From assembly GCA_963759875.1 (NCBI GenBank), contig CAVXBB010000016.1, forward strand, positions 745,579 through 809,578: a stretch of 64,000 bases of DNA, in the 5' to 3' direction. A model generated the notes under the pieces. The model was not told the DNA's origin, did no database searches, and was given only the letters and a program-made list of their open reading frames with translations. This document shows, piece after piece, positions 1 through 64,000 of this stretch. Numbering within the stretch: position 1 is the stretch's first letter; the number at the start of each line of letters is the position of its first letter. The position numbers and the translations under genes were made by a program. The stretch is from an uncultured Acidobacteriaceae bacterium (GTDB taxonomy: Bacteria > Acidobacteriota > Terriglobia > Terriglobales > Acidobacteriaceae).

Positions 1-28
1 GCTGACTACTAGCTACTCGCTGCCGCTC

Positions 29-514
29 TTAGTCCCCACCCGGCGCATCATTACTTACATATTGTTCCAGCGAATCAAGTTCGCGGCCCAAATCCTCAAT
101 ACGCCACTCCAGCAGGTTGCGAATGGAAAGCATGCCTAATAATTTTCCGCTGTTGTCCACCACTGGAAGGTGCCGAAAATGCCGCTCCACCATCGTGACA
201 AACGCCTCACTGGATCCGGTTTCCGACGTCGCTAATTCGACAGGCGTGGTCATCAACTCACGCACCGGCGTGCTCTTCGGATCACGTCCGCTCAGCGCAA
301 ATTTCCTCAGCACATCGCGCTCGGTAAAAATTCCGGCCACTCGCCTTTCACTGTCGACCACGGCGACTGCGCCCACATGCCTGTCGAGCATGGTGCGGAT
401 CGCATCGGCCACACTCGCTTCCGATGAAACCGCCGCCGGTTCGACATCGCAAAGTTCTAAAACGCTCATATTGACCTCCATCCCGCAAACACGGCGCCGC
501 CCATTCCAGGCCAA
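29..514 (-). CDS. CBS-pair domain protein
   Basis: 161-aa ORF with two CBS-type modules (GAVAVVDSERRVAGIFTERDVLRK and HLPVVDNSGKLLGMLSIRNLLE). Start uncertain; internal Met codons at 481 and 469 are equally plausible. Confidence 0.8.
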   Translation of the reverse strand: MAWNGRRRVCGMEVNMSVLELCDVEPAAVSSEASVADAIRTMLDRHVGAVAVVDSERRVAGIFTERDVLRKFALSGRDPKSTPVRELMTTPVELATSETGSSEAFVTMVERHFRHLPVVDNSGKLLGMLSIRNLLEWRIEDLGRELDSLEQYVSNDAPGGD

Positions 515-581
515 CTCGGGATTCGGGCATTATGCCGCTTCGCCACACAATGTCAAGGGTGATTTAAATCAGCTTCGTGCC

Positions 582-669
582 GTCATCCCGGAGCCCCGCG
601 TTTTAATCAGGGGGCGAGAGCCTGGGTCATCCCGAGCAAGCCTCTTTTGCGCAGCGAGGGATCTGGGGG
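582..669 (+). repeat. REP-like element family 1, two abutting degenerate copies
   Basis: GTCATCCCGG... and GTCATCCCGAGC...GAGGGATCTGGGGG resemble the GTCATCCTGA...GGATCT units at 2152, 2259 and 11937. Confidence 0.4.
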
Positions 670-743
670 ATCCGCGCGAAGCGTCGCGATGTTTGCGACG
701 CAATCATCGCGCGTTTGGATCGCTTCCTTATTAGATTCAGTAC

Positions 744-2066
744 TCACTCCACCGCCTTCCCTCCGCTCTTGAACACCTTTCCATCCTTCATTACGAACTG
801 CACATTCTCCAAAACCTTCACGTCGCTCAACGGATCCCCATTCACCGCCACGATGTCCGCGTAAGCTCCCGGCGCAATCGCACCGATTTTGCCTTCCATT
901 TCCAGCATCTCCGCCGGCCGTGAAGTCGCGCTTTTAATCGCATCCATGGGAGACATCCCAAGCCTCACCATCTGCGAAAACTCCTGAGCAATCGGCTCAC
1001 TCCAGGAAATTCCGCCCATGTCAGTGCCAAAAACAATCTTGACTCCCGCATGCAACGCCTTCGGAAACGACACTTCATGCACCGCGGCCCGCTTGCGATC
1101 ACGCTGCCCATTCGGCGTATCCGCCGGCGCCCAATCCTTGTAATACGGACTGATCGTCGGACAATACCATGTCCCCTGTTTCAGCATTTGTGCAATCGCC
1201 GCGTCGTCCAAATCAAGTCCGTGCTCAATCGAATCGCAGCCGCCATCGAGCGCCCGATGCAGCCCAATCCCTCCATACGCGTGGCACGCCACTTTCTTTT
1301 GCCACCCATGCGTCTCATCCACTATCGCCTTCAGTTCTTCCACCGTCAGTGTCGGCTGAGACACCAGTTCGCCATTTTTGCCCACCCACGACCGGTGTGT
1401 CATATAGACCTTGATCCAATCGGCCCCATGATCCAGTTGTTCCCTCGCCGCCTTTCGCGCTTCCACCGGCCCATCGATCAGTTGTGCCCCTTTCGGCATG
1501 TCCAGCTCGGGCGCGTAATCTTCCAGCATGTAACCGCCCGTTGTCGAGATTGCCCGCGTCACGACGAACATTCGCGGCCCAGGGATATAGCCTTTTTCAA
1601 TCGCCTCTTTAATGCCAACATCGCCATATCCCGCACCCTCGGTTTCGAGATCGCGCAAAGTGGTAAATCCCTGTTCCAGCGCTCGCCGTACCGAGACCGT
1701 CGCCCGCGCTGCGCGCAATGCCAGCGGAGGATAAAGGATATTCGCATCATAGCCGCCCTGCGCCGGGTCTTCTCCCTGCAGAAAAATGTGAGTGTGCGAA
1801 TCGATCATTCCTGGCAGCACCGTGGCGTGCGAAAGATCAATTACGTTTGCGTCCGCAGGAATTTTCGCCCTCGTAGCATCACTTACACTGTCAACCCGGT
1901 CGCCACGAATCACGATGACCTGATCGTGTTTCACCCCATCTGATTTGCCGTCAATCAGCGTCCCCGCCCGAATCACGGTGAACGTGTGCAATGCCGGAGT
2001 TTCTTGCGCGCTGCCCGTAATCAAACTAAAAACCGCGACGAACAGAACCACCAGCGAGTTCTTCAT
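744..2066 (-). CDS. secreted metal-dependent amidohydrolase (imidazolonepropionase / Xaa-Pro dipeptidase-like family)
   Basis: 440-aa ORF with signal peptide MKNSLVVLFVAVFSLITGSAQ, metal-binding DSHTHI motif, and later HAYG and GTDMGG motifs typical of the amidohydrolase superfamily. Confidence 0.85.
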   Translation of the reverse strand: MKNSLVVLFVAVFSLITGSAQETPALHTFTVIRAGTLIDGKSDGVKHDQVIVIRGDRVDSVSDATRAKIPADANVIDLSHATVLPGMIDSHTHIFLQGEDPAQGGYDANILYPPLALRAARATVSVRRALEQGFTTLRDLETEGAGYGDVGIKEAIEKGYIPGPRMFVVTRAISTTGGYMLEDYAPELDMPKGAQLIDGPVEARKAAREQLDHGADWIKVYMTHRSWVGKNGELVSQPTLTVEELKAIVDETHGWQKKVACHAYGGIGLHRALDGGCDSIEHGLDLDDAAIAQMLKQGTWYCPTISPYYKDWAPADTPNGQRDRKRAAVHEVSFPKALHAGVKIVFGTDMGGISWSEPIAQEFSQMVRLGMSPMDAIKSATSRPAEMLEMEGKIGAIAPGAYADIVAVNGDPLSDVKVLENVQFVMKDGKVFKSGGKAVE

Positions 2067-2151
2067 AACTCTTCCAATCGATTGTCACAATTCTGCATGC
2101 GCGTGCTGGCCATTCTACGCCAGAATCTCAATTCATCCCGTGCAAACGATT

Positions 2152-2216
2152 GTCATCCTGACGAAGCGGGATTGCCTGCAGGCAATCCCAGAGAAAGGAT
2201 CTATGCATTTGTGGGG
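2152..2216 (+). repeat. REP-like element family 1
   Basis: GTCATCCTGACGAA-[hairpin GCGGGATTGCCTGCAGGCAATCCC]-AGAGAAAGGATCTATGCATTTGTGGGG. A near copy lies 107 bp downstream. Confidence 0.7.
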
Positions 2217-2258
2217 ATGACAAAGCCCGCCACTCCCGACTCCGGCAGCTTTCTGATT

Positions 2259-2320
2259 GTCATCCTGAAGCGGGGTTGCCTGCACACAGGCAACCCCCGA
2301 GGAAGGATCTATGCATTTTA
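2259..2320 (+). repeat. REP-like element family 1
   Basis: GTCATCCTGAAGCGGGGTTGCCTGCACACAGGCAACCCCCGAGGAAGGATCTATGCATTTT. Same architecture as 2152-2216. Confidence 0.7.
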
Positions 2321-2379
2321 GGAGAAAGAAAGCGACGCCTCGTCTGCTGAGAACCTGATAGAACGCTAATTGCTGAAAG

Positions 2380-3105
2380 CTACTTCAACGCTTGCAGCTT
2401 CGCCGACGCCATCTGCGCCGCTTCCGTGGCGGGATTTTCCTTCTGGATCTGCTCGTACGTTCGTTTTGCTTCCAGCGGCATATTGGCCGATTGGTAGGTT
2501 GCCGCCAGCTCCATTTGTGCCGTCGTCTTGCTCACCGTGGCCGTCGGTTTGGCAATGATCTCGTTATAAATATCAATCGCCTGCTTGTCACGATTTGTGT
2601 CCCTATACACTGAAGCCAGCGCAAACTTCGCCAGCGTCGCCAGCTCTTTTTTGTGATACGACGCAACCCCCTTCAATTCGCGTTCGGCGGCCGCATTGTC
2701 CCCCATCTCCGCCGAGGTCAGGCCAAGAAAGTAGTGAGAAAAATCCGCGGCGTGGGTATGCGGATAATTATTGACGACGTCTTCAAATTGCTTATGCGCC
2801 GCCGTCGCCCGTTCCTTGATGCTGGCAAAACTGGCGACCTCCGGCTGCGGCGGCATGTTCGGCGGCCGAATCGGGGTATCCATCGTGCGCACCGCCTGGC
2901 TGAACTCCACGCTGGCCTTCTGGTCCTGCTGGTTCCCGTAATACCAGCCGCCAAATGCAAGCCCCACGATGACCAGCACGACAATGGCGGCCACAATCAG
3001 CTTGTTCTGATGTTCAACCGACCAATGGAGAGTCCTTTCGGCTGTGTCGATGGTGACTTTGCTGAATCGGTCTTGTTTTAGCTGATGGCGGGTTTGTGCG
3101 CGCAC
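2380..3105 (-). CDS. membrane-anchored TPR-like protein (YfgM-like)
   Basis: 241-aa ORF with one N-terminal TM helix (LIVAAIVVLVIVGLAFGGWYY) followed by a helical-repeat domain. Confidence 0.65.
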   Translation of the reverse strand: MRAQTRHQLKQDRFSKVTIDTAERTLHWSVEHQNKLIVAAIVVLVIVGLAFGGWYYGNQQDQKASVEFSQAVRTMDTPIRPPNMPPQPEVASFASIKERATAAHKQFEDVVNNYPHTHAADFSHYFLGLTSAEMGDNAAAERELKGVASYHKKELATLAKFALASVYRDTNRDKQAIDIYNEIIAKPTATVSKTTAQMELAATYQSANMPLEAKRTYEQIQKENPATEAAQMASAKLQALK

Positions 3106-3377
3106 GAACTTCCCTTCTGCTGGTTAGATAAGGTGGGCTGGCAAACATTCAGTCTAGCAGGGAAAAAACCGGAGCGTCAAAGCGCTATGACCAAATCACT
3201 GCCGACCCGCTCAAGAGTATTCGGGGAGCACCGCAAGCCTTATCGGGCATAGAACGAGAAGGATCATTCCTGAAACTACCTTCCACTTCGTGTATTCTCG
3301 CGGCCTCAAGCTGCTGCTTTCTCTCCTCTGACCCCTAATAATCCCACCAGTTCTTTAAACTCGAAACGGGTAGTGGG

Positions 3378-3521
3378 CTACTTTGAATTTTTGTCGAAAA
3401 GCTTTTGAATCCCGCCATCACCCAAATCTCGCGTGTAAAGCTTCTTGGCTTGCCAATATTTGAGCCACGACCAAAGAGCGGCAACAGCGCAAGCCAAGAG
3501 TATTGAAAGAACTGCCTTCAT
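3378..3521 (-). CDS. possible small membrane protein (47 aa)
   Basis: My own translation: MKAVLSILLACAVAALWSWLKYWQAKKLYTRDLGDGGIQKLFDKNSK. Below the ORF-track size cutoff. Its last codons and stop lie inside the 3369-3390 repeat. Confidence 0.25.
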   Translation of the reverse strand: MKAVLSILLACAVAALWSWLKYWQAKKLYTRDLGDGGIQKLFDKNSK

Positions 3522-3524
3522 AAG

Positions 3525-3757
3525 CTACGCTGCTCTTTCCGCCCTCCGCTGTTCGTAGGCTTCCCACAGGGCTACTAAATCTTCTACGCTCCAGAGCCGG
3601 TCTGTGACTCCAGCTGCCATTGCTGGACTCATGCGCAGCGTACGATGAGTCTTAATGAAATTATATGCGAAATAATTGAGAGCTACAGCAGCATGATTAG
3701 CAAGTTTGCGACTGAATCCATTCGACAAGCGGGTATAGCGGCGCATGTGCGTGCGAA
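3525..3757 (-). pseudogene. DDE transposase C-terminal fragment (IS1-like, COG3677-type tail)
   Basis: Only ...RTHMRRYTRLSNGFSRKLANHAAVALNYFAYNFIKTHRTLRMSPAMAAGVTDRLWSVEDLV... survives. There is no catalytic N-terminal part. The break coincides with the repeat at 3760-3781. Confidence 0.5.
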
Positions 3758-3815
3758 CCGGTAGTGGGCTGCTTTGAATTTGAGGATAACGGCATAAGAC
3801 ATTAGGAGAATCCAA

Positions 3816-4013
3816 ATGTTCGAAGGTCTGTTTCAGCCAATTCACCTGCTGCTAATCGTGACGCTCGGTTTCGTCGTACTCACCCCATTCTGGCAAAGTT
3901 TCAAGAAGGCTGGTTTCAGCCCCTGGCTATCCCTCTTGACGATGATCCCTCTCGTCAATTTGCTCGTGTTTTATTATGTCGCTTTCGCACGATGGCCTGA
4001 AAAATCAAAGTAG
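3816..4013 (+). CDS. small two-TM membrane protein
   Basis: 65-aa ORF with two hydrophobic helices (LLLIVTLGFVVLTPFW and LSLLTMIPLVNLLVFYYVAF). Its stop is embedded in the repeat at 4001-4022. Confidence 0.35.
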   Translation: MFEGLFQPIHLLLIVTLGFVVLTPFWQSFKKAGFSPWLSLLTMIPLVNLLVFYYVAFARWPEKSK

Positions 4014-4080
4014 CCCACTACCTGCGAACGAGATCGGACGGCTCGCCCGTCCCACGCTGCTATAATGAAGAATTGTCCTC

Positions 4081-4623
4081 ATGCTCAGAAAGCGCCTAGT
4101 CCGTTCCACCACCGTCCTTTGTGTCCGCAGAAATGGCACCGTCGTAATGGCCGGAGACGGCCAGGTCACTCTGGGCGAGGGCGTAATCAAGCACTCGGCC
4201 AAGAAAATCCGCCGCCTTTACCAAGACAAAATTCTGGCCGGATTTGCCGGTTCGACCGCCGACGCTTTTTCGCTCTTCAGCCGTTTCGAGTCCAAGCTGG
4301 AGCAATATCACGGCAACATCGGCCGTGCTGCCGTCGAGCTGGCTAAAGACTGGCGCACCGACAAATTCCTGCGCCACTTGGAAGCCCTGCTGCTGGTTTC
4401 CGACAAAGAACAAACATTTTTGCTAAGCGGCCAGGGCGACGTCATCGAGCCGGACGGCGGAATCGCCGCCATCGGCAGCGGCGGCCCCTATGCGCAGGCC
4501 GCAGCTCAAGCTCTCGTCGAGCAAACCCAACTTTCGGCCCGTCAGATCGCCGAAGAAGCCATGAAGATTGCCGGCAAAATGTGCATCTATACTAATGATA
4601 AGGTAACCATCGAGGAACTATGA
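4081..4623 (+). CDS. hslV: ATP-dependent protease subunit HslV
   Basis: 180-aa ORF with [22 protein letters not shown] (Ntn-hydrolase Thr), [10 protein letters not shown] and GSGGPYA motifs. Lies immediately upstream of hslU. Confidence 0.95.
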
Positions 4624-4687
4624 TTCCCACGTAGGGACGCGCGTCCCGTCCGCTCGAGCGTAGCTCGACAAAATCGCTAATACCAAT

Positions 4688-6103
<1,416 letters not shown>

Positions 6104-6406
6104 CTAGTTGGCTTATTGTCCTTCGGCCCTTTCCTCGGCCCTCCCATCGCAGTGGGCGCGGGCAAGCCGTCAGCGCTTTCCCAACTTACCAGGCTCTAAG
6201 CGATTTCTAATATTTCCTTTGTTTACAAGCCCTTGCTCTAGTCCCAAGTAACCGTCGTAATCTTTACGCCTGCCGAACACCCCCATGAAAATCAGAATTT
6301 AGAACCCTTTGCAGCAACAGTAGTAGCGCCTCAGGAACCGAAGCGGCTGCTCGTGCAGCTCCCCCGGCACCTGTATCCGGCTACGGAAACAATGGGTGTT
6401 TCCTGC

Positions 6407-7671
6407 ATGAAGTGTCGGGTTATCGCGGTTCTCGGCACGCGGCCTGAAGCTATCAAGTTGGCGTTGGTGATTCAGGAATTGCGCCGGCGTTCGGAAGAGT
6501 TTGAAACCGCCGTAGTCCATACCGGTCAGCATCGCACCATGCTCGACCATGCCCTGAAGTTCTTCAAGATCAAACCCGACTTCGATCTGGATGTCATGCG
6601 TCCCAATCAGACGCTGAACTCCCTTACCGCGCGCGTATTGGATACGGTCGAAAATGCCTGCCATCGCTTCGAGCCTAACATGGTGCTGGTGCAGGGCGAT
6701 ACTACAACGGCGTTTGCCTCCGCGCTGGCGGCGTACTACTGCAAGATTGCGGTTGGCCACATCGAGGCAGGCCTGCGCAGCCACGACATTTACAACCCGT
6801 TCCCGGAAGAAGCCAACCGTCGGCTGGTCTCGGTGCTGACCGAAATTCACTTTGCTCCCACTGCGCTTTCGCGCGGGAAAACCTGCTGGCCGAGGGCGTG
6901 CCTGCCGAAAAAATCGTGGTTACCGGCAACACCGTGATCGATACGCTTGCGCGCTCCTCAGCGCACTTGCCGCATTCCTGGGAGAACACGCCCCTGGCCG
7001 GCATCCCGTGACGATGGCTCCCGCCTGGTGCTGGTCACTTCTCATCGGCGCGAATCCTTGGGGTACGGATCAGGAGAATATGTGCCTGGCGCTCAAGGAT
7101 CTGGTGCAAGCGCATCCCGATATTCGCGTCATCTATCCCGTGCACATGAATCCCAACGTCCGCAGCACGGTGAATGCGCTGCTGCAGAATACGGACCGAA
7201 TCCATCTGACTGAACCGCTCGATTACATCACTTTCGTCAGCCTGTTGCGGCGTTGTTTCCTGGTGCTCACTGATTCCGGCGGAATTCAGGAAGAAGCGCC
7301 CACGTTCGGGAAGCCCGTGCTGGTGCTGCGCAAACTTACGGAGCGTCCGGAAGCTTCGCAGTTTGGCATGGCCAAAATCATCGGCATGTCGCGCGAGGGC
7401 ATCGTCAACGAGACCGAGTCACCTGCTCAACGATGCGGAAGCGTATCAGGACATGTCGGAGGGCGGAAATCCTTACGGGGACGGTCACGGTTCGGAGCGG
7501 ATCGTGGAGGCGGTGGCCCGCTGGCATGCGAAGAAGACTCCCGACTGCTCGGAGAGCCGACAAGCAATTCAAGCTGGCCGCCCGCGGACCGACTTCCGCG
7601 GCGTCGGCAAAGGAGCGACGCTCGACGGAAGAACGCAGTCGCAAAGCCGGCCGGCCGCAGGCAAGGAGTGA
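6407..7671 (+). pseudogene. wecB: UDP-N-acetylglucosamine 2-epimerase, at least 4 frame breaks
   Basis: Homology runs through five frame segments: MKCRVIAVLGTRPEAIKL...HIEAGLRS...EEANRRL; ARENLLAEGVPAEKIVVTGNTVIDTL; RLVLVTSHRRESLG; QENMCLALKDLVQAHPDIRVIYPVHMNPNV...DSGGIQEEAPTFGKPVLVLR; NPYGDGHGSERIVEAV. Frames go 2>1>2>0>1. Confidence 0.8.
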
Positions 7672-7704
7672 CCACGCAGCAAGCTCCTGCGTCTGGGCTG
7701 TCGG

Positions 7705-8960
7705 TTGCGCGCCATGATTTATGTTCTCTACATCATTGTTTTCGGCAGCATCTGTGTCTATACCGGCCGCCACTACTGGTTCACCCTGAATCGGCTGTTC
7801 GGTTTCCAGCGCCATCCTTACATCGACATCGACACCGCCGACTGGCCTCCCGTCACCGTGCTGGTGGCGGCTCACAATGAAGAAAAAGTTATCGCCCACA
7901 TTCTCGAGCCTTGATGACGGTGAAATATCCCGCGGACAAAATGCTGGTGATTCCGGTCAACGACCGTTCCACCGACCGCACCCGCGAGATCATCGATGAG
8001 TTTCGTCAGAGCGCTTTCCCGGGCGCATTCAGCCCTTTCCATCGGGCTCGCGGGCAAAGGCGGCAAAGCGGCAGCACTGAAAGATGCCATGGAACTGGTG
8101 ATCACCGAGGTCATCCTGATTTTCGATGCGGATTACATTCCCGGGCGCCGGGCTGATCAAGCAGCTGGTTGCGCCGTTCTTCGATCCCGAAGTCGGCGGC
8201 GTCATGGGCCGGGTCGTGCCTATGAATGTCGGGCACGAATCTGCTGACACGTCTGCTGGATCTGGAACGGTCGGGCGGCTACCAAGTGGATCAGCAGGCG
8301 CGCATGAACCTGCGCCTCGTGCCCGCAACATGGCGGCACGGTGGCGGGAGTCCGGTTGAGCGCTCTGCGGGAAATTGGCGGATGGAACGAGAACTCGCTG
8401 ACCGAAGACACCGACCTCACCTATCGCCTCTTGCTGAATGGCTGGAAAACCGCATACCAGAATCGGTCGGAGTGTTACGAGGAGGTTCCCGAAGTGTGGC
8501 CGGTGCGCGATCAAGCAGATCATGCGCTGGGCCAAGGGCCACAACCAGGCCATGGCGACATATGGTCTGCCTCTGCTGCTGGGCAAGAATCGCGCTACCC
8601 TGCGGGAACGGATTGATGGCACGTTGCTGCTGGGAGTGTATGCCATGGCGCCGGTCACGCTTATCGGCTGGGCGCTGGCGCTCGCAGTGTTTTATCAGGG
8701 CGTGGCTCCGCTGCATGGCGTCATCGCCTTGCTTTCTCTGACGGCCTACGCCGCCATCGGCAATCTCGCCGCTTTCTTCGAGATCGCCGCCGCGGCTCGA
8801 CTGGATGGCACGCGCAAGCGAATCTGCCTGCTGCCATTCCTCATTCTGGGATTTGCGGTCAGCATCTTCTCCGTCTCCCGCGCCGCGGCGGTTCAAATCA
8901 GCGATCTGGTGACCGGGGCTGAGTTCCACTGGGACAAAACTGAGCGTTTCGGAAGGTCTT
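7705..8960 (+). pseudogene. processive family-2 glycosyltransferase (polysaccharide synthase), at least 6 frame breaks
   Basis: Pieces in seven frame segments: VTVLVAAHNEEKVI; YPADKMLVIPVNDRSTDRT; GKGGKAAALKDAME..ILIFDADY; GGVMGRVVPMN; LLDLERSGGYQVDQQAR; SALREIGGWNENSLTEDTDLTYRLLLNGWK; IMRWAKG followed by TM helices. Confidence 0.75.
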
Positions 8961-8999
8961 GTGAATCCGTATCTCGCAGTGGCCGCTTTGGTTGTATGG

Positions 9000-9960
9000 T
9001 CAGCCTGATGTTCGTGCTGCCACTTTTCCCGCGTTGGTGGAATTGCGCCGCAAGTCGGACGCGTTGCCGCTCAGCGTAGTCCAGCAAAATGCCGGCGAAA
9101 TCCGCTATTTTGCCGACAGCTTTCGGACCTATCATCAAGGGACTCGAACCACCTGCAAGAGTGCGTTGGCTGCGGACGACGGCAACCGGCGTGCTTCCCG
9201 ACGGCGAGGAATATGTGGTGCTCGGCCGCGTGCGACGAGCCTCTGCTGCTTGCGCTGCAACAACGAGACAAAACCCACCTGGTGATCGGCGCCGGACGTT
9301 GACCTCATCCTGCCGGCTGAAGCCACATTTTCAAAGGACATCTATGCCGGCGGCCAATTCATTGGCGGAGTGAAGAACAACTTCCGCGCGATCCTGGGAG
9401 AAAAAAACGTTCACCTGGGCGCTGCCAGCCGCGTGCTGCGTTGGGTTCATGCCGTAGGCGAGTTCACGGCCGACCTCGGCTGCGATCTCTACGGGCGCAT
9501 TTCCTCCGACTCGCGCATACGTCTGCGGGCCGGTTGCAGTTTCTTGCGGCTGAATGCTCCGCGTATTGAAATCGGGGGCGTTGCCAGCTCCTCTAGAGGC
9601 ACCATCGCCGCAGTCCGAATCTCCCAGACGCGGCAATGCCGCATCGTTTTCTGCATGACGGCGACTTCGAGGTTCAGGCCGGCCAGGTCGTCGTCGGCGA
9701 CATCGTGATCCGAGGCAAGTTGCGCATTGGTTCGGGCGCGCGAATTTGCGGCAGCGTGAAGAGCGTCGGCGATGCGGTGATCGCGGACGGCGTCGTGGTG
9801 GAAGGCAGCCTGATCAGCGCGCAAAAAATGCGCATTGGGCCGCACTGCGCGATTCATGGGCCGGTGATTGCCGAACACGAACTGGCGATCGCAACCGGAG
9901 CCCGATGCGGCACGTTTGAACATCCCACGACGGTCAGTGCGCCCACGGATCGAAGTTGAA
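9000..9960 (+). pseudogene. bactofilin-like repeat protein, fragmented
   Basis: Fragments such as NVHLGAASRVLRWVHAVGEFTADLG and GDFEVQAGQVVVGDIVIRGKLRIGSGARICGSVKSVGDAVIADGVVVEGSLISAQKMRIG show the beta-helical bactofilin pattern. They are spread over at least 3 frames, and start and end are not resolvable. Confidence 0.35.
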
Positions 9961-10036
9961 GAAGGTGTGGCCGTGTTTGGCACATTGTGGGCGCGCGAAC
10001 AGGGCCAGGTGGTTACGGCCCGATGGTGGCCAGGCA

Positions 10037-11910
10037 ATGACGCGCACGCGGGTCGTCGTCGCGACGGGTTGTCTTATTCTCGTGGCCCTGATCGCATGGT
10101 CGTGGGCAGACCCACGACCGCTTTCGTTCTACTGCCGATCGACTGCTCTTGCTGGTGCCCGACGGCACCAGTTTCTCCAATCCTAAAGTCACCATGTGGC
10201 TTGACGCTGGCAGCGAAGAAGGACTTCATGTTGTCCCGGTTCATGACTCTGAATTTCTTCGTCCTCTTTGGGAGAGTCGAAGTGCGCAGGGGTGATTCTG
10301 CCGGATTCCATCCACCAGCAGGCCAGTGACCTTTTTGTCGCGACGCTCCACCGATTTGTAAGCCGACGGCGGAAAACTGATGCTGGTCTACGATGCCGGC
10401 ACGTTCTCTCTGAATGGCACTTATGCGGGCGGACGTTCCCGGCTGTCAGACCTGGCGGGCGTGGATTACGCTCTCTACGACAAACTTGGCGACAAGACGA
10501 TCCAATGGAGCAAGGTCACCAGCAGCAATGCGATGGTCAGTCAGATGGAAATACCTCCGGGAAAATACTATCCGTTCCATGCGGAAACCAGCGCCTCCGT
10601 TAAGAAGGGTGGTCCACCAATTACTCCCGCCGGAGACTTCGAAGTTGAGCTCAGGCGCTACAAGTATGGCGAGCTGCAATATCCCAGCTTCGTAACTTCC
10701 GGCAACTACGCGGCGAGGTTTTATTTCACTCCAGCAACGGACTCGTGGCCGGTGAACAGCCCTTTCAAAAAGGTTCCGTCTTGTTCGTGAATCTGCCTCT
10801 CGGATATCTGAAAGGCAACACGGACGGCTTACTGCTGCACGCTTTTCTCAGATATTTCGCCGGTCACGCGCTGGCTTTGCCTTACTTGATGTCCGTGCCG
10901 GATGGAGTCGGCGGGCTGGTGCTGAACTGGCACATCGACTCCAACGCCGCCATCAAGCCGCTGCAGGAGATGAGTTCATGGACTCTGCTGCAACAGGGGC
11001 CATACTCGATTCACATCACTGCCGGACCCGATGCGGGCAAGTTTGGCGACAGAAAGGGTTTTGACGTGGACCACAATCCCGTCAGCCAGAACCTGATCCG
11101 CCAATATCGTGAACCTGGGTTATCAGATCGGCAGCCACGGCGGCTGGATTCATGATTATTTTTCTGCGCACGTCGAAACCGATAATCCGAAAGACCTGGA
11201 ACAGTTTCTGGCTTTGAACCAAGAATTCTTTAGAGCAAGCTACGCGGCAAACCGGTCGATGAATATTCCGCTCCCAATGGCAATCAGCCGCCATGGGTGA
11301 CGCACTGGCTGGAGGCTCACGGTTTCGTCGCTTACTACTTCACCGGCGATACCGGAATGGGTCCGACGCAAGGCTATCGCAACGGCGAACGCGAAGCCCG
11401 CAACGTGTGGGCGTTTCCCATCCTCCATCTGGATCGGGCCGCGGGTTTCGAGGAGATGAGACCGGAAGGATATTCCAGCTCTGAGATCGAGCGCTGGCTT
11501 GCGGCGCATCACCGACTTCGCGGCCGAGCGCCGAATTGGTGAGGCTGGTCTATTTCCATCCGCCCGGAATTCTGCAATACCACGATGTGGTCGATCGGTG
11601 GATGGAACAGACCGGCCGGCTGAAAGCCGACGGACGATTTCGCTGGTACACCATGACCGACCTCGCCGCTTTCCTGAATTCGCGCAAGCAAGTGAAATGG
11701 AGCCTGTCGCACGAAGGCCGTTTCATGAAGCTCGACGCCACCGACCCCACTAATCTTGAGCATTTCGCTTGGTTTCTGCCGGAGCGCACCTTCACTCGTC
11801 CAACCGTAGTCACAGGCTCCGCCACCGTCACTAAACACACTGACGGATGGCTCATCGTCGCTGGTCCGGGCACTCACATTGAAATCGAAGCTGAGGCACC
11901 GTCGCAATGA
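10037..11910 (+). pseudogene. large anchored polysaccharide-modifying protein (deacetylase-like), at least 7 frame breaks
   Basis: Starts with signal-anchor MTRTRVVVATGCLILVALIAWSW. Later fragments (LVLNWHIDSNAAIKPLQEM, IGSHGGWIHDYF, VWAFPILHLDRAAGFEEM, VYFHPPGILQYHDVVDRWMEQ) lie in alternating frames. The deacetylase assignment is weak. Confidence 0.4.
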
Positions 11911-12818
11911 AACTCTCAACTTCAAGAATACAGGGTGTCATCCTGAGTGGGCTTCAGCCCGCGAAGGATCTATGCATTTGGGCGCTGGCAATTTTTTTCA
12001 TCGCTCTCCCATTCCTTCCTGCCCATGCCCAAACTCCCACGTCGTCCTCCGCAGTCCAGAGTCCCGACCCACAAACGTCCGCCGCACCCGCTCCAGAAGC
12101 TCAGACCAAACCTCTCGGCAGCTACGTTGAAACGGGCGGCAATTATCTGACGCTCACTAACGGCTTCGGATATTGGGCTGGAGCATACACTCGGCTGGCT
12201 TACCAACGTGGCAACGATGTGTGGAGCAGCGAACTGAACGTGCAACATGAATTCGGCGACGCTGGCGCTTACTTCGCCATCGGCGATACTCACACCATCA
12301 CTCCCGACTGGTACGCATCACTCACCTTCGGGTCCAGTGCCGGTGGTTTCTTCTGGCCTCGTTACCGCACCGACGCATTCCTCAACAAAAAATGGTTGCC
12401 GCGCAAGCAATTCATCACTACGGCCGGGTTCAGCTACTACGCCGCCAAAGATGTTCACCGCGATCGCATGTTCTATCTCGGCAGCACTTACTATTTCGAA
12501 AAACCGTGGATCGTCGAAGAAGGCATGTACTTCAACGTCGGCAGTCCCGGGGCAATATTTGCTCCCGCAGGGTTTGTTGCCGTCACTCAGGGCCGCGCTC
12601 ATCACCAATTCATCGTTGTCCGCGCTGGTTTCGGTGAGGAGGCCTATCAACTCATCGGTCCCACCGTGACCCTGACCCAGTTCCAAAGCCAGGCGCTCAC
12701 TGTCACCTGGCGCAAGTGGATGGGCAACAATTGGGGATTCAATTTCGTCAGCGACTACTATCACAACCCGTTCTACAACCGGGGCGGAAGCAGCCTCGGC
12801 TTCTTTAAGGAATTTTGA
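11907..12818 (+). CDS. outer-membrane beta-barrel protein (YaiO-like)
   Basis: 303-aa ORF whose start overlaps the previous stop (ATGA). Has signal sequence ...ALPFLPAHAQ, an alternating beta-strand pattern, and a terminal ...LGFFKEF. Confidence 0.7.
   Translation: MKLSTSRIQGVILSGLQPAKDLCIWALAIFFIALPFLPAHAQTPTSSSAVQSPDPQTSAAPAPEAQTKPLGSYVETGGNYLTLTNGFGYWAGAYTRLAYQRGNDVWSSELNVQHEFGDAGAYFAIGDTHTITPDWYASLTFGSSAGGFFWPRYRTDAFLNKKWLPRKQFITTAGFSYYAAKDVHRDRMFYLGSTYYFEKPWIVEEGMYFNVGSPGAIFAPAGFVAVTQGRAHHQFIVVRAGFGEEAYQLIGPTVTLTQFQSQALTVTWRKWMGNNWGFNFVSDYYHNPFYNRGGSSLGFFKEF
11937..11984 (+). repeat. REP-like element family 1 inside the 5' end of the porin ORF
   Basis: GTCATCCTGAGTGGGCTTCAGCCCGCGAAGGATCTATGCATTTGGG, read in frame as VILSGLQPAKDLCIW. 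Confidence 0.6.
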
Positions 12819-12821
12819 AAA

Positions 12822-13619
12822 ATGCGTCCCGCCACCGCCATCACCTTACCCGATCCGCTCCGCTCTCTCGGACATCGCGGCGGCGTCATTTCAATGCATC
12901 GCGCGCTCGCACATTTTCACCTCGGTCCCATGAACCTGGCGATCTCCGTTTCTCTATTTCTGTTTTTCTCTTCGATTTGGCTGGTCTTGCTCCCTCACGT
13001 TTGCCGCTTCTGGAGCCGCATTTTGTTTTGGAGTGTTCCGCGCCTGCCGCTCCAGGCAAGTCTTGGCATCAGTGAACGTCATTTGAGCTTCTTCCGGTTG
13101 CAGATTCCATACCTCCGTGTCGAATCTTTATTGCCCGATCCGAAAACCTGGCTACTCACCTGCGCCTTCGCGATGGTCCTGTTCGCACTCACATACCTTC
13201 TTCCCCGCTCGCTCATGCCAGTTGTTTATCTGGTGCGTGCCATCCTCGCGATTCAAGCCAGTGCCTTGCTTTACTTTGCGCTTTGGCCGCTGCACTTCAA
13301 ACATACGCCCGACAGCTACATGGCAGGTCTGGTGAGCTCCGGCATTGGCCTCATCTCTGTCGTCCCGCTTCTTTTCGCACTCACTTATTACATCTTCGAC
13401 TTTGGTCTTTGGAAAAAAGCGTTGCTGACCATGCTCACCATGACTTATCTCATCATGTTTCTGCCCTTTCAGGTCCTGCTTCAGGCCTTGATTCTGCAGG
13501 GCAGCCTTCTGTTCATGCCCGTGCTCTATATCGTCTTCGGCATGGCGCTCGATGTCATGTTGATCATCGCGTTCTACTCCTGGGGCATGACTTGGCCCTT
13601 CCGCTCCGAATCTCACTAG
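12822..13619 (+). CDS. polytopic membrane protein, last gene of the EPS-type operon
   Basis: 265-aa ORF beginning 4 nt after the porin gene, with 6-7 predicted TM helices. No family recognised. Confidence 0.6.
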   Translation: MRPATAITLPDPLRSLGHRGGVISMHRALAHFHLGPMNLAISVSLFLFFSSIWLVLLPHVCRFWSRILFWSVPRLPLQASLGISERHLSFFRLQIPYLRVESLLPDPKTWLLTCAFAMVLFALTYLLPRSLMPVVYLVRAILAIQASALLYFALWPLHFKHTPDSYMAGLVSSGIGLISVVPLLFALTYYIFDFGLWKKALLTMLTMTYLIMFLPFQVLLQALILQGSLLFMPVLYIVFGMALDVMLIIAFYSWGMTWPFRSESH

Positions 13620-13640
13620 CACCGCGGGTGAGGGTGCGCG

Positions 13641-13686
13641 GGTGCCCCATCCTTACAGAACGTCTTTTGCGATGTTAGGGTGGGGA
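13641..13686 (+). repeat. REP-like element family 2
   Basis: GGTGCCCCATCCTTACAGAACGTCTTTTGCGATGTTAGGGTGGGGA. Paralogous to 13829-13869. Confidence 0.6.
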
Positions 13687-13828
13687 TTTTTCTTCTGAAG
13701 GTGCTCCCCCAGGCCGTTTTTGCTTGGGTGGGATTCCCCTGACCTCAAATTTATGTCATCCCGCCAAGCCTTGGATTGGCTTCGCCCATCAGAGGCGCGT
13801 GGAGGGACCCGCTTTTCTTTTTTTTTCG

Positions 13829-13869
13829 GGTGCCCATCCTCGCGTGTTTCGCAATGTCAGGGTGGGGAA
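13829..13869 (+). repeat. REP-like element family 2
   Basis: GGTGCCCATCCTCGCGTGTTTCGCAATGTCAGGGTGGGGAA. Confidence 0.6.
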
Positions 13870-14041
13870 TGTTTTACGCACCCAGTCACCCAACTCTTCT
13901 TTAAAGGCGAACACCGGAGCGCGATCCCCAATCCTCTGAACTGGCAATCCCATCGTTCGCTAGCGCTCCAGCGTCCAAATTCCTGCAGATGAACAGCGTC
14001 CAGAGCACCCGAAATTGATAAACTGATGTCAATATCATTGA

Positions 14042-14118
14042 GGGCGCGTAGCTCAAACGGACAGAGCATCGGATTTCTAATCCGAGGGTTGCAGGTTCAA
14101 TTCCTGCCGCGCCTACCA
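14042..14118 (+). tRNA. tRNA-Arg (anticodon UCU), CCA encoded
   Basis: Hand-folded cloverleaf: acceptor GGGCGCG/CGCGCCT, D arm GCTC..GAGC, anticodon arm TCGGA-TTTCTAA-TCCGA (TCT), variable loop GGGTT, T arm GCAGG-TTCAATT-CCTGC, discriminator A, then CCA. Confidence 0.92.
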
Positions 14119-14425
14119 ACCTTTTCTACAGCTTAGGGGCCAATCTCAGTCTGAGTCATTGCAAGTTTATTGCAAGTTCGGCCAAAACAATGATTCATCA
14201 AACACAAGTGATCGCTCGTGTCACCAGAATAGCGATCCAACAAATTCGTCGCTTGCTATCGTAGTTGACTCCTAGCTTCAGCACACAAGTCGCCCACAGC
14301 GCGATGATTTCCTGCGGCGACAATTGACGAAATGAGCTGCCGACAGTCAGCCCCTAACGATGGGTAGAGATATTTGTAGCTGTCCCGAACTCAGCAGCCA
14401 TTGAGCCTGGCCTCGAGCACTCACG

Positions 14426-16669
14426 TCATGTGAAATAACGAAACCGGGCATTTATCTTCTTGTCAGTCGAGACGTGTTTCAAAATGTCTCCTACACGGCG
14501 GGCGGCCCGCACCGTTATAGGGTCACCCGAATCGAACTGAGTATTGTTGAAATTGAGCTTTGATAAGCCGACGAGTTCGCGGGCGAGGTCGGCGGCGCTG
14601 GTCTCACCATCCTCGCGCACAAATTCCAATGCTCGGGGTATGTAGGCGCCAGGGTAGACTTGGAAGTATGGAACGGTGCCCTTCAAGTACACGATTCCGG
14701 ACTTCCCGTCGAACAACATCGCGGTGCCGCGAACCATGGGCGAATCACCGGCGCGTAAGATACGAGCCCCTGATCGTCGCACGCTCACCAAATCGAGAAA
14801 TTCCAGTTTCTCGTCCTCCGCAGCCCGTTTGAATCCATCCTTTTCGTTAGCATTGAAGTAGGAGGTCTTGTGAAGGACGAGCCGAGCAGGCATGGTCTTA
14901 TGCTCGCGCCGATAGGTTGCCAGACCGTTCGCGAGCAACTCTTGCGCGTTCTCTTCGGACAAATGAGGGCTGCGGTCGGCTTTGTCGTAACTCGCACTCC
15001 CGCCCTGCACGATCAACCCCTCCCCGCGGTCGTCAAAAACTTGGGCCACGCTGGTCATGAGCTTGTCACCAGCCAGACTCCGGAAAAAGCTCACGCCTAC
15101 ATAGCATGTTGTTAGCACTGCAGGCTGTCGAGCAAGACGCCAAGGCACGCCTCCCGCCTTATAGTAAAGCGCCGTGTGGAAATTCCAGGCGGTCGTCGCC
15201 TTATCCTGCAAGCGCCTAGCGCGCATGCGCCCCGTCGATGCCGAGCCATACGTATCGGGCCGCGACAACTGACATGGCAGCTGGAGATCGATCGCCCGAG
15301 CTTTGAAGAGATCGTGAAAACTTAGCGTGGAAGGCGGCGATGTCGGCTGTTCCGGAGCAGGCTCTTGTAGTTCATCGATCGGAGGATCGGGCATCAGAGG
15401 GGCTTGCGGGGTGTCTCCTAACGCGAAAACCTCCGGAGGGGGTGCCACGACCAGTACATGGAGCCCAGTCTTTCCTGCGAGGTCGCGGGCGTGGTCCATA
15501 AAGGCGCCAACGATGTGCTCTAGTGGATCAGACCTGGCGAGTGCCGCCAAGAGTTCGTGACGCGTGATGGTACGCGTCGCCGCGTCTGACAACTCTAAGG
15601 AAGTTCCAAATACCTCTGGTGTCATACCTGGAAAAGGCGGCCGGAGCGCCTTCAGCTTCTGTTCGTCCGAAGTGACGCCGTGCTTGCACTGTTCCAACCA
15701 ATCGCGCATTCCGTCGACGGTGGCGGTTGTCCCGATCACACCGATTCGAATCGGGACGGGAATCCCGGTGCTTCCTTTGTCGAAGGCGCCAAAGGTCGAA
15801 AGACCAGCACGGATATCGATGTGCAATTTGTTCTGGTGGAACGCGAGCTGGGGCTCCTCTATGATTTGCAGCTTCATCCCTCGAGCTCCTTGTCTCTCGA
15901 CGGCAGCAGTGAGGGCGCGTCCAGCGCGGTCAGAGAGTTCTCGTCCACACAGGATGCGAACCGAAACGAAAACTAGGGGCGCGAACTCAAGCAGCCGCGA
16001 GCGATCCGCCCAAGTCCATGGCGCCCTAAGCGCCGCTTGCCATAGCAGTAGTTGACTCAACACCGAGCGGTTCCGCTCGAAGCGCTTGATTCCGGAAAGA
16101 CGATTTTCGTGATATCGCTCCAAGTCCATTCCATTCCGTGTGAAGCGATACGTCGGCGTAATCTCCAAATACCATTGGCCTCCCAGGAAGCGAAACCGCC
16201 CCTGAAACGCATTGTGACGTAGGTACTTATAAGGTTTTCCGCTCTTCGCCTTGTGCTCGTAGTGGGAAACAACCGTAGCGGTGCTACGGAGCTTGACGTT
16301 CGCGTATTTGAGGCGTCGAGGTAGTTCGTCCGGTCTACCCATGAAGGCATACACATCCTGGTCTTTGTGATATCGAATGCCCTGTGCCCAGAGATCTTCG
16401 CGCAATGAAGCGTTCAGCAGGTGCACAAATAACCGGCGCTTGTTCTCGTCATCTGAAATCGCCCACTCCTGTGCGTTGAATCGCTCCAAGCCGCCAACAT
16501 CGACAATCTTTCTCAGTTGCGAGTGCTCGGGATCGACAAAGCTGTACAGATTGCTGTCATGTAGCGTCCACGCTCCCGGGATGTAGACGGTGGACTTACC
16601 TGACGCGCCTCGTCTGAGCAGAAACCAAGAGTGCTTTACTGTCTTGCTCAACGCTGGGCCAATGTACAA
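14426..16669 (-). CDS. catalytically inactive short prokaryotic Argonaute (MID-PIWI) with fused APAZ-like N-terminal region
   Basis: 747-aa ORF with a TTG start. PIWI landmarks are WNFHTALYYKAGGVPWRLA, YVGVSFF and LVLHKTSYF (S and K where active Agos have Asp). Residues 265 onward begin MKLQIIEEPQLAFHQNKLHIDIRAGLSTFGAFD, as stand-alone short pAgos do. Residues 1-264 are an extra module. Confidence 0.75.
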   Translation of the reverse strand: MYIGPALSKTVKHSWFLLRRGASGKSTVYIPGAWTLHDSNLYSFVDPEHSQLRKIVDVGGLERFNAQEWAISDDENKRRLFVHLLNASLREDLWAQGIRYHKDQDVYAFMGRPDELPRRLKYANVKLRSTATVVSHYEHKAKSGKPYKYLRHNAFQGRFRFLGGQWYLEITPTYRFTRNGMDLERYHENRLSGIKRFERNRSVLSQLLLWQAALRAPWTWADRSRLLEFAPLVFVSVRILCGRELSDRAGRALTAAVERQGARGMKLQIIEEPQLAFHQNKLHIDIRAGLSTFGAFDKGSTGIPVPIRIGVIGTTATVDGMRDWLEQCKHGVTSDEQKLKALRPPFPGMTPEVFGTSLELSDAATRTITRHELLAALARSDPLEHIVGAFMDHARDLAGKTGLHVLVVAPPPEVFALGDTPQAPLMPDPPIDELQEPAPEQPTSPPSTLSFHDLFKARAIDLQLPCQLSRPDTYGSASTGRMRARRLQDKATTAWNFHTALYYKAGGVPWRLARQPAVLTTCYVGVSFFRSLAGDKLMTSVAQVFDDRGEGLIVQGGSASYDKADRSPHLSEENAQELLANGLATYRREHKTMPARLVLHKTSYFNANEKDGFKRAAEDEKLEFLDLVSVRRSGARILRAGDSPMVRGTAMLFDGKSGIVYLKGTVPYFQVYPGAYIPRALEFVREDGETSAADLARELVGLSKLNFNNTQFDSGDPITVRAARRVGDILKHVSTDKKINARFRYFT

Positions 16670-16673
16670 GGTG

Positions 16674-16976
16674 TCAGGAATGCCTTAACGGAATGAGATT
16701 GGCAAAGCCCTCCTCCACCTCCTCTGTTCGCCGATCCGATCCTTCTTGGGATCCATCTTGATGTAGTGTCGGAACCGGGACGGCTTGTGGTTTCGACGAT
16801 TCGCGAATCGGGACCGGCCGAGTTCGAAGGTACCCTTTGGTAAATGCTGCGGCTGAGGCGCACGCGTACTTGGTCCAGGCATCCTGCCGCCTGAATCCAA
16901 CGATGTCGCTTAGGCCCCGAATCGACAACATTGGAGTTCTATCCCGAGTGGCTCGGTGAACGCCGGCTGACTCCAT
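16674..16976 (-). pseudogene. possible remnant of the effector (SIR2-like?) part of the Argonaute gene
   Basis: The ~300 bp above the pAgo ORF contain only broken frames. One reads ...PTLHQDGSQEGSDRRTEEVEEGFANLIPL and abuts the pAgo frame (GIPDTLYIGPALS...). The resemblance to a SIR2_2 C-terminal end is only at pattern level. Confidence 0.2.
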
Positions 16977-17386
16977 CTCGATCGCCGCCTCGGGACGGAA
17001 AAGTGCTGGCCATCAATCCGACAGTCGGAAGTTACGTTTCCGCACAAGGAGCGTACGACAGCTACACGGAAAGCATGACGCCCGTAATCGTTCTGGGCAG
17101 TTCCGAGAGCGAGTTAAACGTGCGCGCGTACGTGGATGAGATCCTCGTCTCTCATCTTCCCGCGCCTGACAAAATGAAGGCGCAAATGAGCGTTCGTGGG
17201 TCAAATGTGAAAGTCGACCTGGAGTACGTGCGCACACAGCCGATCATTTCACCCAAGATCGAACTTTCCAACCAGCGCCAAGAACGCGTGGACGTCCGCG
17301 TTCTCCCGATCATCTTCAAGGTCAAGCCGGTCAAGGGCGCCAATCTCTATCCCGGCCAATTGGTGGATGTCTACATCGGAGGCTGA
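16931..17386 (+). pseudogene. HlyD-type membrane-fusion protein, C-terminal ~130 codons only
   Basis: ...VLAINPTVGSYVSAQG...LNVRAYVDEILVSHL...PGQLVDVYIGG is the beta-barrel end of an efflux adaptor. The N-terminal two thirds are absent. It overlaps the next gene by 20 nt. Confidence 0.7.
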
Positions 17387-18794
17387 TATGCATCGCTCTA
17401 CAGATTTTGTGATTGCGCTCATCGTTGCGGTTGTCGCGCTCTGCTCTTTTGCAGTCGCAGGGAACAAAGAACGTCCCAGCGTGCAAACGCCACAGACGTT
17501 CAAGGAACTCGGTAATTGGAAGCCGAGCGAACCGGGCGATCAACTCAGTAAAGGAAAGTGGTGGGAGCGATTCAACGATCCGCAACTGAACCGATTGGAA
17601 GAGTCGCTCGGCATCTCTAATCAGAACATCGCGGCGGCGATCGCGAACGTCGAGGCCTCTCGTGCGATCGTACGCCAGTCGCGCTCGCAATATTTCCCGC
17701 TTGTGACGGCGGGTGCCTCCTTCACGCGTTCGCGGCAGCCGATAGGGCCGAGCGGCGCAACGGCGAGCACATACTCAGGCACACTCGATGCTTCCTGGGA
17801 GCCCGATGTGTTTGGCCGTGTAAGAAGCGCTGTGAAGGCCGGCAGGTATGGTGTCCAGGTGAGTCTTGCGGACTTGGAGAACGTGCGTCTGTCCGCGCAA
17901 GCGGATCTTGCAAACGATTACTTCCTAATGAGAGTGCAAGACAGTCTGCAGCAAATCCTCGACACGACAGTCAGCGCCTACCAAGATGCTCTGGATGTGG
18001 CTCGTGCTCGCTATGCTGCTGGACTCGATTCAGACGAATCGGTCGCGCAAGCCGAGACACAACTCGAAACTACGCGGGCTCAATCTGTAAACGCCGGTGT
18101 GCTGCGCGCCCAATACGAGCACGCAATCGCCGTACTGATCGGACAGCCGGCTTCCAGCTTCACGGTGGCGCCGCAAGTCATCGCGTTGAATCCCGCTGCC
18201 GTTCCCGTTGGTGTTCCATCGGAACTGCTGGAACGGCGTCCGGACATCGCAGCCGAGGAACGCGCCGTTATGCAAGCCAACGCTCAGGTTGGCTTGAGTA
18301 AGAAAGCTTTCTTTCCCACGCTCCTGCTGACTGTCAGCGGCGGATTCCAGGGCAATTCCATCTCAGACTGGTTCAACTGGCCGGATCGCGTTTGGTCCAT
18401 TGGTACGAGCCTCACGCAGACTATTTTCGATGGCGGGTCACGACGTGCGACGGTGCAGCAGGCACAAGCAGTGTACGAGGGAACTGTCGCCAATTATCGT
18501 CAGACCGTTCTCACAGCTTTCCAACAGGTGGAAGACAATCTCGCAGCCGTTCGCATCTTGTCCGACGTGATCCGTGAGCAGGACTCAGGAGTCGAATCGG
18601 CAAGAAGAACCCTTGGAGAAGCCGATGTTCGATATCGTTCCGGCATCGATCCATACCTGAACGTGATCACTGCTCAAACTGCTCTCCTGAATGCTCAAGA
18701 GGCGGCGTTGACGTTCCGGCAACAACAGATCACGGCAAGCGTGAATTTAGTTAAGGCCCTGGGCGGCGGATGGGACGAGTCTCAGCTCCATTGA
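17367..18794 (+). CDS. efflux transporter outer-membrane lipoprotein, NodT family
   Basis: 475-aa ORF with lipobox-like VALC, two outer-membrane-efflux repeats, and ...SVNLVKALGGGW near the C-terminus. Confidence 0.88.
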   Translation: MSTSEADMHRSTDFVIALIVAVVALCSFAVAGNKERPSVQTPQTFKELGNWKPSEPGDQLSKGKWWERFNDPQLNRLEESLGISNQNIAAAIANVEASRAIVRQSRSQYFPLVTAGASFTRSRQPIGPSGATASTYSGTLDASWEPDVFGRVRSAVKAGRYGVQVSLADLENVRLSAQADLANDYFLMRVQDSLQQILDTTVSAYQDALDVARARYAAGLDSDESVAQAETQLETTRAQSVNAGVLRAQYEHAIAVLIGQPASSFTVAPQVIALNPAAVPVGVPSELLERRPDIAAEERAVMQANAQVGLSKKAFFPTLLLTVSGGFQGNSISDWFNWPDRVWSIGTSLTQTIFDGGSRRATVQQAQAVYEGTVANYRQTVLTAFQQVEDNLAAVRILSDVIREQDSGVESARRTLGEADVRYRSGIDPYLNVITAQTALLNAQEAALTFRQQQITASVNLVKALGGGWDESQLH

Positions 18795-19390
18795 TGATGA
18801 CTTGCATTTGCTTTTCTCAGGAACGAGAAAAAGGAGAAGACGTGTGTAATAAGTTGCTCAATACGGCGAGGCTCGGATCTATATGCGTGCTGCTCATATG
18901 CTCCTCAGCTTTTGCGATGTCTCGACGCCTGCGGGCAGACAAGGAAGGGGCGGTTCGCGAACTGATTTCGAAGTGGATTGATGCCTATCAGCATCTCGAT
19001 GCCAAACAGGTTGCCAAACTCGAAACGCCGGATATGGAAACCGTAGACCGCTTCGGCGAGTTGCATGTGCCATCGGGACGAGATGAAAACGAAAGGCTCT
19101 GGTCAGATAGTTTCGAAGTAATTTCTGGAAATGCTGAGCACCCGGTTGTAACGATCGATCACATCCGACTCATTCGACCAGATGTTGCAATCGTGCAAAT
19201 CATTTGGAGATATCCGAATGGAATTCTGCTCGTGGATGGCGAGCGCCTTCCTCCTTTCTCGCAGACCGATACTTTTGTGGTGATCAAGTCACACGGAACG
19301 TGGTTGGTCGCAGCGCACAACATGCAGGAAAAGAAAGACAGCTCGACAAGGTCCAAGCCGGGTTGTGATGAACAGGTGAGCAAAAGATGA
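18770..19390 (+). CDS. secreted NTF2-like (SnoaL/DUF4440) protein
   Basis: Core AVRELISKWIDAYQHLDAKQV...VIKSHGTWLVAAHNMQ, with signal-like LGSICVLLICSSAFA. The true start is probably downstream of 18770. Confidence 0.6.
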   Translation: MGRVSAPLMMTCICFSQEREKGEDVCNKLLNTARLGSICVLLICSSAFAMSRRLRADKEGAVRELISKWIDAYQHLDAKQVAKLETPDMETVDRFGELHVPSGRDENERLWSDSFEVISGNAEHPVVTIDHIRLIRPDVAIVQIIWRYPNGILLVDGERLPPFSQTDTFVVIKSHGTWLVAAHNMQEKKDSSTRSKPGCDEQVSKR

Positions 19391-20772
19391 GTTCCGCCAA
19401 TACACGCGTCGGGTCAGAACAAGGACCGGAACAGAGGACACAATCCGGACGGATGGACCGCCGCGGAGCGTTGGCGGCAGAGGTGCCAGAGACAAGCGCA
19501 CACGGCGTCATTCGTGTGCTGCGCAATCGCGAGTTCGCACTTTTCTGGAGCGGACAAGCCATTTCACAGACCGGGACCTGGATGCAGCAGTTTGCGCAGG
19601 GATGGGTTGTCACCACTCTGGCCGGTTCCGCATTCGCACTGGCGTCAGTTAACTTTGCAGCCTCCATTCCTATGTTGCTATTGATGCCATTCGGCGGGGT
19701 TGTTGCGGACCGCATGGAGCGGCGCCGAATCCTGCTGGTTACACAATGGGTGATGGCTTTGCTCGCAGTGCTGATGGGTGTGCTGATCCATGCGGGTCGG
19801 CTCCAACTTTGGCACGTATGGGTCATAGCACTCCTGCTCGGCGTCGCCACCGCGTACGACATGCCAGCGTACCAGTCGTTCTACCCACAGCTCGTTGAAC
19901 CGGAAGACCTGCCACGAGCAATAGCGCTGAACCAGGCGAGCTTTCACGGCTCTCGCATAATAGGTCCGGCCCTTGCCTCCTCGTTAGTAGCCCGATGGGG
20001 GATGGCGGCCGCATTCTTGGCTAATGCCGCCAGCTTCCTTGCTGTGATTGGCAGCTTGCTGGCGATCAAGCCCAGAGCTGTCGCTTCAGGGGGACGGCTG
20101 AACACGCGCCAATTTATGGCCGAGGGAGTGCGATATGTCCGAGAGCGCCAGAACCTCATGGCCCTGTTTGGGCTGACCGCTATCACGACCGTATTTGTTT
20201 TCCCAAACGTGACAGTGCTGATGCCGTTCTACGTGAATCATGTGCTACATGTAGGGCCGTCAGGGCTCGGTGTCATCATGGCAGTTTCCGGGGCCGGCGC
20301 ATTAGCTGGAGCGATGTCTCTTGTCGTCCTCCCGCGCAGCGTCCGTGTGCGATGGATCATCGTCGCGTTAGGCTTGGTTACGCTTACTCTGTTTGTCCTT
20401 GGCTGGTCTCGCCACTTGTCATTGTGCATAGCAGTGGCTGGGATCTTGTCGTTCGGAGTCGCCAGTTCCTTGGGCGTGGCGTCAGTGATGGTTCAGGAGA
20501 GTGTTCCTGACGCGTTTAGAGGCCGAGTGATGAGTCTCTATGGCTTAGCGTTCACAGGCCTGATGCCGTTCGCCGCGCTAGTGGTCGCAAGGCTTGCGGG
20601 TGTAGTCGGAATGCGTCGGGAGCTTCTACTTGCCGCAGTGGCCTACTGCCTGTCCGGCATGCTATTGATGCCAGTGCTCCGCAGAACGAATCGCGAAACG
20701 CACTCCCTCGCCTCTGTAGCGGAGCATCTGGTGAAAGACCAGGCGCTCGACATCGATAACCCCGATTGTTAG
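19387..20772 (+). CDS. MFS transporter (EntS/MFS_3-like exporter)
   Basis: 461-aa ORF with about 12 TM helices and the N-terminal VLRNREFALFWSGQAISQTGTWM signature. Confidence 0.85.
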   Translation: MSSANTRVGSEQGPEQRTQSGRMDRRGALAAEVPETSAHGVIRVLRNREFALFWSGQAISQTGTWMQQFAQGWVVTTLAGSAFALASVNFAASIPMLLLMPFGGVVADRMERRRILLVTQWVMALLAVLMGVLIHAGRLQLWHVWVIALLLGVATAYDMPAYQSFYPQLVEPEDLPRAIALNQASFHGSRIIGPALASSLVARWGMAAAFLANAASFLAVIGSLLAIKPRAVASGGRLNTRQFMAEGVRYVRERQNLMALFGLTAITTVFVFPNVTVLMPFYVNHVLHVGPSGLGVIMAVSGAGALAGAMSLVVLPRSVRVRWIIVALGLVTLTLFVLGWSRHLSLCIAVAGILSFGVASSLGVASVMVQESVPDAFRGRVMSLYGLAFTGLMPFAALVVARLAGVVGMRRELLLAAVAYCLSGMLLMPVLRRTNRETHSLASVAEHLVKDQALDIDNPDC

Positions 20773-20885
20773 TGGTTGACGGGCAAACCAGAAGTCAACT
20801 TCCCAATTGCCGACTAACCACCCCAAAACCGCCCAATGTGTGCCGGCCGGCAAACAAGCTTTCACTATACCTTCTGTTCCTGAAG

Positions 20886-21572
20886 CTATTCTCGGGCGGC
20901 ACGCTCCAAACGCGCCCGGTGCAGGATGCGGATCTGCTTTCTTTTCACTTCAATAATGCCTGCCTTCTTGAGTTCTCCTAGCGCTGCTGTCGCTGACTCC
21001 CGATAAACATGCAGGCGCTGCGCAAGCTCCTTGTGCGTTATATCGTGGATCAGATCCCCATCCGCTCTCTCCAGCAGCAGGTTGGCCAAGCGCGGAATCA
21101 ACTGTTGGAACGAGGTGGCATCCAAGTCCTTCAGCACGTGAACAAATCGCTGGCTTACCAGGTCGAGCAGCCGCCGAACGATGATGGGATGTTGTTCAAG
21201 GAGCGCCTCCAGGTCCGATCGAGAAACGATCCGAATGCGCGAAGGCTTGGCTGCTTGCGCACAGCAGTGGTAGAGGCCTTGGCCGACGCAGCCCATTTCG
21301 CCAAACACCGCGGGCGACTTCAGTTCGGCGATAATTAACTTTTTCCCGCCGGATGTCCGGAACGTTTGCACCGCCCCCTTTTCCAACAGGAACAGTGCCT
21401 CGCCGGTTCCCCCCGTCTTGAAGAAAACATGCCCGGCGGGGAAGTCCCGGACCTTGCTCCTCTCTTCAATCGTTTGCAAGCAGGCCGCCGGAAGCCCTTG
21501 GAACAATTCCAGCGCAGAAAGCGCAGCAGCGTCCCCGAAGCTTTCGGCCTGAGCCACTTGTCTCTCCTTCAA
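20886..21572 (-). CDS. Crp/Fnr family transcriptional regulator
   Basis: 228-aa ORF with a cNMP-binding barrel (FFKTGGTGEALFLLEKGAV...FGEMG) and a C-terminal HTH (THKELAQRLHVYRESATAALGELKKAGII). Confidence 0.88.
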   Translation of the reverse strand: MKERQVAQAESFGDAAALSALELFQGLPAACLQTIEERSKVRDFPAGHVFFKTGGTGEALFLLEKGAVQTFRTSGGKKLIIAELKSPAVFGEMGCVGQGLYHCCAQAAKPSRIRIVSRSDLEALLEQHPIIVRRLLDLVSQRFVHVLKDLDATSFQQLIPRLANLLLERADGDLIHDITHKELAQRLHVYRESATAALGELKKAGIIEVKRKQIRILHRARLERAARE

Positions 21573-21841
21573 AGCTCCTCCCCCTCTCCCTTGGGAAGGT
21601 CTGATTAAGACCCTGGGTATCTCCGTGCCCCGTTTGCGCCGTGGTTCTAGCTACTTCTTCGGCACTTAATCATTGTTTCCCAAGGCCTTCCTGTGCTGGA
21701 AGTGTAAGCCAGATTACACCCATTCCCCGCAACCCACTTGCGATCACTGAATCGAATCGAGGGAAGCAAAACTCGGAATGGTCTTTGCGCCCCAGGTTTC
21801 GACCGACGTGCCGACAAATCCGAACTAGAACAGGAGAACTT

Positions 21842-22747
21842 ATGAAGTTGCATGACTCGCAGAATACCGTCAAGTATGGAACCGCACTCGTTGACGGGCT
21901 CAACATCGCCTATCGCGAAGCTGGCAATCCCTCTCACCCCAAACTCGTCCTGCTCCATGGATTCCCCGCTTCCTCACACCAATATCGGAATCTCATTCCC
22001 GCGCTGGCCGATCGCTTTCACGTCATTGCTCCGGACTATCCGGGCTTCGGCAACAGCGATATGCCCGATCCGGCGAAATTTGCCTATACCTTCGACCGGC
22101 TCTCGGAGGTCACAGAACAGTTTCTGAGGCAAAAGGGCTTTAGTCGCTACGGGTTATTCGTTCAAGACTACGGCGGCCCGGTCGGCTTCAGAATTGTCAC
22201 GCGCCATCCGGAAGCGCTCGAGTGGCTCATCATCCAAAACACCAATGCCTACGAAATCGGGTTCACGGACGCATGGGGAGGTCTGCGCAATGCCCTCTGG
22301 AAAGATCGCACGCCCGAGACGGAACAAGGCGTAGCCGGCTTACTCGAATTCGACACCATCAAGGCGGTGTACCTCCATGGTCATAAGCTTCCGGAATTGA
22401 TCAGCCCGGACAACTGGAACATGGACTTCCGCTTCATGGAGCGGCCCAACGCGCGCCGCGTCCAGATGGACCTTTTCTACGACTACCGGACGAACGTCAC
22501 GCTCTACCCAAAGTGGCAAAACTTTCTCCGCGAACGCCAGCCGGAGACAATCATCTTCTGGGGACAAAATGACATCTTCTTTACCCAGGCAGGTGGAGAA
22601 GCCTACTTGAAGGATATTCCGCACGCCGAGATGCATCGGCTCGAATCCGGCCATTTCGCAGTCGAAGACAGCCTCGAGGAAATCGTCGAAAACATGCGTC
22701 GCTTCTATGATGAGAAGGTGACGGCAAAGAAGAGGAAAACAGCGTAG
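21842..22747 (+). CDS. alpha/beta hydrolase (epoxide hydrolase / haloalkane dehalogenase-like)
   Basis: Start placed at Met 21842 (MKLHDSQ...). Motifs are LLHGFPASSHQYRNLIP and the Asp nucleophile elbow VQDYGGPVG. The long ORF-track extension from 21641 looks non-coding. Confidence 0.85.
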   Translation: MKLHDSQNTVKYGTALVDGLNIAYREAGNPSHPKLVLLHGFPASSHQYRNLIPALADRFHVIAPDYPGFGNSDMPDPAKFAYTFDRLSEVTEQFLRQKGFSRYGLFVQDYGGPVGFRIVTRHPEALEWLIIQNTNAYEIGFTDAWGGLRNALWKDRTPETEQGVAGLLEFDTIKAVYLHGHKLPELISPDNWNMDFRFMERPNARRVQMDLFYDYRTNVTLYPKWQNFLRERQPETIIFWGQNDIFFTQAGGEAYLKDIPHAEMHRLESGHFAVEDSLEEIVENMRRFYDEKVTAKKRKTA

Positions 22748-22782
22748 AGGACTTCACGCTGCGTCTGCAACGGAAGCTACCA

Positions 22783-23424
22783 ATGAACGTGGCTGAAATT
22801 TGGCGCTATCCGGTAAAGTCGATGGGCGGTGAAAGACTTGACCACGCCTCGCTGGGTGACCTGGGAATCGCAGGCGACCGGGTGGTTCACGTGGAAGATG
22901 CCCGTGGCCGTGTGGTGACTTCGCGGACCCACCCACGTTTGCTGGGGCATCACGCCACGCTCGATGCCTCGGGCGAACCGAGAATCGACGACCTGCTTTG
23001 GAGCGAACCGCAGGCACTGGAGCAGGTAGTCGACATTGCCGGGCCGGGCGCAAGGTTGGTTCACGATGAATCGGCCGAACGCTTTGACGTTTTGCCGCTG
23101 CTGGTGGCAACGGAGGGCGCCATCCGCGCCTTCGGTCACGATGGAAGGCGCTTGCGTCCGAACATTGTCGTCGGCGGTGTAGAGGGCTTGGCCGAGCGCG
23201 ACTGGCCTGGCCATCGCCTACGAATCGGAAAGGTGCTGATCGGGATCGAGGATCTGCGCATGCGCTGCGTGATGACGACCTTCGATCCCGACACACAGCG
23301 GCAAGACCGCAACGTGCTCAAAGAGATCGTTCGGAAATTCGGCGGCAAGCTGGCCTTGAACTGCTACGTGATTGAAGGCGGAGAAATTCGGGTTGACGAC
23401 AAGGTCCAACTCATAGACGCTTAA
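22783..23424 (+). CDS. MOSC domain protein
   Basis: MNVAEIWRYPVKSMGGE... N-terminal beta-barrel plus MOSC core (LRIGKVLIGIEDLRMRCVMTTFDPDT). Confidence 0.85.
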   Translation: MNVAEIWRYPVKSMGGERLDHASLGDLGIAGDRVVHVEDARGRVVTSRTHPRLLGHHATLDASGEPRIDDLLWSEPQALEQVVDIAGPGARLVHDESAERFDVLPLLVATEGAIRAFGHDGRRLRPNIVVGGVEGLAERDWPGHRLRIGKVLIGIEDLRMRCVMTTFDPDTQRQDRNVLKEIVRKFGGKLALNCYVIEGGEIRVDDKVQLIDA

Positions 23425-23435
23425 CTCATAAAAGA

Positions 23436-24008
23436 TTGACTCCACGCCGCACATCCCGCAGCGACTCGGCGGCCGCCCGCGAACGTCTGCGCAGACGCTA
23501 CCGTCCGCCGCAGGTGCAATTGCTCTTCGTTGGCGAGTCGTCGCCCGCCTCGGGGAGATTTTTTTATCGGGCCGACTCTGGCCTTTACCGTGCCATTCGA
23601 GACACTTTCCTCGCCGCGCTTCCCAGTCTCCGGGGCTGTGACTTCCTGAAATCATTTCGCGACCTTGGTTGTTATCTCGTTGATCTGTGTGAAATGCCGG
23701 TGGATCGGCTCCCGAGGGAGCAGCGAAAGGCGTCGTATGCAGGCCGCGAAGCTCATCTCGCCCGGATACTCAAGCAACATCAGCCGAAAATCGTGATTAC
23801 AGTGGTTCGGTCGATCGCCGCCAATGTCAGACACTCTCAAGAGCAGGCGGGCTGGAGAGGAATACATCTTGAACTTCCTTATCCTGGACGATGGTGGCGT
23901 CATCGAATGGCATTTGAAAAAGCACTCACACCTGTTCTGCTTGGAGAGCTTGGGCAAGGGTCGAGGTCTGATCGATTACGGGCGGATGACGGGCTAACCG
24001 GAAGTTAG
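23436..24008 (+). CDS. hypothetical protein (weak uracil-DNA-glycosylase-fold-like pattern)
   Basis: 190-aa ORF with a TTG start. LLFVGESSPASGRFFY...CYLVDLCEMP...PKIVITVV is reminiscent of UDG-superfamily spacing. Function not supported further. Confidence 0.4.
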   Translation: MTPRRTSRSDSAAARERLRRRYRPPQVQLLFVGESSPASGRFFYRADSGLYRAIRDTFLAALPSLRGCDFLKSFRDLGCYLVDLCEMPVDRLPREQRKASYAGREAHLARILKQHQPKIVITVVRSIAANVRHSQEQAGWRGIHLELPYPGRWWRHRMAFEKALTPVLLGELGQGSRSDRLRADDGLTGS

Positions 24009-24140
24009 GTTTTAATGCTCTAACGCGGACCCCGACGATGTTGTCCAGAAGTCCTCTTCGAGGAGATCTCCGCGAAGTTTGGGGGGAGCTTCAGGCTGCA
24101 CCTGTACGCGTCAGCGACTACAACCGGGTTGTGACTCGGA

Positions 24141-24836
24141 TCAATCCTCAAAATACTGAGTGACCATGTTCTTATGCGTCTGAATGCGCTCGGTCAAATA
24201 CTCAATTGTCTGAGAACGCTTTCCACACCAATCGAGGTGATCGAGAAGTTTGCTCTTCAATGTGGTCCACGTCGCTTGAGCGCCAGCGCTGCCGGTCCCC
24301 CATTTCCACCACACCCAGTGGAGGGGCTCGATGCCGACCGGTGCGAATACGCGAGCAGATTCATGAACGAACAATCCAAATGGAGGCGCTCCTCGTTCTG
24401 CAAGATGCGCTTGGACCATCGGCATCCCGAGGAGGATCTTATCTCGATGAGCTGGGTGGTTTTGGAGTTCCAGTGAACACGGTCCACAATCTCGACCATG
24501 TATTACGGGACCGAAGGCGAGTCCTCCACGGATACAAAAGCGATGGTGTGATTCTGTTTCGGCGTTGAACTCGTCGGCGACCGCCTTAAAGACCCCCCTA
24601 AGAAAATCAAGCATTGCATTTCGATCTTGACACGCGACATAGAATCCATCCATCACAGGGTAAAGATGTATGTTTGGCGTTGCCGCTTGAAGGGCGGCTA
24701 TGTGGAGCTTGAATATGAAATTCGCTGTCGCGCTAATGGAGCGGGACATGGAAGACTGGGTGCCCATGACATCGACCCATGCCACATATTCTGATTGCAT
24801 CTGCGGCAGGTTATCAGCGTTGAACGGAATCGGCAT
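24141..24836 (-). CDS. minimal palm-domain nucleotide cyclase-like protein
   Basis: 231-aa ORF with YVAWVDVMGTQS, YPVMDGFYVA, IRGGLAFGPVIHG and LLGMPMVQAHLAE in the order and spacing of class III cyclase / GGDEF-type palm domains. No other domain is present. Confidence 0.55.
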   Translation of the reverse strand: MPIPFNADNLPQMQSEYVAWVDVMGTQSSMSRSISATANFIFKLHIAALQAATPNIHLYPVMDGFYVACQDRNAMLDFLRGVFKAVADEFNAETESHHRFCIRGGLAFGPVIHGRDCGPCSLELQNHPAHRDKILLGMPMVQAHLAERGAPPFGLFVHESARVFAPVGIEPLHWVWWKWGTGSAGAQATWTTLKSKLLDHLDWCGKRSQTIEYLTERIQTHKNMVTQYFED

Positions 24837-24946
24837 CGCCCTATCCTAGCAAACCTCTCAACGCATAGCTGGCAAGCGCCCGACCCGCCGATGTACGCGG
24901 AACGATGCAAGCCGCATGTCGTGCCAAGGGTCTTGGCTGGCGCGGA

Positions 24947-26147
24947 CTAGTTCGCGCGCGAGCGTTCCTTGCTGTGGAGCAGCAAGAGGTAAATCCAGAT
25001 CTCCAGTTGGGCCATCTGGATGCGGACAAGTTCAGGATCATCCGCAAACGTATGCACGAACTTCTGCGTACGGTTTACGCTTTCGCTGAATTGCAGCAGC
25101 GTGTCAGCTTCGCCCGCTCTTTCCTCGCCCAGGACGTAATCGAGCCGCATCCGACGAGTCGGCTGGGCAATGTTTTTCGGACGGGCTTGCCAAATAGCAG
25201 TAGTTTTAACCTCGGCGTCCGGAGCAAGCGCGTGCAGAATGTCCGTAAATAGTTCGCGGATGCCTGCCATACCAAGCCGGGCGCCAGCTATACCGCCGCC
25301 CCCCAGATTCCGCCACGCCTGCCGGCGGAGTTCGAGCAGGCGCTCGTCGAAATCCCGCAACGCTAGTTCAAGTTTCTCGCCAATCTCTTCATCGCGGTGC
25401 GGCTTGCCGTGCCCTGCCCGCTCGCCGCCTTCCGAGGGTGGCAGGCGTGGCGGCAGACGGCAGACCAGCTCGGCGTGGTCGAAGACGAACCTGGCTCGCG
25501 ACCGCCAGTCGATCCGGGGACACCGTCGCGTGAGGCAGGATCGCTGTCGCGTGGAACGTCTCCAGTGCCGCGGTATTAAGGACGCAATCCTCAAGCAGCT
25601 GAGCGCGACTGGCCAGCACGTTACCGGGCCAGTTGAGCACAGCGGTTTCGGGAATGGTGAAATTGATTCGCGCCATCTCCGCGATCTCGGCAGTGACGGA
25701 CTCGAAATCGTGGAGCCACTTTTGGTCTGCAAGCCTCAGTGCATCCAAGGCTAGCCGATGGGAATCAAGCTGCGATGCGAAGTGCATCCCAATCTCTGCA
25801 ACAGTGGTGCGAAGCGGGGTAAGGGTCTGGGCAAATTCCACCTCGATGCTCGCAGTCATCTCGGATAGACGCGCAGCATTGGCTTGACACGCGCGGAATT
25901 CCGGACTCATCTGAAAAGAAGCAATTGCACGGGACGCGAGGTTCAGTTCCTTGACCAAGGGGCTCGATGCGAGATCTATGGATAACTTTTCTATAGCGAG
26001 CGCACTCGTCGGAACCAGGATGTCTACCGCGCGCGTCTGCCTCAGGAGGCGTTCCAATTCCGGTTGAGCGAACCGCAGTTGGCGCTCGGCGTTGCCCATA
26101 AGATTGAGTTCGGTCAGGAGCCGCAGAATGGAGTCCACTTCTTTCAT
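24947..26147 (-). pseudogene. helical protein with C-terminal HEPN-like R-x5-H motif, one frame break
   Basis: The N-terminal ~210 codons are in the frame of ORF 25389..26147 and the C-terminal ~180 codons in the frame of ORF 24947..25732. The switch lies near 25470-25520 (GGGG run at 25516-25519). The C-terminal part contains NRTQKFVH. Confidence 0.5.
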
Positions 26148-26606
26148 CTTGCCCCGAATCTAACACGTGCCTCCAAACCCGGTGCAAGTGAAAAAACGCC
26201 CGGGAGACTAACCACCCTTTGATGAGATGGGCGCACGATGATCACTCCGGACGGGCAATTCGCCGAAGCGGGGCCAGAAGTCGGCTTGTAGGAGATTTCA
26301 CCAGATCGGTACTGGGAAACGCGCTTATGGACAGTTAATCGAGCCAGTCACAGGCCCACAGGAAATTGGTCTAATTCACACGAAGGCAGAGCCTCAGATA
26401 CGTTGTCCGATGCTCTTCGTAAGTAGTTGAATCTGTATACCCCAATTTGGGCAGGTGCAAGGAAGTTGCAAGTAAGCATCAACTGCGGCCGCCTGAATAC
26501 TTACCAGGTTACTCGGATTTCTCTTCGCCAGCCGGAAACAGTTCGGGTTTTGTCCCTAGTATTTCGAGGGTTCAGCCGGTGACGATCGAAAAGAACTGAA
26601 GCCAAA

Positions 26607-26830
26607 ATGAGCCCAGACCTTGAACAAAAACTTTTCGCCTGCTGGCCGGACTGGTTCGACATTAATGGCGATCCCAAACGCACGGGCAGGAAAAATTTGA
26701 TGGGCTCCGCTTCTACGTCAACCATCACACCGATGCCATAGCCTGCGAACTCGACCTGGCGCAGCTGCATTCACTCAGCACTTGTGAAATGTGCGGACGA
26801 GCGGGGCAACTAAGACGGAATGAACGATTC
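26607..26830 (+). pseudogene. degraded small phage-like gene
   Basis: MSPDLEQKLFACWPDWFDINGDP..., then after a frame change KFDGLRFYVNHHTD...CEMCGRAGQLR. The family is recognised only from memory of the K-F-G-G-L-R-F-Y motif. Confidence 0.3.
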
Positions 26831-27078
26831 ATCCCGGCAAGCCTCGTTGAGAACACCCTGGCAGCATGGCCGCATGTAGGTGAGGGTTACGCCCACGTTA
26901 TGCACAGCATAGCTCATCAGAGCCATTCACTAGCACTACACAATCCACTAGCGTTGGTGCGAGCAGTTTTCGGGGAGGCCTGTTCAACGAACGTCCCACG
27001 ACTGTATGAGTCTTGGGAAGTCAGAGGGGGGAACGAGGCCCGCCCACATATTTCTCCTGGTCTGCTGTGAGGTGGCGA

Positions 27079-27315
27079 ATGCTGGGAAACTTGCTGGACG
27101 CAGTATTTGGCTGCAGGCACGGCCGGTACGGTTTTCCGATCACTGTTCGTCGCGGTTCTCGTCGCAATGCAGCTGCATCTTTAACCGGAACCTACGTCGT
27201 ATGCCTCGCATGCGGCAGGGAATTTCCCTACGACTGGGAAGAGATGAGGGTGATCAAAGCACCATCCGAACACCGCCACTACCCCCGTTCTTTTTCGACT
27301 AAAGAAGCCTCATAA
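27079..27315 (+). CDS. small zinc-ribbon-like protein
   Basis: 78 aa from Met 27079: MLGNLLDAVFGCRHGRYGFPITV...YVVCLACGREFPYDWEEM. Confidence 0.45.
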   Translation: MLGNLLDAVFGCRHGRYGFPITVRRGSRRNAAASLTGTYVVCLACGREFPYDWEEMRVIKAPSEHRHYPRSFSTKEAS

Positions 27316-27387
27316 ATCATCTGCCTTAATGCAAGCCCGTTGTCCGAATGCTGAGCCGGGGCTGGAGAGTACAGGCGAGCTGGAGGC

Positions 27388-27639
27388 TCAGACTTCCTTC
27401 TTAATAAGCCTAGTAATCCAAATCAGGATGACCGCGCCGAGGATTGCGACGAGGATCCTCCATATAAGGCCACCAGCGCCAAGGCCGAGCAGACCGACCA
27501 CCCATCCCCCAACGCCGCCGCCGACGATTCCCAGCAGGATATCGGCAATTACACCGTATCCACCGCCCTTCATGATCCTCCCGGCTGCCCAACCCGCAAT
27601 CAGACCAACGACCATCCACCAGATAATCCCATGTGCCAT
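27388..27639 (-). CDS. GlsB/YeaQ/YmgE family stress-response membrane protein
   Basis: 83-aa Gly-rich three-helix protein: MAHGIIWWMVVGLIAGWAAGRIMKGGGYGVIADILLGIVGG... Confidence 0.9.
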   Translation of the reverse strand: MAHGIIWWMVVGLIAGWAAGRIMKGGGYGVIADILLGIVGGGVGGWVVGLLGLGAGGLIWRILVAILGAVILIWITRLIKKEV

Positions 27640-27856
27640 GTGATCCTCCTGAATCTCTCACGAACAGTTTTATTCCGGGTACATCAACGGCGGATACTGT
27701 AACAATTGAAAAAGGCTGGCTGGAGTAACACCACTCAGAGCAATCCGCCGCCCTACTGCACCTCAGAAGCTGCAGCTCCGGAAGCAGCGGGAGAATAGTG
27801 TCACAGCCGGATGAAATTCACAATATCAGGAACTAGTTACACATTCTCGCTGCGTT

Positions 27857-27919
27857 CTGGGAGTCACCTGTCAATTTTTACGGTGTCAGCCATCGAGGTT
27901 TCTGGATAAAATTATTCGC
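27857..27919 (-). promoter_or_regulatory. conserved 63-nt upstream motif, copy A
   Basis: About 75% identical to 28648-28711. Lies 218-280 nt upstream of the GlsB-like gene. The minus strand reads ...ATTGACAGGTGACTCCCAG. Confidence 0.4.
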
Positions 27920-28230
27920 ACTTCACTTTTCACTTCTCTTCCGGCGCTCCGTTCGCACACCGAGCGAGCGCCGGGATTCTTGTTTCCGCGCATCCGAGCG
28001 TCTGCATCATCGCTGAAATTCCCCGTTGCACTTCCGGGCAGCGGTTAGCCCCATTCCGAGCCGCACCGGGGTTAGAATGAAAACACATTCACAAAGCAAA
28101 CACCAAAGAGAATGGACACTTTATTGCCTGTCGGGACTCCGGAAGTCGGCGGGCGTTTTTGCGTTAGGCCGCTGCCGAGTGCTGCCGTTCGGGACTCTAC
28201 GCAGGTCGGCATTTTTGACCAGGGATGGGT

Positions 28231-28527
28231 TTATATACTGGGCGGGAAAGGGAAACCAGCGGCCTTCAGATATTCGAGTGTCCCGGGAATCACTTCCACG
28301 GCAACATTCACCCCATTTGGAAGAGTAGTGTGACAGTGCCGACACCGTAGAACCTCATCACGATCAAGCCTCTGCTTAAGTTCGTCGGGGTCGTTTGTCG
28401 GAGAGTTTATACCAGCCTTTTCCGCGCTGAGTTCCCGGCATATGGGGCATGAGAAGCTGAACGTCACGCCAAACCGATAGCGATTTCTATTACTGCACAC
28501 TTGCGCTTCTGCTTCGCGGTTCATCAT
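28231..28527 (-). CDS. small Cys-rich hypothetical protein
   Basis: 98-aa ORF with CPIC...CRHC pairs suggesting a zinc ribbon. Confidence 0.4.
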   Translation of the reverse strand: MMNREAEAQVCSNRNRYRFGVTFSFSCPICRELSAEKAGINSPTNDPDELKQRLDRDEVLRCRHCHTTLPNGVNVAVEVIPGTLEYLKAAGFPFPPSI

Positions 28528-28647
28528 CGGTCAAGAAGTCCAAAAGAGGCAGGGGTCTTGACAGGTATAGATGCCGCGCGGGGCGGGTAAGCCCCTTGTA
28601 CCCCTGTGTTAAGGAGCTACTAAGGAATACTGTAGGCACCGCAAATG

Positions 28648-28711
28648 CTGGGAGTCGCCTGTCAATCCTTACAGTATCCACCGTTGAGGCACCCGGAATA
28701 AAAGTGTTCGC
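28648..28711 (-). promoter_or_regulatory. conserved 63-nt upstream motif, copy B
   Basis: Paralogue of 27857-27919. Lies 121-184 nt upstream of ORF 28231..28527. Confidence 0.4.
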
Positions 28712-29536
28712 AGACAATGCGAAACTGATTCCGGCGCTTCGTTTTTACCTCCCTAGTTGGTAGAAGCGTCGGGATTTTCCCGTTTCCTCGATCCCCTCGT
28801 TTGCTGCTGAACTTTGTAGCAACTCCACACGATTGACCTTTTGCCTGCTTCCCGACAAGCGGGCGTTTTTGCCAGCAAACGTCGCCTAAACGTGTTTGCC
28901 ATATTGCTTCGGAGCAACGATGTTGGCCGCATCAAGAAGGTAGTGTTCTAGTGGGCTCGGGCCCGTTGCTGCTGCCTCCTGGGCATGCGTGCTAGCTGGG
29001 TGTGCGCACTCAAATGGCACGCCGCTACTTGAGGTCGGCTTGGGACTGAGCCATCTCCAGTCAATTCGCCGATGAGAGGTACAGGGAGCTATGGAGTATT
29101 CGGTCACGGTATGGCGCACAGGTGCGGGAGTGGAAGGGACAGCTTTACCACCTGACATACCGCAGGGAATGGATGCCGGAGCGGAACTGCTGGCGGGACT
29201 TTCTGGTGAAAGTTGCTCGGGCGTAAGCGCTTCACGAGATTGCAAGCAATAAGCAAGGATTACGCGGTGGAGCAAGGCCGACATATAAATCAGGAACGCG
29301 TTGCGTGTCGCCCTGGTCCGGTGCAGTCTCAATCCGATTCGTGGTGGTGCGAACATTCTGCATGCAAAACCGCACTGGTATCGCGCTTCATGGGATGCGA
29401 GCCAGGTTTATTTTTTCTAAACACCTCAGGAGGAACCGAACTTCGCCGGTAAGAAACACTACTGCTCCCGCCATGCTGGAAGGTTCCAATTGTTTGGCTG
29501 ATCTGCCAATTGCTAGTACGCAGTGAAACAGCAACT

Positions 29537-30148
29537 ATGAAACCAAAACCTGGGATGATCGCAGCATGTCGGGTTGCGGGAATCGTTGTCTTAATTTTGA
29601 CGACGCGTGCTGCTTGGTCGCAGAACGAGCATCCGCAGGGCAGAGGTTGGGACATCAGCGCATGGGTGAGCCTCGCTACAGGAGAAGAGAACACCAACTC
29701 CTTCCAAGAAGCACAGCTCTGGAGAGGGGGATTTTTTCTCGGCAAGGCGATTACCGGCGAGGCCGGCAATGGTCTGGCACGGGGGACTCTGGAGTACGCG
29801 TTCGATATTGTTCCGCTATGGGTGCAATCCAGACCTCGAGTGATTTACGGAGTTGGATTCGAGCCAGTGGTATTGCGGTGGAACTTCAGTGAGCACATAA
29901 ATCGCGTCCGACCTTATATCGAGCTCGCAGGCGGCGGCTTGTCCACGACCTCAAACCTTCCCGACGGAAACACTTCCAGTTTCAACTTCAGCGCCCGGGG
30001 AGGCGGCGGAATTAACATTCTCTCCGGCAAACGACAATCGTGGGATGTCGGCCTGTGCTGGCTTCACATATCCAACGCCAACCTTGGAGTTAGGAATCCA
30101 GAGTTTAACGGACTGGAACTCAGCGTCGGTTATCACTGGTTCAAATGA
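29537..30148 (+). CDS. PagL-like lipid A deacylase / acyloxyacyl hydrolase outer-membrane protein
   Basis: Start placed at Met 29537. Has a signal peptide, beta-barrel pattern, H-x-S-N motif (WLHISNA), and ends ...GYHWFK. Confidence 0.7.
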   Translation: MKPKPGMIAACRVAGIVVLILTTRAAWSQNEHPQGRGWDISAWVSLATGEENTNSFQEAQLWRGGFFLGKAITGEAGNGLARGTLEYAFDIVPLWVQSRPRVIYGVGFEPVVLRWNFSEHINRVRPYIELAGGGLSTTSNLPDGNTSSFNFSARGGGGINILSGKRQSWDVGLCWLHISNANLGVRNPEFNGLELSVGYHWFK

Positions 30149-30208
30149 GATCCAAGTGGTCGCGTGAACACGTTTCCGAGACTTGTCCTCGACTTCGAGC
30201 GTTTAATT

Positions 30209-30279
30209 GTTGCAAAATCCCGATTGCATTCATAATCCCCGCTCAGAGACGAAGAAATAGCGCAAGGTTGTAACGCCTG
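30209..30279 (+). repeat. 71-bp direct repeat, unit a
   Basis: GTTGCAAAATCCCGATTGCATTCATAATCCCCGCTCAGAGACGAAGAAATAGCGCA... recurs 373 bp downstream at about 85% identity. Confidence 0.8.
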
Positions 30280-30592
30280 ATAGAGGTAGTTATTGCACGA
30301 GGGATTAAATGCATCAACGAGGCCCCTGTAAGTTTTGACAGGTGTGCCAATTCCTTTTTTGCTATTAAAACAACTGCCGTGCAAAATGACGAGATACTTT
30401 TCCTTTGTGAGCTGATTGGCGTTCAACCACACAAGCAGAAGAGGGATTTGCTTCTTACGGAGATATTGAACCTGTTAGTTCAAAGACAGAGCGTCATCCA
30501 CGTTGAAGCTAACCGTGAGCCGGGCAGCCTGAACAGACGGCTCGAAAAGCCAATGCCCTGTTCGCATTTTCGCTAGTGGTAGTTGCAAAATC
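30274..30592 (+). repeat. 319-bp perfect inverted repeat, left copy
   Basis: Checked base by base: the reverse complement of 46520-46838 is identical, and both ends break sharply. Relatively AT-rich. Contains a 65-aa ORF of doubtful reality. Confidence 0.95.
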
Positions 30593-30653
30593 GCGATTGC
30601 ACTCATAATCCCCGCTCAGAGACGAAGAAAGAGCGCACGCTTGTGCTATCGCC
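30582..30653 (+). repeat. 71-bp direct repeat, unit b
   Basis: GTTGCAAAATCGCGATTGCACTCATAATCCCCGCTCAGAGACGAAGAAAGAGCGCA... runs into the IS1182-type left end. Confidence 0.8.
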
Positions 30654-32210
30654 TGTGTCTGTTGAAAAAGTCCATCAGTTGATGCTTGTGAGGGTATTAC
30701 GTTCGCGTTATAAGCAGGCCAGAGTTTCCGATGCTGCTGTTCACCGCTTCATTTGGGGGTCTGCTGCTCATGATGGGACAAAAATCCCGCGCGGAGTCGC
30801 TGTTTTATTACTTCCGCCTCGACGATCAGGTTCCTGAAAATCATCTGCTGCGCCTGATCGATCGCCATGTCAACTTCGAATTCATTCGAGCCAAGCTGAA
30901 GGACTCCTACAGCGATGTGGGAAGGCCATCGATCGACCCAGAACTGCTGTTGCGCATACTGCTGGTCGGTTATCTCTACGGGGTCACGAGCGAAAGGAAA
31001 CTGGTGGAAGAGCTACGCATGCATCTGGCGTGGCGTTGGTTCACCGGACTGGGTTTCGATCAGGAGATCCCTCACCACTCGACCTTTTCGAAGAATCGGC
31101 ATGGACGATTCCAGGAATCGAATCTATTTCAGGAGCTGTTTGAGGAGATCGTCACCCACTGCGTACAAGCCGGATTGGTGAAAGGCGAGCACATGTCGGT
31201 AGATGGCAGTTTCGTCCAGGCTAACGCCGATCATCACAGCCGCGTTCCTCGCGAGCACCTGGCAGAGGTGGCCAAGGTGAAGCGCACGGTGCGCGAGTAT
31301 CTGGCCGAACTGGAACAGGAGAATCCAGTCGAAGCTCCGGTTCCGCAGCAGGAGCAAGTCTCAACCACGGATCCGGATTCGACGTATGCGACCAAAGGCG
31401 GTCCGGCGCGACTGGGCTATTACGACAACTATTTGGTCGATAACAGCAGTTGCGTCATTGTAGGCGTGCAAGCTACCGCGGCGCGACTGAGTCACGAGAG
31501 CGCTGCGGCGCGTGACATGATCGAACGATATCGCGAACGTCACGGTTACCTGCCGCAGACACTGGCGGCAGATAACACCTACGGCAACGGTGAGCTTCTG
31601 CAGTGGCTGGATGAACGGGGCATAGCTCCTTACATCCGGGTGAAAGAAAACCCCAATGGGCCGAGTGATCTCTATGGCATCGAGAAGTTCACCTACGTAC
31701 CCGAAGAGAATTACTACATCTGCCCGGAAGGCAAGCCCCTGAAGTACGTCGGAATCAGTCGGCGCAACCGCACTCATCTTTATTACTCGACGGTAAAGCG
31801 TTGTCACGACTGCCCGCAGAAGAACCGCTGCACACGAGCCAGATTTCGGAGTCTCGCCATTCACACCTGTGAGCCGGCGCGGCAGCGCGCCTATGCTCTC
31901 GCCAAGACACCAGGGTTCGCGATCTCACAACGGGCTCGACGGAAGGTGGAAGCACTCTTTGCAGAACTGAAGAACCAGATCGGACTGCGTCGTTTGAGAT
32001 TGCGACGGATGCGGTTTGTACGCGAGCAGTTCTACCTGGCGGCCACGGTACAAAATCTCAAACGACTGGTGCGCTTCCTCAGCTCCAAGCCAACCCCGCA
32101 GAATGCAACTGCATGAACGTGGCAGAAAGAGGTAAGAAGCAAATCACCAGACACGGAGTAAAAGAAAAAGGCGCGCTGCGACTAGGAGTTTTTCAACAGA
32201 CACGCCTGTT
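30646..32210 (+). mobile_element. IS1182-type (IS5 superfamily) insertion sequence, copy 1
   Basis: Terminal inverted repeats ATCGCCTGTGTCTGTTGAAAAAG (left) and the complement of AACAGGCGTGTCTGTTGAAAAAC (right) flank a single transposase gene. Ends are good to about 5 nt. Confidence 0.75.
30731..32116 (+). CDS. IS1182-type DDE transposase
   Basis: 461-aa ORF with the InsH-type N-terminal domain (FYYFRLDDQVPENHLLRLID...GRPSIDPELLLRILLVGYLYG..SERKL) and a C-terminal ...EALFAELKNQIGLRRLRLRR. Confidence 0.9.
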   Translation: MLLFTASFGGLLLMMGQKSRAESLFYYFRLDDQVPENHLLRLIDRHVNFEFIRAKLKDSYSDVGRPSIDPELLLRILLVGYLYGVTSERKLVEELRMHLAWRWFTGLGFDQEIPHHSTFSKNRHGRFQESNLFQELFEEIVTHCVQAGLVKGEHMSVDGSFVQANADHHSRVPREHLAEVAKVKRTVREYLAELEQENPVEAPVPQQEQVSTTDPDSTYATKGGPARLGYYDNYLVDNSSCVIVGVQATAARLSHESAAARDMIERYRERHGYLPQTLAADNTYGNGELLQWLDERGIAPYIRVKENPNGPSDLYGIEKFTYVPEENYYICPEGKPLKYVGISRRNRTHLYYSTVKRCHDCPQKNRCTRARFRSLAIHTCEPARQRAYALAKTPGFAISQRARRKVEALFAELKNQIGLRRLRLRRMRFVREQFYLAATVQNLKRLVRFLSSKPTPQNATA

Positions 32211-32375
32211 AACAGCAGCTATACTGTTGCGCGACGATCCCATGGTGAAGCGAATTCTTCGCGGTGTCGTGAAAACTATCGCGCTCGTCGCGGCGCTCGT
32301 GTTTTTCTTCGATAACAGGGTCACCGGCACGGCGGGTACCGTGCCGCTCGGGTCAATCGTCGTCGCGGAATCGCC

Positions 32376-33344
32376 TTACTCGGCGGGCATCCACGTCTTG
32401 TCGGGGTTGTATTTCGACATGGCCGCCGCCACCTTTGCCGTGTCCGGCCCAAGGTCCTTCTGAAACGCCCTGCCATCCTGGTTGATGATGAAGGTCATCA
32501 CACCGGAGGTGCGGTACACCGCGGGATAGGCAAGAAACGCGACGCCGGTGGTCAGTACCCCATTCACCCTGTAGTCGCGGGCGCCGCCCCCCGCGGCCGG
32601 TCCTTGGCGGGTAAGAAGGCGAAACAGGTAGCCATGGAACGGGGTCGGCTCACCCGCCTTCCCGGTATAGCCTTCGTCCGACGCGCCTGCAAGCAGCGGC
32701 CCGACGGGACTGGGAGGCTCGTTGTCGGCGGTCTTCCAGTAGAGGCCGTCGTGCTTCCCTTCGGTGCTGAAGAGCTTGCTGGCGTAGTGCTTCACCTTTT
32801 CGTCATCGTGCGTGCTGGAGGCATACTCTTTCTGGGCATCGATCAGCGTTTCCAGGACTTCGATGGCGCTGTTCTCGTTATTGCCGATGCGCCGGTAGAG
32901 GATCTCCTGGATTCCGCTCTGGGTGTCGAAGTACCATGACCCGCCCGTGTTCTTCACGAGCGAGATGGGCATGGGCCAGTTGTCCGCCCCGATATAAAGC
33001 GTGGCAGTCTGGTCCGGCTCGATGACGACGCGATGCATCTGCTCATAGTGAGAGGCGAACTTTGCAATCAGGTTCTTGTCCGCCACGTCGTCGCCGGTGT
33101 GCAGGACTCTGTCCGCGTTCGAGCCGAAGATCGCCTTCAGGCTGCTGGAGTCATCGGACTTGGCCGCCTTGTAAAGGGCCAGCGCCCCGTCGCCGGGAGT
33201 GGAGAAAGTCTTCTCATTCACCGCCTGCGCACGGGAACCGGAAGGATAAGAGAGACAGAACAGGATCAAGACGGCCAGACACAGCACTACGGTGCCCAGG
33301 TGATCGGGCGATGGCCTTTCGTGAAGTTGCAACGTACGTTTCAC
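32376..33344 (-). CDS. secreted DUF2950-family protein
   Basis: GTG start at 33344, 7 nt after AGGAGG. Has a signal peptide. PFHGYLFRLLTRQGPAAGGGARDYRVNG...GVMTFIINQDGRAFQKDLGPDT fits my memory of DUF2950. Confidence 0.7.
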   Translation of the reverse strand: MKRTLQLHERPSPDHLGTVVLCLAVLILFCLSYPSGSRAQAVNEKTFSTPGDGALALYKAAKSDDSSSLKAIFGSNADRVLHTGDDVADKNLIAKFASHYEQMHRVVIEPDQTATLYIGADNWPMPISLVKNTGGSWYFDTQSGIQEILYRRIGNNENSAIEVLETLIDAQKEYASSTHDDEKVKHYASKLFSTEGKHDGLYWKTADNEPPSPVGPLLAGASDEGYTGKAGEPTPFHGYLFRLLTRQGPAAGGGARDYRVNGVLTTGVAFLAYPAVYRTSGVMTFIINQDGRAFQKDLGPDTAKVAAAMSKYNPDKTWMPAE

Positions 33345-33509
33345 TGAGTTCCTCCTGACTTTTCGGGTTGCGGATACATCCTGGGCCAGAACCTGGACTG
33401 CCGGATCGGCGACATCCGCCTGACCATCTCGCGGCCACCGCTGCTGTGTCCCCCTGATCGCGACCGAGGTGCATCGAGCGGAGAGACTCACCGACCCCCT
33501 GGCTCCGCG

Positions 33510-34782
33510 TTACCTTTTGGGACGGCCACCGCCACCGCCGCGATTGCCGCCGCCTCCTCCTCCGCCACCACGGGTCTGGGCTGTATTGCCGCCGCCGCGG
33601 TTGCCGCCGCCATTCACGCTCTGCTGGCCCCGGGCTCTGTCGTTGCGGGCGTTGCCGCCCTGCTGGTAATTCCCCATCGCGTTGTTACTGGCTCCACGGT
33701 TCGGCTGATTGCCGTAACCCCGCTGTTCCGTGCGCTGGTTGCCGACTCCCTGGTTACGCCTCTGATCGAACTGCGGACTGTTGCCCCGGTTCAGGTCGTT
33801 GCGATTGACGTTGTTCGCGTTGATTGTTGCGATTGATTCTCGATTGACGTTGTTCCGATTCACGTTGTTGTTAATTGGCGTTGTTGTAGTTGTTTCGATT
33901 GACGAACGTATTGGAGTTGGAAATGTAGACATTGTTGTTGTAGTGCACGCTGGAGTTATTCCAGCCGGTGTTCCAGGAGTTATAGCCCCATCCGCAGCAA
34001 TTGTTGTTGTTGTTGATCGCCGCGCCCACCAACATGCCAACACCGAAGGAGACTAGGCCGGTGGTCACCATCGCCTCAGTGGAGTAACCCGGCGGCGGCG
34101 GGACGGGGGCGCCGTAAACTGCGGTGGGATTGTAGCTGGGCACATACACAACGTCTGGCTGTGCCGGCTGAATCACGATCGTCTGCGGCGGAGACTGCAC
34201 AACCGTCACCTGCTGCTCCTCGCCTGAGGACGCCGCAACGGGCTCGGTTCCCGCAGGCTGATTCTCGACCTGAACGTTCTGCTGGGGGGTCGATTTCAGA
34301 TTGCCTGCCTGGTAGGCCCTCTGGCGCATCACCTGCACGGCGTTCATCACGTTTTGGGGCGCATTGAAATACGCATCGCCCAGGGACGAGGTCCACGACA
34401 GGTTAGTGGCCATCTGCTGCAATACGTCAGAGAACTCGGTAAGCCCTTTGACGCTGACGTCCCACGGCTGCTGATCCACCGTTTGCATCAGCTGCGGGCC
34501 CTTGAGCCCCCCGTTCTGTTGCATCCACTGCCAGGCCGCGGTGATCTGGTCTGGGTAAGTCGCACTCGCAAGCACTATGGCCACCAGGTTGTCCGGGAAC
34601 AAGGCGATCGGAGCCACGAGCTGGTAGAGCTGGTCTGGAGTCGGCATGGCATAGGTGGTGGTGGGCGCCTGCGCCTGCTGCCCGGCTTGCGATTCCTTTT
34701 TTTTGCAGCCGTCGAGCCCCATCGAACTGACCAACAAAGCGACGGAAGTTACAACGGCAATGAGTTGCTGGGAGTTAGGCAT
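33510..34782 (-). pseudogene. DUF3300-family protein, one frame break in the Asn/Gly/Arg-rich tail
   Basis: LVAPIALFPDNLVAIVLASATYPDQITAAWQW...WDVSVKGLTEFSDVLQQM...LGDAYF. The frame stops at TAA 33871-33873 and the tail continues in ORF 33510..34043. The shift lies in TTAATT at 33871-33876. Confidence 0.7.
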
Positions 34783-34958
34783 CGAAGTTCCCCGAAACGG
34801 AACATACTCGCAATGGGAATCGCTTGAAACCTGTCAATATTGCTAGAAATGGTGCCCAATTTCTGACGCTTGCCGCCGATTGCGGACAGAGGGCTGTCGG
34901 CGGTCGGCTGTTGCCAACACACGAACAAGTAAGAGTCCTCTTGCCCGTCTTCAAGAAT

Positions 34959-35255
34959 ATGGAGCGTCGTTACCGCCTTATCTGCCCAGAGTGCGGACAC
35001 GAATTCTGGGCAGGGCCGAAGCTGACTAAAACGAGCGTGTTTGATGGAGGCGTGAAGGGATTCCGCTGTCCGGGCAAGAACTGTGACGCACTCGTCGCTT
35101 GGGAGCAAGACAATGAAACTCACGGAAGCGTATTAATCGTCGCGGCAGTGATAGGGGCTGCACGATTGGTTCTTCTTATGAATGAGAAGAACGACGCCAG
35201 CACTAAACAGAAGGCGCTCGCAAGTTCAAATCCCGTCCGAAGTAGCAGGTGGTAA
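34959..35255 (+). CDS. small zinc-ribbon protein with C-terminal TM helix
   Basis: From Met 34959: MERRYRLICPECGHEFWAG...FRCPGKNCDALVAW...VLIVAAVIGAARLVLLM. Confidence 0.45.
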   Translation: MERRYRLICPECGHEFWAGPKLTKTSVFDGGVKGFRCPGKNCDALVAWEQDNETHGSVLIVAAVIGAARLVLLMNEKNDASTKQKALASSNPVRSSRW

Positions 35256-35295
35256 CACGCTGCGAGCACCGACGGATTAATTCTAAGTAGGGTAG

Positions 35296-35545
35296 CAAAT
35301 CACGGAACCAAACTTCTGCTCGGAATGGCTTACCGTTAAAGAGGTCGCAACCTACCTTAAGGTGAAGCCTCGCACCCTACTGCTGTGGGTACGCCGAGGG
35401 AGAGTGAAAGCCTTTGCACTACCGGGGTACAAAGCGGCGGGTCTGGCGCTTCCGGCAAGCCGACTTGGACGCAACCTTTCTGGAATCCCCCGTGCTACTA
35501 TCCCTTACGCCATCTGTGCGCCCTGCTGAAAGGACGGATCAATGA
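35296..35545 (+). pseudogene. excisionase-family (HTH_17) DNA-binding gene, no start codon and one frame break
   Basis: WLTVKEVATYLKVKPRTLLLWVRRGRVKAFALPG, then in the next frame TKRRVWRFRQADLDATFLES. The open frame begins right after a TAG with no ATG, GTG or TTG. Confidence 0.5.
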
Positions 35546-35904
35546 AAACGGCAGCACGGCACAAAACAGGAAGTATAAGTTGATCATTAGGCTGAAATCT
35601 TAAGTCTAGAGGTGGGGCAAGTCAATGAAGATGAGGAAGTTGGCGGTTTCTCGATGCGATGGTTGATGAAAAATCGCGATATCGCTCAAACCCCCGCTCC
35701 CGGGCGAATAGACGGCGCAAGATTGTGAGCCTGGTTACAACAGCTATCCGCAATTTCGCGATGCCGACCGCATCCCTCCGACTTGCGTGCTGAAACACTG
35801 TCATTACTGACAGTCCCCGAACCCAGCCGAATGTATTGAGATGGAGCGGAAAAAAGGCCCGTAATTCTTGACCTAGAACACTAACCATCCTTGGGAGAGG
35901 CTCT

Positions 35905-36642
35905 GTGGCTCACGCAATCAGTCTGCCCAAAGTATCTGGAGTAATCCGAGTCTTGGCCGTCGATAGCAACCGGATGAATAGCCAGGGTTTGGCAACGGCT
36001 CTGGACCGGGATGGGCGCTTTCAGATGCTGGATGCACCGGAGGACGCGCGTGGTATTCTCGCCACAATCCTCAAAGAAAAACCTTCCGTAGTAGTGATCG
36101 GCGGTAAAGTAGACGGCGACGCACGCAAGGGATTTGAGGTCGTAAGGGAACTGCGCGGAGTGCGTCCCGAGACACGCGTGATCATGTTGCTGGATTCGGG
36201 CGAGCGCAGCCAGGTCATTGAAGCCTTCCGGGCCGGTGCAAGAGGAGTATTTTCGCGCAACGAATCGCTGAAATTGTTGGCGAAATGTATCTACTGCGTG
36301 CATCAGGGCCAGATTTGGGCCAACAGCATAGAGCTCCGTTATTTGACGGATGCGCTCGGCGAAGCGGTGCCGTTGCGAGTAGTTGACGCCAAGGGAACCG
36401 AGTTGCTCTCACTTCGCGAACAGGAAGTCGTACGATGTGTCGCGGAAGGTATGTCGAACCGTGAAATTGCCCAGCGTCTTGGCCTGACCGAGCACACCGT
36501 CAAAAATTACCTCTTCCGTATCTTTGACAAGCTGGGAGTTTCCAAGCGGGTGGAGGTCGTCCTGTATGCCTACAGCCTAGGCGGGGTTCCGGGTATGGAG
36601 CCTCCGCCTACCAAACCAAACGGGAAGCGCTTGCCGCTATAA
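35905..36642 (+). CDS. LuxR/NarL-type response regulator with atypical receiver
   Basis: 245-aa ORF with C-terminal HTH LSLREQEVVRCVAEGMSNREIAQRLGLTEHTVKNYLFRIFDKLGV. The receiver has Gly where the phospho-Asp is expected (PSVVVIGGKVDGD). Confidence 0.8.
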   Translation: MAHAISLPKVSGVIRVLAVDSNRMNSQGLATALDRDGRFQMLDAPEDARGILATILKEKPSVVVIGGKVDGDARKGFEVVRELRGVRPETRVIMLLDSGERSQVIEAFRAGARGVFSRNESLKLLAKCIYCVHQGQIWANSIELRYLTDALGEAVPLRVVDAKGTELLSLREQEVVRCVAEGMSNREIAQRLGLTEHTVKNYLFRIFDKLGVSKRVEVVLYAYSLGGVPGMEPPPTKPNGKRLPL

Positions 36643-37024
36643 CGCCCATTGAGGTGAATGAGCGCTATCGCTGTTCTCGACATCTGGGAAATGCACGAAG
36701 CCAGCATCTAAGTCAGGCAGCTTTGACCTCTTGCCTCCCGCTCTGCAGGAGAGCGATCGCTTCCTCAATCCGCTCCAAAGCCCGGGGATCAAACAATTGC
36801 GGGTTTGCGGTTGCCTCTTGGCGCATTTGGTGCAAAATTATCAGCACGTACTCCGTATCTTCGCTTAGGCGATCCACCATCTACCCCTTGGCCGAATTAC
36901 TAAAATAGGGTAAGTAGCGATGAGATTTGGGACACTGCTAGAAGTAACAGCTTGCGGCTGAATCTGTGCAATCTTGCGCACTAATGGCTGATTTCAATCT
37001 TAGGGTCGCAACGTGAACCAGGAA

Positions 37025-37666
37025 CTAGGCAGCAACGAGGCGGTTTCTTATTGCATAGCGTACGAGCTCGGAGTTGCTCTTTGCGCCAAGAATGTCCATA
37101 ATCCGGTACTTGTGAAAGGCTACCGTCCGGACTGTCATATTCAGGATATCGCCAATCTCCTTCATTGTTTTTCCTTCCGCAAGCAGCTGCAGAACTTCCC
37201 TCTGTCTTTCCGTAAGGCGTTCTGCCTCTGCTAACAGTTTTTTCTGCTTCCAGCGTAGGTAAGTGACTTTCTCCTTGAGAGCCGGTGATATATACGTTTT
37301 GCCCCTCAGCACCTCTCGAACAGCAACCACCAACTCGGAGGCGGTGCAGGTTTTCAGCAGATAGCCGGACGCACCTCGGTGCAAGGCCTCCAACGCCAGT
37401 TCGGGGTCGGTATTCATGGTGAGATACACGAGCTTGACCGCATGCAATGCTTCCTTCACCTGTTTCCCGGCATCGAGTCCGTTCAGGATAGGCATGGCAA
37501 TATCAATTACGATTACGTCTGGCTTTAACTTCGTGGATTCGCACAGCAAGTCGCGTCCGTTTGCGACTGTACCAACCACATCAAATTCGGTCTCCAACAG
37601 TTGCTTGCAGAGTTCTGCCACAAGGCTGTGATCGTCAGCAATTAGAATACGAGGGCGATTGCGCAT
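37025..37666 (-). CDS. NarL/FixJ-type response regulator
   Basis: 213-aa ORF with a canonical receiver (ILIADDH...PDVIVIDIAMPILNG) and a LuxR HTH (LTERQREVLQLLAEGKTMKEIGDILNMTVRTVAFHKYRIM). Confidence 0.9.
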   Translation of the reverse strand: MRNRPRILIADDHSLVAELCKQLLETEFDVVGTVANGRDLLCESTKLKPDVIVIDIAMPILNGLDAGKQVKEALHAVKLVYLTMNTDPELALEALHRGASGYLLKTCTASELVVAVREVLRGKTYISPALKEKVTYLRWKQKKLLAEAERLTERQREVLQLLAEGKTMKEIGDILNMTVRTVAFHKYRIMDILGAKSNSELVRYAIRNRLVAA

Positions 37667-37794
37667 CGTGTGCTCCTACTTGAGAACTAATGTATCCTCG
37701 CGGCAAAATCCTGCCAACATTTCTCTTTTGTTGTGAATTTAAATCACAGCAGGGCTCAACATTAGAGCACACTCTTGTTAACAGTATGTGAATT

Positions 37795-37840
37795 CCCTGG
37801 ATTGGTAGTGGCTGAATTTCAGCCACTACCCCTGGATTGG
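37795..37840. repeat. perfect 13-bp-stem palindrome flanked by an 11-bp direct repeat
   Basis: CCCTGGATTGG-TAGTGGCTGAATTTCAGCCACTA-CCCCTGGATTGG. The stem GGTAGTGGCTGAA/TTCAGCCACTACC spans 37804-37830. Confidence 0.85.
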
Positions 37841-37869
37841 GGCCAGGACCTCCTCGGATGGTTGGCGTT

Positions 37870-39432
37870 AAATCGCGTGGCTGTTGAAAAACCCTGCGAC
37901 AGGAACATCGCTTGCTTGCTGTTGGGTGTGCGAACCTCTGTTTCTCGCGTCGCCTAGGTGGTGATTGCCGGAGCAGGTGTTAAGGGCTGGCTGAGGTATC
38001 GCACCAATCGCTTGATATTCTGCGCCGCCGCTGCCAGCAAGAACTGCTCGCGCACAAACTTCAGTCTCCGCAGGCGTAAGCGGCGCAGTCCGATCTGATT
38101 CTTTAGCTCGGCGAACAAAGCTTCCACCTTTTTTCTTTGCCGCTGTGCCTTGGCAAAGTCAGGCGTGTTTACCAACTCGCGTGCGCGCTGCCGGGCCGGT
38201 TCGTGCTGATGGATGACCAAGCAACGGAAAGCCGCGCTGGTGCACTGCGGCCGGAGCTGACAAGACCCGCAGCGTTTGCGGGTGCCGATGTAGGTCCAGG
38301 CGTGATTGCGATGACTTCGACCACCGTAATTCAGGGGCTGACCGGCAGGGCAGATATAGCGATCGTGTTCCGGTTCGTAAGTGAAACGCTCGGGAGCGAA
38401 GAAAGGACTCCGCTTTCTGTGGATGCTGTCGCGGGTTCGCATATACGGGATGATGTTCCGATCCGCCAACCACTGTAAGAACTCCCCGTTTCCGTATGTG
38501 GTGTCGGCCGCTACCGATTCTGGCTTGCGTCCTTGCCACTCTGCGAAACGGGTCAGCATATCTTGTGCGGCTACCGTCTCCTGGCTCATGCGTGCGGCTG
38601 TCGCCTGCACGCCCACAATCACGCAGCTTTTGTTGTCTACCAGATAATTGTCGTAGTAACCGAGACGGGCTGGTGTTCCGCCTTTCGTGGCATAGGTCGA
38701 ATCGGGATCTGTGGTCGATACTTGCTCCTGCTGATGCACCGGTTCCTCTACCGGGTTCTGCTCTTCCACTTCCTTCAGATACTGGCGCACACTGTGATGA
38801 ACCTGTGCTGCTTCTGCCAGCTGCTCGCGCGGAATCCGACTCTCCTTGGCCGCGCTCGCCTCCACGAAGCTGCCATCGACCGACAGGTGCTTGCCCTGCA
38901 CCAGTCCCACTTCCACACACTGCCGCACGATCTGCTCAAACAACTGCTCGAACAATTTCGAGTCCTCAAATCGTCCGTGCCGGTTCTTGGAAAACGTCGA
39001 GTGATGCGGGATCTCCTGATCGAAGCCGAGGCCGGTGAACCAGCGCCAGGCCAGATGCATGCGCAGCTCTTCCACCAGCTTGCGCTCGCTGGTGATTCCG
39101 TAGAGATAGCCGATCAGCAGAATGCGTAACAGGAGTTCGGGATCGATCGAGGGCCGCCCGGTCTCACTGTAGCTGTCTTTCAGTCGCTGCCGTACAAACT
39201 CGAAACCGATGTGCTTGTCGATGAGCCGCAGCAGATGGTTTTCAGGAACCTGATCGTCCAGACGGAAGTAGTAGAACAATGCTTCTGAGCGGGCGTGGTA
39301 CCCCATCATAATCAGCAGGCCTCCGGGAATCGAAATCCAGCGCAGCATGTGAAGAGATGATTCCTTCTAACATGCTTTCGCTAACTCTCGCCCGCCCATC
39401 CCAGTGACTTTTTCAACACCCACAGGCGATTT
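37870..39432 (-). mobile_element. IS1182-type insertion sequence, copy 2 (diverged from copy 1)
   Basis: Inverted ends AAATCGCGTGGCTGTTGAAAAA (37870-) and the complement of AAATCGCCTGTGGGTGTTGAAAAAG (-39432). Confidence 0.75.
37954..39348 (-). CDS. IS1182-type DDE transposase
   Basis: 464-aa ORF, colinear with the 30731..32116 product and clearly similar across the stretches compared by eye. The nucleotide sequences are clearly diverged. Confidence 0.9.
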   Translation of the reverse strand: MLRWISIPGGLLIMMGYHARSEALFYYFRLDDQVPENHLLRLIDKHIGFEFVRQRLKDSYSETGRPSIDPELLLRILLIGYLYGITSERKLVEELRMHLAWRWFTGLGFDQEIPHHSTFSKNRHGRFEDSKLFEQLFEQIVRQCVEVGLVQGKHLSVDGSFVEASAAKESRIPREQLAEAAQVHHSVRQYLKEVEEQNPVEEPVHQQEQVSTTDPDSTYATKGGTPARLGYYDNYLVDNKSCVIVGVQATAARMSQETVAAQDMLTRFAEWQGRKPESVAADTTYGNGEFLQWLADRNIIPYMRTRDSIHRKRSPFFAPERFTYEPEHDRYICPAGQPLNYGGRSHRNHAWTYIGTRKRCGSCQLRPQCTSAAFRCLVIHQHEPARQRARELVNTPDFAKAQRQRKKVEALFAELKNQIGLRRLRLRRLKFVREQFLLAAAAQNIKRLVRYLSQPLTPAPAITT

Positions 39433-39464
39433 CACTCAAAACCCCTGCCGCGGTCATTTTGAGT
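39424..39464 (+). repeat. hairpin repeat AGGCGATTT(C/G)ACTCAAAA-loop-TTTTGAGT, copy 1
   Basis: AGGCGATTTCACTCAAAACCCCTGCCGCGGTCATTTTGAGT. Its first 9 nt overlap the IS1182-type terminus. Confidence 0.7.
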
Positions 39465-39849
39465 TCTATAAAAAGGGAGGTCAAGAAAAAAGTTCTGCCT
39501 AGACCGGAATGGAGATTGGTTTCTCGAGATCCAGCCCACGTTCCATTGGCTTCGCTGCAGGTTTTGTCTTTGGGCTCTCATAAGTTTCTCTGCTACAGGT
39601 GGCGCCATCGAGTTGAGAGAGCAACAAGCGAGTAGTGGTTGAATGTCAACCATGGTTCTATCCGAGGCTCGTGGCCTATGGCTATTTCTGGTTATCCGAG
39701 GGGGCATAACGTGATATGAGTGACTCGGTGCTCATGCACACAGGGCCAGATCTCAAAACCTGATACTTCCCTCGAACCGAGCATCCCGAGAACCCGACCG
39801 GCCACCACCGACGAGAAACTGTGATGGGAGGGCTGTTCCTCAGCGATGC

Positions 39850-40917
39850 TCAAGCTGCTTGTCGCTGCAACTGTTGGATGTCGAAATTCGCTCCTTTCTT
39901 CCACATGGTTAATGTGATGGCTGCAATCTTCCGTGCCAGAGTGAGGCGGGCCATGGTCGGCCGCATGCCTTTGGCAACTCGTGCAAGATAAAAATCCTGC
40001 AAAGGGCCGGGACGTGTGCTGGCGGAGATGGCTGCTCCTTTGAAAAGATTCTTCAGGTCGGAATTGTGGTTGTCATTCAGACCACATACGGTAATGCGCT
40101 CGCGGTTGCGTTGCAGTTTGCCTCGCACCCAACGGTACTCACCACTGTCGTGAACCTCTACGGCGAAACCGCAATACGCCCAGAGCTGGCGCTTGGTACG
40201 AAAACGGTGCGGTGTTTGCAGCAGGGCCACGAGTAGAGCTGCTCGAATCGGACCGATCGAAGGAATCTGGCGAAGCAATTTTACGGCCGCGTGTTTCTGA
40301 CTTTCCAGCAACAGCTGGCGGCGCGCTTCCTGACGCACGGGTTCGAGACTGTCCAATTGCTGGTATAAATGTTCGGCTCGAATCCGCACCCCTGGTTCCA
40401 CTAGCTTGGCCAGCCATTCGGCACGATGACGGCGAGTGTAGACGCTGGTGCCCGCACAAGGAATGGCCCAACTTCGATAAACCGATTTAATCCGATTCAT
40501 CACCCGGGTCATATCCTTGGTGAGGGTTAAATAACTTCGCCCCAACTCTTTTAAAGCCCGGGTTCCATGCTCTCCGTGGAACACCGGCTTGACTTGGTTG
40601 GTACGTAACAACTCTGCCAACTTGCGCGCATCCACCCGATCATTCTTGTTGCCATCCTGCAACAGAGCGTTCTTGCGCGGATCGCAGACCACCAACCGGC
40701 TGACATAGGACTTCAGCAAATCGTGCAACCAGGCTGCCGAGGTCCCTTCCTCGAAGGTCAATGCCAGAGTTCCACGCAGTCCTTGAACGAACTCCAGAAT
40801 CGTGCTTGCCTTCGTTTCGAGCACGCTTTCCATGATCAGCTTGCCCTGTACATCCCTCACCGCCACGGAAATGGTGGCTTGATGAACGTCCATACCGATA
40901 TACTTCTCTTGACTCAT
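39850..40917 (-). CDS. IS110-family transposase (DEDD recombinase)
   Basis: 355-aa ORF with N-terminal YIGMDVHQATISVAV and a C-terminal Transposase_20-type region (LRQIPSIGPIRAALLVA...). Element ends not resolved. Confidence 0.88.
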   Translation of the reverse strand: MSQEKYIGMDVHQATISVAVRDVQGKLIMESVLETKASTILEFVQGLRGTLALTFEEGTSAAWLHDLLKSYVSRLVVCDPRKNALLQDGNKNDRVDARKLAELLRTNQVKPVFHGEHGTRALKELGRSYLTLTKDMTRVMNRIKSVYRSWAIPCAGTSVYTRRHRAEWLAKLVEPGVRIRAEHLYQQLDSLEPVRQEARRQLLLESQKHAAVKLLRQIPSIGPIRAALLVALLQTPHRFRTKRQLWAYCGFAVEVHDSGEYRWVRGKLQRNRERITVCGLNDNHNSDLKNLFKGAAISASTRPGPLQDFYLARVAKGMRPTMARLTLARKIAAITLTMWKKGANFDIQQLQRQAA

Positions 40918-41195
40918 AAAGGCGCTCCTTTTCGGTAAGTGTGCGGTTCCAACGACTCACAACCTACCGCAAAAGTGGGCGCCTTTTTATATTGCGTGAT
41001 ATGGGGATTTATCGCCAGTAACGATCCCACACTCGACCAAACCGTCATTTTTTCAGGACGGTAATTGGACTGACGACAGGTGGCTGGACTTCGTCCTGCA
41101 ATTGCCATCCATCCAACGAATCGCTGGCAATTTTGTCAGTTGGAGATCACTGCAGACAGACGTACAAACACTGCTAAATGCCAGTGCCTATGGTG

Positions 41196-41897
41196 ATGAT
41201 GAACAAAAGCATCTGCACCTTGAGTATTTTGGCACTCACGTTCGCTCCGCTTGTGGCTGCACAAAACCAGGATTCGGTCAAGGCTGAGGAGAAATCCAGC
41301 GCCGAGAGCCGAGGAATCAAGCATCTTTTCAACTACCTAAACATGGCAGGCACAGCGAAGGCTAGCGAATTCCAACCCTTAACTCAACATGAGCGAACCC
41401 AACTCTACCTAAAGACGATGGTAAACCCCTTAGGTTACCTGAAGGTTGGATTCTCGGCAGGAATCGATCAATGGAAAGACAAACCTTCAGAGTGGGAACA
41501 AGGGGCGTCCGGGTACGGTAAGCGATTTGCGAACATCCTAGGCCAGTATTCAATTCAGCGCACGGTAACGTTCAGTCTGAGTAGCGTCTTACACGAAGAC
41601 AACCGCTATTTCAATTCGGGCAAGAAGGGGCTCTGGTCTCGCACTGGGTATGCCGTGGCGAGCGGCATCCTTGCGCGGCACGATGATGGAACCCGGCACC
41701 TCTCGATTTCCCAATTGGGCGGGGTGGCAGCTGGTGCTTTTCTGTCTCGCTTTTGGCAGCCTCCGAGCACGCACTCTGCGGGGAGTGGAGCCGTCAGCTT
41801 TGGCATCACCATGGCGAGCAATATGGGATTCGGCGTAGTGAAAGAATTTCTTCCCGATCTAGGGCGCGCGATCACAAACGCGCGCAAGGGGCAGTGA
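41196..41897 (+). CDS. secreted hypothetical protein
   Basis: Start placed at Met 41196 (MMNKSICTLSILALTFAPLVAAQ). Contains a conserved-looking ...GYGKRFA...HEDNRYF... core. No family name recalled. Confidence 0.55.
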   Translation: MMNKSICTLSILALTFAPLVAAQNQDSVKAEEKSSAESRGIKHLFNYLNMAGTAKASEFQPLTQHERTQLYLKTMVNPLGYLKVGFSAGIDQWKDKPSEWEQGASGYGKRFANILGQYSIQRTVTFSLSSVLHEDNRYFNSGKKGLWSRTGYAVASGILARHDDGTRHLSISQLGGVAAGAFLSRFWQPPSTHSAGSGAVSFGITMASNMGFGVVKEFLPDLGRAITNARKGQ

Positions 41898-42222
41898 GTG
41901 CCTTCCTTAACAGCAGACCAAGGCATTAATAATCATTGGCCATCCGCGACTCTAGTACATGGAAGTTAACTGACGTTAACAGGTTCAGCATGACGGTCTA
42001 CCGTCGCAACCAAGCATGAAAATGTGTGTGTGCTAGGCGCACAATGCTGGGTGCCGCTGCCGACCAAGCTCGGAATCATCGCACTAGCGCGGTAGTTAGA
42101 GCCTGTTTAACAGGTTGAGCGGGACGCCCTAGGAACAACCGAGTGTAGCCTCCTACGGGAGAGCGCGAAAGGGAGAATCTTTAGACAACTGGCGTCTTCG
42201 GCAGTGGCCGAAGGAGAACGCC

Positions 42223-43470
42223 ATGAAGGTTCATCGCAACTGCTGCGGACTCGATGTGCACAAGCAAACCATCGCCGCCTGTCTGATTTACCAAGACGGG
42301 AGTGGAAATACATACAAAGAGAAACGGCTGTTCGGCACAATGACGCGAGACTTGCGCGAACTCGCCCAGTGGTTGCGCGGGGCTGAGGTGAGTGCCGTCG
42401 CCATGGAAGCCACGGGCGTTTATTGGGTACCCGTGTGGAATGTGCTTGAGCGGGCGGGCTTGCACCTACTGCTCATCAACCCAGAACATTACAAAGCGGT
42501 CCGCGGTAAAAAGACTGATCTGAAAGACGGCGAGCGGATCGCAGAGTTGTTGCAGGACGGACGCTTGGAAGCCAGTTTCGTTCCTTCCCCCCAGCTTCGG
42601 ATTCTGCGCGATCTGACCCGCTATCGCGTGAAGTTAGTGCAGCATCAATCCTCCGTCGCCTGCCGCATTCAGAAGCTACTGGAGCAGTGCAACATCAAAC
42701 TCGGCTCGGTAGCCAGCAACGTGTTGGGCGTCAGTGGCACAGCCATGTTGCAGGCGTTGGCAAGTGGGGAGACCAACCCGGAACGCCTTGCCGACTTGTC
42801 CAAGAAGCAACTCCGCAAAAAGATTCCGGCACTGCGGCTCGCGCTGGACGGGTACCTCATGCCGCATCACCGCTTTCTGCTACGCGACATGCTGGATGAG
42901 CTCACCCAGATCGAGGCCCAACTTTCGCGCTTGGAAGCGGAAATCGAAAGGAACATTCCACCTTTTCAGAACGCTCTCCAGGCATGGATGAGCATACCCG
43001 GCGTCAAGCAGCGTGTGGCGTGGACGCTGGTGGCCGAGATCGGCCCTGACATGCAGGTGTTCCCCTCACCCGCGCACATCGCCAGCTGGGCCGGAGTCTG
43101 TCCGGGAAACAACGAGAGCGCGGGCAAGCGGAAAAGCGGAAAAACGCGCAAAGGAAACTGCTGGGCACGGCGGGCACTCTGCGAGGCCGCTTGGGTTGCA
43201 GCCAAGGCCAAGAAAAGCTATCTCGCTGCCCAGTTCCGTCGGCTTGCCGCCACACGCGGAAACAAGCGAGCCATTATTGCTGTCGCCCACACCATTCTGA
43301 CTATCGGCTATCACATGCTCCAGCGCGGCACCCTCTACCAAGATCTCGGTGCCAACTACTTCGACCAACGCCACGTCCTCCGCACCACGAAACGCCTGGT
43401 GAAGAGACTTGAAGCTCTGGGTCATCGAGTCATCTTGCAGTCGGCTCTTTCTAACGCAGGCAGCGCATGA
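42223..43470 (+). CDS. IS110-family transposase (DEDD recombinase)
   Basis: 415-aa ORF with CCGLDVHKQTIAACL, VAMEATGVYW and MSIPGVKQRVAWTLVAEIGPDM...IASWAGVCPGNNESAGK. Preceded by a ~280-nt structured leader, with only ~14 nt after the stop before a repeat. Confidence 0.9.
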   Translation: MKVHRNCCGLDVHKQTIAACLIYQDGSGNTYKEKRLFGTMTRDLRELAQWLRGAEVSAVAMEATGVYWVPVWNVLERAGLHLLLINPEHYKAVRGKKTDLKDGERIAELLQDGRLEASFVPSPQLRILRDLTRYRVKLVQHQSSVACRIQKLLEQCNIKLGSVASNVLGVSGTAMLQALASGETNPERLADLSKKQLRKKIPALRLALDGYLMPHHRFLLRDMLDELTQIEAQLSRLEAEIERNIPPFQNALQAWMSIPGVKQRVAWTLVAEIGPDMQVFPSPAHIASWAGVCPGNNESAGKRKSGKTRKGNCWARRALCEAAWVAAKAKKSYLAAQFRRLAATRGNKRAIIAVAHTILTIGYHMLQRGTLYQDLGANYFDQRHVLRTTKRLVKRLEALGHRVILQSALSNAGSA

Positions 43471-43484
43471 TCAATTTTCAAGGG

Positions 43485-43525
43485 AGGCGATTTGACTCAA
43501 ACCCCCTGCCGTGGTCATTTTGAGT
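43485..43525 (+). repeat. hairpin repeat, copy 2
   Basis: AGGCGATTTGACTCAAACCCCCTGCCGTGGTCATTTTGAGT. Differs from 39424-39464 at only a few positions. Confidence 0.7.
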
Positions 43526-43580
43526 GGTATAGGGATATTTCGACAGTACAGGCTGTTGGTGAAATGGGGGCCTTCTTCGG

Positions 43581-44114
43581 ATGAATCCTGTCACATCTGA
43601 CAGTTCAAAAACAGCTGAGGGTCGCTTAAGGTTTTTGGGGATTAGTCGCCCTTTCGGACATTCGCAGGTGAAGAATTCTCTTTCCTACGCGTCGATTGCA
43701 GTCGCTCTCCTGGCCTTGGGGTCTTTGGGGTTCAGGGCTTCATCGAGATCCACGCCCTCACTGAAGAGCTATGCCCCGCCGCCCAGTTCTGTTGTGATCT
43801 GTGGCATTCAGGATCATCCGTGCGCGACATACACTGTTTCCTTCCACGAGCCCGCCATCGGCTATGGCGACTCACAGGGAGAAGGTGTGACTGACTACAC
43901 CGCCAAAACCATTTCCGTTGCACGGAGCAACGATCGCTTCACGAACGTGAGGGCACTTCAACACGAGGTCTACCATGCGGTTCTCTGGGAACGTGGTTTT
44001 CGCGACGCTGACACATGGGACATTCATGCCTGGATTTACTTTTCCGAGGGGGCATTCCCCATCCTCTTTCACGACAACCCAGAGTTGGTCAAATACCTGA
44101 CGGCAGGATACTAG
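43581..44114 (+). CDS. membrane-anchored hypothetical protein with HExxH motif
   Basis: 177-aa ORF with a TM helix (SIAVALLALGSLGF) and ALQHEVYHAVLWERG, suggesting a small zinc metallopeptidase-like fold. Confidence 0.45.
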   Translation: MNPVTSDSSKTAEGRLRFLGISRPFGHSQVKNSLSYASIAVALLALGSLGFRASSRSTPSLKSYAPPPSSVVICGIQDHPCATYTVSFHEPAIGYGDSQGEGVTDYTAKTISVARSNDRFTNVRALQHEVYHAVLWERGFRDADTWDIHAWIYFSEGAFPILFHDNPELVKYLTAGY

Positions 44115-44196
44115 GTTAAGGTGGTTCCTATTAAACGCAATCAAGGACATCAATTACTTTGGTCGGGTTGCGTACGTCACCTGATGACTTCGGGGA

Positions 44197-44607
44197 TTAC
44201 GGCTGGATAAGCGGAAGCGCCGATGCGAATTGAAGGTCAATCATCAACTGCATCTGCCTGTCCAGCTGGTAGAACAGTGCTGTATTTTGGGGTGAGAGTA
44301 TTTTGCGGAATTTCGGAATATACCTCTTACTCAACCGCGCCAGAGATTCACCGAGATCCGGCCACTGCTTAACGGCGCTTTCGGCTTCGGTATCAGTCAG
44401 GGCACCGCGGGTTTGCACGTGCTGTTTGATTAATTGGTATTTCGCGTCATCGATCTTGGCCAATTCCGAAATGTATTGTTCGTAAACGGGCCAGAATCTC
44501 TGCGCTTCCGCGTCACTCAGCTTCATGTTACTGGCCATTATTTCCACGCGGTTAGAACAGACATTAAGCATTACAACAGACGGATACATGTTCCAACTAT
44601 GATGCAT
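44197..44607 (-). CDS. hypothetical helical protein (Spy/CpxP-like?), possibly 5'-truncated
   Basis: 136-aa ORF. KLSDAEAQRFWPVYEQYISELAKIDD...LSPQNTALFYQLDRQMQLMIDLQ looks like a periplasmic helical repeat, but no signal peptide is present. Confidence 0.35.
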   Translation of the reverse strand: MHHSWNMYPSVVMLNVCSNRVEIMASNMKLSDAEAQRFWPVYEQYISELAKIDDAKYQLIKQHVQTRGALTDTEAESAVKQWPDLGESLARLSKRYIPKFRKILSPQNTALFYQLDRQMQLMIDLQFASALPLIQP

Positions 44608-44833
44608 GCTGTTTACCTTTTTAGCTTTCTGAAATTGAAGTCGAGTTTTTACCGCAGCTTAGAAAAGCTAGTCGTTCACGAGTTCATTGGCAACAGTAGG
44701 ATTTACGGGTGAACGACTCGAAAACATTAGGATCACACATAGGGCCGTGCTCGCAATTTGTACTCTGCTCCGCCCCGTTCTGTTCCAGGGTCGAAATCTC
44801 GTCAACCGTTACTGACCTGCCCCCTGCTTTCGT

Positions 44834-45751
44834 TCACGTAAGAATACGACAAACTTCAACTGCTCCCTCTCCGGTTTCAGCCGGGATGGGGGTGTGCGAG
44901 GGGCAAGGGACGGCGTCTGAGTTTCTTGCCCCTCGCTCAGTTCTGTCGGAGCTTGCGGCTTCGGCAGCAGCAAACTCTTTCGGCGTTCGATATCCCAAGC
45001 TGCTGTGCGGACGCTCTTCGTTGTACTCCTTCCGCCACGCCATGATCTTTCGCCGCGCATCGAACAAGTTCTGAAACCAACTTATCGCCAAGCATTCCTC
45101 GCGCAGCCGTCCGTGGAAACTTTCCACGTGTGCGTTCTGCGTCGGCCTTCCCGGTTGAATGTGTACTAGCTCGATCTGCTGCTCGATGCACCACGCTAGA
45201 AAGTGCCGGCTCGTCAGCTCCGGCCCGTTATCGCAGCGAATCACCTGCGGGCGTCCGCGCTCGGCCACAATCGCCTCCAACACCCGTGTCACTCTCCGGC
45301 TGGCAAAACTCGTATCCACTTCCAAGGCCAAACATTCCCGTGTGTAGGCATCGACCACGCTCAGCACCCGGATCGCTCTCCCGCACGCCACCGCGTCATG
45401 CGCGAAATCCAGCGCCCACTCCTGGTTCGCCGCTGTCCAGTTCCGCAGCGGTTGCCCGACCCGCACACAGTGTTTGCGCTTCTTCCGCCGAATCATCAGT
45501 CCCGCTTCGCGATAGATCCGATGGAGTCTCTTGTGGTTCACGTGCTCTCCACTGCGTCGCAGTAGCACATGCAGCCGCCGATATCCAAAACGCGGCTTCT
45601 CCCGTGCCAACTCAACCAACCGCGTCCGCAACGGCTCATCCGAACGCTGGCTGCGGTAGCGGTACGTCGTCACCGCCAGCATCATCAGCCGGCATGCTCG
45701 CCGCTCGCTGAAGGCGTACTCTTGCTTCATCTGCTCGATAGCGGCCTTCAA
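44834..45751 (-). CDS. IS3-family transposase OrfB (rve integrase core)
   Basis: 305-aa ORF with YRRLHVLLRRSGEHVNHKRLHRIYRE, WALDFAHD, a DDE core and ...EERPHSSLGYRTPKEFA. Confidence 0.9.
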   Translation of the reverse strand: MKAAIEQMKQEYAFSERRACRLMMLAVTTYRYRSQRSDEPLRTRLVELAREKPRFGYRRLHVLLRRSGEHVNHKRLHRIYREAGLMIRRKKRKHCVRVGQPLRNWTAANQEWALDFAHDAVACGRAIRVLSVVDAYTRECLALEVDTSFASRRVTRVLEAIVAERGRPQVIRCDNGPELTSRHFLAWCIEQQIELVHIQPGRPTQNAHVESFHGRLREECLAISWFQNLFDARRKIMAWRKEYNEERPHSSLGYRTPKEFAAAEAASSDRTERGARNSDAVPCPSHTPIPAETGEGAVEVCRILT

Positions 45752-45753
45752 CG

Positions 45754-46053
45754 CTACGAGCTCCAGCCGTTTTTTCGGATCACCGACTGCAATGCTTCTT
45801 TGTCCAAGCTCAGATCCGCGACCAGCTTCCGCAGTCGCATGTTCTCATCGCGTAACTGCTTCGCTTCTTGCGCCTGGCTAACATCCATCCCACCGTACTT
45901 GGCCTTCCAGCCGTAGATCGTGTGCTTAGAAACTCCAACCTCGCGTGCCACATCTTCCACTGCTCGACCTGCTTCCACTTGCTTCAAGGCAGCGATCATC
46001 TGCGCTTCCGTGTGCCTGCTCCGAGACATGCTTGTTTCCCCTTTCCCTCCCAA
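45754..46053 (-). CDS. IS3-family transposase OrfA (HTH)
   Basis: 99-aa ORF: SRHTEAQMIAALKQVEAGRAVEDVAREVGVSKHTIYGWKAKYGGMDVSQAQE...LRKLVADL. The A AAA AAC run at 45769-45776 (minus strand) is the likely -1 frameshift site into OrfB. Confidence 0.9.
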   Translation of the reverse strand: MGGKGETSMSRSRHTEAQMIAALKQVEAGRAVEDVAREVGVSKHTIYGWKAKYGGMDVSQAQEAKQLRDENMRLRKLVADLSLDKEALQSVIRKNGWSS

Positions 46054-46322
46054 AAATCATACTCAGCTTTGTTCGGAAAGAGGGGATCAAATCATTACCA
46101 CCACTTCGTGTTCGCTAGGATCGGTCATCACCGGGCGCAAGTGGGCTTCCACCACCACTCCTTTGACACGCAGTTCAAACGTCGGCGGCTTCTCTCGCGG
46201 GTCAGATTTCATGGTTGTGCACCTACATTGGCCGCCGAACGCATACTTTGAGGGCGGGGAACTGGGAATTAGTGACGCTCACACCACGAATTATCTATCC
46301 CAGCTAATGACAGGCCTGATCA

Positions 46323-46430
46323 TTGACCCGTGCGGTGGCTACGGCTGCCGCCGTGACGGAAGTGCCCGGCCTGGGAGTGGATTCGGCGCAACAGATCATT
46401 GCAGAGGTAGGAATCACCGCTTGGCGAAAA
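46323..46430 (+). pseudogene. IS110-family transposase internal fragment
   Basis: ...VTEVPGLGVDSAQQIIAEVG... is the helix-hairpin-helix piece of the Transposase_20 domain. Nothing else of the gene remains. Confidence 0.5.
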
Positions 46431-46519
46431 CTTCAACGCACATCAAAACCTCGCAGGGGGTGCAGTAAACGAGGCGACTGCACTCAAAATCCCCGCCACG
46501 AGTCGATGAGTGCTACAGA

Positions 46520-46838
46520 GATTTTGCAACTACCACTAGCGAAAATGCGAACAGGGCATTGGCTTTTCGAGCCGTCTGTTCAGGCTGCCCGGCTCACGGT
46601 TAGCTTCAACGTGGATGACGCTCTGTCTTTGAACTAACAGGTTCAATATCTCCGTAAGAAGCAAATCCCTCTTCTGCTTGTGTGGTTGAACGCCAATCAG
46701 CTCACAAAGGAAAAGTATCTCGTCATTTTGCACGGCAGTTGTTTTAATAGCAAAAAAGGAATTGGCACACCTGTCAAAACTTACAGGGGCCTCGTTGATG
46801 CATTTAATCCCTCGTGCAATAACTACCTCTATCAGGCG
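46520..46838 (-). repeat. 319-bp perfect inverted repeat, right copy
   Basis: Exact reverse complement of 30274-30592. Confidence 0.95.
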
Positions 46839-46862
46839 ATTTGACTCATTGACCTCAATGAG
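46834..46862 (+). repeat. hairpin repeat, copy 3 (variant stem)
   Basis: AGGCGATTTGACTCATTGACCTCAATGAG. Has the same 15-nt head but a different perfect 8-bp stem (CTCATTGA/TCAATGAG). Confidence 0.6.
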
Positions 46863-46882
46863 CGTTATCGGGATATTTCAAC

Positions 46883-48321
46883 ATCTCTAACGACGTCGGT
46901 CCTGTCAAGGGACTTGGGCTTTTGGTTTTTGTAAGTTTGGACACACGTTTCTCTACAGCGCATACGCACTGGTCTCTTTCGAGAGAGTGACGGTCGTGCT
47001 TCTTTGATAATTTATATCCAACCGCATGGCTCGGCCCGTTTGACTTCATCATTGTGGTGGCGTAGCCCACCAGACATCTCTTCGGTCACGCTCGATCATG
47101 ATGTGTTGTGCAAACTCCCCTCCCATCGGGGAGGCGGGTAGCCTATTCAGTTAACCCGGTCACTGCTGCGCAGGACCACTGTTGAAATCAGGCATCCCCG
47201 CATGGGCTTTCCCCGTCTGCCGCAACTTTCCGCGGCGGCAGAACTCTTTGTAATCAATCTCGTCGCGCATCATGATCCATAACCGGATACCCAGTTTGCG
47301 TGCCGCTGCGATCCTCGCCTTACCCATTCCTTTTTGGATGAGCTTGCGCCGATAGAAACGTTGCAGCTCCGGGTCTTTCCGTACCGTTGACATAGCCGCT
47401 TCCGTCCACAGATAACGCAGCAGCGAGTTGCCTTGCTTGCTCATCTTGCCCAATCGTTGCCGCTTCCCGCTGGTGTGCTCACACGGGATCATCCCGATGT
47501 AGCTAGCCACCTGGTTGGCGGTGGCGAAGCGACTCGGGTCTCCGAGAAACACGTCGGTGGCCAAAGCCGTCACTGGTCCCACGCCCGGATGCGTCAATAG
47601 CCGGCGTGCCGGGGGCCTTTGTCGGGCCTGCGCTTCCACTTCTTTATCCAGTTCTTGGATTCGTTTCTGCAACTGTACGTACAAGCTCAGTAGTTCGGCC
47701 CGTCTCTGACTTGTGTAGGGTGGCAGAGGCAGTGCCTGCAGTGCGCTCTGCCCTGCCTGACTCCAGAGCGCGTGGCCTTGGCGCAGGGCGTGATTGAGTG
47801 CGATCGCCTGCAACGTGTGCTGCAATCGCGCTCGCATCTTCACCCACTGGTGCCGGTCCCGCAGCAAGGTTCGCAAGTCCCGCTCTTCGGTCGAGGGCAT
47901 CCAAATCTCCGGAAAGCGGTCTTCGATTAGCAGTTCCAATATCAACCGTGCATCCCGCCGATCGTGCTTCTGCTTGCGCGTCTCTTTCGCTCGAATCTTC
48001 GCCGGGTGCCCCACTCGGCATTCGATGCCCAACTCTTCCAGCAGTTCCAAGAACCACTGCATGGATCCCGTGGCTTCGATGCCCACCACCACCGGACCTT
48101 CCAGGGCTGCATAAAATGCTCTTACCGCATCCCCCTCGTGGGAAAGTGTTTTTTCGGTGAACTCTCCGGTTTCCGTGTCCACCATGGCTATGGTTTGTTG
48201 TCTTGCGTGCAGATCGCATCCTACAATCTTCATCTCGGCCTCCTTCGTCCCGAGCCTTTTGGGTTGGATCCCGCAAAGTCTACTCGGTCCGTTGTGAGGC
48301 CGACGTCGTTATGACATCAGT
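46883..48321 (-). mobile_element. IS110-family element (IS1111-like layout), complete copy
   Basis: The 5' end is defined by comparison with the second copy at 63727 (identity stops at 48321). Subterminal inverted 12-mers TAACGACGTCGG lie at 46888-46899 and 48300-48311. The 3' end is inferred from the TTGAAA flank and is good to about 3 nt. Confidence 0.75.
47160..48233 (-). CDS. IS110-family transposase
   Basis: 357-aa ORF with MKIVGCDLHARQQTIAMV, VVGIEATGSMQWF and LLTHPGVGPVTALA...VASYIGMIPCEHTSGKRQR. Confidence 0.92.
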   Translation of the reverse strand: MKIVGCDLHARQQTIAMVDTETGEFTEKTLSHEGDAVRAFYAALEGPVVVGIEATGSMQWFLELLEELGIECRVGHPAKIRAKETRKQKHDRRDARLILELLIEDRFPEIWMPSTEERDLRTLLRDRHQWVKMRARLQHTLQAIALNHALRQGHALWSQAGQSALQALPLPPYTSQRRAELLSLYVQLQKRIQELDKEVEAQARQRPPARRLLTHPGVGPVTALATDVFLGDPSRFATANQVASYIGMIPCEHTSGKRQRLGKMSKQGNSLLRYLWTEAAMSTVRKDPELQRFYRRKLIQKGMGKARIAAARKLGIRLWIMMRDEIDYKEFCRRGKLRQTGKAHAGMPDFNSGPAQQ

Positions 48322-48371
48322 TATCATTAGAGATCATCCCCAAAACGCGATGCGACCTTGCTGTGGTGTCG

Positions 48372-49046
48372 TTACGGCTTCAGTGCAGTTTTCAGTAGGG
48401 CTTGAACTCCATTCCACGTGATCTGTACGCCGATGCACAGCAAGACGAATGCGATCACGCGAAGGATGCCGTGGGCCGTCTCTGAAGACACACGCGCCGT
48501 GATTGTTGGTGCATGGCCATAACAGAAGTACACAGCTACGCTCAACAACACAACCGCAAGCGCAATCCCCGCGTGCGCAGCGATGTCTGGAAGCGTACCC
48601 CTTACCGAGGCGTGGGCGCTCAAAGTCACCATGACCACAATGGAACCGGGCCCCGCTGTAATGGGAAACGTAAACGGGTAGAAGATTTTTCGCTCCAGTG
48701 ATCCGAGGACCGGCCCGTCCATCTTGGCCTGCGCCTCCTGCGCCTCTTTCGTTTCCGGCTCATTTTGACTCAGTAGGTTCCAACCCATGGCCGCCAGCAC
48801 GAGTCCGCCAGAGACCTGCATGACAGGCAGAGAGATACCAAAAAACCTTAGCATCGCCGTCCCGACGAGTTCTATCGTAAGCAGGAAAATGGTTGTGCTG
48901 ATTGCTATCTTCAGCGCAAGCGTCCGATACACGGCAGGAGGTGCAGCCCCGACGAGGCTCATGAATATCAGCGCATCGCCCAGCGGATTTACCAGCGGCA
49001 CCAGCGCGCTGAAGGCAAGCCCGAAAAACTTACTCAATTCCGCCAC
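48372..49046 (-). CDS. MarC-family (UPF0056) membrane protein
   Basis: 224-aa ORF with FSALVPLVNPLGDALIFMSL, six TM helices and FTFPITAGPGSIV. Confidence 0.88.
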   Translation of the reverse strand: MAELSKFFGLAFSALVPLVNPLGDALIFMSLVGAAPPAVYRTLALKIAISTTIFLLTIELVGTAMLRFFGISLPVMQVSGGLVLAAMGWNLLSQNEPETKEAQEAQAKMDGPVLGSLERKIFYPFTFPITAGPGSIVVMVTLSAHASVRGTLPDIAAHAGIALAVVLLSVAVYFCYGHAPTITARVSSETAHGILRVIAFVLLCIGVQITWNGVQALLKTALKP

Positions 49047-49212
49047 AGGACAGCAGGATATAGGTGTGGTTCGTATATGCGGACTGTCAAGACTTGCAGT
49101 AGCGGTGACTGATTTTGAGGCCTTTTGTTTTGCTATCCGGCGGAGGCATCGGCCTGAAACGTTGGAGTCGATTGCTGAGAACAGGCGATTTCACGTTTTG
49201 ACCCCGTTCTGA

Positions 49213-49774
49213 GTGAAATCGCGATTTTACGCCAGCCAGACTGGTGTACACTCCGTTTCGATGAACGCAATTCCTGTCATCTTGATGGCGGCGCTTGGAG
49301 TGCTCATATTTTACGTACTCCATGCGTCTGACCGCAACCGTGCAGGTGCGATTCGGGCTTTCGCCATTCGTTCCGGGATGCATTATCTTGGGAACGCTCT
49401 ACCGAAATCCTTGACGCTAGAAGGAACGCCGTTTCATCACGCTTTCAAAAGTCTGGAACGTGGTTAACGGGGAACCACGTGGAACCAGAATCATGGCTTT
49501 TGATTGTCAAGTTGGCGTGGGCAAGCATAGTTGGCGACGCACTCTGATAGCGGTAGAAAGTGATCACAATGTTCTGGGGAATCTGCTGGTGCATCCCGAT
49601 ATAACAATTGACCGTTCGGGCCGATGGCAGATTCTCTACCGTCCGAAGGCCCCCTCCTTCAGCTTTCGCATAGCTGGACTTACTCCAGTCGAGGAACTGG
49701 AAGCGAAGTTGAACGCCGTCATAGCCGACTCGGCGCGAAAAGCACTGCGTGAGCCAAACTGGGATCATTTGTGA
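49213..49774 (+). pseudogene. hypothetical membrane-anchored protein, one frame break near 49455
   Basis: ORF 49213..49467 (TM helix IPVILMAALGVLIFYVL) continues in ORF 49460..49774 (...RIMAFDCQVGVGKHSWRRTLIAVESD...). Confidence 0.4.
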
Positions 49775-50015
49775 CGGCGGGGGATTTTGAGCGATATGGC
49801 GATTTATCAACAGTTAGGAAAAATCGGAAGTGTCACTCTCATCTACCCGATTAGTGCCATCCCCTTCCGTGCCATTCCCTTGTCTGCAGGGATAAAGCTA
49901 AGCTTCAGCCAAACAAAAATCGCCTTGCAGCAACGAGTGAACCGCGCCATTTTGTGAAGCTCTTAGAAGTTGCATTCAGCAACCTAAGGGGATTTCGGGG
50001 GTTCAACTCCGTTAA

Positions 50016-50459
50016 ATGGGAGCTTTCATGGCCGCATCCATTCGGGTTCTTGTGGTAGATGATTTCGAGCCTTTTCGACGGGTCATCCGTTCGATTCTGC
50101 AGAACAACTGGGATTGCCGAAGCATACTGGAAGCATCGGATGGAGCAGAAGCGGTCAAGTTGGCACAGGAACTGCAACCGGATTTAGTTTTGTTGGACAT
50201 CGGACTTCCAATGCTAAATGGAATCGATGCCGCTCGACAAATCCGAGAGTTTTCCCCGAAGTCAAAAGTCCTGTTCGTAAGCGAAAATCGCTCTTGGGAC
50301 ATCGCACAACAGGCCTTGAGCACAGGGGCGGGCGGGTACGTGGTCAAGTCGGATGTCGGAAGCGAGTTCGTGACCGCTGTGAACGCTGTTCTTCGTGGTG
50401 AAAAGTTTATCGGTAGCAGATTTGCGGGTCACGACTTCAATGGAACATCTGATGGATGA
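50016..50459 (+). CDS. stand-alone CheY-like response-regulator receiver
   Basis: IRVLVVDDFEPFRRV...PDLVLLDIGLPMLNGIDAARQI...KVLFVSEN...GAGGYVVKSD. Confidence 0.88.
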   Translation: MGAFMAASIRVLVVDDFEPFRRVIRSILQNNWDCRSILEASDGAEAVKLAQELQPDLVLLDIGLPMLNGIDAARQIREFSPKSKVLFVSENRSWDIAQQALSTGAGGYVVKSDVGSEFVTAVNAVLRGEKFIGSRFAGHDFNGTSDG

Positions 50460-50515
50460 AACCCTTCCGAAAAAAAACTGTTCTATTTGCGTCCGTGCAT
50501 TGTCCGGCTGGCCAC

Positions 50516-50722
50516 TTATCCCGAAGTGCCTTTGGACATCGCGAGGCGTCCCAATTCGGCCTTAGGGACGGAAAACTCTGCGAATCCACAATCCAAGCAG
50601 ACCAGAACTTGTGGAAAAATCATCACGGTAGGCCTGCTTAGACCGTTCCACCCCGGAAAGTGAACGTTCATCTCCACGCCGAACTTTTGTTGGTTGTCGG
50701 AATCGCATTGTCTACAAGCCAT
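50516..50722 (-). CDS. small zinc-ribbon protein
   Basis: From Met 50722: MACRQCDSDNQQKFGVEMNVHFPG...VLVCLDCGFAEFSVP. Confidence 0.4.
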   Translation of the reverse strand: MACRQCDSDNQQKFGVEMNVHFPGWNGLSRPTVMIFPQVLVCLDCGFAEFSVPKAELGRLAMSKGTSG

Positions 50723-51009
50723 GGCGAAACTCTCAACTAACTTTCTCATAGAGATTTTGTAAGAGTCTGTAATGGGTATCCTGAGGGTAGTAACTCCTCC
50801 GAGAGCATGGTGTGCAAGGTTAAGTCTTGACTATTAACAGCTTAGGCTACGAGTCGTCGAAAACGACGTACACAAACTTCTTGTTACGAAATCCGGAAAG
50901 AACGGTGCGATTCGCAAACACGGTAGGAAAATCCTTCTGCGCTCAGTCAAAAACCCCTTACCCTTTGCGCCGCCTAGAAGCAACTGTGATTTCTCAAGCT
51001 GACGCTAAC

Positions 51010-51120
51010 ATGAGGAAACAGAGAAGCAAGCCGAATCATCGTCGCCGAGTGCTTCGCCTGCCGGACCTGGACTATTGTAAAACTGCGGTGCTCAATAGCC
51101 TCGGATCACCGGCCTCACGC
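51010..51120 (+). pseudogene. tyrosine integrase N-terminal fragment
   Basis: MRKQRSKPNHRRRVLRLPDLDYCKTAVLNSLGSPASR resembles the start of phage-integrase-family recombinases. It is cut off at the 71-bp repeat. Confidence 0.35.
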
Positions 51121-51191
51121 CTTCATTGCCGGTCTCCTTTATCTCTTGCGCTTCCAGCGCGTCGATAACTTGGGAGCCTACAGCATCCCGT
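51121..51191 (+). repeat. 71-bp direct repeat (IS110-type 5' leader), copy 1
   Basis: Identical to 51362-51432 in my comparison: CTTCATTGCCGGTCTCCTTTATCTCTTGCGCTTCCAGCGCGTCGATAACTTGGGAGCCTACAGCATCCCGT. Confidence 0.85.
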
Positions 51192-51223
51192 CGGGAATCG
51201 GGACAGTTCGAATGTGGCCACCC

Positions 51224-51367
51224 TTACCGACCTCTACCACGATGCGGGCCGCTTTCCTCCACCACGCAGTAGTAGCTCGAACGATCACCCAAATCCAGCC
51301 CAATAGTCAGTTTCTGTGGCGAGAAATTTCTGCTCTGCTCTGCCGTTACGGTGCTAACCTTCTTCAT
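51224..51367 (-). pseudogene. IS110-family transposase N-terminal fragment
   Basis: MKKVSTVTAEQSRNFSPQKLTIGLDLGDRSSYYCVVEESG, then a stop. The start codon lies inside repeat copy 2. Confidence 0.6.
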
Positions 51368-51432
51368 TGCCGGTCTCCTTTATCTCTTGCGCTTCCAGCG
51401 CGTCGATAACTTGGGAGCCTACAGCATCCCGT
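51362..51432 (+). repeat. 71-bp direct repeat, copy 2
   Basis: See 51121-51191. The period is 241 bp. Confidence 0.85.
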
Positions 51433-51593
51433 TCGGAGACCGGTCTTCTCATCTCATCTGATTACATCAACTGTCCGGTTAGACTATGGGGAATCCGTTA
51501 TCGAGCAGCGCCGGGCAGGATGCAATGATCGCACTCTTAACCCGGCGCACTGCTTTTGGCATCGCCTAATGGCGAATTTCCTACGGTTCGGGT

Positions 51594-52118
51594 CTATGCT
51601 GCTCTCTTGACGGCAATTCTCTCCGCCATCTCAGGTTCAGCGATACTGCGCAGCCATTTCTGCGTCCGCTCAGCTAAGGCGAGCTTATCCGCGAGGCAGG
51701 TTTCCAGGAGTGCGGCGACTCCATAATTGCCAGAGATGTCAGCAGCCGCGATGAGCGTCTTGTACTCGGCTGCGCGGAAATGAGCAAGGTTGTTAAGTTT
51801 CGCGAGGATGTAGAAACGCCGCGTCTTCGTATCTTGAATATCAGCTACTTCGTTGCGGACGTCCTCGGCCAGCACATCGTAAATCCGAGTCCTCGTTCCA
51901 CTCAGCGGCACCGGCTGCTCACCGATAAGCTTGAAACATTGATCGAGGGTCTCGACGACTTTTTGCGAGATAAAGGTGCGAGCCTCCAGGGCCTGCTTGA
52001 TATCAGGATCTTCTGCGAGCTGTGCCAGGGTCTGGAAAATACTAGTCGTTTTTTCAGTGCCCCGCCGTAGATCGCTGAGCATGAGCACGAAAACCTGTTT
52101 CGGATTCTTGATAGGCAT
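51594..52118 (-). CDS. YciE/YciF-like ferritin-fold protein (DUF892)
   Basis: 174-aa ORF: KQVFVLMLSDLRRGTEKTTSIFQTLAQLAEDPDIKQALEARTF... four-helix-bundle pattern. Confidence 0.75.
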   Translation of the reverse strand: MPIKNPKQVFVLMLSDLRRGTEKTTSIFQTLAQLAEDPDIKQALEARTFISQKVVETLDQCFKLIGEQPVPLSGTRTRIYDVLAEDVRNEVADIQDTKTRRFYILAKLNNLAHFRAAEYKTLIAAADISGNYGVAALLETCLADKLALAERTQKWLRSIAEPEMAERIAVKRAA

Positions 52119-52383
52119 TTGAAAGTCTCCTTAGATTGTTGGTTGATCGTTCTTGGTTAATTGTGAGTGATTGCCGCTAACTGTTGAAAAATCCCTATAG
52201 CTCTCAAAACCTCTGCCCCTCAGGTTAATGAGCCCTATTGCCTGATTACGGCCCAGAACACCAATGACAGGTGAAAATGTGGCGCATTGAACTGAGTGAT
52301 GGAGGCAAATGCGCCACGCCAGTAAAATCCCCTTTTGTAGCTCAACATCGGGGCGAACTTGTTGCAACTGTCACAATTGACAG

Positions 52384-52782
52384 TCAGGGAATAAAACGTG
52401 CGAGCTCCTCCGAAATGGTCAGTGGGCACATCGCTTTGGAAATAGTTTTGATCGAGTCCACCACGATTGTTACCTGTGGACCGCCCCCTGTCTCCCTCAT
52501 GGAATGCGAACTGGTGGACGATGTATGCGATTCGGTCCCAGTCACCTCCACTTGCTGCCCAAGGCAGTGACCGATATCAGTTGTGCCAGTTGCCTCAAGC
52601 ACGTAACTGTTGCTCGGATCGGACTGCTCTAATATGTAGTGGCCGCTCGACCGGCTGACGCACCCCTTTACTGTGACCTGCCCATTTTGATTCTTTGGCG
52701 GCTGCTGAGACTTGCCTTGATTGGCATACGCCATAAGCCAGCCGCCGGAAAACAACAGGAAGAACACGATGGTTTTTCTCAT
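52384..52782 (-). CDS. small secreted hypothetical protein
   Basis: 132-aa ORF with signal peptide MRKTIVFFLLFSGGWLMAYA. Confidence 0.55.
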   Translation of the reverse strand: MRKTIVFFLLFSGGWLMAYANQGKSQQPPKNQNGQVTVKGCVSRSSGHYILEQSDPSNSYVLEATGTTDIGHCLGQQVEVTGTESHTSSTSSHSMRETGGGPQVTIVVDSIKTISKAMCPLTISEELARFIP

Positions 52783-53179
52783 AAGCCCTTCCCTCGGTTA
52801 ATCCTACGCAGCAACACCCGAATCTGGCCTCTGTCAAAATTGTCAGTTCTCGCTCTCCCGATCTCCGATCCGCGAAACATATATCCGCTGAGGGCATGGT
52901 CAACATCAGAGACCGTCAAATGGCGTAATGTATGGCCCGCCGCCGAACTGCAAGAAGAATCGGTTTCGACGAGAACAGTCTGCGAAAATGTATCCGGCCT
53001 TTGAGTGGAGAGTGATCTCCGGGCGCACGATGATGATCCGCGCGTGCCTGTCCTTGCTAATCGCCACGGTCGTGAAAGACCTCGTTACGCCACAGGTTTT
53101 CAGGCACGTCGTTTGACTGTGTTTTCGTCGTTCCTATCGTCTGCAGACTCCCGAGAAAAGAATCAGAATTCCACTTCGT

Positions 53180-53362
53180 CTAGTTGGAAACGGCCAGTGC
53201 TCTGTGCCGCGGGTGATAGTCGTTTCCGCTCGCTAGAACTGCCCAACTGATCCTGGCCAGCTTGTTAGCGGTCGCTACGATCACCACGTTGCGTGCGGCT
53301 CTGGTTTCCAATCCGCTCATCCACGTTCCTAGACTGGAGCCTTCGCGTTTGACACGTAACAC
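53180..53362 (-). pseudogene. IS110-family transposase C-terminal fragment
   Basis: ...RNVVIVATANKLARISWAVLASGNDY is the typical C-terminal helix of IS110/IS116/IS902 transposases. Confidence 0.5.
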
Positions 53363-53868
53363 CGCAGCCCGTGCTCCATGTCATGGTTTGCTTTGTGAAC
53401 GTCGAAAGCGTCGACCGCATCATCTACTCCATCTTCCAGAGATTCAACCTGGAATGGAAAACCCGCACGCTCAACCTATTTACACAAGCAGCTTGACGTC
53501 ACCCCAGCGACACGACAAGTTGACGTAACATCTCGATTGCGCTCACAATAATGAGGTTCGGAAAGTAAACCAGGAACCGAAATTTGTAGAAGTAACGAGC
53601 ACGCAACCCACAATGCAACCCATAGTAGGTCTGACTTGCACGTACTTAGAAGGACTTACGCAGCCGCCCGTGACCTGCAAGTAGTTGAATGGATAAGATA
53701 GTCACACTCTGAAAAGGCTGCGCTCTACCGATAACCGGGGCTAGAGCTCAGGGGAGGATTGCGGGTAGCTTTCAAATGTGCGCTAAACTCGGCGGTGCCT
53801 GCTCTTCAGCATTGCACCTATCTTCTCTTCCGAAGGATTTTTTCTTCACCTTCATTCGCTTTCAAGGA

Positions 53869-54132
53869 TGTAGACGATTTTGTAGCTGTGAAAGCACACG
53901 ACTTCAACAGAGATCAACAGACTTCCATAAGGAGGCCCCAACAGGTTCAACACCAATCACTTGGAATCAACAAAATTCAACAGATTCCAATAAGCGTTGG
54001 AATCTGGTTCGGGACCAGGCGCTTGGCCGCTTCAAATACCGCTTTCATGTTTTATTGCAAGTTTCATTGCAAGTTCGGACCCACTTGAGAGCGCTCCTGC
54101 CCACTTCAAAGCCTCGAGCGTGACCCTAGACT
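53869..54132 (+). repeat. 262-bp non-coding repeat with 10-bp-phased TTCAACAG motifs, copy 1 (uninterrupted)
   Basis: About 93% identical to 63466-63729 (18 mismatches counted). Motif starts are 53904, 53914, 53924, 53946, 53967, 53977 and 53987. Confidence 0.9.
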
Positions 54133-54329
54133 ATTGAAAACTGTCGAACCCACCTGGGTATAATCTGATTCTGTATCCGATGCTCTTCGTAAGTAGATGA
54201 ATGGCCACGATTAATTTTCGCTTGTGCAAGGTTATTGCAAATTCCAGGTGGTTTTCAGTTGGAATCACGACGCGATTACTGACCACAATGGCGAAAGCCG
54301 CATCAATCCTCAATCATCCCCAATATCCT

Positions 54330-54715
54330 CTACGGCAGATACCAAGCCTGAGCCGCCGTGCCGTTGCAATCGTAGATATCGAGCTGTGTGCCGTCGGCAG
54401 TGTTTCCGTTGGGGACATCGAGGCAGCGACCGGACTGCGGATTGACAAGGCTGCTCTGGTCTCGCCAGCGCCATTCCTGCGCGCCGGTCCCGTTGCAGTT
54501 AAAAAGCTGGACGACAGTGCCATTGACGGTAGCGCCGTTGGTCACGTCCATGCACTTGCCGAGCACTCGCAGTGTTCCGTCGCCGCTGTTCTAGGTCCAG
54601 CTCTGCGCGTTGGTAAGGTTGCAGGCAAAGATCTGGATCTTGTTGCCGTTAGCGGTAGAGGCACCGGCGTCATCGATACACTTACCGGAGATGCCGCGGA
54701 TCGGGCCAGCGCCGC
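54330..54715 (-). pseudogene. ricin-type beta-trefoil lectin domain remnant with in-frame TAG
   Basis: Three QxW repeats: ...IQIFACNLTNAQSWT*NSGDGTLRVLGKCMDVTNG...NCNGTGAQEWRW...RCLDVPNG...YDCNGTAAQAWYLP. The stop is at 54591-54593. No catalytic domain lies upstream. Confidence 0.65.
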
Positions 54716-55050
54716 GATATCTGGCTTTGCCGGGCTTACGAAGTGCGACACCAGGTCGACCACCTGGGGTTGCACCAGGTGGTCTAGTAACCTGGTTTCT
54801 GAGTAATAATCCGAGAACTTGCGGGTTGCCCGTCGTCCGTCGTCTTGGTCATTCAGGGCGTGTTCACACCTGTTCGAGAAAAGCGTGACCAGAGCCCGCC
54901 CGAATCCAAGTTCTGTGGCTGCCACATGAAGCGAACTGACAACTTATTTGAAATCAGTCGCCGAGAAGTGTCAATGATTCAACTTTGGCAGTGATGGCAG
55001 GTTTTGAGTCACACTGGCGTCACAAAACCCATTAAGGAAAACTTCTGCGA

Positions 55051-56412
55051 TCACGACAACAAACCGTGTTCGCGCAGTTTGCGGTACAGATTGCGCTCGC
55101 TGATCCCGAGAATCTTGGCCGCATGTCCGCGGTGACCCTTGCTGGCTTCGAGCGCTTGCCGGATGTGCATCCGCTCAGCTTCTTGCAGTGTTGGCAGCGG
55201 GGCATCTGTCGTTGAAGGGTTCACCGCTGTCAACGGTTTAGAATTACGCAGGGCTGGGGGCAGGTGCTCCGCTTGAACGCACGAACCTTCGCAAAGCACC
55301 AGGGCCGCTTCGACCACGTGCAGGAGTTCACGCACGTTCCCGGGCCAGTTGTGCCGTCGCAGGAGTTGCAGCGCCGCTTCGCTAATCCGCTTGTTGGAGC
55401 CGAATCGCTCGTTAAGCACAGTCGCGAAGTGTCGGGCGAGCAAAGAAACGTCCTCCCCGCGGGCGCGCAGAGGAGGCACCTCCACCGTGATCGTACTGAG
55501 GCGGTAAAACAAGTCCTGGCGGAACAAGCCCTGCCGCACCATCGCAGGTAGGTCACGATTGGTGGCGGTCAGAATGCGAACATCTACTCGAACTTCTCGG
55601 GTGCTGCCGACATGGCGGAACGTGGAGGTGTCAAGCACACGCAGCAACTTTGTCTGGGTCGCGGAACTCACCTCTCCGACTTCGTCGAGGAAAATGGTTC
55701 CATCGTTGGCGACTTCGAACAAGCCGGGTTTGGCACGATCCGCGCCGGTAAAAGCGCCCCGCTCATGGCCAAACAACTCGCTCTGCAGCAGACTCTCCTG
55801 CAGAGCGGCGCATTCGATGACTACGAATGGCTTTGACCGACGGGGACTGCGCGCGTGGATCAGCCTGGCGACTCTTTCTTTGCCCGCCCCCGTCTCGCCA
55901 GTAATGAGCACTGTCGAGTCACTCGGGCCAACGCGGTCGATCAGATTGAGCAGACACCGGAATTCCGGACTATCGCCGATGAAAGTATTGCCAAGGTCCG
56001 GCGGAGTCAGGCCGCGCTCGAGGATACTCGCTCTCTGGCGCAGAGATCGCCGCTCGAGCGCTCGTTGTAGGCGAACCTGAAGTTCATCCAGCGGACAAGG
56101 CTTCACTACATAATCGCAAGCGCCGATGCGAATCGATTCGATGGCGGTATCGATCGACCCATGCCCCGTCAGCATAATCACCTCGGTGGTCGGCGCAGCC
56201 GCTTGGATAGCTTTCAGCGTTTCCAGCCCGCCCATACCAGGTAAGCGCAGATCCAGCAGGACAACTTCAGGTTCCAGCATTGCCACTCGCTCGATCGCTT
56301 CCTCACCCGTGCCCGCCGCGGAAACTTCGTAGCCTAGACGACTCAGTTCTCCTGCCATAACTTGGCGAAATGCTTCATCGTCGTCGACGATAAGGAGAGA
56401 TGGTGGCTTCAT
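55051..56412 (-). CDS. sigma54-dependent response regulator (NtrC family)
   Basis: 453-aa ORF with a receiver (LLIVDDDE...VVLLDLRLPGMGG), an AAA+ domain (GETGAGKERVARLIH, SELFGHERGAFTGA) and a C-terminal Fis-type HTH. Confidence 0.93.
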   Translation of the reverse strand: MKPPSLLIVDDDEAFRQVMAGELSRLGYEVSAAGTGEEAIERVAMLEPEVVLLDLRLPGMGGLETLKAIQAAAPTTEVIMLTGHGSIDTAIESIRIGACDYVVKPCPLDELQVRLQRALERRSLRQRASILERGLTPPDLGNTFIGDSPEFRCLLNLIDRVGPSDSTVLITGETGAGKERVARLIHARSPRRSKPFVVIECAALQESLLQSELFGHERGAFTGADRAKPGLFEVANDGTIFLDEVGEVSSATQTKLLRVLDTSTFRHVGSTREVRVDVRILTATNRDLPAMVRQGLFRQDLFYRLSTITVEVPPLRARGEDVSLLARHFATVLNERFGSNKRISEAALQLLRRHNWPGNVRELLHVVEAALVLCEGSCVQAEHLPPALRNSKPLTAVNPSTTDAPLPTLQEAERMHIRQALEASKGHRGHAAKILGISERNLYRKLREHGLLS

Positions 56413-56426
56413 CGTTCGTCCTCGCG

Positions 56427-58320
56427 CTAAGAGCTGGTATGGATTGCCGGTATCACGACTTCGAACGTAGATCCTTTGCCAGGCACGCTCTCGACTGTGA
56501 TGGTGCCTCCCCAGTTCCGGACGGCATTGAGCGACAAGAACAGACCGAGGCCGGTGCCTCCCTGGCGAAGGCTGAAAAAAGGTTCAAAGATTTTTTGCTG
56601 ATGCTCCAGAGCAATCCCGCAGCCTTCATCGGTGACACGGATGTGAACTGCGTCACCCTCCTGAGTGGCAACATTGATCTTGCCGCCTGCCTTTGATGCC
56701 TGAATCGCGTTGAGCAGGAGATTGACCAGCAGGTTCTGCAGTTCAGCCTCGTCTGCCCGCACGTGCAGCGTGTGTGGGGGTGGCTGCACTAGAACGGTCA
56801 CGGAACTGGCGCGAGCCGTCGGCTCGACCAGCCTCTGGGCGGCGGCGATGGCCGCATTGACATCGACGATATCGGCTGCCTGTCGCTGTCCGCGTGATAG
56901 GCGGAGGAAGTGTTGCGTGATTCCGCGACAGCGCAGAATCTGCTCGCGTGCGATCGTGGCCTGCTCTCGGATTCTCGAGCGATCCTTCGGATCGTCCTGG
57001 TCAATTGGAGCTTCGCGAAGGATTCCCTCCACACACATCAGGGTTGTTGCCAGAGGCGTGTTCATTTCATGGGAAAAGCCCAGAGGCAAGGATTCCCACC
57101 GATGCCAAGCGGTACGACTCTGCGAGTTGGGCCTCCGCGGCGCGCCGATCTGAAATGTCGCGCCAGACCTCCACTACTTGGGTCAGCCGTCCTGAGGCGT
57201 CCAAGATGGGTGAAGCATGGATTTCCTCCCAAGCCACAGTGTCGTTGCCTGTTTTGCGTTCGCAAATCCGGACCTGTCGCGTACCCGCCCGCAGACAGGC
57301 GAGTGTGGGGCAATCAGACAGGTTACATGGCCCCGGCTCCAGCTTGTAGCAGCTGCAACCTACAACTTGTTCACGAGAGCTGTTAGCGCGCTGCAAAAAT
57401 GCGTCATTCGCTGCAATGATCTTTCGTTCCGCGTCGAGTACTACGATCCCATCATCAATACTATTGATCACAGTTTCCAGCCGCTCCCGCTGAGTACGGA
57501 CTTCTCCCACCAGGTTGGACACAGAGTCCGCCATTTCATTGAACTCTTTTGCCATCCAGGAGAGCGTGTCGGATCCCTCTGCAGGTACGCGGCGTTCAAG
57601 ATCGCCTTGGGAGATCAGGCGTGCCGTGTTCTCAAAACGCCGAAGGCGACGCAGCACCGAAACGCGGATCACCAAAGCGATCGCTCCGACAATGACGAAG
57701 GTAAGGGCGCCCGTTCCGCCGACCATCCAGCGCAGGTCGCGCGTCATCGCCGCCCGGACCTCTCCCGCGTCGTAATCCAGGATGAGGATGCCGTTGATCT
57801 TCTGTTGGGGATTGTGGCAGCGCTGGCATTCCTGGCGGTTACGAATTGGCACCACAGTTCGCAGAATGGTTCCACCTTTCGTCTCGATTATCCGGCTCGA
57901 GCCACGGCGTTCTGGCGGATCACGATGGCAGGCCTGGCAAGTCGGAGAGTCGATCCTGAACTCATTCTGGGTGATTCCCGGCTTGCTCGAATAACGCTCT
58001 GTGCCATTGCGATCGAGCACGACGAGCTGCTCTACACGAGATTGCTTGCCAAAGCTCTCGATCATCTGCGCGATCAGAGTGCGGTCATTGCCCATCATCT
58101 GATGTTCGAGCGCGGTGCGGATCAATTCGCCTTCGGCAAGCGCGCTGGTGCGGGCCGTGTCGAGGAGACTGTGAAAATGACGAATGGAAAAAACGTAGGC
58201 GGCAACTGTGCAGGCTACTACCACCGCCACCGTGACGCCCAGCGCGAGGCCAACGGTCGTGCTGGCAAAACGTAGCTTCATGATGACGGCACCAGAACGG
58301 CGTGATGATGGCACATGCAC
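56427..58320 (-). pseudogene. sensor histidine kinase with two CxxCH motifs, HAMP, Cys-rich PAS, HisKA, HATPase; one frame break
   Basis: ORF 57067..58320 ends ...RLASVGILASGLFP* and ORF 56427..57089 starts at (G)FSHEMNTPLA. Removing one C from CCC at 57079-57081 restores ILASGFSHEMNTPLA (H-box). Confidence 0.8.
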
Positions 58321-58435
58321 GAGTCAACGTCAACGACTGACAAATGGTCAGGGACTGCTGACATTGTGGCAGTCATCGTTGGGCTCTCCATTCACATATC
58401 TCCTGCCAGATAAGGAGTTATGGCTCGGTCAAGGG

Positions 58436-58451
58436 TGGCCTAGCAATTGCA
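58436..58451 (+). promoter_or_regulatory. sigma54 (-24/-12) promoter candidate
   Basis: TGGCCTAGCAATTGCA fits TGGCAC-N5-TTGCA with correct GG/GC spacing. Lies 31 nt before ATG 58482, next to an NtrC-type activator gene. Confidence 0.6.
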
Positions 58452-58481
58452 ATGCAAAACGTCATAAGGAGGGCCGCTACC

Positions 58482-58808
58482 ATGGAGATGCTACTGATGG
58501 GTTTGTGCGTGGCAGTATTTGGGGTCGGAGTCGCGGCGGCTGCATTTGGAGCAGCGACACGTTCGGAATCCCACGATTCAGCAGTGCAGCCCAAGCTTCC
58601 ATTGGCCAAGGCAGTCGCGCCGCCTCGCTTTTTCTCGGACAACGCTGCCACACCTGCAGCGATCCCAACCCCGCTAGTACCGATCGAGGTCCTGTTGCTG
58701 CAAATTGAAAACCATGTCCGAATGGAGCAAGCTGCCGCGGAATCGTTCCTTGCATTCCCCACACAGGCTCAGTTGCACAGCAAGACGAATTCGCCCTTTT
58801 GGAACTGA
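58482..58808 (+). CDS. small membrane protein, paralogue A
   Basis: Start at Met 58482, 7 nt after AAGGAGGG: MEMLLMGLCVAVFGVGVAAAAFG. The C-terminal VPIEVLLLQIENHVRMEQAAAESFLAFPT is shared with paralogue B. Confidence 0.6.
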   Translation: MEMLLMGLCVAVFGVGVAAAAFGAATRSESHDSAVQPKLPLAKAVAPPRFFSDNAATPAAIPTPLVPIEVLLLQIENHVRMEQAAAESFLAFPTQAQLHSKTNSPFWN

Positions 58809-59126
58809 GAGAGTGGCTCATGACGAGCGAACTTCTGAACGGTCTATCGCCCGCTGAAGCGGAGCAGGTGTTGAAGCTCGGCACCAGATCGGGCGACCGT
58901 ACATGCTAGAAGCACAGCCGGCGTCACACTGATAGCGAGGCCAACCGTGATACGGGCAAAACGCAGCTTCATGATAGCCACACCAAGATGGCTCGATGAT
59001 GCCACAGGCATAGAGTGGCGTCAGTGTCTGACAGATAGTCATGCTCGAACTGACAGGGTAGCAGCCCTGGTTGCGCCGGCATCCCCACACCGACGGCAAA
59101 GAAAAGAGTTATGGCTGGGTGAACGC

Positions 59127-59142
59127 TGGCATGGCGCGTGCG
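59127..59142 (+). promoter_or_regulatory. sigma54 (-24/-12) promoter candidate
   Basis: TGGCATGGCGCGTGCG lies at the position homologous to 58436-58451 in the duplicated unit. GG and GC are conserved. Confidence 0.45.
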
Positions 59143-59237
59143 AGGTGAAACATTCAAAGGGAGAACAGGATGAGTTCTCCGCTTGATTTGCTCGGATGAG
59201 TTCGTACCGTGCCTCCTGAGATTTCAAGGAGTTGGTT

Positions 59238-59618
59238 ATGCGCCGCTACAACATGCTGCTTACGGGGTTACTCATGGTCGGAGCGGGAGCGTACCTGTTT
59301 TGCGCAAGCCCACAAATCCTTCCGCTCTGGTTTGTCTGGCTAACCTCGTACTTCCTTTGGTGTGTCGGATTTGCTGTCAGCGCTGCAGGCGCTGCAGTTC
59401 CTTTGTTTGTCCTGCACGAGCCAGTCCCGCTGACTCGCTTCTTCACGGACAGTGTCGCTAAACCGACAGCTATGCCGTCGCGGCAGGTGCCCATCGAGGT
59501 CCTGCTGCTGCAAATTGAAAACCACGTCCGCCTGGAGCAAGCTGCTGCGGAATCGTTCCTGGCATTTCCTACGCACGACCATTTGCACAGCAAGACGCCT
59601 TCGCCCTTTGTGAACTGA
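59238..59618 (+). CDS. small two-TM membrane protein, paralogue B
   Basis: Start at Met 59238 after AAGGAG. Has two TM helices, then VPIEVLLLQIENHVRLEQAAAESFLAFPT. Confidence 0.6.
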   Translation: MRRYNMLLTGLLMVGAGAYLFCASPQILPLWFVWLTSYFLWCVGFAVSAAGAAVPLFVLHEPVPLTRFFTDSVAKPTAMPSRQVPIEVLLLQIENHVRLEQAAAESFLAFPTHDHLHSKTPSPFVN

Positions 59619-59630
59619 AGGGAGTGACTC

Positions 59631-60095
59631 ATGACGCATGAACTTCTGAATGGTCTCTCATCTGCTGAAGCCGAGCAGGTCTTGGCGCTCGGCGCCAGTG
59701 TAATTGTTCCCAGTGAAACCTCGCTCTTCAAACTGGGAGATCCAGCTGATCGCCTGTTCCTCGTGGAGCGCGGACGAATTAGGCTCACGCTGCCGATGCC
59801 GGTCCGGGGCCGAGAAGAAAACATTTTTGTGGAGGAGAGGAACCCCGGCCAGGCTGTGGGCTGGTCGGCCCTGATTCCGCCCTACCGCTTCACGCTCACT
59901 GCTAGTGCGGCGCCATCAGAGGCAAAGGTGATGGCACTGCCGCGGAAGGCGTTGCTCGAGTATATTTCTGCTCATCCGGCGGCTGGGTACAAGATCGCTC
60001 TCAATCTGGCAGTTGTCATTGGACATCGACTGCAACTATTTCAGACGATGTGGCTGCGCGAGATGCAGCGTACGGTGGAGGTGCGTTCGGCTTGA
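59631..60095 (+). CDS. cyclic-nucleotide-binding domain protein (no DNA-binding domain)
   Basis: 154-aa ORF: LFKLGDPADRLFLVERGRIRLTLPM...PGQAVGWSALI... typical cNMP-binding beta-barrel. Confidence 0.8.
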   Translation: MTHELLNGLSSAEAEQVLALGASVIVPSETSLFKLGDPADRLFLVERGRIRLTLPMPVRGREENIFVEERNPGQAVGWSALIPPYRFTLTASAAPSEAKVMALPRKALLEYISAHPAAGYKIALNLAVVIGHRLQLFQTMWLREMQRTVEVRSA

Positions 60096-60162
60096 CCCGC
60101 CGTTAGACCGGCAATCCGAATTCCGAATTCCGAGTGGTTCCTGCGACAAGGAGCGCAGTGAA

Positions 60163-60627
60163 ATGACCGGGGACCACCACCTTTCCCAACCCGAACCTAA
60201 GCGCCGCCGCGTGATCGAAATCCTTCTCGGTGGCGGCCTGCTTGCCTCTTTTGCCTCGTTCATCTATCCGGTGCTGCGCTATCTCGTCCCTCCGGCTGTG
60301 GCAGATCTCGGCGGAGACGAGGTCGTCGCCGCCAAGCTTGCGGAGCTGAAGCCGAACAGCGGAAAGATTTTCCGGTTTGGCAGCCGGCCCGGCCTGTTGA
60401 TCATGACCAGCGACGACACCTATCGAGCGCTCTCCGCCACTTGTACTCACCTCGGCTGCACCGTGCAGTATCGCAGCGATCTGCACGAGATCTGGTGTCC
60501 CTGTCACAACGGAATTTACGATCTCAATGGCCGCAACATTTCCGGTCCTCCGCCCCGGCCGCTGGATGTGTTTGATGTCCACGTGCGCGGCGATGAGATT
60601 GTCGTCAGCCGGAAGCGGGAGGCGTGA
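60163..60627 (+). CDS. Rieske [2Fe-2S] subunit of a cytochrome bc-type complex
   Basis: Start at Met 60163 after AAGGAG. Has an N-terminal TM helix and cluster boxes CTHLGC and CPCHNG. Confidence 0.9.
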
Positions 60628-61709
60628 CCTTGTTCGCCGCCATCGGCCGCTGGCTTGATGAACGATTCGATTGGGATGACCTCTTAGCCCCGCTCCGCCA
60701 CAAGACCGTCCCCACGCATCGCCTGTCCTACTGGTATTTCCTCGGAGGCATCACCCTTTTTCTCTTCCTAATCCAGGTGCTGACCGGAATTTTGCTGCTG
60801 CTGTATTACCGTCCCGGCGCTAACGAGGCCTTCGAAAGCGTGCAGTACATCATGACCCGGGTGCGGTTTGGCTGGCTGATTCGTTCCATCCACTCCTGGT
60901 CGGCCAATCTCATGATTTTTACCGCCTTTGCGCACATGTTCAGCGTGCTCTTTCTCACGGCCTACCGCAAACCTCGGGAGCTGACATGGGTCACCGGTGT
61001 GCTTCTTCTATTTCTGGTCATGGGATTCGGATTCAGCGGATATCTGCTGCCCTGGAACACGCTGGCCTTCTTCGCAACCACGGTTGGTACCGCGATCGCC
61101 GGGCAGGTCCCGATTGTCGGCCGGCCCCTGATGATCTTTCTCCGCGGTGGTCCAGGAGTGACCGGAGCCACGCTGACCCGGTTCTTCGGATTCCATGTCG
61201 CCGTTCTGCCCGGGATTGCAACCGTGCTGATCCTGCTGCACCTGTTGCTGGTTCAACGCCTTGGCATGAGCATCCCCCCGAAATTGGAAGTGCAGTGGAC
61301 CGCGAATCCCTCCGCCAGACGGGAAGCGAAATTTTTTCCCAACTTCATGCTGCGGGAATTGATGGCTTGGTACGCGGCCCTGGGAGTGTTGGGAATGTTG
61401 GCGGCACTCTTCCCCTGGAACCTCGGCGTCAAGGCAGATCCTTTTGCGTCTGCCCCAGCGGGGATCAAACCCGAGTGGTATTTTCTGTTCATGTTTCAGA
61501 CGCTCAAGCTCATCCCGTCCAAGGTGTGGTTCGTCGACGGCGAGGTTCTGGGTGTACTTGGTTTCGGCTTAGTCGCTTTGTTGTGGCTGCTGCTGCCTTT
61601 TTTTGAGAGTGATCAACCCTCACACATGAAACGATGGATCACCGGGGTTGCGGTTTTTGCTCTTGCGTACGTGGCAGGTATGACTGTCTATGGCTATCTC
61701 GCGAAATAA
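60624..61709 (+). CDS. cytochrome b (fused b6 / subunit IV-like)
   Basis: 361-aa ORF with 4-nt overlap with the Rieske gene, multiple TM helices, His-containing helices ([24 protein letters not shown]) and the PEWYF motif ([11 protein letters not shown]). Confidence 0.9.
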
Positions 61710-62967
61710 GCTCCGACCGTTCAGCGCAGCCCATGTCGGACTGGCCGGCATCGTCGTGCTCGCAGCCTGCCTGGGTTATGGGCAAAGTTCTGGGCAAACC
61801 AAGAACTCTTGCCTGGATTGTCACTCCGCGTTGCCCGATCCCTTGGGGGTGACCCAGGAGAAGTTCAGCCAGGACATCCACGCACAACAAGGTTTGACTT
61901 GCGCCAGTTGCCATGGGGGCGACCCAACCAGCGACGATCCCGACAAAGCCATGAGCCGGAAGGCTGGCTGGAAGGGCAAGATCGATCGCAAGCAGGTCCC
62001 CGAGTTGTGCGGAAGTTGCCATTCGGATCCCGCCTACATTCGCCAGTTCAACCCCCGCTTGCGCACGGACCAGTTGAGCCAGTACCGCACCAGTGTGCAC
62101 GGCAAGCGCCTCGCGGCAGGAGACACGAAGGTTGCAGTGTGCACGGATTGTCATAGTGTCCACGATATAAGGCCGCCCAGCGATACCCGCTCCACGGTCT
62201 ACCCGGTGAACGTGGCCAACACCTGCGCTCGCTGCCATGCCGACGCGAGTTACATGAAGGGATATTCCATTCCCACGGATCAGTTCGCAAAGTACAGCGC
62301 GAGCGTGCACCACCAGGCGCTGGTGGTGCGAGGCGATCTGAGCGCGCCAACCTGCACAACGTGCCATGGAAACCATGGCGCGGTGCCGCCCGGAGTAGAC
62401 AAGGTCCAGAATGTGTGCTCGAACTGTCACGCTTTCCAGGCCCAGATGTACGAAAAAAGTACACACAAGAAAGCCTTTGACGAGGCTTCTCTTCCAGGCT
62501 GCGTCGTTTGTCACAGCAATCATGCCATCAAGCATCCATCGGACGCATACCTTGGCACTGGTCCTGAAGGCGTCTGCATGCGGTGTCATAAGCCCGGCGA
62601 CCACTGCGATCAAGCCAGGGCACAACTACTCAGTAGCCTGACTCAATTGGACGAGGCCATCAAAAACGCGAATCAAATTCTCCGTCTCGCCGAGTCTTCT
62701 GGTATGGAGGTGAGCGAGGCTCGAATGGCGCAGGATCAGGCGGGGGATTCGCTGACCAAGGCTCGAGTCGCGATCCATAGCTTCCAGAAGAACTTGGTGG
62801 ATGAGTATATTCAAGCCGGCCTGAAAATCGCCAACAAGAACCTGCAAGCTGGGAAAGAAGCCATGATTGAGCGCAACCATCGCCGTGTCGGGTTGGGAAT
62901 ATCCCTCATCGCGATTGGGATCGTGTTGGTTGGACTTTGGCTGTACATCAAGAAGATAGAGAGTTAG
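61690..62967 (+). CDS. membrane-anchored nine-heme c-type cytochrome
   Basis: 425-aa ORF with a signal sequence and nine CxxCH motifs (CLDCH, CASCH, CGSCH, CTDCH, CARCH, CTTCH, CSNCH, CVVCH, CMRCH), plus a C-terminal TM helix. Confidence 0.9.
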
Positions 62968-63465
62968 AGCTTAAAGAGAGCCTTTTTGTTTTTCCAGCAT
63001 AGGCGTGGAGTTCTCACATGGAGAATTGTTCAATCGCGGGTCAGCCACGGATCAGTCTGGTACAGTTGACTTCTTCTTCGCAGCCCCTTCGTGACATCAA
63101 GACAGCATGACGTTGACCGCTGTTTTTGCTTTTAGACACCTATCGGACAGTATTCCGCAGTTCCTTGGCGTATCCTCCTCTTCTTCATGACGGTCTCCTA
63201 GAAGATATAGTTGCGGTAACGTCCTGGCTGGAACCCCAAAGCAGAGTCCGCAGCGATTGTTTTTCCAACACGTCGCTCCGGCATTTTTCTGCGGGCGACA
63301 TGGCGCGGCGCTCGCCCGGTGTCGGCTACCCGAAAGTCATCCAGAGTGGGACGTGTGGATCGGTGCCGATAAGTCGGCTTGTAGAAGTGATTACGCGACT
63401 GCTCCGGTCGGGGCAATCCGGAACTTAACTGTTTCAATTACGGGTTCCAGAAGCAATGCTTCGGC

Positions 63466-63729
63466 TGTAGACGATTTTGTAGCTGTGAAAGCACACGGTT
63501 TCAACAGAATTCAACAGACTTCAACAAGCAGGCTGCGACAGGTTCAACAGCAATCACTTGGAATCAACAGAATTCAACAGGTTTCAATAAGCTTTGGAAT
63601 CTGGTTCGGGACCAGGTGCTTGGCCGCTTCAAATGCCGCTTTCATGTTTTATTGCAAGTTTCATTGCAAGTTCGGACCCACTTGAGAGCGCTCCTGCCCA
63701 CTTCAGAGCCTCGAGCGTGACCCTAGACT
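63466..63729 (+). repeat. 262-bp repeat with phased TTCAACAG motifs, copy 2 (interrupted at its end by IS110)
   Basis: Motif starts are 63501, 63511, 63521, 63544, 63564, 63574 and 63584. Ends at ...CCCTAGACT, where the IS begins. Confidence 0.9.
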
Positions 63730-64000
63730 GATGTCATAACGACGTCGGCCTCACAACGGACCGAGTAGACTTTGCGGGATCCAACCCAAAAGGCTCGGGA
63801 CGAAGGAGGCCGAGATGAAGATTGTAGGATGCGATCTGCACGCAAGACAACAAACCATAGCCATGGTGGACACGGAAACCGGAGAGTTCACCGAAAAAAC
63901 ACTTTCCCACGAGGGGGATGCGGTAAGAGCATTTTATGCAGCCCTGGAAGGTCCGGTGGTGGTGGGCATCGAAGCCACGGGATCCATGCAGTGGTTCTTG
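63727..64000 (+). mobile_element. second copy of the 46883-48321 IS110-family element (partial, runs off the window)
   Basis: 63727-64000 appears to be the reverse complement of about 48048-48321 (5' leader and N-terminal protein sequence identical as far as I checked). Confidence 0.85.
63815..64000 (+). CDS. IS110-family transposase (5' part only, window edge)
   Basis: MKIVGCDLHARQQTIAMVDTETGEFTEKTLSHEGDAVRAFYAALEGPVVVGIEATGSMQWFL is identical to the start of the 47160..48233 product. Confidence 0.9.
   Translation, partial: MKIVGCDLHARQQTIAMVDTETGEFTEKTLSHEGDAVRAFYAALEGPVVVGIEATGSMQWFL

What the first reader, a model, noticed from the sequence alone, without database searches (positions are those of the whole stretch)
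14042..16669. Inactive short pAgo with a fused APAZ-like N-terminus and no effector, next to tRNA-Arg: a decapitated SPARSA-type gene or a new architecture
- **Argonaute call.** The 747-aa minus-strand ORF has MID-PIWI hallmarks: FHDLFKA..CQL..LQDKATTAWNFHTALYYKAGGVPWRLA, then YVGVSFF and LVLHKTSYF. In those two motifs S and K replace the catalytic Asp residues of active Agos.
- **Extra N-terminal module.** Residue 265 onward begins MKLQIIEEPQLAFHQNKLHIDIRAGLSTFGAFD, which is how free-standing ~480-aa short pAgos begin. Residues 1-264 (for example YLRHNAFQGRFRFLGGQWYLEITPTYRFTRNG) are therefore an extra module. It sits where the APAZ domain sits in single-chain SIR2-APAZ-pAgo proteins.
- **No effector.** Known short-pAgo systems need a SIR2, TIR or nuclease effector. 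No such ORF exists here. Only ~300 bp of broken frames separate the gene from an oppositely oriented truncated efflux gene.
- **Location.** The gene lies 308 bp from the 3' end of tRNA-Arg(UCU), a classical island hotspot.
Basis: partly seen in the sequence, partly recalled or inferred. Interest (0 to 1): 0.8.

Follow-up and report, generated by a model that had tools for sequence, protein, structure and literature searches.

The report
Broken nucleosidase-Argonaute defence gene pair
The "747-aa fused Argonaute" is an intact ~483-aa short Argonaute gene preceded by the frameshifted, beheaded remnant of its partner gene, whose nucleosidase effector domain was lost in a deletion, so this is a recently inactivated copy of a known type of bacterial defence system and not a new architecture.

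Summary
The ORF (14426-16669, minus), the tRNA-Arg(UCU) and the short-pAgo identity are all real. The 747-aa "gene" is not.

- **Relatives.** All close relatives (75-92% identity) are free-standing ~482-aa pAgos. Each is preceded by a ~597-aa partner (N-terminal PNP_UDP_1 nucleosidase domain plus C-terminal APAZ) that overlaps the pAgo start by ATGA.
- **Lesions in the window's partner gene.**
  1. A deletion joint at 16986 removes codons 1-228 and its promoter region. The same deletion removes most of a divergent efflux operon.
  2. A 2-bp deletion at 16681/16680 creates an immediate TGA.
  3. A 1-bp insertion at 15972 shifts APAZ codons ~333-566 into the pAgo frame. This produces the long ORF, whose TTG "start" is an ancestral internal Leu codon.
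- **No native fusion.** An exhaustive search of 1.84 billion representative proteins listed no ~750-aa APAZ-pAgo chain among its best 150 hits.
- **Timing.** Lineage dN/dS (0.13-0.28) and near-absence of private changes at conserved sites indicate recent inactivation.
"Decapitated" is right. "SPARSA-type" is wrong, because the lost effector is a PNP/MTAN-like nucleosidase, a short-pAgo effector already noted by Rousset et al. 2023. "New architecture" is not supported.

Interest is low.

The parts
14042..14118 (+). tRNA-Arg (anticodon TCT)
   Evidence: ARAGORN. It is the only tRNA in the window. No repeat of its 3' end occurs elsewhere in the 64 kb.
14119..14425 (.). 307-bp spacer between the tRNA and the pAgo stop; no recognisable feature
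   Evidence: Homology to pAgo cassettes of other genomes ends at 14415-14425. There is no integrase or att repeat.
14426..15877 (-). Intact short pAgo gene (MID-PIWI, 483 aa, ATG 15877-15875)
   Evidence: - PADLOC pAgo_I 1.5e-144.
- PDB SPARDA pAgos 4.9e-87.
- 120 homologues of 424-483 aa (118 of them 474-483 aa) at 75-89% identity, nearly all matching residues 265-747 only.
- 92% identity to L015.
- Lineage dN/dS 0.21.
- 3 private changes at 258 conserved sites, within the control range.
15886..15891 (-). AAGGAG Shine-Dalgarno for the pAgo, 8 nt upstream of its ATG, inside the partner's 3' end
   Evidence: Read from the sequence. It is conserved as GACAAGGAG in L001 and L003.
15874..15971 (-). 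Ancestral 3' tail of the partner (APAZ residues ~567-597) in its original frame, ending in the ATGA overlap (15877-15874) with the pAgo start
   Evidence: tblastn frame -2, partner residues 560-597; nucleotide alignment.
15972..15972 (-). 1-bp (T) insertion that shifts the APAZ reading frame into the pAgo frame
   Evidence: It is private to the window: all 7 aligned relatives lack it (alignment).
15973..16669 (-). APAZ remnant (partner residues ~333-566) in its native codon frame; the TTG at 16669 is an ancestral Leu codon (…DTLYIAPA…)
   Evidence: - tblastn 81% identity to the L003 partner residues 331-567.
- PADLOC APAZ profiles 4.8e-56.
- dN/dS 0.13.
16674..16681 (-). 2-bp deletion (TTTT to TT, between 16681 and 16680) and the TGA it creates (16676-16674)
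   Evidence: All 7 relatives have TT here. The closest relative L015 reads CATTTTCC against the window's CATTCC.
16677..16986 (-). Stub of the PNP_UDP_1 nucleosidase effector domain plus linker (partner residues ~229-331), without its first ~228 codons
   Evidence: - tblastn frame -3, 74% identity to L003 residues 219-329.
- Homology of relatives whose alignment reaches the joint stops at 16979-16986, 16985/16986 in the closest.
- Pfam PNP_UDP_1 covers residues ~8-280 of intact partners.
16986..16986 (.). Deletion joint with 1-bp microhomology, joining the truncated partner gene to a truncated, divergently oriented efflux adaptor gene
   Evidence: Cassette homology covers 14422-16986. Efflux-locus homology covers 16986-18829. 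The joint sequences are compared.
16988..17386 (+). 3' fragment (residues 228-359 of 359) of a periplasmic adaptor gene of an ABC-type efflux operon
   Evidence: tblastn 95% identity to the L040 adaptor residues 228-359. The L040 TetR regulator, FtsX-like permease, ABC ATPase and adaptor residues 1-227 are absent from the whole window.
17367..18794 (+). Intact outer-membrane efflux protein (OEP family)
   Evidence: Pfam PF02321 2.5e-48; 96-98% identical in metagenome contigs L037-L040.

Best explanation
This is a recently inactivated copy of a two-gene short-Argonaute defence cassette.

**Intact form (shown in relatives).** A ~597-aa partner carries an N-terminal PNP_UDP_1 (MTAN/Cap17-like nucleosidase) effector and a C-terminal APAZ domain. 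It is followed by a ~482-aa catalytically dead MID-PIWI pAgo, and the two genes overlap by ATGA.

**Inferred mechanism of the intact system.** This is by analogy with SPARTA, SPARDA and SPARHA and with Rousset et al. 2023. The APAZ-pAgo heterodimer loads a small guide and recognises invader DNA. It then oligomerises and switches on the nucleosidase, which depletes (d)ATP or a related nucleotide and aborts infection.

**State in the window (shown).**
- One illegitimate-recombination deletion, with its joint at 16986, removed the partner's promoter region and first ~228 codons. It also removed a TetR gene, an ABC permease gene, an ABC ATPase gene and 227 codons of an adaptor gene from the neighbouring divergent efflux operon.
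- The remnant carries two further frameshifts: -2 bp at 16681/16680 and +1 bp at 15972.
- The +1 insertion happens to connect APAZ codons ~333-566 to the pAgo frame. This creates a 747-codon ORF that an ORF finder starts at an internal Leu (TTG) codon.
- The pAgo itself is intact and keeps its own Shine-Dalgarno sequence and ATG.

**Inferred consequence.** With no effector and no obvious promoter, the locus no longer works as an abortive-infection system. The pAgo is an orphan that has not yet had time to decay.
For: **Relatives and their partner gene**
- All 120 best homologues are 424-483 aa (118 of them 474-483 aa) and nearly all cover only residues 265-747.
- In L001, L003 and L006 the upstream gene is a 596-598-aa PNP_UDP_1 protein that overlaps the pAgo by 4 bp.
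- Its domain layout is PNP residues ~8-280 plus APAZ residues ~312-586.

**Lesions**
- The partner maps onto the window in three frames: residues 219-329, 330-567 and 560-597.
- The nucleotide alignment pinpoints the -2 and +1 indels as private to the window.
- Homology with relatives whose alignment reaches the joint ends at 16979-16986 (16985/16986 in the closest), and homology with efflux loci begins at 16986-16994.
- The missing efflux genes are nowhere in the window.
- The joint has 1-bp microhomology and no repeat.

**No native fusion**
- Among the best 150 hits of the 1.84-billion-protein library, no ~750-aa APAZ-pAgo chain appears. The only long ones are 913- and 981-aa Schlafen-APAZ-pAgo proteins that carry an effector.

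**Recent inactivation**
- Lineage dN/dS is 0.13 for APAZ, 0.21 for the pAgo and 0.28 for the PNP stub.
- Private substitutions at conserved sites are within control ranges.

**Sequence quality**
- The window has no private 1-2-bp indels against near-identical contigs over 3.7 kb of adjacent genes, so the frameshifts are unlikely to be sequencing noise.

**Decay elsewhere**
- Similar decay is common in other genomes: L009, L018 and L023 have truncated or deleted partners, and L027-L030 keep only pAgo stubs.

**Literature**
- PNP domains as short-pAgo effectors: bioRxiv 10.1101/2023.01.24.525353.
- Short pAgo systems defined as pAgo plus an APAZ-effector protein: PMC9097488.
- Activation by target-induced filament assembly: PMC12774872.
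Against: - The pAgo and the APAZ remnant show no accumulated damage. That is also what continued function would predict.
- The 747-codon frame is open. The stub ORF's TGA lies only 4 nt before the TTG, so re-initiation is conceivable.
- Natural stand-alone APAZ genes exist (L036; L031-L034), and one starts only 8 codons upstream of the window's TTG.
- The promoter scan covers only sigma-70-type consensus and is weak evidence in this (probably acidobacterial) genome.
- The biochemical activity of the PNP-APAZ effector has not been demonstrated in any paper I could find.
- The deletion joint cannot be distinguished from a misassembly without reads.
Confidence: 0.85

Rival explanations
1. The effector-less APAZ-pAgo read-through protein, or the APAZ-less pAgo alone, is expressed and retained as a detoxified guide-dependent DNA binder. 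It might interfere with plasmids or phage by binding or filament formation without killing the cell.
For: - The frame is open over 747 codons.
- dN/dS is low on the window lineage for both APAZ (0.13) and the pAgo (0.21).
- There are few private changes at conserved sites.
- Natural stand-alone APAZ genes and natural single-chain APAZ-pAgo fusions show the parts tolerate both arrangements.
- Deleting the DREN effector of SPARDA did not prevent target-induced filament formation (PMC12774872).
- Intact pAgos beside a decapitated partner recur in L009 and L023.
Against: - No homologue with this layout appears among 120 close hits or the 150 best representatives listed from the exhaustive search of 1.84 billion proteins.
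- The TTG is an internal Leu codon with no suitably spaced Shine-Dalgarno sequence.
- The promoter region was deleted, and no sigma-70-like promoter was found.
- The +1 shift replaces the last ~30 APAZ residues. By extrapolation from the alignment to NbaSPARDA, these include the terminal beta-strand that pairs with the pAgo MID domain.
- L009's remnant carries a nonsense codon (TGG to TAG; alignment). Orphan pAgos beside dead partners are therefore a decay stage, not a design.
- The low dN/dS is equally explained by recent inactivation.
Confidence: 0.06
2. Assembly or sequencing artefact: the real genome carries an intact PNP-APAZ plus pAgo cassette. On this view the joint at 16986 is a misjoin and the two indels are homopolymer errors.
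For: - Both indels involve T runs.
- Three near-identical metagenome contigs (L037-L039) end 124-153 bp to the right of the joint, which hints at strain-level variation or an assembly break there.
Against: - The joint has no repeat that would cause a misjoin. It links two truncated genes with 1-bp microhomology, as real deletions do.
- Over the adjacent 3.7 kb the window shows no private 1-2-bp indels against L037-L040.
- A 2-bp contraction of a 4-T run is an unusual sequencing error.
- The pAgo (1.45 kb) and the neighbouring genes are frameshift-free.
Confidence: 0.05
3. The system is still functional because the effector is supplied in trans, for example by the Ago-associated-nuclease-like ORF at 24947-25732 or by an unlinked PNP gene, as in the natural three-gene split variants.
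For: - Split PNP | APAZ | pAgo operons exist (L036; L031-L034).
- An ORF about 8 kb away hits PF18165 pP_pnuc_1 (7.2e-13) and PADLOC Aga_Nuclease (2.8e-08).
Against: - In the split variants the PNP gene is immediately adjacent, with gaps of 11-18 bp.
- The window has no other PNP-APAZ-like sequence.
- The pP_pnuc_1 ORF is separated from the pAgo by unrelated efflux, MFS, Crp and hydrolase genes. It has no APAZ domain and itself looks frameshifted.
- Koopal et al. found that the APAZ protein is the only gene specifically associated with short pAgos (PMC9097488).
Confidence: 0.03

Closest known systems
Short pAgo systems with a PNP (Cap17/DtcC-type ATP-nucleosidase) effector, noted bioinformatically by Rousset et al. 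2023 (bioRxiv 10.1101/2023.01.24.525353; Cell 2023)
   Same: Intact relatives of the window's cassette have exactly this composition: a PNP_UDP_1 domain fused to APAZ, encoded just upstream of a short MID-PIWI pAgo. The window retains the last ~100 residues of the PNP/linker region, most of APAZ and the whole pAgo.
   Different: The window copy has lost about 228 N-terminal codons of the effector and carries two frameshifts, so it is a pseudogenised member. I did not test whether this PNP domain falls in the Cap17 clade. The only support is a PADLOC hit to the 'PN-superfamily' effector profile (7e-15). No biochemical study of a PNP-APAZ system was found.
SPARDA (short pAgo plus DREN/DUF4365-APAZ; PDB 9qbp, 9qbl, 9jsb; PMC12774872)
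   Same: It provides the closest solved structures for both parts: pAgo 4.9e-87 and APAZ 6.9e-26. It has the same two-gene layout, an inactive PIWI domain and an APAZ-pAgo heterodimer. Clade S2B in Koopal's scheme groups such variable-effector systems.
   Different: The effector head is a PD-(D/E)xK DREN nuclease, not a nucleosidase. Intact relatives of the window show only PNP_UDP_1 and no DUF4365.
   Same: The logic is the same: an APAZ-linked nucleotide-degrading effector controlled by an inactive short pAgo. S1A shows that APAZ and pAgo can be a single chain.
   Different: There is no SIR2 domain here or in any close relative. SIR2-APAZ profiles match much more weakly (1.8e-29 to 4.7e-16) than REase-APAZ profiles (4.8e-56). 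The window's single chain arises from a frameshift and is not a conserved fusion.
Schlafen(AlbA_2)-APAZ-pAgo single-chain proteins (P0291, 981 aa; P0323, 913 aa)
   Same: They are the only long single-chain relatives recovered. APAZ is followed by MID-PIWI in one polypeptide.
   Different: They retain an N-terminal effector-type domain, share only ~29-30% identity, and are 170-230 residues longer.

Membership tests
Short prokaryotic Argonaute (MID-PIWI only) | About 450-500-aa protein consisting of MID and PIWI domains, without N, L1 or PAZ | tested here: met
   Residues 265-746 align end to end with the short-pAgo profile PDLC02376 (1-454 of 455, 1.5e-144) and with 482-485-aa solved short pAgos. 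118 of the 120 listed homologues are 474-483 aa.
Short prokaryotic Argonaute (MID-PIWI only) | PIWI lacks the catalytic DEDX tetrad | not tested
I did not align it to an active Ago. Short pAgos as a class lack DEDX (PMC9097488).
Short prokaryotic Argonaute (MID-PIWI only) | Pfam Piwi domain (PF02171) hit | tested here: not met
   There was no Pfam family at E<=1, and the close homologues also have no precomputed Pfam domain. The Pfam model evidently does not reach this clade. This does not outweigh the PADLOC and PDB evidence.
Functional short pAgo system (pAgo plus APAZ protein carrying an effector domain; Koopal et al. 2022) | Adjacent APAZ-domain gene | tested here: met
   An APAZ remnant lies at 15973-16669, collinear with partner residues ~333-566. 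However, it is frameshifted at both ends.
Functional short pAgo system (pAgo plus APAZ protein carrying an effector domain; Koopal et al. 2022) | Intact effector domain N-terminal to APAZ | tested here: not met
   Only partner residues ~229-331 of the PNP/linker region remain. Residues 1-228 are deleted at the 16986 joint. No other copy exists in the window.
PNP-APAZ / short pAgo subtype (Rousset et al. 2023) | PNP_UDP_1-type nucleosidase domain fused to APAZ, encoded upstream of the pAgo | tested here: inconclusive
   The feature is met in orthologous cassettes (Pfam PF01048, 1.4e-12 to 4e-11; MTAN structures 9.6e-08 with EME and SD motifs aligned). In the window only the C-terminal third of the domain survives, so the window is a degraded member.
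PNP-APAZ / short pAgo subtype (Rousset et al. 2023) | PNP domain belongs to the immune Cap17/DtcC clade and cleaves (d)ATP | not testable with these tools
   This needs a phylogeny with the Cap17 and DtcC reference sequences, plus biochemistry. The only hint is the PADLOC 'Effector, PN-superfamily' hit at 7.2e-15.
SPARSA (SIR2-APAZ) | SIR2 domain on the APAZ protein | tested here: not met
   The partners of all close relatives show PNP_UDP_1 only. The window's upstream stub is homologous to that PNP domain.
SPARDA (DREN/DUF4365-APAZ) | DUF4365 (DREN) nuclease domain on the APAZ protein | tested here: not met
   There is no DUF4365 in the orthologous partners. DUF4365 appears only in more distant APAZ relatives such as P0283.
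Compact long-B pAgo (N-L1-PAZ-L2-MID-PIWI in one native chain) | The N-terminal region is the native N, L1, PAZ and L2 lobes of the same gene | tested here: not met
   The N-terminal 264 codons are collinear at 79-81% identity with the 3' part of a separate partner gene in relatives, and they join the pAgo frame only through a private 1-bp insertion. No ~750-aa homologue exists.
tRNA-integrated genomic island | Integrase next to the tRNA and a direct repeat of the tRNA 3' end at the far border | tested here: not met
   There is no second copy of the tRNA 3' 25-mer at up to 3 mismatches, and no integrase-sized ORF between the tRNA and the cassette. Related cassettes do sit beside integrases (L001, L006, L032), so an eroded island remains plausible.

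The most novel reading that the evidence does not exclude
After the toxic nucleosidase head was lost, the +1 frameshift created a bona fide single-chain APAZ-pAgo that lacks only the APAZ tail. On this reading the protein is expressed, for example by re-initiation at the TTG 4 nt after the stub ORF's stop, or from the pAgo's own Shine-Dalgarno sequence. It would be kept as an effector-less, guide-directed DNA-binding or filament-forming protein. That would be a natural "detoxified sensor", a stage that recurs when these cassettes decay (window, L009, L023).
Probability: 0.05. Interest if true: 0.6.

Novelty: new member of a known kind. Interest (0 to 1): 0.2.

Why it matters
As a discovery claim it matters little. 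The proposed new effector-less Argonaute architecture dissolves into a pseudogenised partner plus an orphan pAgo.

There are two modest points of value.

1. It is a clean, datable example of how an abortive-infection cassette is disarmed. The effector head and promoter were removed by one illegitimate deletion, which also cost the cell an efflux operon, and small frameshifts followed. The sensor gene remains pristine. Among 24 related loci from species-representative genomes, decayed copies are frequent.

2. The intact relatives form a large, mostly acidobacterial, soil-borne family of PNP-APAZ/short-pAgo systems, with more than 100 protein clusters at 75% identity or above. The family includes natural two-gene and three-gene (PNP | APAZ | pAgo) forms. 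I found no structure or biochemical study of it. An intact member such as L008, L010 or L001 would be the right object for experiments, not this window's copy.

The case also shows how ORF extension through a frameshifted upstream pseudogene can mimic a domain fusion.

Tried and rejected
- **Pfam and NCBIfam on the 747-aa ORF.** No hits. PADLOC and the PDB were needed to identify it.
- **Translating the 16.67-17.4 kb frames for profile scans.** I replaced this with tblastn of partner proteins.
- **Exact-sequence look-ups.** Neither the window's pAgo nor its outer-membrane protein is on record, so the source genome was not identified.
- **Word-indexed protein search with the APAZ remnant.** It returned only short (<=417 aa) ORFs and missed the full-length partners. 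It did lead to the split-gene variants.
- **2-bp deletion as an inherited natural PNP|APAZ split.** Rejected. The closest relative L015 and 6 others have the undeleted TTTT, and the natural splits in L036 and L031 have different junction sequences.
- **Efflux genes displaced elsewhere in the window (insertion or inversion rather than deletion).** Rejected. They are nowhere in the 64 kb.
- **SIR2, DREN, HNH or TIR as the lost effector.** Rejected by the Pfam results for orthologous partners.
- **The pP_pnuc_1 ORF 8 kb away as a trans effector.** It is not in the operon, has no APAZ domain and is apparently frameshifted.
- **Literature searches for a named or characterised PNP-APAZ system.** Nothing was found beyond Rousset et al. 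2023.
- **Pfam on the fragmented ORFs at 10.4-11.9 kb.** No hits.
- **Structure prediction.** Not run, because sequence matches to solved SPARDA complexes already settle the fold assignments.


Full report
**1. The observation**

The window contains a 747-codon ORF at 14426..16669 on the minus strand. It also contains a single tRNA, tRNA-Arg(TCT), at 14042-14118 on the plus strand, 307 bp from the ORF's stop.

- Pfam and NCBIfam give no hit for the ORF.
- PADLOC places residues 265-746 end to end on a short-pAgo profile (pAgo_I, 1.5e-144). It places residues ~31-235 on the APAZ (PNTD1-PNTD2) half of "REase-APAZ" partner profiles (4.8e-56). SIR2-APAZ profiles match far more weakly.
- Against solved structures, the C-terminal part matches the SPARDA pAgos 9qbp_B, 9qbl_B and 9jsb_A (4.9e-87 to 2.7e-77). 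The N-terminal part matches the APAZ half of DREN-APAZ (6.9e-26).

So the Argonaute call and the "extra APAZ-like module" are both real.

**2. The 747-aa protein is not a gene**

The 120 best homologues (75-89% identity) are 424-483 aa (118 of them 474-483 aa), and nearly all cover only residues 265-747. In three relatives with long contigs, including Edaphobacter dinghuensis, the pAgo is preceded by a 596-598-aa gene that overlaps its start by 4 bp (ATGA) and carries Pfam PNP_UDP_1.

Profiles show this partner is PNP_UDP_1 (residues ~8-280) plus APAZ (residues ~312-586). Its head resembles MTA/SAH nucleosidases, with the EME and SD motifs aligned.

tblastn maps this partner onto the window in three different frames:
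- residues 219-329 at 17012-16680;
- residues 330-567 at 16678-15971, which is the "747-aa" frame;
- residues 560-597 at 15990-15880, ending in the ancestral ATGA overlap.

The nucleotide alignment shows three lesions.

1. Homology to relatives whose alignment reaches this point ends between 16979 and 16986, at 16985/16986 in the closest. The first ~228 codons and everything upstream are gone.
2. A 2-bp deletion (TTTT to TT, between 16681 and 16680) is private to the window. It creates a TGA at 16676-16674.
3. A private 1-bp T insertion at 15972 shifts APAZ codons ~333-566 into the pAgo frame, 32 codons before the pAgo ATG.

The TTG "start" at 16669 is the Leu of the conserved …DTLYIAPA… motif. 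The pAgo keeps its own AAGGAG (15891-15886) 8 nt upstream of its ATG at 15877.

**3. The other side of the joint**

Near-identical metagenome contigs (94-97% nucleotide identity) and more distant ones align to the window starting at 16986-16994. In L040 the locus is a complete operon: TetR, FtsX-like permease, ABC ATPase, a 359-aa adaptor and an outer-membrane protein.

The window retains only adaptor residues 228-359 and the outer-membrane protein (Pfam OEP). The missing genes occur nowhere in the 64 kb.

The joint (…GATCGC[C]GCCTCGGG…) has 1 bp of microhomology and no repeat. One deletion therefore beheaded two divergently oriented genes.

**4. Are the lesions real, and how old are they?**

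Over 3.7 kb of adjacent sequence the window has no private 1-2-bp indels against L037-L040. It shows only in-frame 6- and 15-bp differences. The assembly is therefore not indel-prone.

I polarised substitutions with the closest relative L015 and four outgroups. The window lineage has dN/dS of 0.28 for the PNP stub, 0.13 for APAZ and 0.21 for the pAgo. The intact sister lineage has 0.34, 0.09 and 0.10.

The window's pAgo has 3 private changes at 258 sites that are at least 97% conserved; controls have a median of 1 and a maximum of 5. The partner remnant has 1 at 214 invariant sites; controls have 1-3. Inactivation is therefore recent.

**5. Is there a native effector-less design?**

An exhaustive phmmer search of 1.84 billion representative proteins with the whole 747-aa ORF listed no chain, among its best 150 hits, that combines the APAZ and pAgo parts at ~750 aa. 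The only long hits (913 and 981 aa) are Schlafen(AlbA_2)-APAZ-pAgo proteins that retain an effector head.

Natural three-gene variants with separate PNP, APAZ and pAgo genes do exist: L036, and L031-L034 where the same APAZ protein occurs on 8 contigs. Their junctions differ from the window's, and the PNP gene is always adjacent.

Among the 24 loci from species-representative genomes, decay is frequent:
- L009 and L023 have 5'-truncated partners with intact pAgos. L009's remnant also has a TGG to TAG nonsense codon.
- L018 has an internal deletion.
- L015 and L026 have frameshifted pAgos.
- L027-L030 keep only pAgo 3' stubs.

By extrapolating the alignment to the 442-aa NbaSPARDA partner, the window's +1 shift falls at about residue 402. 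That is before the terminal beta-strand (H410) that pairs with the pAgo MID domain (PMC12774872). The "fusion" therefore lacks a native APAZ C-terminus.

**6. Mechanism**

Shown: the architecture of intact relatives and the lesions in the window.

Inferred from established work on SPARTA (PMC9097488), SPARDA (PMC12774872) and SPARHA (PMC12738770), and from Rousset et al. (10.1101/2023.01.24.525353), who recorded PNP domains as short-pAgo effectors and proposed ATP degradation:
- The intact system senses invader DNA through a guide-loaded APAZ-pAgo heterodimer.
- It oligomerises and activates the nucleosidase, causing abortive infection.

The window's copy has no effector. It has lost its upstream region, and no sigma-70-like promoter lies within 13.9-17.5 kb (weak evidence). 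It is best read as a disarmed cassette with an orphan pAgo that is still intact.

**7. Context**

No att-like repeat of the tRNA 3' end exists in the window, and no integrase lies next to the tRNA. Related cassettes lie in defence or mobile islands beside integrases and other defence-type genes. An eroded island at tRNA-Arg is therefore plausible but unproven.

**8. Verdict**

- "Decapitated" is right. "SPARSA-type" and "new architecture" are not.
- The subtype (PNP-APAZ plus short pAgo) is already noted in the literature but, as far as the searched library shows, is uncharacterised.
- Interest in this locus is low. The intact family is the worthwhile experimental target.

Noticed in passing
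window 24947-26147 (-): ORF 24947-25732 hits Pfam PF18165 pP_pnuc_1, 'predicted pPIWI-associating nuclease' (7.2e-13), and weakly PADLOC Aga_Nuclease (2.8e-08). It overlaps a second minus-strand ORF (25389-26147) in another frame, so it may itself be a frameshifted gene. It is not in an operon with the pAgo, and no PIWI-RE or helicase partner was seen nearby.
   Followed up: partly
L036 4972-8330; L031 5027-7595; L033 3601-6823: Natural three-gene variants of the system, with PNP (320-336 aa), APAZ (267-294 aa) and pAgo as separate adjacent genes. The 267-aa APAZ protein P0131 recurs on 8 contigs from different samples, so the split is real in that lineage.
   Followed up: partly
L009 4692-7932 (Terriglobales MAG): A second independent case of an intact pAgo (480 aa) beside a 5'-truncated APAZ remnant that also carries a TGG to TAG nonsense codon. 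A 130-aa TIR_2-domain ORF (4e-17) lies about 600 bp upstream. This could be the relic of another effector or of a neighbouring defence gene.
   Followed up: partly
L007-L030 (species-representative genomes): Decay of this cassette is frequent: truncated or internally deleted partners (L009, L018, L023), frameshifted pAgos (L015, L026), frameshifted partners in long-read MAGs (L007, L016), and bare pAgo 3' stubs in large contigs (L027, L029, L030). Some of these may be MAG errors.
   Followed up: partly
P0291 (981 aa), P0323 (913 aa): Single-chain Schlafen(AlbA_2)-APAZ-pAgo proteins are the only long relatives of the 747-aa query in the exhaustive search.
   Followed up: partly
L037, L038, L039 (contig ends correspond to window 17139, 17129, 17110): Three metagenome contigs 96-97% identical to the window all terminate 124-153 bp to the right of the 16986 deletion joint. 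This may reflect strain polymorphism (deleted versus intact alleles) that breaks the assemblies there.
   Followed up: no
window 18829: Relative to the window, contigs L037-L039 carry an extra ~540 bp just downstream of the outer-membrane efflux gene. L040 diverges completely from the window beyond this point.
   Followed up: no
window 10380-11910 (+): Five consecutive same-strand ORFs of 63-136 aa in shifting frames look like a gene fragmented by frameshifts, just left of the YaiO-like gene and the tRNA. None has a Pfam hit, so this is unresolved.
   Followed up: partly
L001 3187-5997; L003 208-3783; L006 743-4100: Intact cassettes sit in defence-island-like neighbourhoods: Prok-E2/ThiF-type genes and an integrase in L001, a DruA-domain protein with an HATPase protein in L003, and guanylate-cyclase plus E2-like genes and integrases in L006.
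   Followed up: no
window 6852-7880 (+): This 342-aa ORF matches only positions 200-317 of the 347-position UDP-GlcNAc 2-epimerase profile, so it may be a truncated or chimeric gene.
   Followed up: no

Follow-up and report, generated by a model that had tools for sequence, protein, structure and literature searches.

To our knowledge, every known cyclic-nucleotide defence (type III CRISPR, CBASS, Pycsar, Thoeris and Panoptes) combines the enzyme that makes the signal with an effector from a neighbouring gene. In Pycsar, the pyrimidine cyclase PycC is accompanied by a TIR or a transmembrane effector, and Panoptes reportedly combines mCpol, a minimal Cas10-like palm enzyme, with a 2TM or CARF-TM effector. 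The HEPN RNases, for their part, include the HEPN-MNT toxin and Csm6. An earlier note on 64,000 nucleotides from an uncultured Acidobacteriaceae bacterium (this whole stretch is hereafter called the window) had proposed that two adjacent genes form a pair of this kind, in which a bare palm-domain enzyme makes a signal for a HEPN effector. The analysis presented here led to a different reading, held with moderate confidence, according to which the two are unrelated, separately mobile defence-island genes that are neighbours only in this acidobacterial lineage. The downstream gene would encode a self-sufficient nucleotide-transferring enzyme and the upstream one would be an inactivated copy of a predicted nuclease gene. 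To judge from their homologues, both belong to large, well-conserved families and go beyond chance open reading frames.

Predicted fold and distribution of the downstream protein

The downstream gene, found intact in the ORF scan at positions 24141..24836 of the minus strand, encodes 231 residues, and the unnamed family of its product is here called family A. The four motifs previously quoted for this protein are all present (residues 17-28, 59-68, 102-114 and 135-147), and the palm or class III cyclase fold that had been read from them was supported by structure prediction. When the AF2 model (pLDDT 93.6, pTM 0.90) was compared with the PDB using Foldseek, the best 41 matches were without exception catalytic domains of class III adenylyl/guanylyl cyclases (probability 1.00, E 9e-6 to 4e-4, target-normalised TM 0.55-0.66), and the only GGDEF structure among the best 50 appeared at rank 42. 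Guanylate-cyclase and GGDEF domains were also returned for the model by Foldseek from a viral structure library. According to the predicted structure, family A is a stand-alone protein with a highly derived form of the class III nucleotidyl-cyclase (palm) fold, in which a Trp-rich loop and two helices apparently take the place of the beta7-beta8 part of the cyclase domain. These two extra C-terminal helices form a conserved hairpin that is specific to the family and carries Y213 and H221. The description of the protein as a minimal core, devoid of a sensor or effector domain, also held.

Conservation was assessed on 141 diverse family A representatives with 30-53% identity, and both candidate metal-binding aspartates turned out to be invariant across the family. 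The proposed first one, D22 (in WVDVMG, codon at 24771..24773, minus strand), lies at the end of beta1 (DSSP strand 14-23) and is Asp in 100% of 133 aligned representatives. The proposed second one, D63 (in PVMDG, codon at 24648..24650, minus strand), lies in the beta2-beta3 hairpin, between strands 57-61 and 64-69, and is Asp in 100% of the 141. By predicted topology, D22 and D63 would be equivalent to the aspartates at the two-metal (Mg2+/Mn2+) positions of class III cyclases. Beta4 begins with a basic residue (R/K103) that is universal (100%) in the same set, the glycines G25, G64, G109 and G154 are conserved in 99-100%, with G109 invariant, and E147 is found in 96% of members; a G-T/S turn resembling a phosphate loop is present as well. 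Strand beta4 corresponds to residues 102-114 (IRGGLAFGPVIHG; 24495..24533, minus strand). Nowhere else did sequence profiles align family A with a canonical cyclase; the matching segment of Rv1625c is LRVGLATGPVVAG, in an hhalign alignment that is not significant alone. Comparison of family A with the Rv1625c catalytic domain, or with a profile of 120 Rv1625c homologues, gave an hhalign probability of 3-10%; this comparison profile is too narrow, as all cyclases retrieved by the homologue search shared at least 69% identity with the query. With positions assigned without structural alignment, the base-specifying pair of canonical cyclases (Lys/Asp or Glu/Cys) has no conserved counterpart in family A, and the Asn/Arg pair of helix alpha4 is absent; alpha4 has no conserved Arg, and Q142 occurs in 67% of members. 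As these specificity and alpha4 residues are missing, a chemistry other than cyclisation is possible.

Family A is an undescribed, widely scattered family of stand-alone proteins of about 230 aa, and no model of Pfam (E<=1), NCBIfam, PADLOC (E<=1) or PHROG detects it. The 141 diverse members gave no Pfam match, not even a weak one, and no Guanylate_cyc signal, and no relative was found among PDB sequences. An exhaustive profile search covering 1.84 billion representatives recovered at least 515 clusters at 50% identity, all matched over their full length, and did not reach the canonical cyclases. The phyletic spread is patchy and comprises at least 10 phyla, one archaeon included. Tblastn gave no match in 50,697 phage records or 72,556 plasmids, and five IMG/VR viral contigs carry the family. 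Few representatives carry a fusion (about 2-3 of the 150 listed), and every recognisable fused domain is RNA/ssDNA-binding: a cold-shock domain at the N-terminus (P0199, L026 ORF) or a TRAM domain at the C-terminus (P0206). The copy in the window is under purifying selection, with a dN/dS of 0.15 against its counterpart in the metagenome locus L078.

The frame-shifted upstream gene and the layout of the locus

The upstream gene (24947..26147, minus strand) is split over two overlapping frames, 25389-26147 and 24947-25732. The earlier note had described it as encoding about 400 aa with a single frame break; the size agrees with that of intact homologues (390-399 aa), whereas the break, which had been placed at 25516-25519, is really located at 25490..25491 (minus strand), where one G of a GG is extra (context ..GCC AG[G] TTC..). 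Intact homologues read VASQFVFDH at this point, tblastn switches frame there, and removal of one G at 25490/25491 restores a clean ORF of 399 codons. A second public assembly, 100% identical over 3.9 kb, carries the same frame break; it probably comes from the same sample, so that a consensus error may explain the extra G. Subject to that possible error, the gene is best read as a PF18165 predicted-nuclease gene that has lost its function recently.

The assignment to PF18165 (pP_pnuc_1), whose members are here called family B, is based on ORFs, Pfam and homologues. The match to this model, named "Predicted pPIWI-associating nuclease", spans 25058..25339 (minus strand) and scores 48.8 bits against a cut-off of 26.3 (E 7e-13), and the PADLOC model Aga_Nuclease matches a 46-residue stretch inside the same region. 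Close relatives of the protein form 43 clusters, and PF18165 is annotated on all full-length homologues (40+); no sequence relative was found in the PDB, and a literature search on the family name returned nothing. No Argonaute or PIWI gene was found beside family B in the Pfam-annotated loci L005-L010 and L054 or in the window. In other genomes family B is a solo defence-island gene with changing neighbours, and a co-oriented but variable gene often lies downstream of it. One such downstream gene, of about 500 aa and specific to a subclade, has no PDB relative.

In the predicted structure, a poorly predicted helical N-terminal half (about 250 extra residues) precedes a conserved, all-helical C-terminal domain with a pLDDT of about 90. 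The R-x5-H motif RTQKFVH (25052..25072, minus strand, within NRTQKFVH), placed by motif position and family alignment, sits at the C-terminal end of a predicted helix. Among 30 family B sequences, R359 (numbered, like H365, as in P0122) is present in at least 90%, and Q361, V364 and H365 are invariant. The HEPN assignment previously made from this motif is plausible, in view of the near-invariant R-x5-H and the membership in a predicted-nuclease family, but no HEPN Pfam model matches at E<=1, and Foldseek with the full-length model gave generic helical matches only (E>=0.39). Family B is taken here as a predicted nuclease for which a HEPN-type RNase reading is plausible. No CARF, SAVED, cNMP-binding or other ligand-sensing domain is detectable in it by Pfam.

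The arrangement of the two genes was found as described before: they are co-oriented on the minus strand, 110 bp apart (24837..24946), and no co-oriented partner lies within 1 kb. The spacer shares about 93% identity with L078 and is part of a block that travels with the family A gene; no sigma-70-like or terminator-like site was found in it, and scanning the block for promoters and terminators was likewise uninformative. The block, 1.0 kb in length (24077..25076, minus strand), is 92.8% identical to L078. It takes in the final 43 codons of family B, then the spacer and the complete family A gene, and extends about 64 bp past the latter; the sequences flanking it on either side are unrelated. 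The two-gene block is bracketed by an imperfect 26-nt direct repeat on the plus strand, with copy 1 at 24045..24070, 7 nt beyond the end of the L078 homology, and copy 2 at 26274..26299, 127 nt upstream of the start codon of family B. The two copies are identical at 21/26 positions, a level reached in only 3/200 Markov shuffles of the 5-kb region, and may be an insertion scar. Given the bracketing repeat and the adjacency kept in L078, the two genes may have moved together in this lineage.

Genomic surroundings and the weighing of explanations

A recognised defence gene lies within 4 kb in only roughly a quarter to a third of the family A loci, which weighs against the defence reading, as does the lack of matches in the phage and plasmid records. 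The gene is found between DrmD and DrmMI in a DISARM operon (L033), after a type IIG-like methyltransferase and an AbiU-like gene (L015) and, in the archaeon Halovenus, adjoining a PglX-like methyltransferase. In Aeromonas salmonicida it directly follows a P2-type gene A and precedes the terminase, which places it in the P2 gpA-gpQ interval, a described phage-defence hotspot (PMC9122126), and in two Mu-like prophages it lies between the Mu F and portal genes. Other neighbours are TIR_2, SLFN/AlbA_2, DUF4062, toxin-antitoxin modules and an integrase fragment, and the PADLOC matches among them include PD-T7-1, PD-T7-5, RT_II-A and RT_XIII. All-against-all BLAST of the neighbours at about 35 loci revealed no recurrent partner except type IIG/DrmMI-like methyltransferases, present at 3 loci; the remaining recurrences are shadow ORFs. 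A hydrophobicity scan of 36 loci for a hidden small membrane effector likewise found no consistent partner, the same-strand adjacent ORFs with at least two hydrophobic segments (6/36 loci) being neither related nor syntenic. No conserved non-coding element or RNA-like flank was found beside family A, with no Rfam matches nearby, and no conserved linkage to cNMP-binding proteins was seen among its neighbours; in the window, a Crp/FNR-type cNMP-binding regulator is encoded at 20886-21572, 3 kb from the family A gene.

The pairing of a signal maker with a HEPN effector was not borne out, since the two families are unpaired outside this lineage. In a profile search, family B was absent within about 6 kb in 35/36 non-redundant family A loci outside the window, and about 25 other family B loci among those fetched have no family A gene; relatives at 78-83% identity are likewise unpaired. 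Adjacency in other genomes is thus essentially never seen, the sole exception being L078, a close relative by descent in which family B is cut to its last 43 codons and family A is intact. The two genes are not maintained jointly in the window either, where family B is frame-shifted and family A is intact and constrained. A dedicated two-gene signalling defence, whose cyclase-fold product would activate the HEPN-like RNase and whose copy in the window would have been damaged recently, could account for the co-orientation and the 110-bp spacing, for a direct repeat that brackets exactly these two genes and for the order kept in L078 (3' end of B, spacer, A). It would also agree with the conserved R-x5-H and predicted-nuclease membership of family B, and with the variable co-oriented gene often present downstream of its homologues. 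However, the loci unpaired outside this lineage, together with the frameshift here and the almost complete deletion of B in L078 next to an intact A, make it very unlikely, and the lack of a detectable ligand-sensing domain or HEPN Pfam match in B and its generic helical Foldseek matches weigh in the same direction. The co-occurrence data bring this explanation close to being refuted. Most likely, the adjacency reflects defence-island clustering or a joint 2.2-kb insertion rather than functional coupling, and the case serves as a caution that an attractive pair of synthase and HEPN neighbours can come from defence-island crowding alone. As family B is often accompanied by a co-oriented variable downstream gene, a modular pairing keeps some slight probability.

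If the genes are unrelated, as we favour, the function of family A has to be considered on its own. That it constitutes a single-gene anti-phage defence, a bare cyclase-fold enzyme with no neighbouring effector, is possible though doubtful; its nucleotide product would act in trans on a host or phage target, or NTPs would be drained, and the trigger may be the C-terminal helical hairpin or else RNA, which is suggested by the rare cold-shock and TRAM fusions. The same fusions, the only recognisable ones, would fit an RNA-directed palm enzyme, be it an RNA-end-modifying nucleotidyltransferase or an RNA-activated enzyme, with Cas10 and Thg1-type palm enzymes as the nearest analogies, and so would the absence of the base-specifying and transition-state residues of canonical cyclases and the apparent replacement of beta7-beta8. 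Such an enzyme is nevertheless rather unlikely, because fusions occur in so few representatives, the best structural matches are cyclases and not Cas10, Thg1 or polymerases, and neither a conserved RNA-like flank nor an Rfam match was found nearby. Carriage by Mu-like and P2-like prophages, by a mobile-element-like region and by the five IMG/VR contigs might instead point to a counter-defence or competition factor of phages and mobile elements, acting for example through decoy nucleotides or interference with host signalling. This seems quite improbable, given that the prophage positions are those of defence cargo, such as the P2 hotspot (PMC9122126), that most loci are chromosomal, some inside host defence operons such as DISARM, and that the family is absent from the 50,697 sequenced phage genomes. 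Finally, the class III cyclase fold with its intact Asp pair, and the Crp-family regulator 3 kb away in the window, could be taken to mean that family A makes cAMP or cGMP for ordinary regulation, as a cyclase reduced to its core that supplies host cNMP receptors such as that regulator. The patchy distribution, reminiscent of horizontal transfer, and the accessory positions in prophages and defence operons speak against it, as do the absence of conserved linkage to cNMP-binding proteins, the missing adenine/guanine-specifying residues and the Pfam Guanylate_cyc signal in 0/141 members, and it is regarded as very improbable.

Under the preferred explanation of two separate genes, family A would act as an active nucleotidyl-transferring enzyme that attacks the alpha-phosphate of an NTP, and it would probably work as a homodimer by analogy with other cyclase-homology domains. 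It would act alone in phage or mobile-element conflict, possibly through a nucleotide signal for a receptor whose gene lies elsewhere or by consuming NTPs. The family, with its at least 515 clusters in bacteria and one archaeon, keeps the two-Asp site in defence cargo positions and has no conserved partner. Should it prove to act in defence, nucleotide-based immunity would include a format with one gene only, in which family A would be the first cyclase/palm signalling defence without an effector, and annotation pipelines would have a new family to seek.

Comparison with known systems

Family B resembles the predicted Argonaute-associated nucleases described by PF18165 pP_pnuc_1 and PADLOC Aga_Nuclease in its HMM match above the cut-off and in its conserved Arg/His motif, and differs from them in having no Argonaute or PIWI gene in the annotated loci, an additional N-terminal half (helical, about 250 aa) and, in the window, a frame-shifted copy. 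An Argonaute-associated HEPN RNase has been described in Alteromonas (Agap-HEPN; PMC11162769). With HEPN RNases family B has in common the all-helical C-terminal domain, an R-x5-H motif that falls within the Rx4-6H definition and residence in defence islands, but it has neither a HEPN Pfam match nor a PDB sequence relative, and its motif lies where a predicted helix ends on its C-terminal side.

As for family A, its likeness to Panoptes (the subject of PMC12657218 and PMC12657230) and to the Cas10 palm of type III CRISPR consists in a minimal palm-domain enzyme, stripped of other domains and found in a defence context, and signal synthesis by family A may be suggested by this analogy. The beta2-beta3 hairpin reads P-V/I-M-D-G and not GGDD/GGDE as in mCpol, Cas10 and GGDEF enzymes, and the structural neighbours are cyclases, with no Cas10 in the best 50 matches. 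Unlike Panoptes, 30/36 family A loci have no adjacent membrane effector, and unlike type III CRISPR, family A has no CRISPR context. Pycsar is similar in its use of a class III-type cyclase fold in phage defence, in a small enzyme without a sensor domain; family A differs from it in matching no PADLOC model, Pycsar included, and in having no conserved adjacent effector. The predicted fold itself is shared with the class III cyclases (PF00211; Spirulina CyaC 1WC0/1WC4, M. tuberculosis Rv1625c and Rv1900c, soluble guanylate cyclase). Also common to both are two aspartates, one where beta1 ends and one in the beta2-beta3 hairpin, a G-x-V/I-x-x-G strand preceded by a basic residue where beta4 begins, and a conserved Gly ahead of helix alpha4. 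Family A departs from these enzymes in having no sequence-profile relationship with them and in lacking the Lys/Asp or Glu/Cys pair and the alpha4 Asn/Arg, and it carries the Trp-rich loop and the two-helix hairpin with Y213 and H221 in place of beta7-beta8. It never occurs with a sensor domain, and its niche is that of defence islands and prophages.

Fold and active site of the family A protein

At the sequence level, the intact 231-codon ORF on the minus strand at 24141-24836, which defines family A, encodes a protein that matches no Pfam, NCBIfam, PADLOC or PHROG model, even at E = 1. A word-indexed search with this protein collected 243 close clusters, and an exhaustive profile search over 1.84 billion proteins retrieved 515 representative clusters, nearly all of 220-260 aa and matched along their entire length; family A is conserved over its full length as a single-domain protein. 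All four palm-domain motifs quoted from it in an earlier note were found. The AlphaFold2 model, built with 49 homologues, reached a pLDDT of 93.6 and a pTM of 0.90, and ranks 1-41 of the Foldseek search against the PDB were occupied by class III adenylyl/guanylyl cyclase catalytic domains, including CyaC, Rv1900c, Rv1625c, soluble guanylate cyclase and RhoGC (E 9e-6 to 4e-4, probability 1.00, target-normalised TM 0.55-0.66 across 150-178 columns). Among these PDB matches there was a single GGDEF domain, at rank 42, and no Cas10, and a viral structure library gave the same result. The predicted structure thus displays a cyclase-type palm fold.

Cyclase-homology domains carry two metal-binding aspartates, one at the end of beta1 and one in a beta2-beta3-type hairpin. 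In the predicted structure of family A, D22 lies at the end of strand beta1 and D63 in the hairpin that joins strands 57-61 and 64-69. Both are 100% conserved in 141 representatives that are 30-53% identical to the window protein, so that variation at these positions, named in the earlier note as evidence against its reading, is not found. In the same set the residue at the start of beta4 is R or K in 100%, and G25, G64, G109 and G154 are 99-100% conserved. Placed on the model, these residues fit the layout of a cyclase active site, with the invariant Asp pair and the basic residue positioned as for two-metal nucleotidyl transfer. The base-specifying pair (Lys/Asp or Glu/Cys) is not conserved in the family A alignment, helix alpha4 lacks a conserved Arg, and 67% of members have Gln at the position where Asn is expected. 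Where cyclases have the C-terminal beta7-beta8 segment, the model shows a loop rich in Trp and a conserved hairpin of two helices; W179, Y213 and H221 are conserved residues of this region. Profile-profile comparison with the Rv1625c catalytic domain pairs WVDVMG with FADIVG and IRGGLAFGPVIHG with LRVGLATGPVVAG, at a probability of only 3-10%, so the relationship to cyclases, as established from the model, is one of fold and active-site geometry, not of sequence.

Rare fusions to an N-terminal cold-shock domain (P0199, locus L026 5689-6741) or a C-terminal TRAM domain (P0206) hint at nucleic-acid binding. One acidobacterial subclade (L027, L031, L035, P0264) bears a helical, charged C-terminal extension of ~120 aa.

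The upstream predicted nuclease

The ORF map bore out the arrangement described in the earlier note, two minus-strand genes 110 bp apart without operon partners: family A lies downstream of the family B gene, and there is no other co-oriented gene within 1 kb. The family B gene is split into two overlapping minus-strand frames at 25389-26147 and 24947-25732. The frame break reported earlier is real and had been misplaced by ~26 nt, since tblastn of intact homologues sets the switch between VASQ and FVFDH, where one extra G at 25490/25491 is found, the removal of which restores a clean 399-codon ORF. A second public assembly carries the same break, with 100% identity over 3.9 kb; as it probably derives from the same sample, the extra G may be an assembly error.

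The C-terminal part of the protein scores 48.8 bits (cut-off 26.3) with Pfam PF18165, 'Predicted pPIWI-associating nuclease', and also matches the PADLOC model Aga_Nuclease. The PF18165 domain is present in all forty-odd homologues of 370-400 aa, one of them Acid345_4283 of Koribacter versatilis. The earlier assignment to HEPN holds for the motif only. In a 30-member alignment of R-T-Q-K-F-V-H the R is near-invariant and Q, V and H are invariant, with more invariant Arg/Glu residues in the preceding helices, and this R-x5-H sequence fits the Rx4-6H definition of HEPN RNases. A HEPN fold was not recovered: no HEPN Pfam model matched the window protein, no PDB sequence relatives were found, the structure model is confident at residues ~250-398 only, and Foldseek with the whole model returned generic helical matches only. 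An Argonaute-associated HEPN RNase, Agap, has been characterised by experiment (PMC11162769); no Argonaute gene stands beside family B in the annotated loci. An overlapping downstream gene of ~500 aa, with no PDB sequence relative and absent from the window, is conserved in one PF18165 subclade (L061 1187-2743, L062, L063, L066; also L067, L069, L071), and may be the real partner there.

Adjacency of the two genes

The earlier note had proposed a signal-making palm enzyme paired with a HEPN effector. Profiles of both families were run over every fetched locus, including 36 non-redundant family A loci other than that of the window, taken with flanks of up to 6-10 kb, contig permitting, from GTDB genomes, IMG/VR and metagenome contigs. 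Family A loci span Acidobacteriota, Beta-, Gamma-, Alpha- and Deltaproteobacteria, Thermotogae, Chloroflexi, Actinomycetota, Planctomycetes and Bacillota, together with the archaeon Halovenus salina. Family B was absent from 35 of the 36, family A from ~25 family B loci, and relatives up to 78-83% identity are unpaired. The sole recurring neighbours of family A are type IIG/DrmMI-like methyltransferases, at three loci; neither a consistent adjoining small membrane protein nor a conserved non-coding flank was found. The sole exception, metagenome locus L078, shares with window 25076-24077 a 1.0-kb block (92.8% identity) made up of just the final 43 codons of B, the spacer, the entire A gene and ~64 bp beyond; outside it the flanks are unrelated, with a TIR_2-domain gene upstream in L078. 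In the lineage with A-B adjacency, family B has therefore been damaged twice, by frameshift (window) and by deletion (L078), and family A is intact and under purifying selection (dN/dS 0.15, window versus L078), contrary to what a synthase-effector pair predicts. The two-gene system is not supported.

A joint origin of the adjacency may nevertheless be considered, because a 26-nt imperfect direct repeat (21/26 identical; 24045-24070 and 26274-26299) brackets exactly the B-A block, a match quality that 3 of 200 Markov-shuffled versions of the region also reach; A and B may have come to the window jointly as a 2.2-kb insertion. The most plausible view of the upstream gene is that it is a solo nuclease gene of defence islands, now decaying, and a chance neighbour of A.

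GC content is nothing unusual. On the lower-coordinate side lie convergent plus-strand genes (weak UDG-like, MOSC, alpha/beta hydrolase), and on the higher-coordinate side 2.6 kb poor in genes. Further on, 4.6 kb from the block, an IS5-type transposase (DUF772 + DDE_Tnp_1_6/DDE_Tnp_1; 30731-32116, plus strand) supports local plasticity. The gene-poor 26.2-28.8 kb also holds a 49-nt inverted repeat whose arms, 952 nt apart, are 88% complementary (27661-27709/28662-28710), as well as a 55-nt direct repeat (27857-27911/28648-28702, 73%), which look like copies of a small MITE-like element whose terminal 16-mer occurs twice in the window and nowhere else in it. The only tRNA/Rfam match of the window, tRNA-Arg(TCT) at 14042-14118 (plus strand), 10 kb away, is not an obvious integration site. 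A Crp/FNR-type regulator with a cyclic-nucleotide-binding domain (20886-21572, minus strand) lies 3 kb from the family A gene, probably by coincidence; no such linkage was seen in other family A loci.

Genomic settings and relation to known systems

Family A is solitary, horizontally mobile and found in defence cargo sites. In a Myxococcales MAG (L033 1593-10185) it (5159-5953) is part of a class 1 DISARM operon, set with overlapping ends between the genes DrmD and DrmMI; in a Thermotogae MAG co-oriented genes for a type IIG-like methyltransferase and for an AbiU-like protein precede it, and in Halovenus the gene for a PglX-like methyltransferase is found 1.1 kb downstream of it. In a P2-like prophage of Aeromonas salmonicida ATCC 33658 (L013 1474-9508) its place is between the P2-type replication gene A, which directly precedes it, and the terminase on the opposite strand, as in three IMG/VR contigs (L043-L045). 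This position is the gpA-gpQ hotspot, a site of anti-phage cargo in P2-like phages (PMC9122126). A 358-aa gene (phrog_8571) accompanies it there. Mu-like prophages of Metapseudomonas furukawaii and of one IMG/VR contig carry family A on the opposite strand, inserted between the Mu F gene and the portal gene. Neighbours elsewhere include DUF4062, SLFN/AlbA_2-ATPase, TIR_2, HEPN_Swt1, toxin-antitoxin pairs and an integrase fragment, and nearby PADLOC matches include PD-T7-1, PD-T7-5, RT_II-A and RT_XIII. In an Acidobacteriota MAG, short repeats of 21-42 nt, spaced about 100 and 226 nt (L001 8798-9044), lie in a gap of 900 bp that follows the family A gene. No copy of family A was found in 50,697 sequenced phages or 72,556 plasmids. 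A recognised defence gene lies within 4 kb in no more than about a quarter to a third of its loci, so a defence role is what we infer.

The family A protein would be an active Mg2+/Mn2+-dependent enzyme, probably dimeric, that attacks the NTP alpha-phosphate and acts alone in conflicts involving phages or other mobile elements. It might release a cyclic mononucleotide or an oligonucleotide, or modify an RNA end, and be read out by a receptor encoded in trans, through depletion of NTPs or via an RNA target. In such a way of working it could be likened to the palm/cyclase synthases that serve Pycsar, Panoptes and type III CRISPR; it does not qualify as one of them, having no profile match, another hairpin motif and no adjacent effector. 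With class III cyclases, as judged from the model, family A would share only the fold and the metal ligands.
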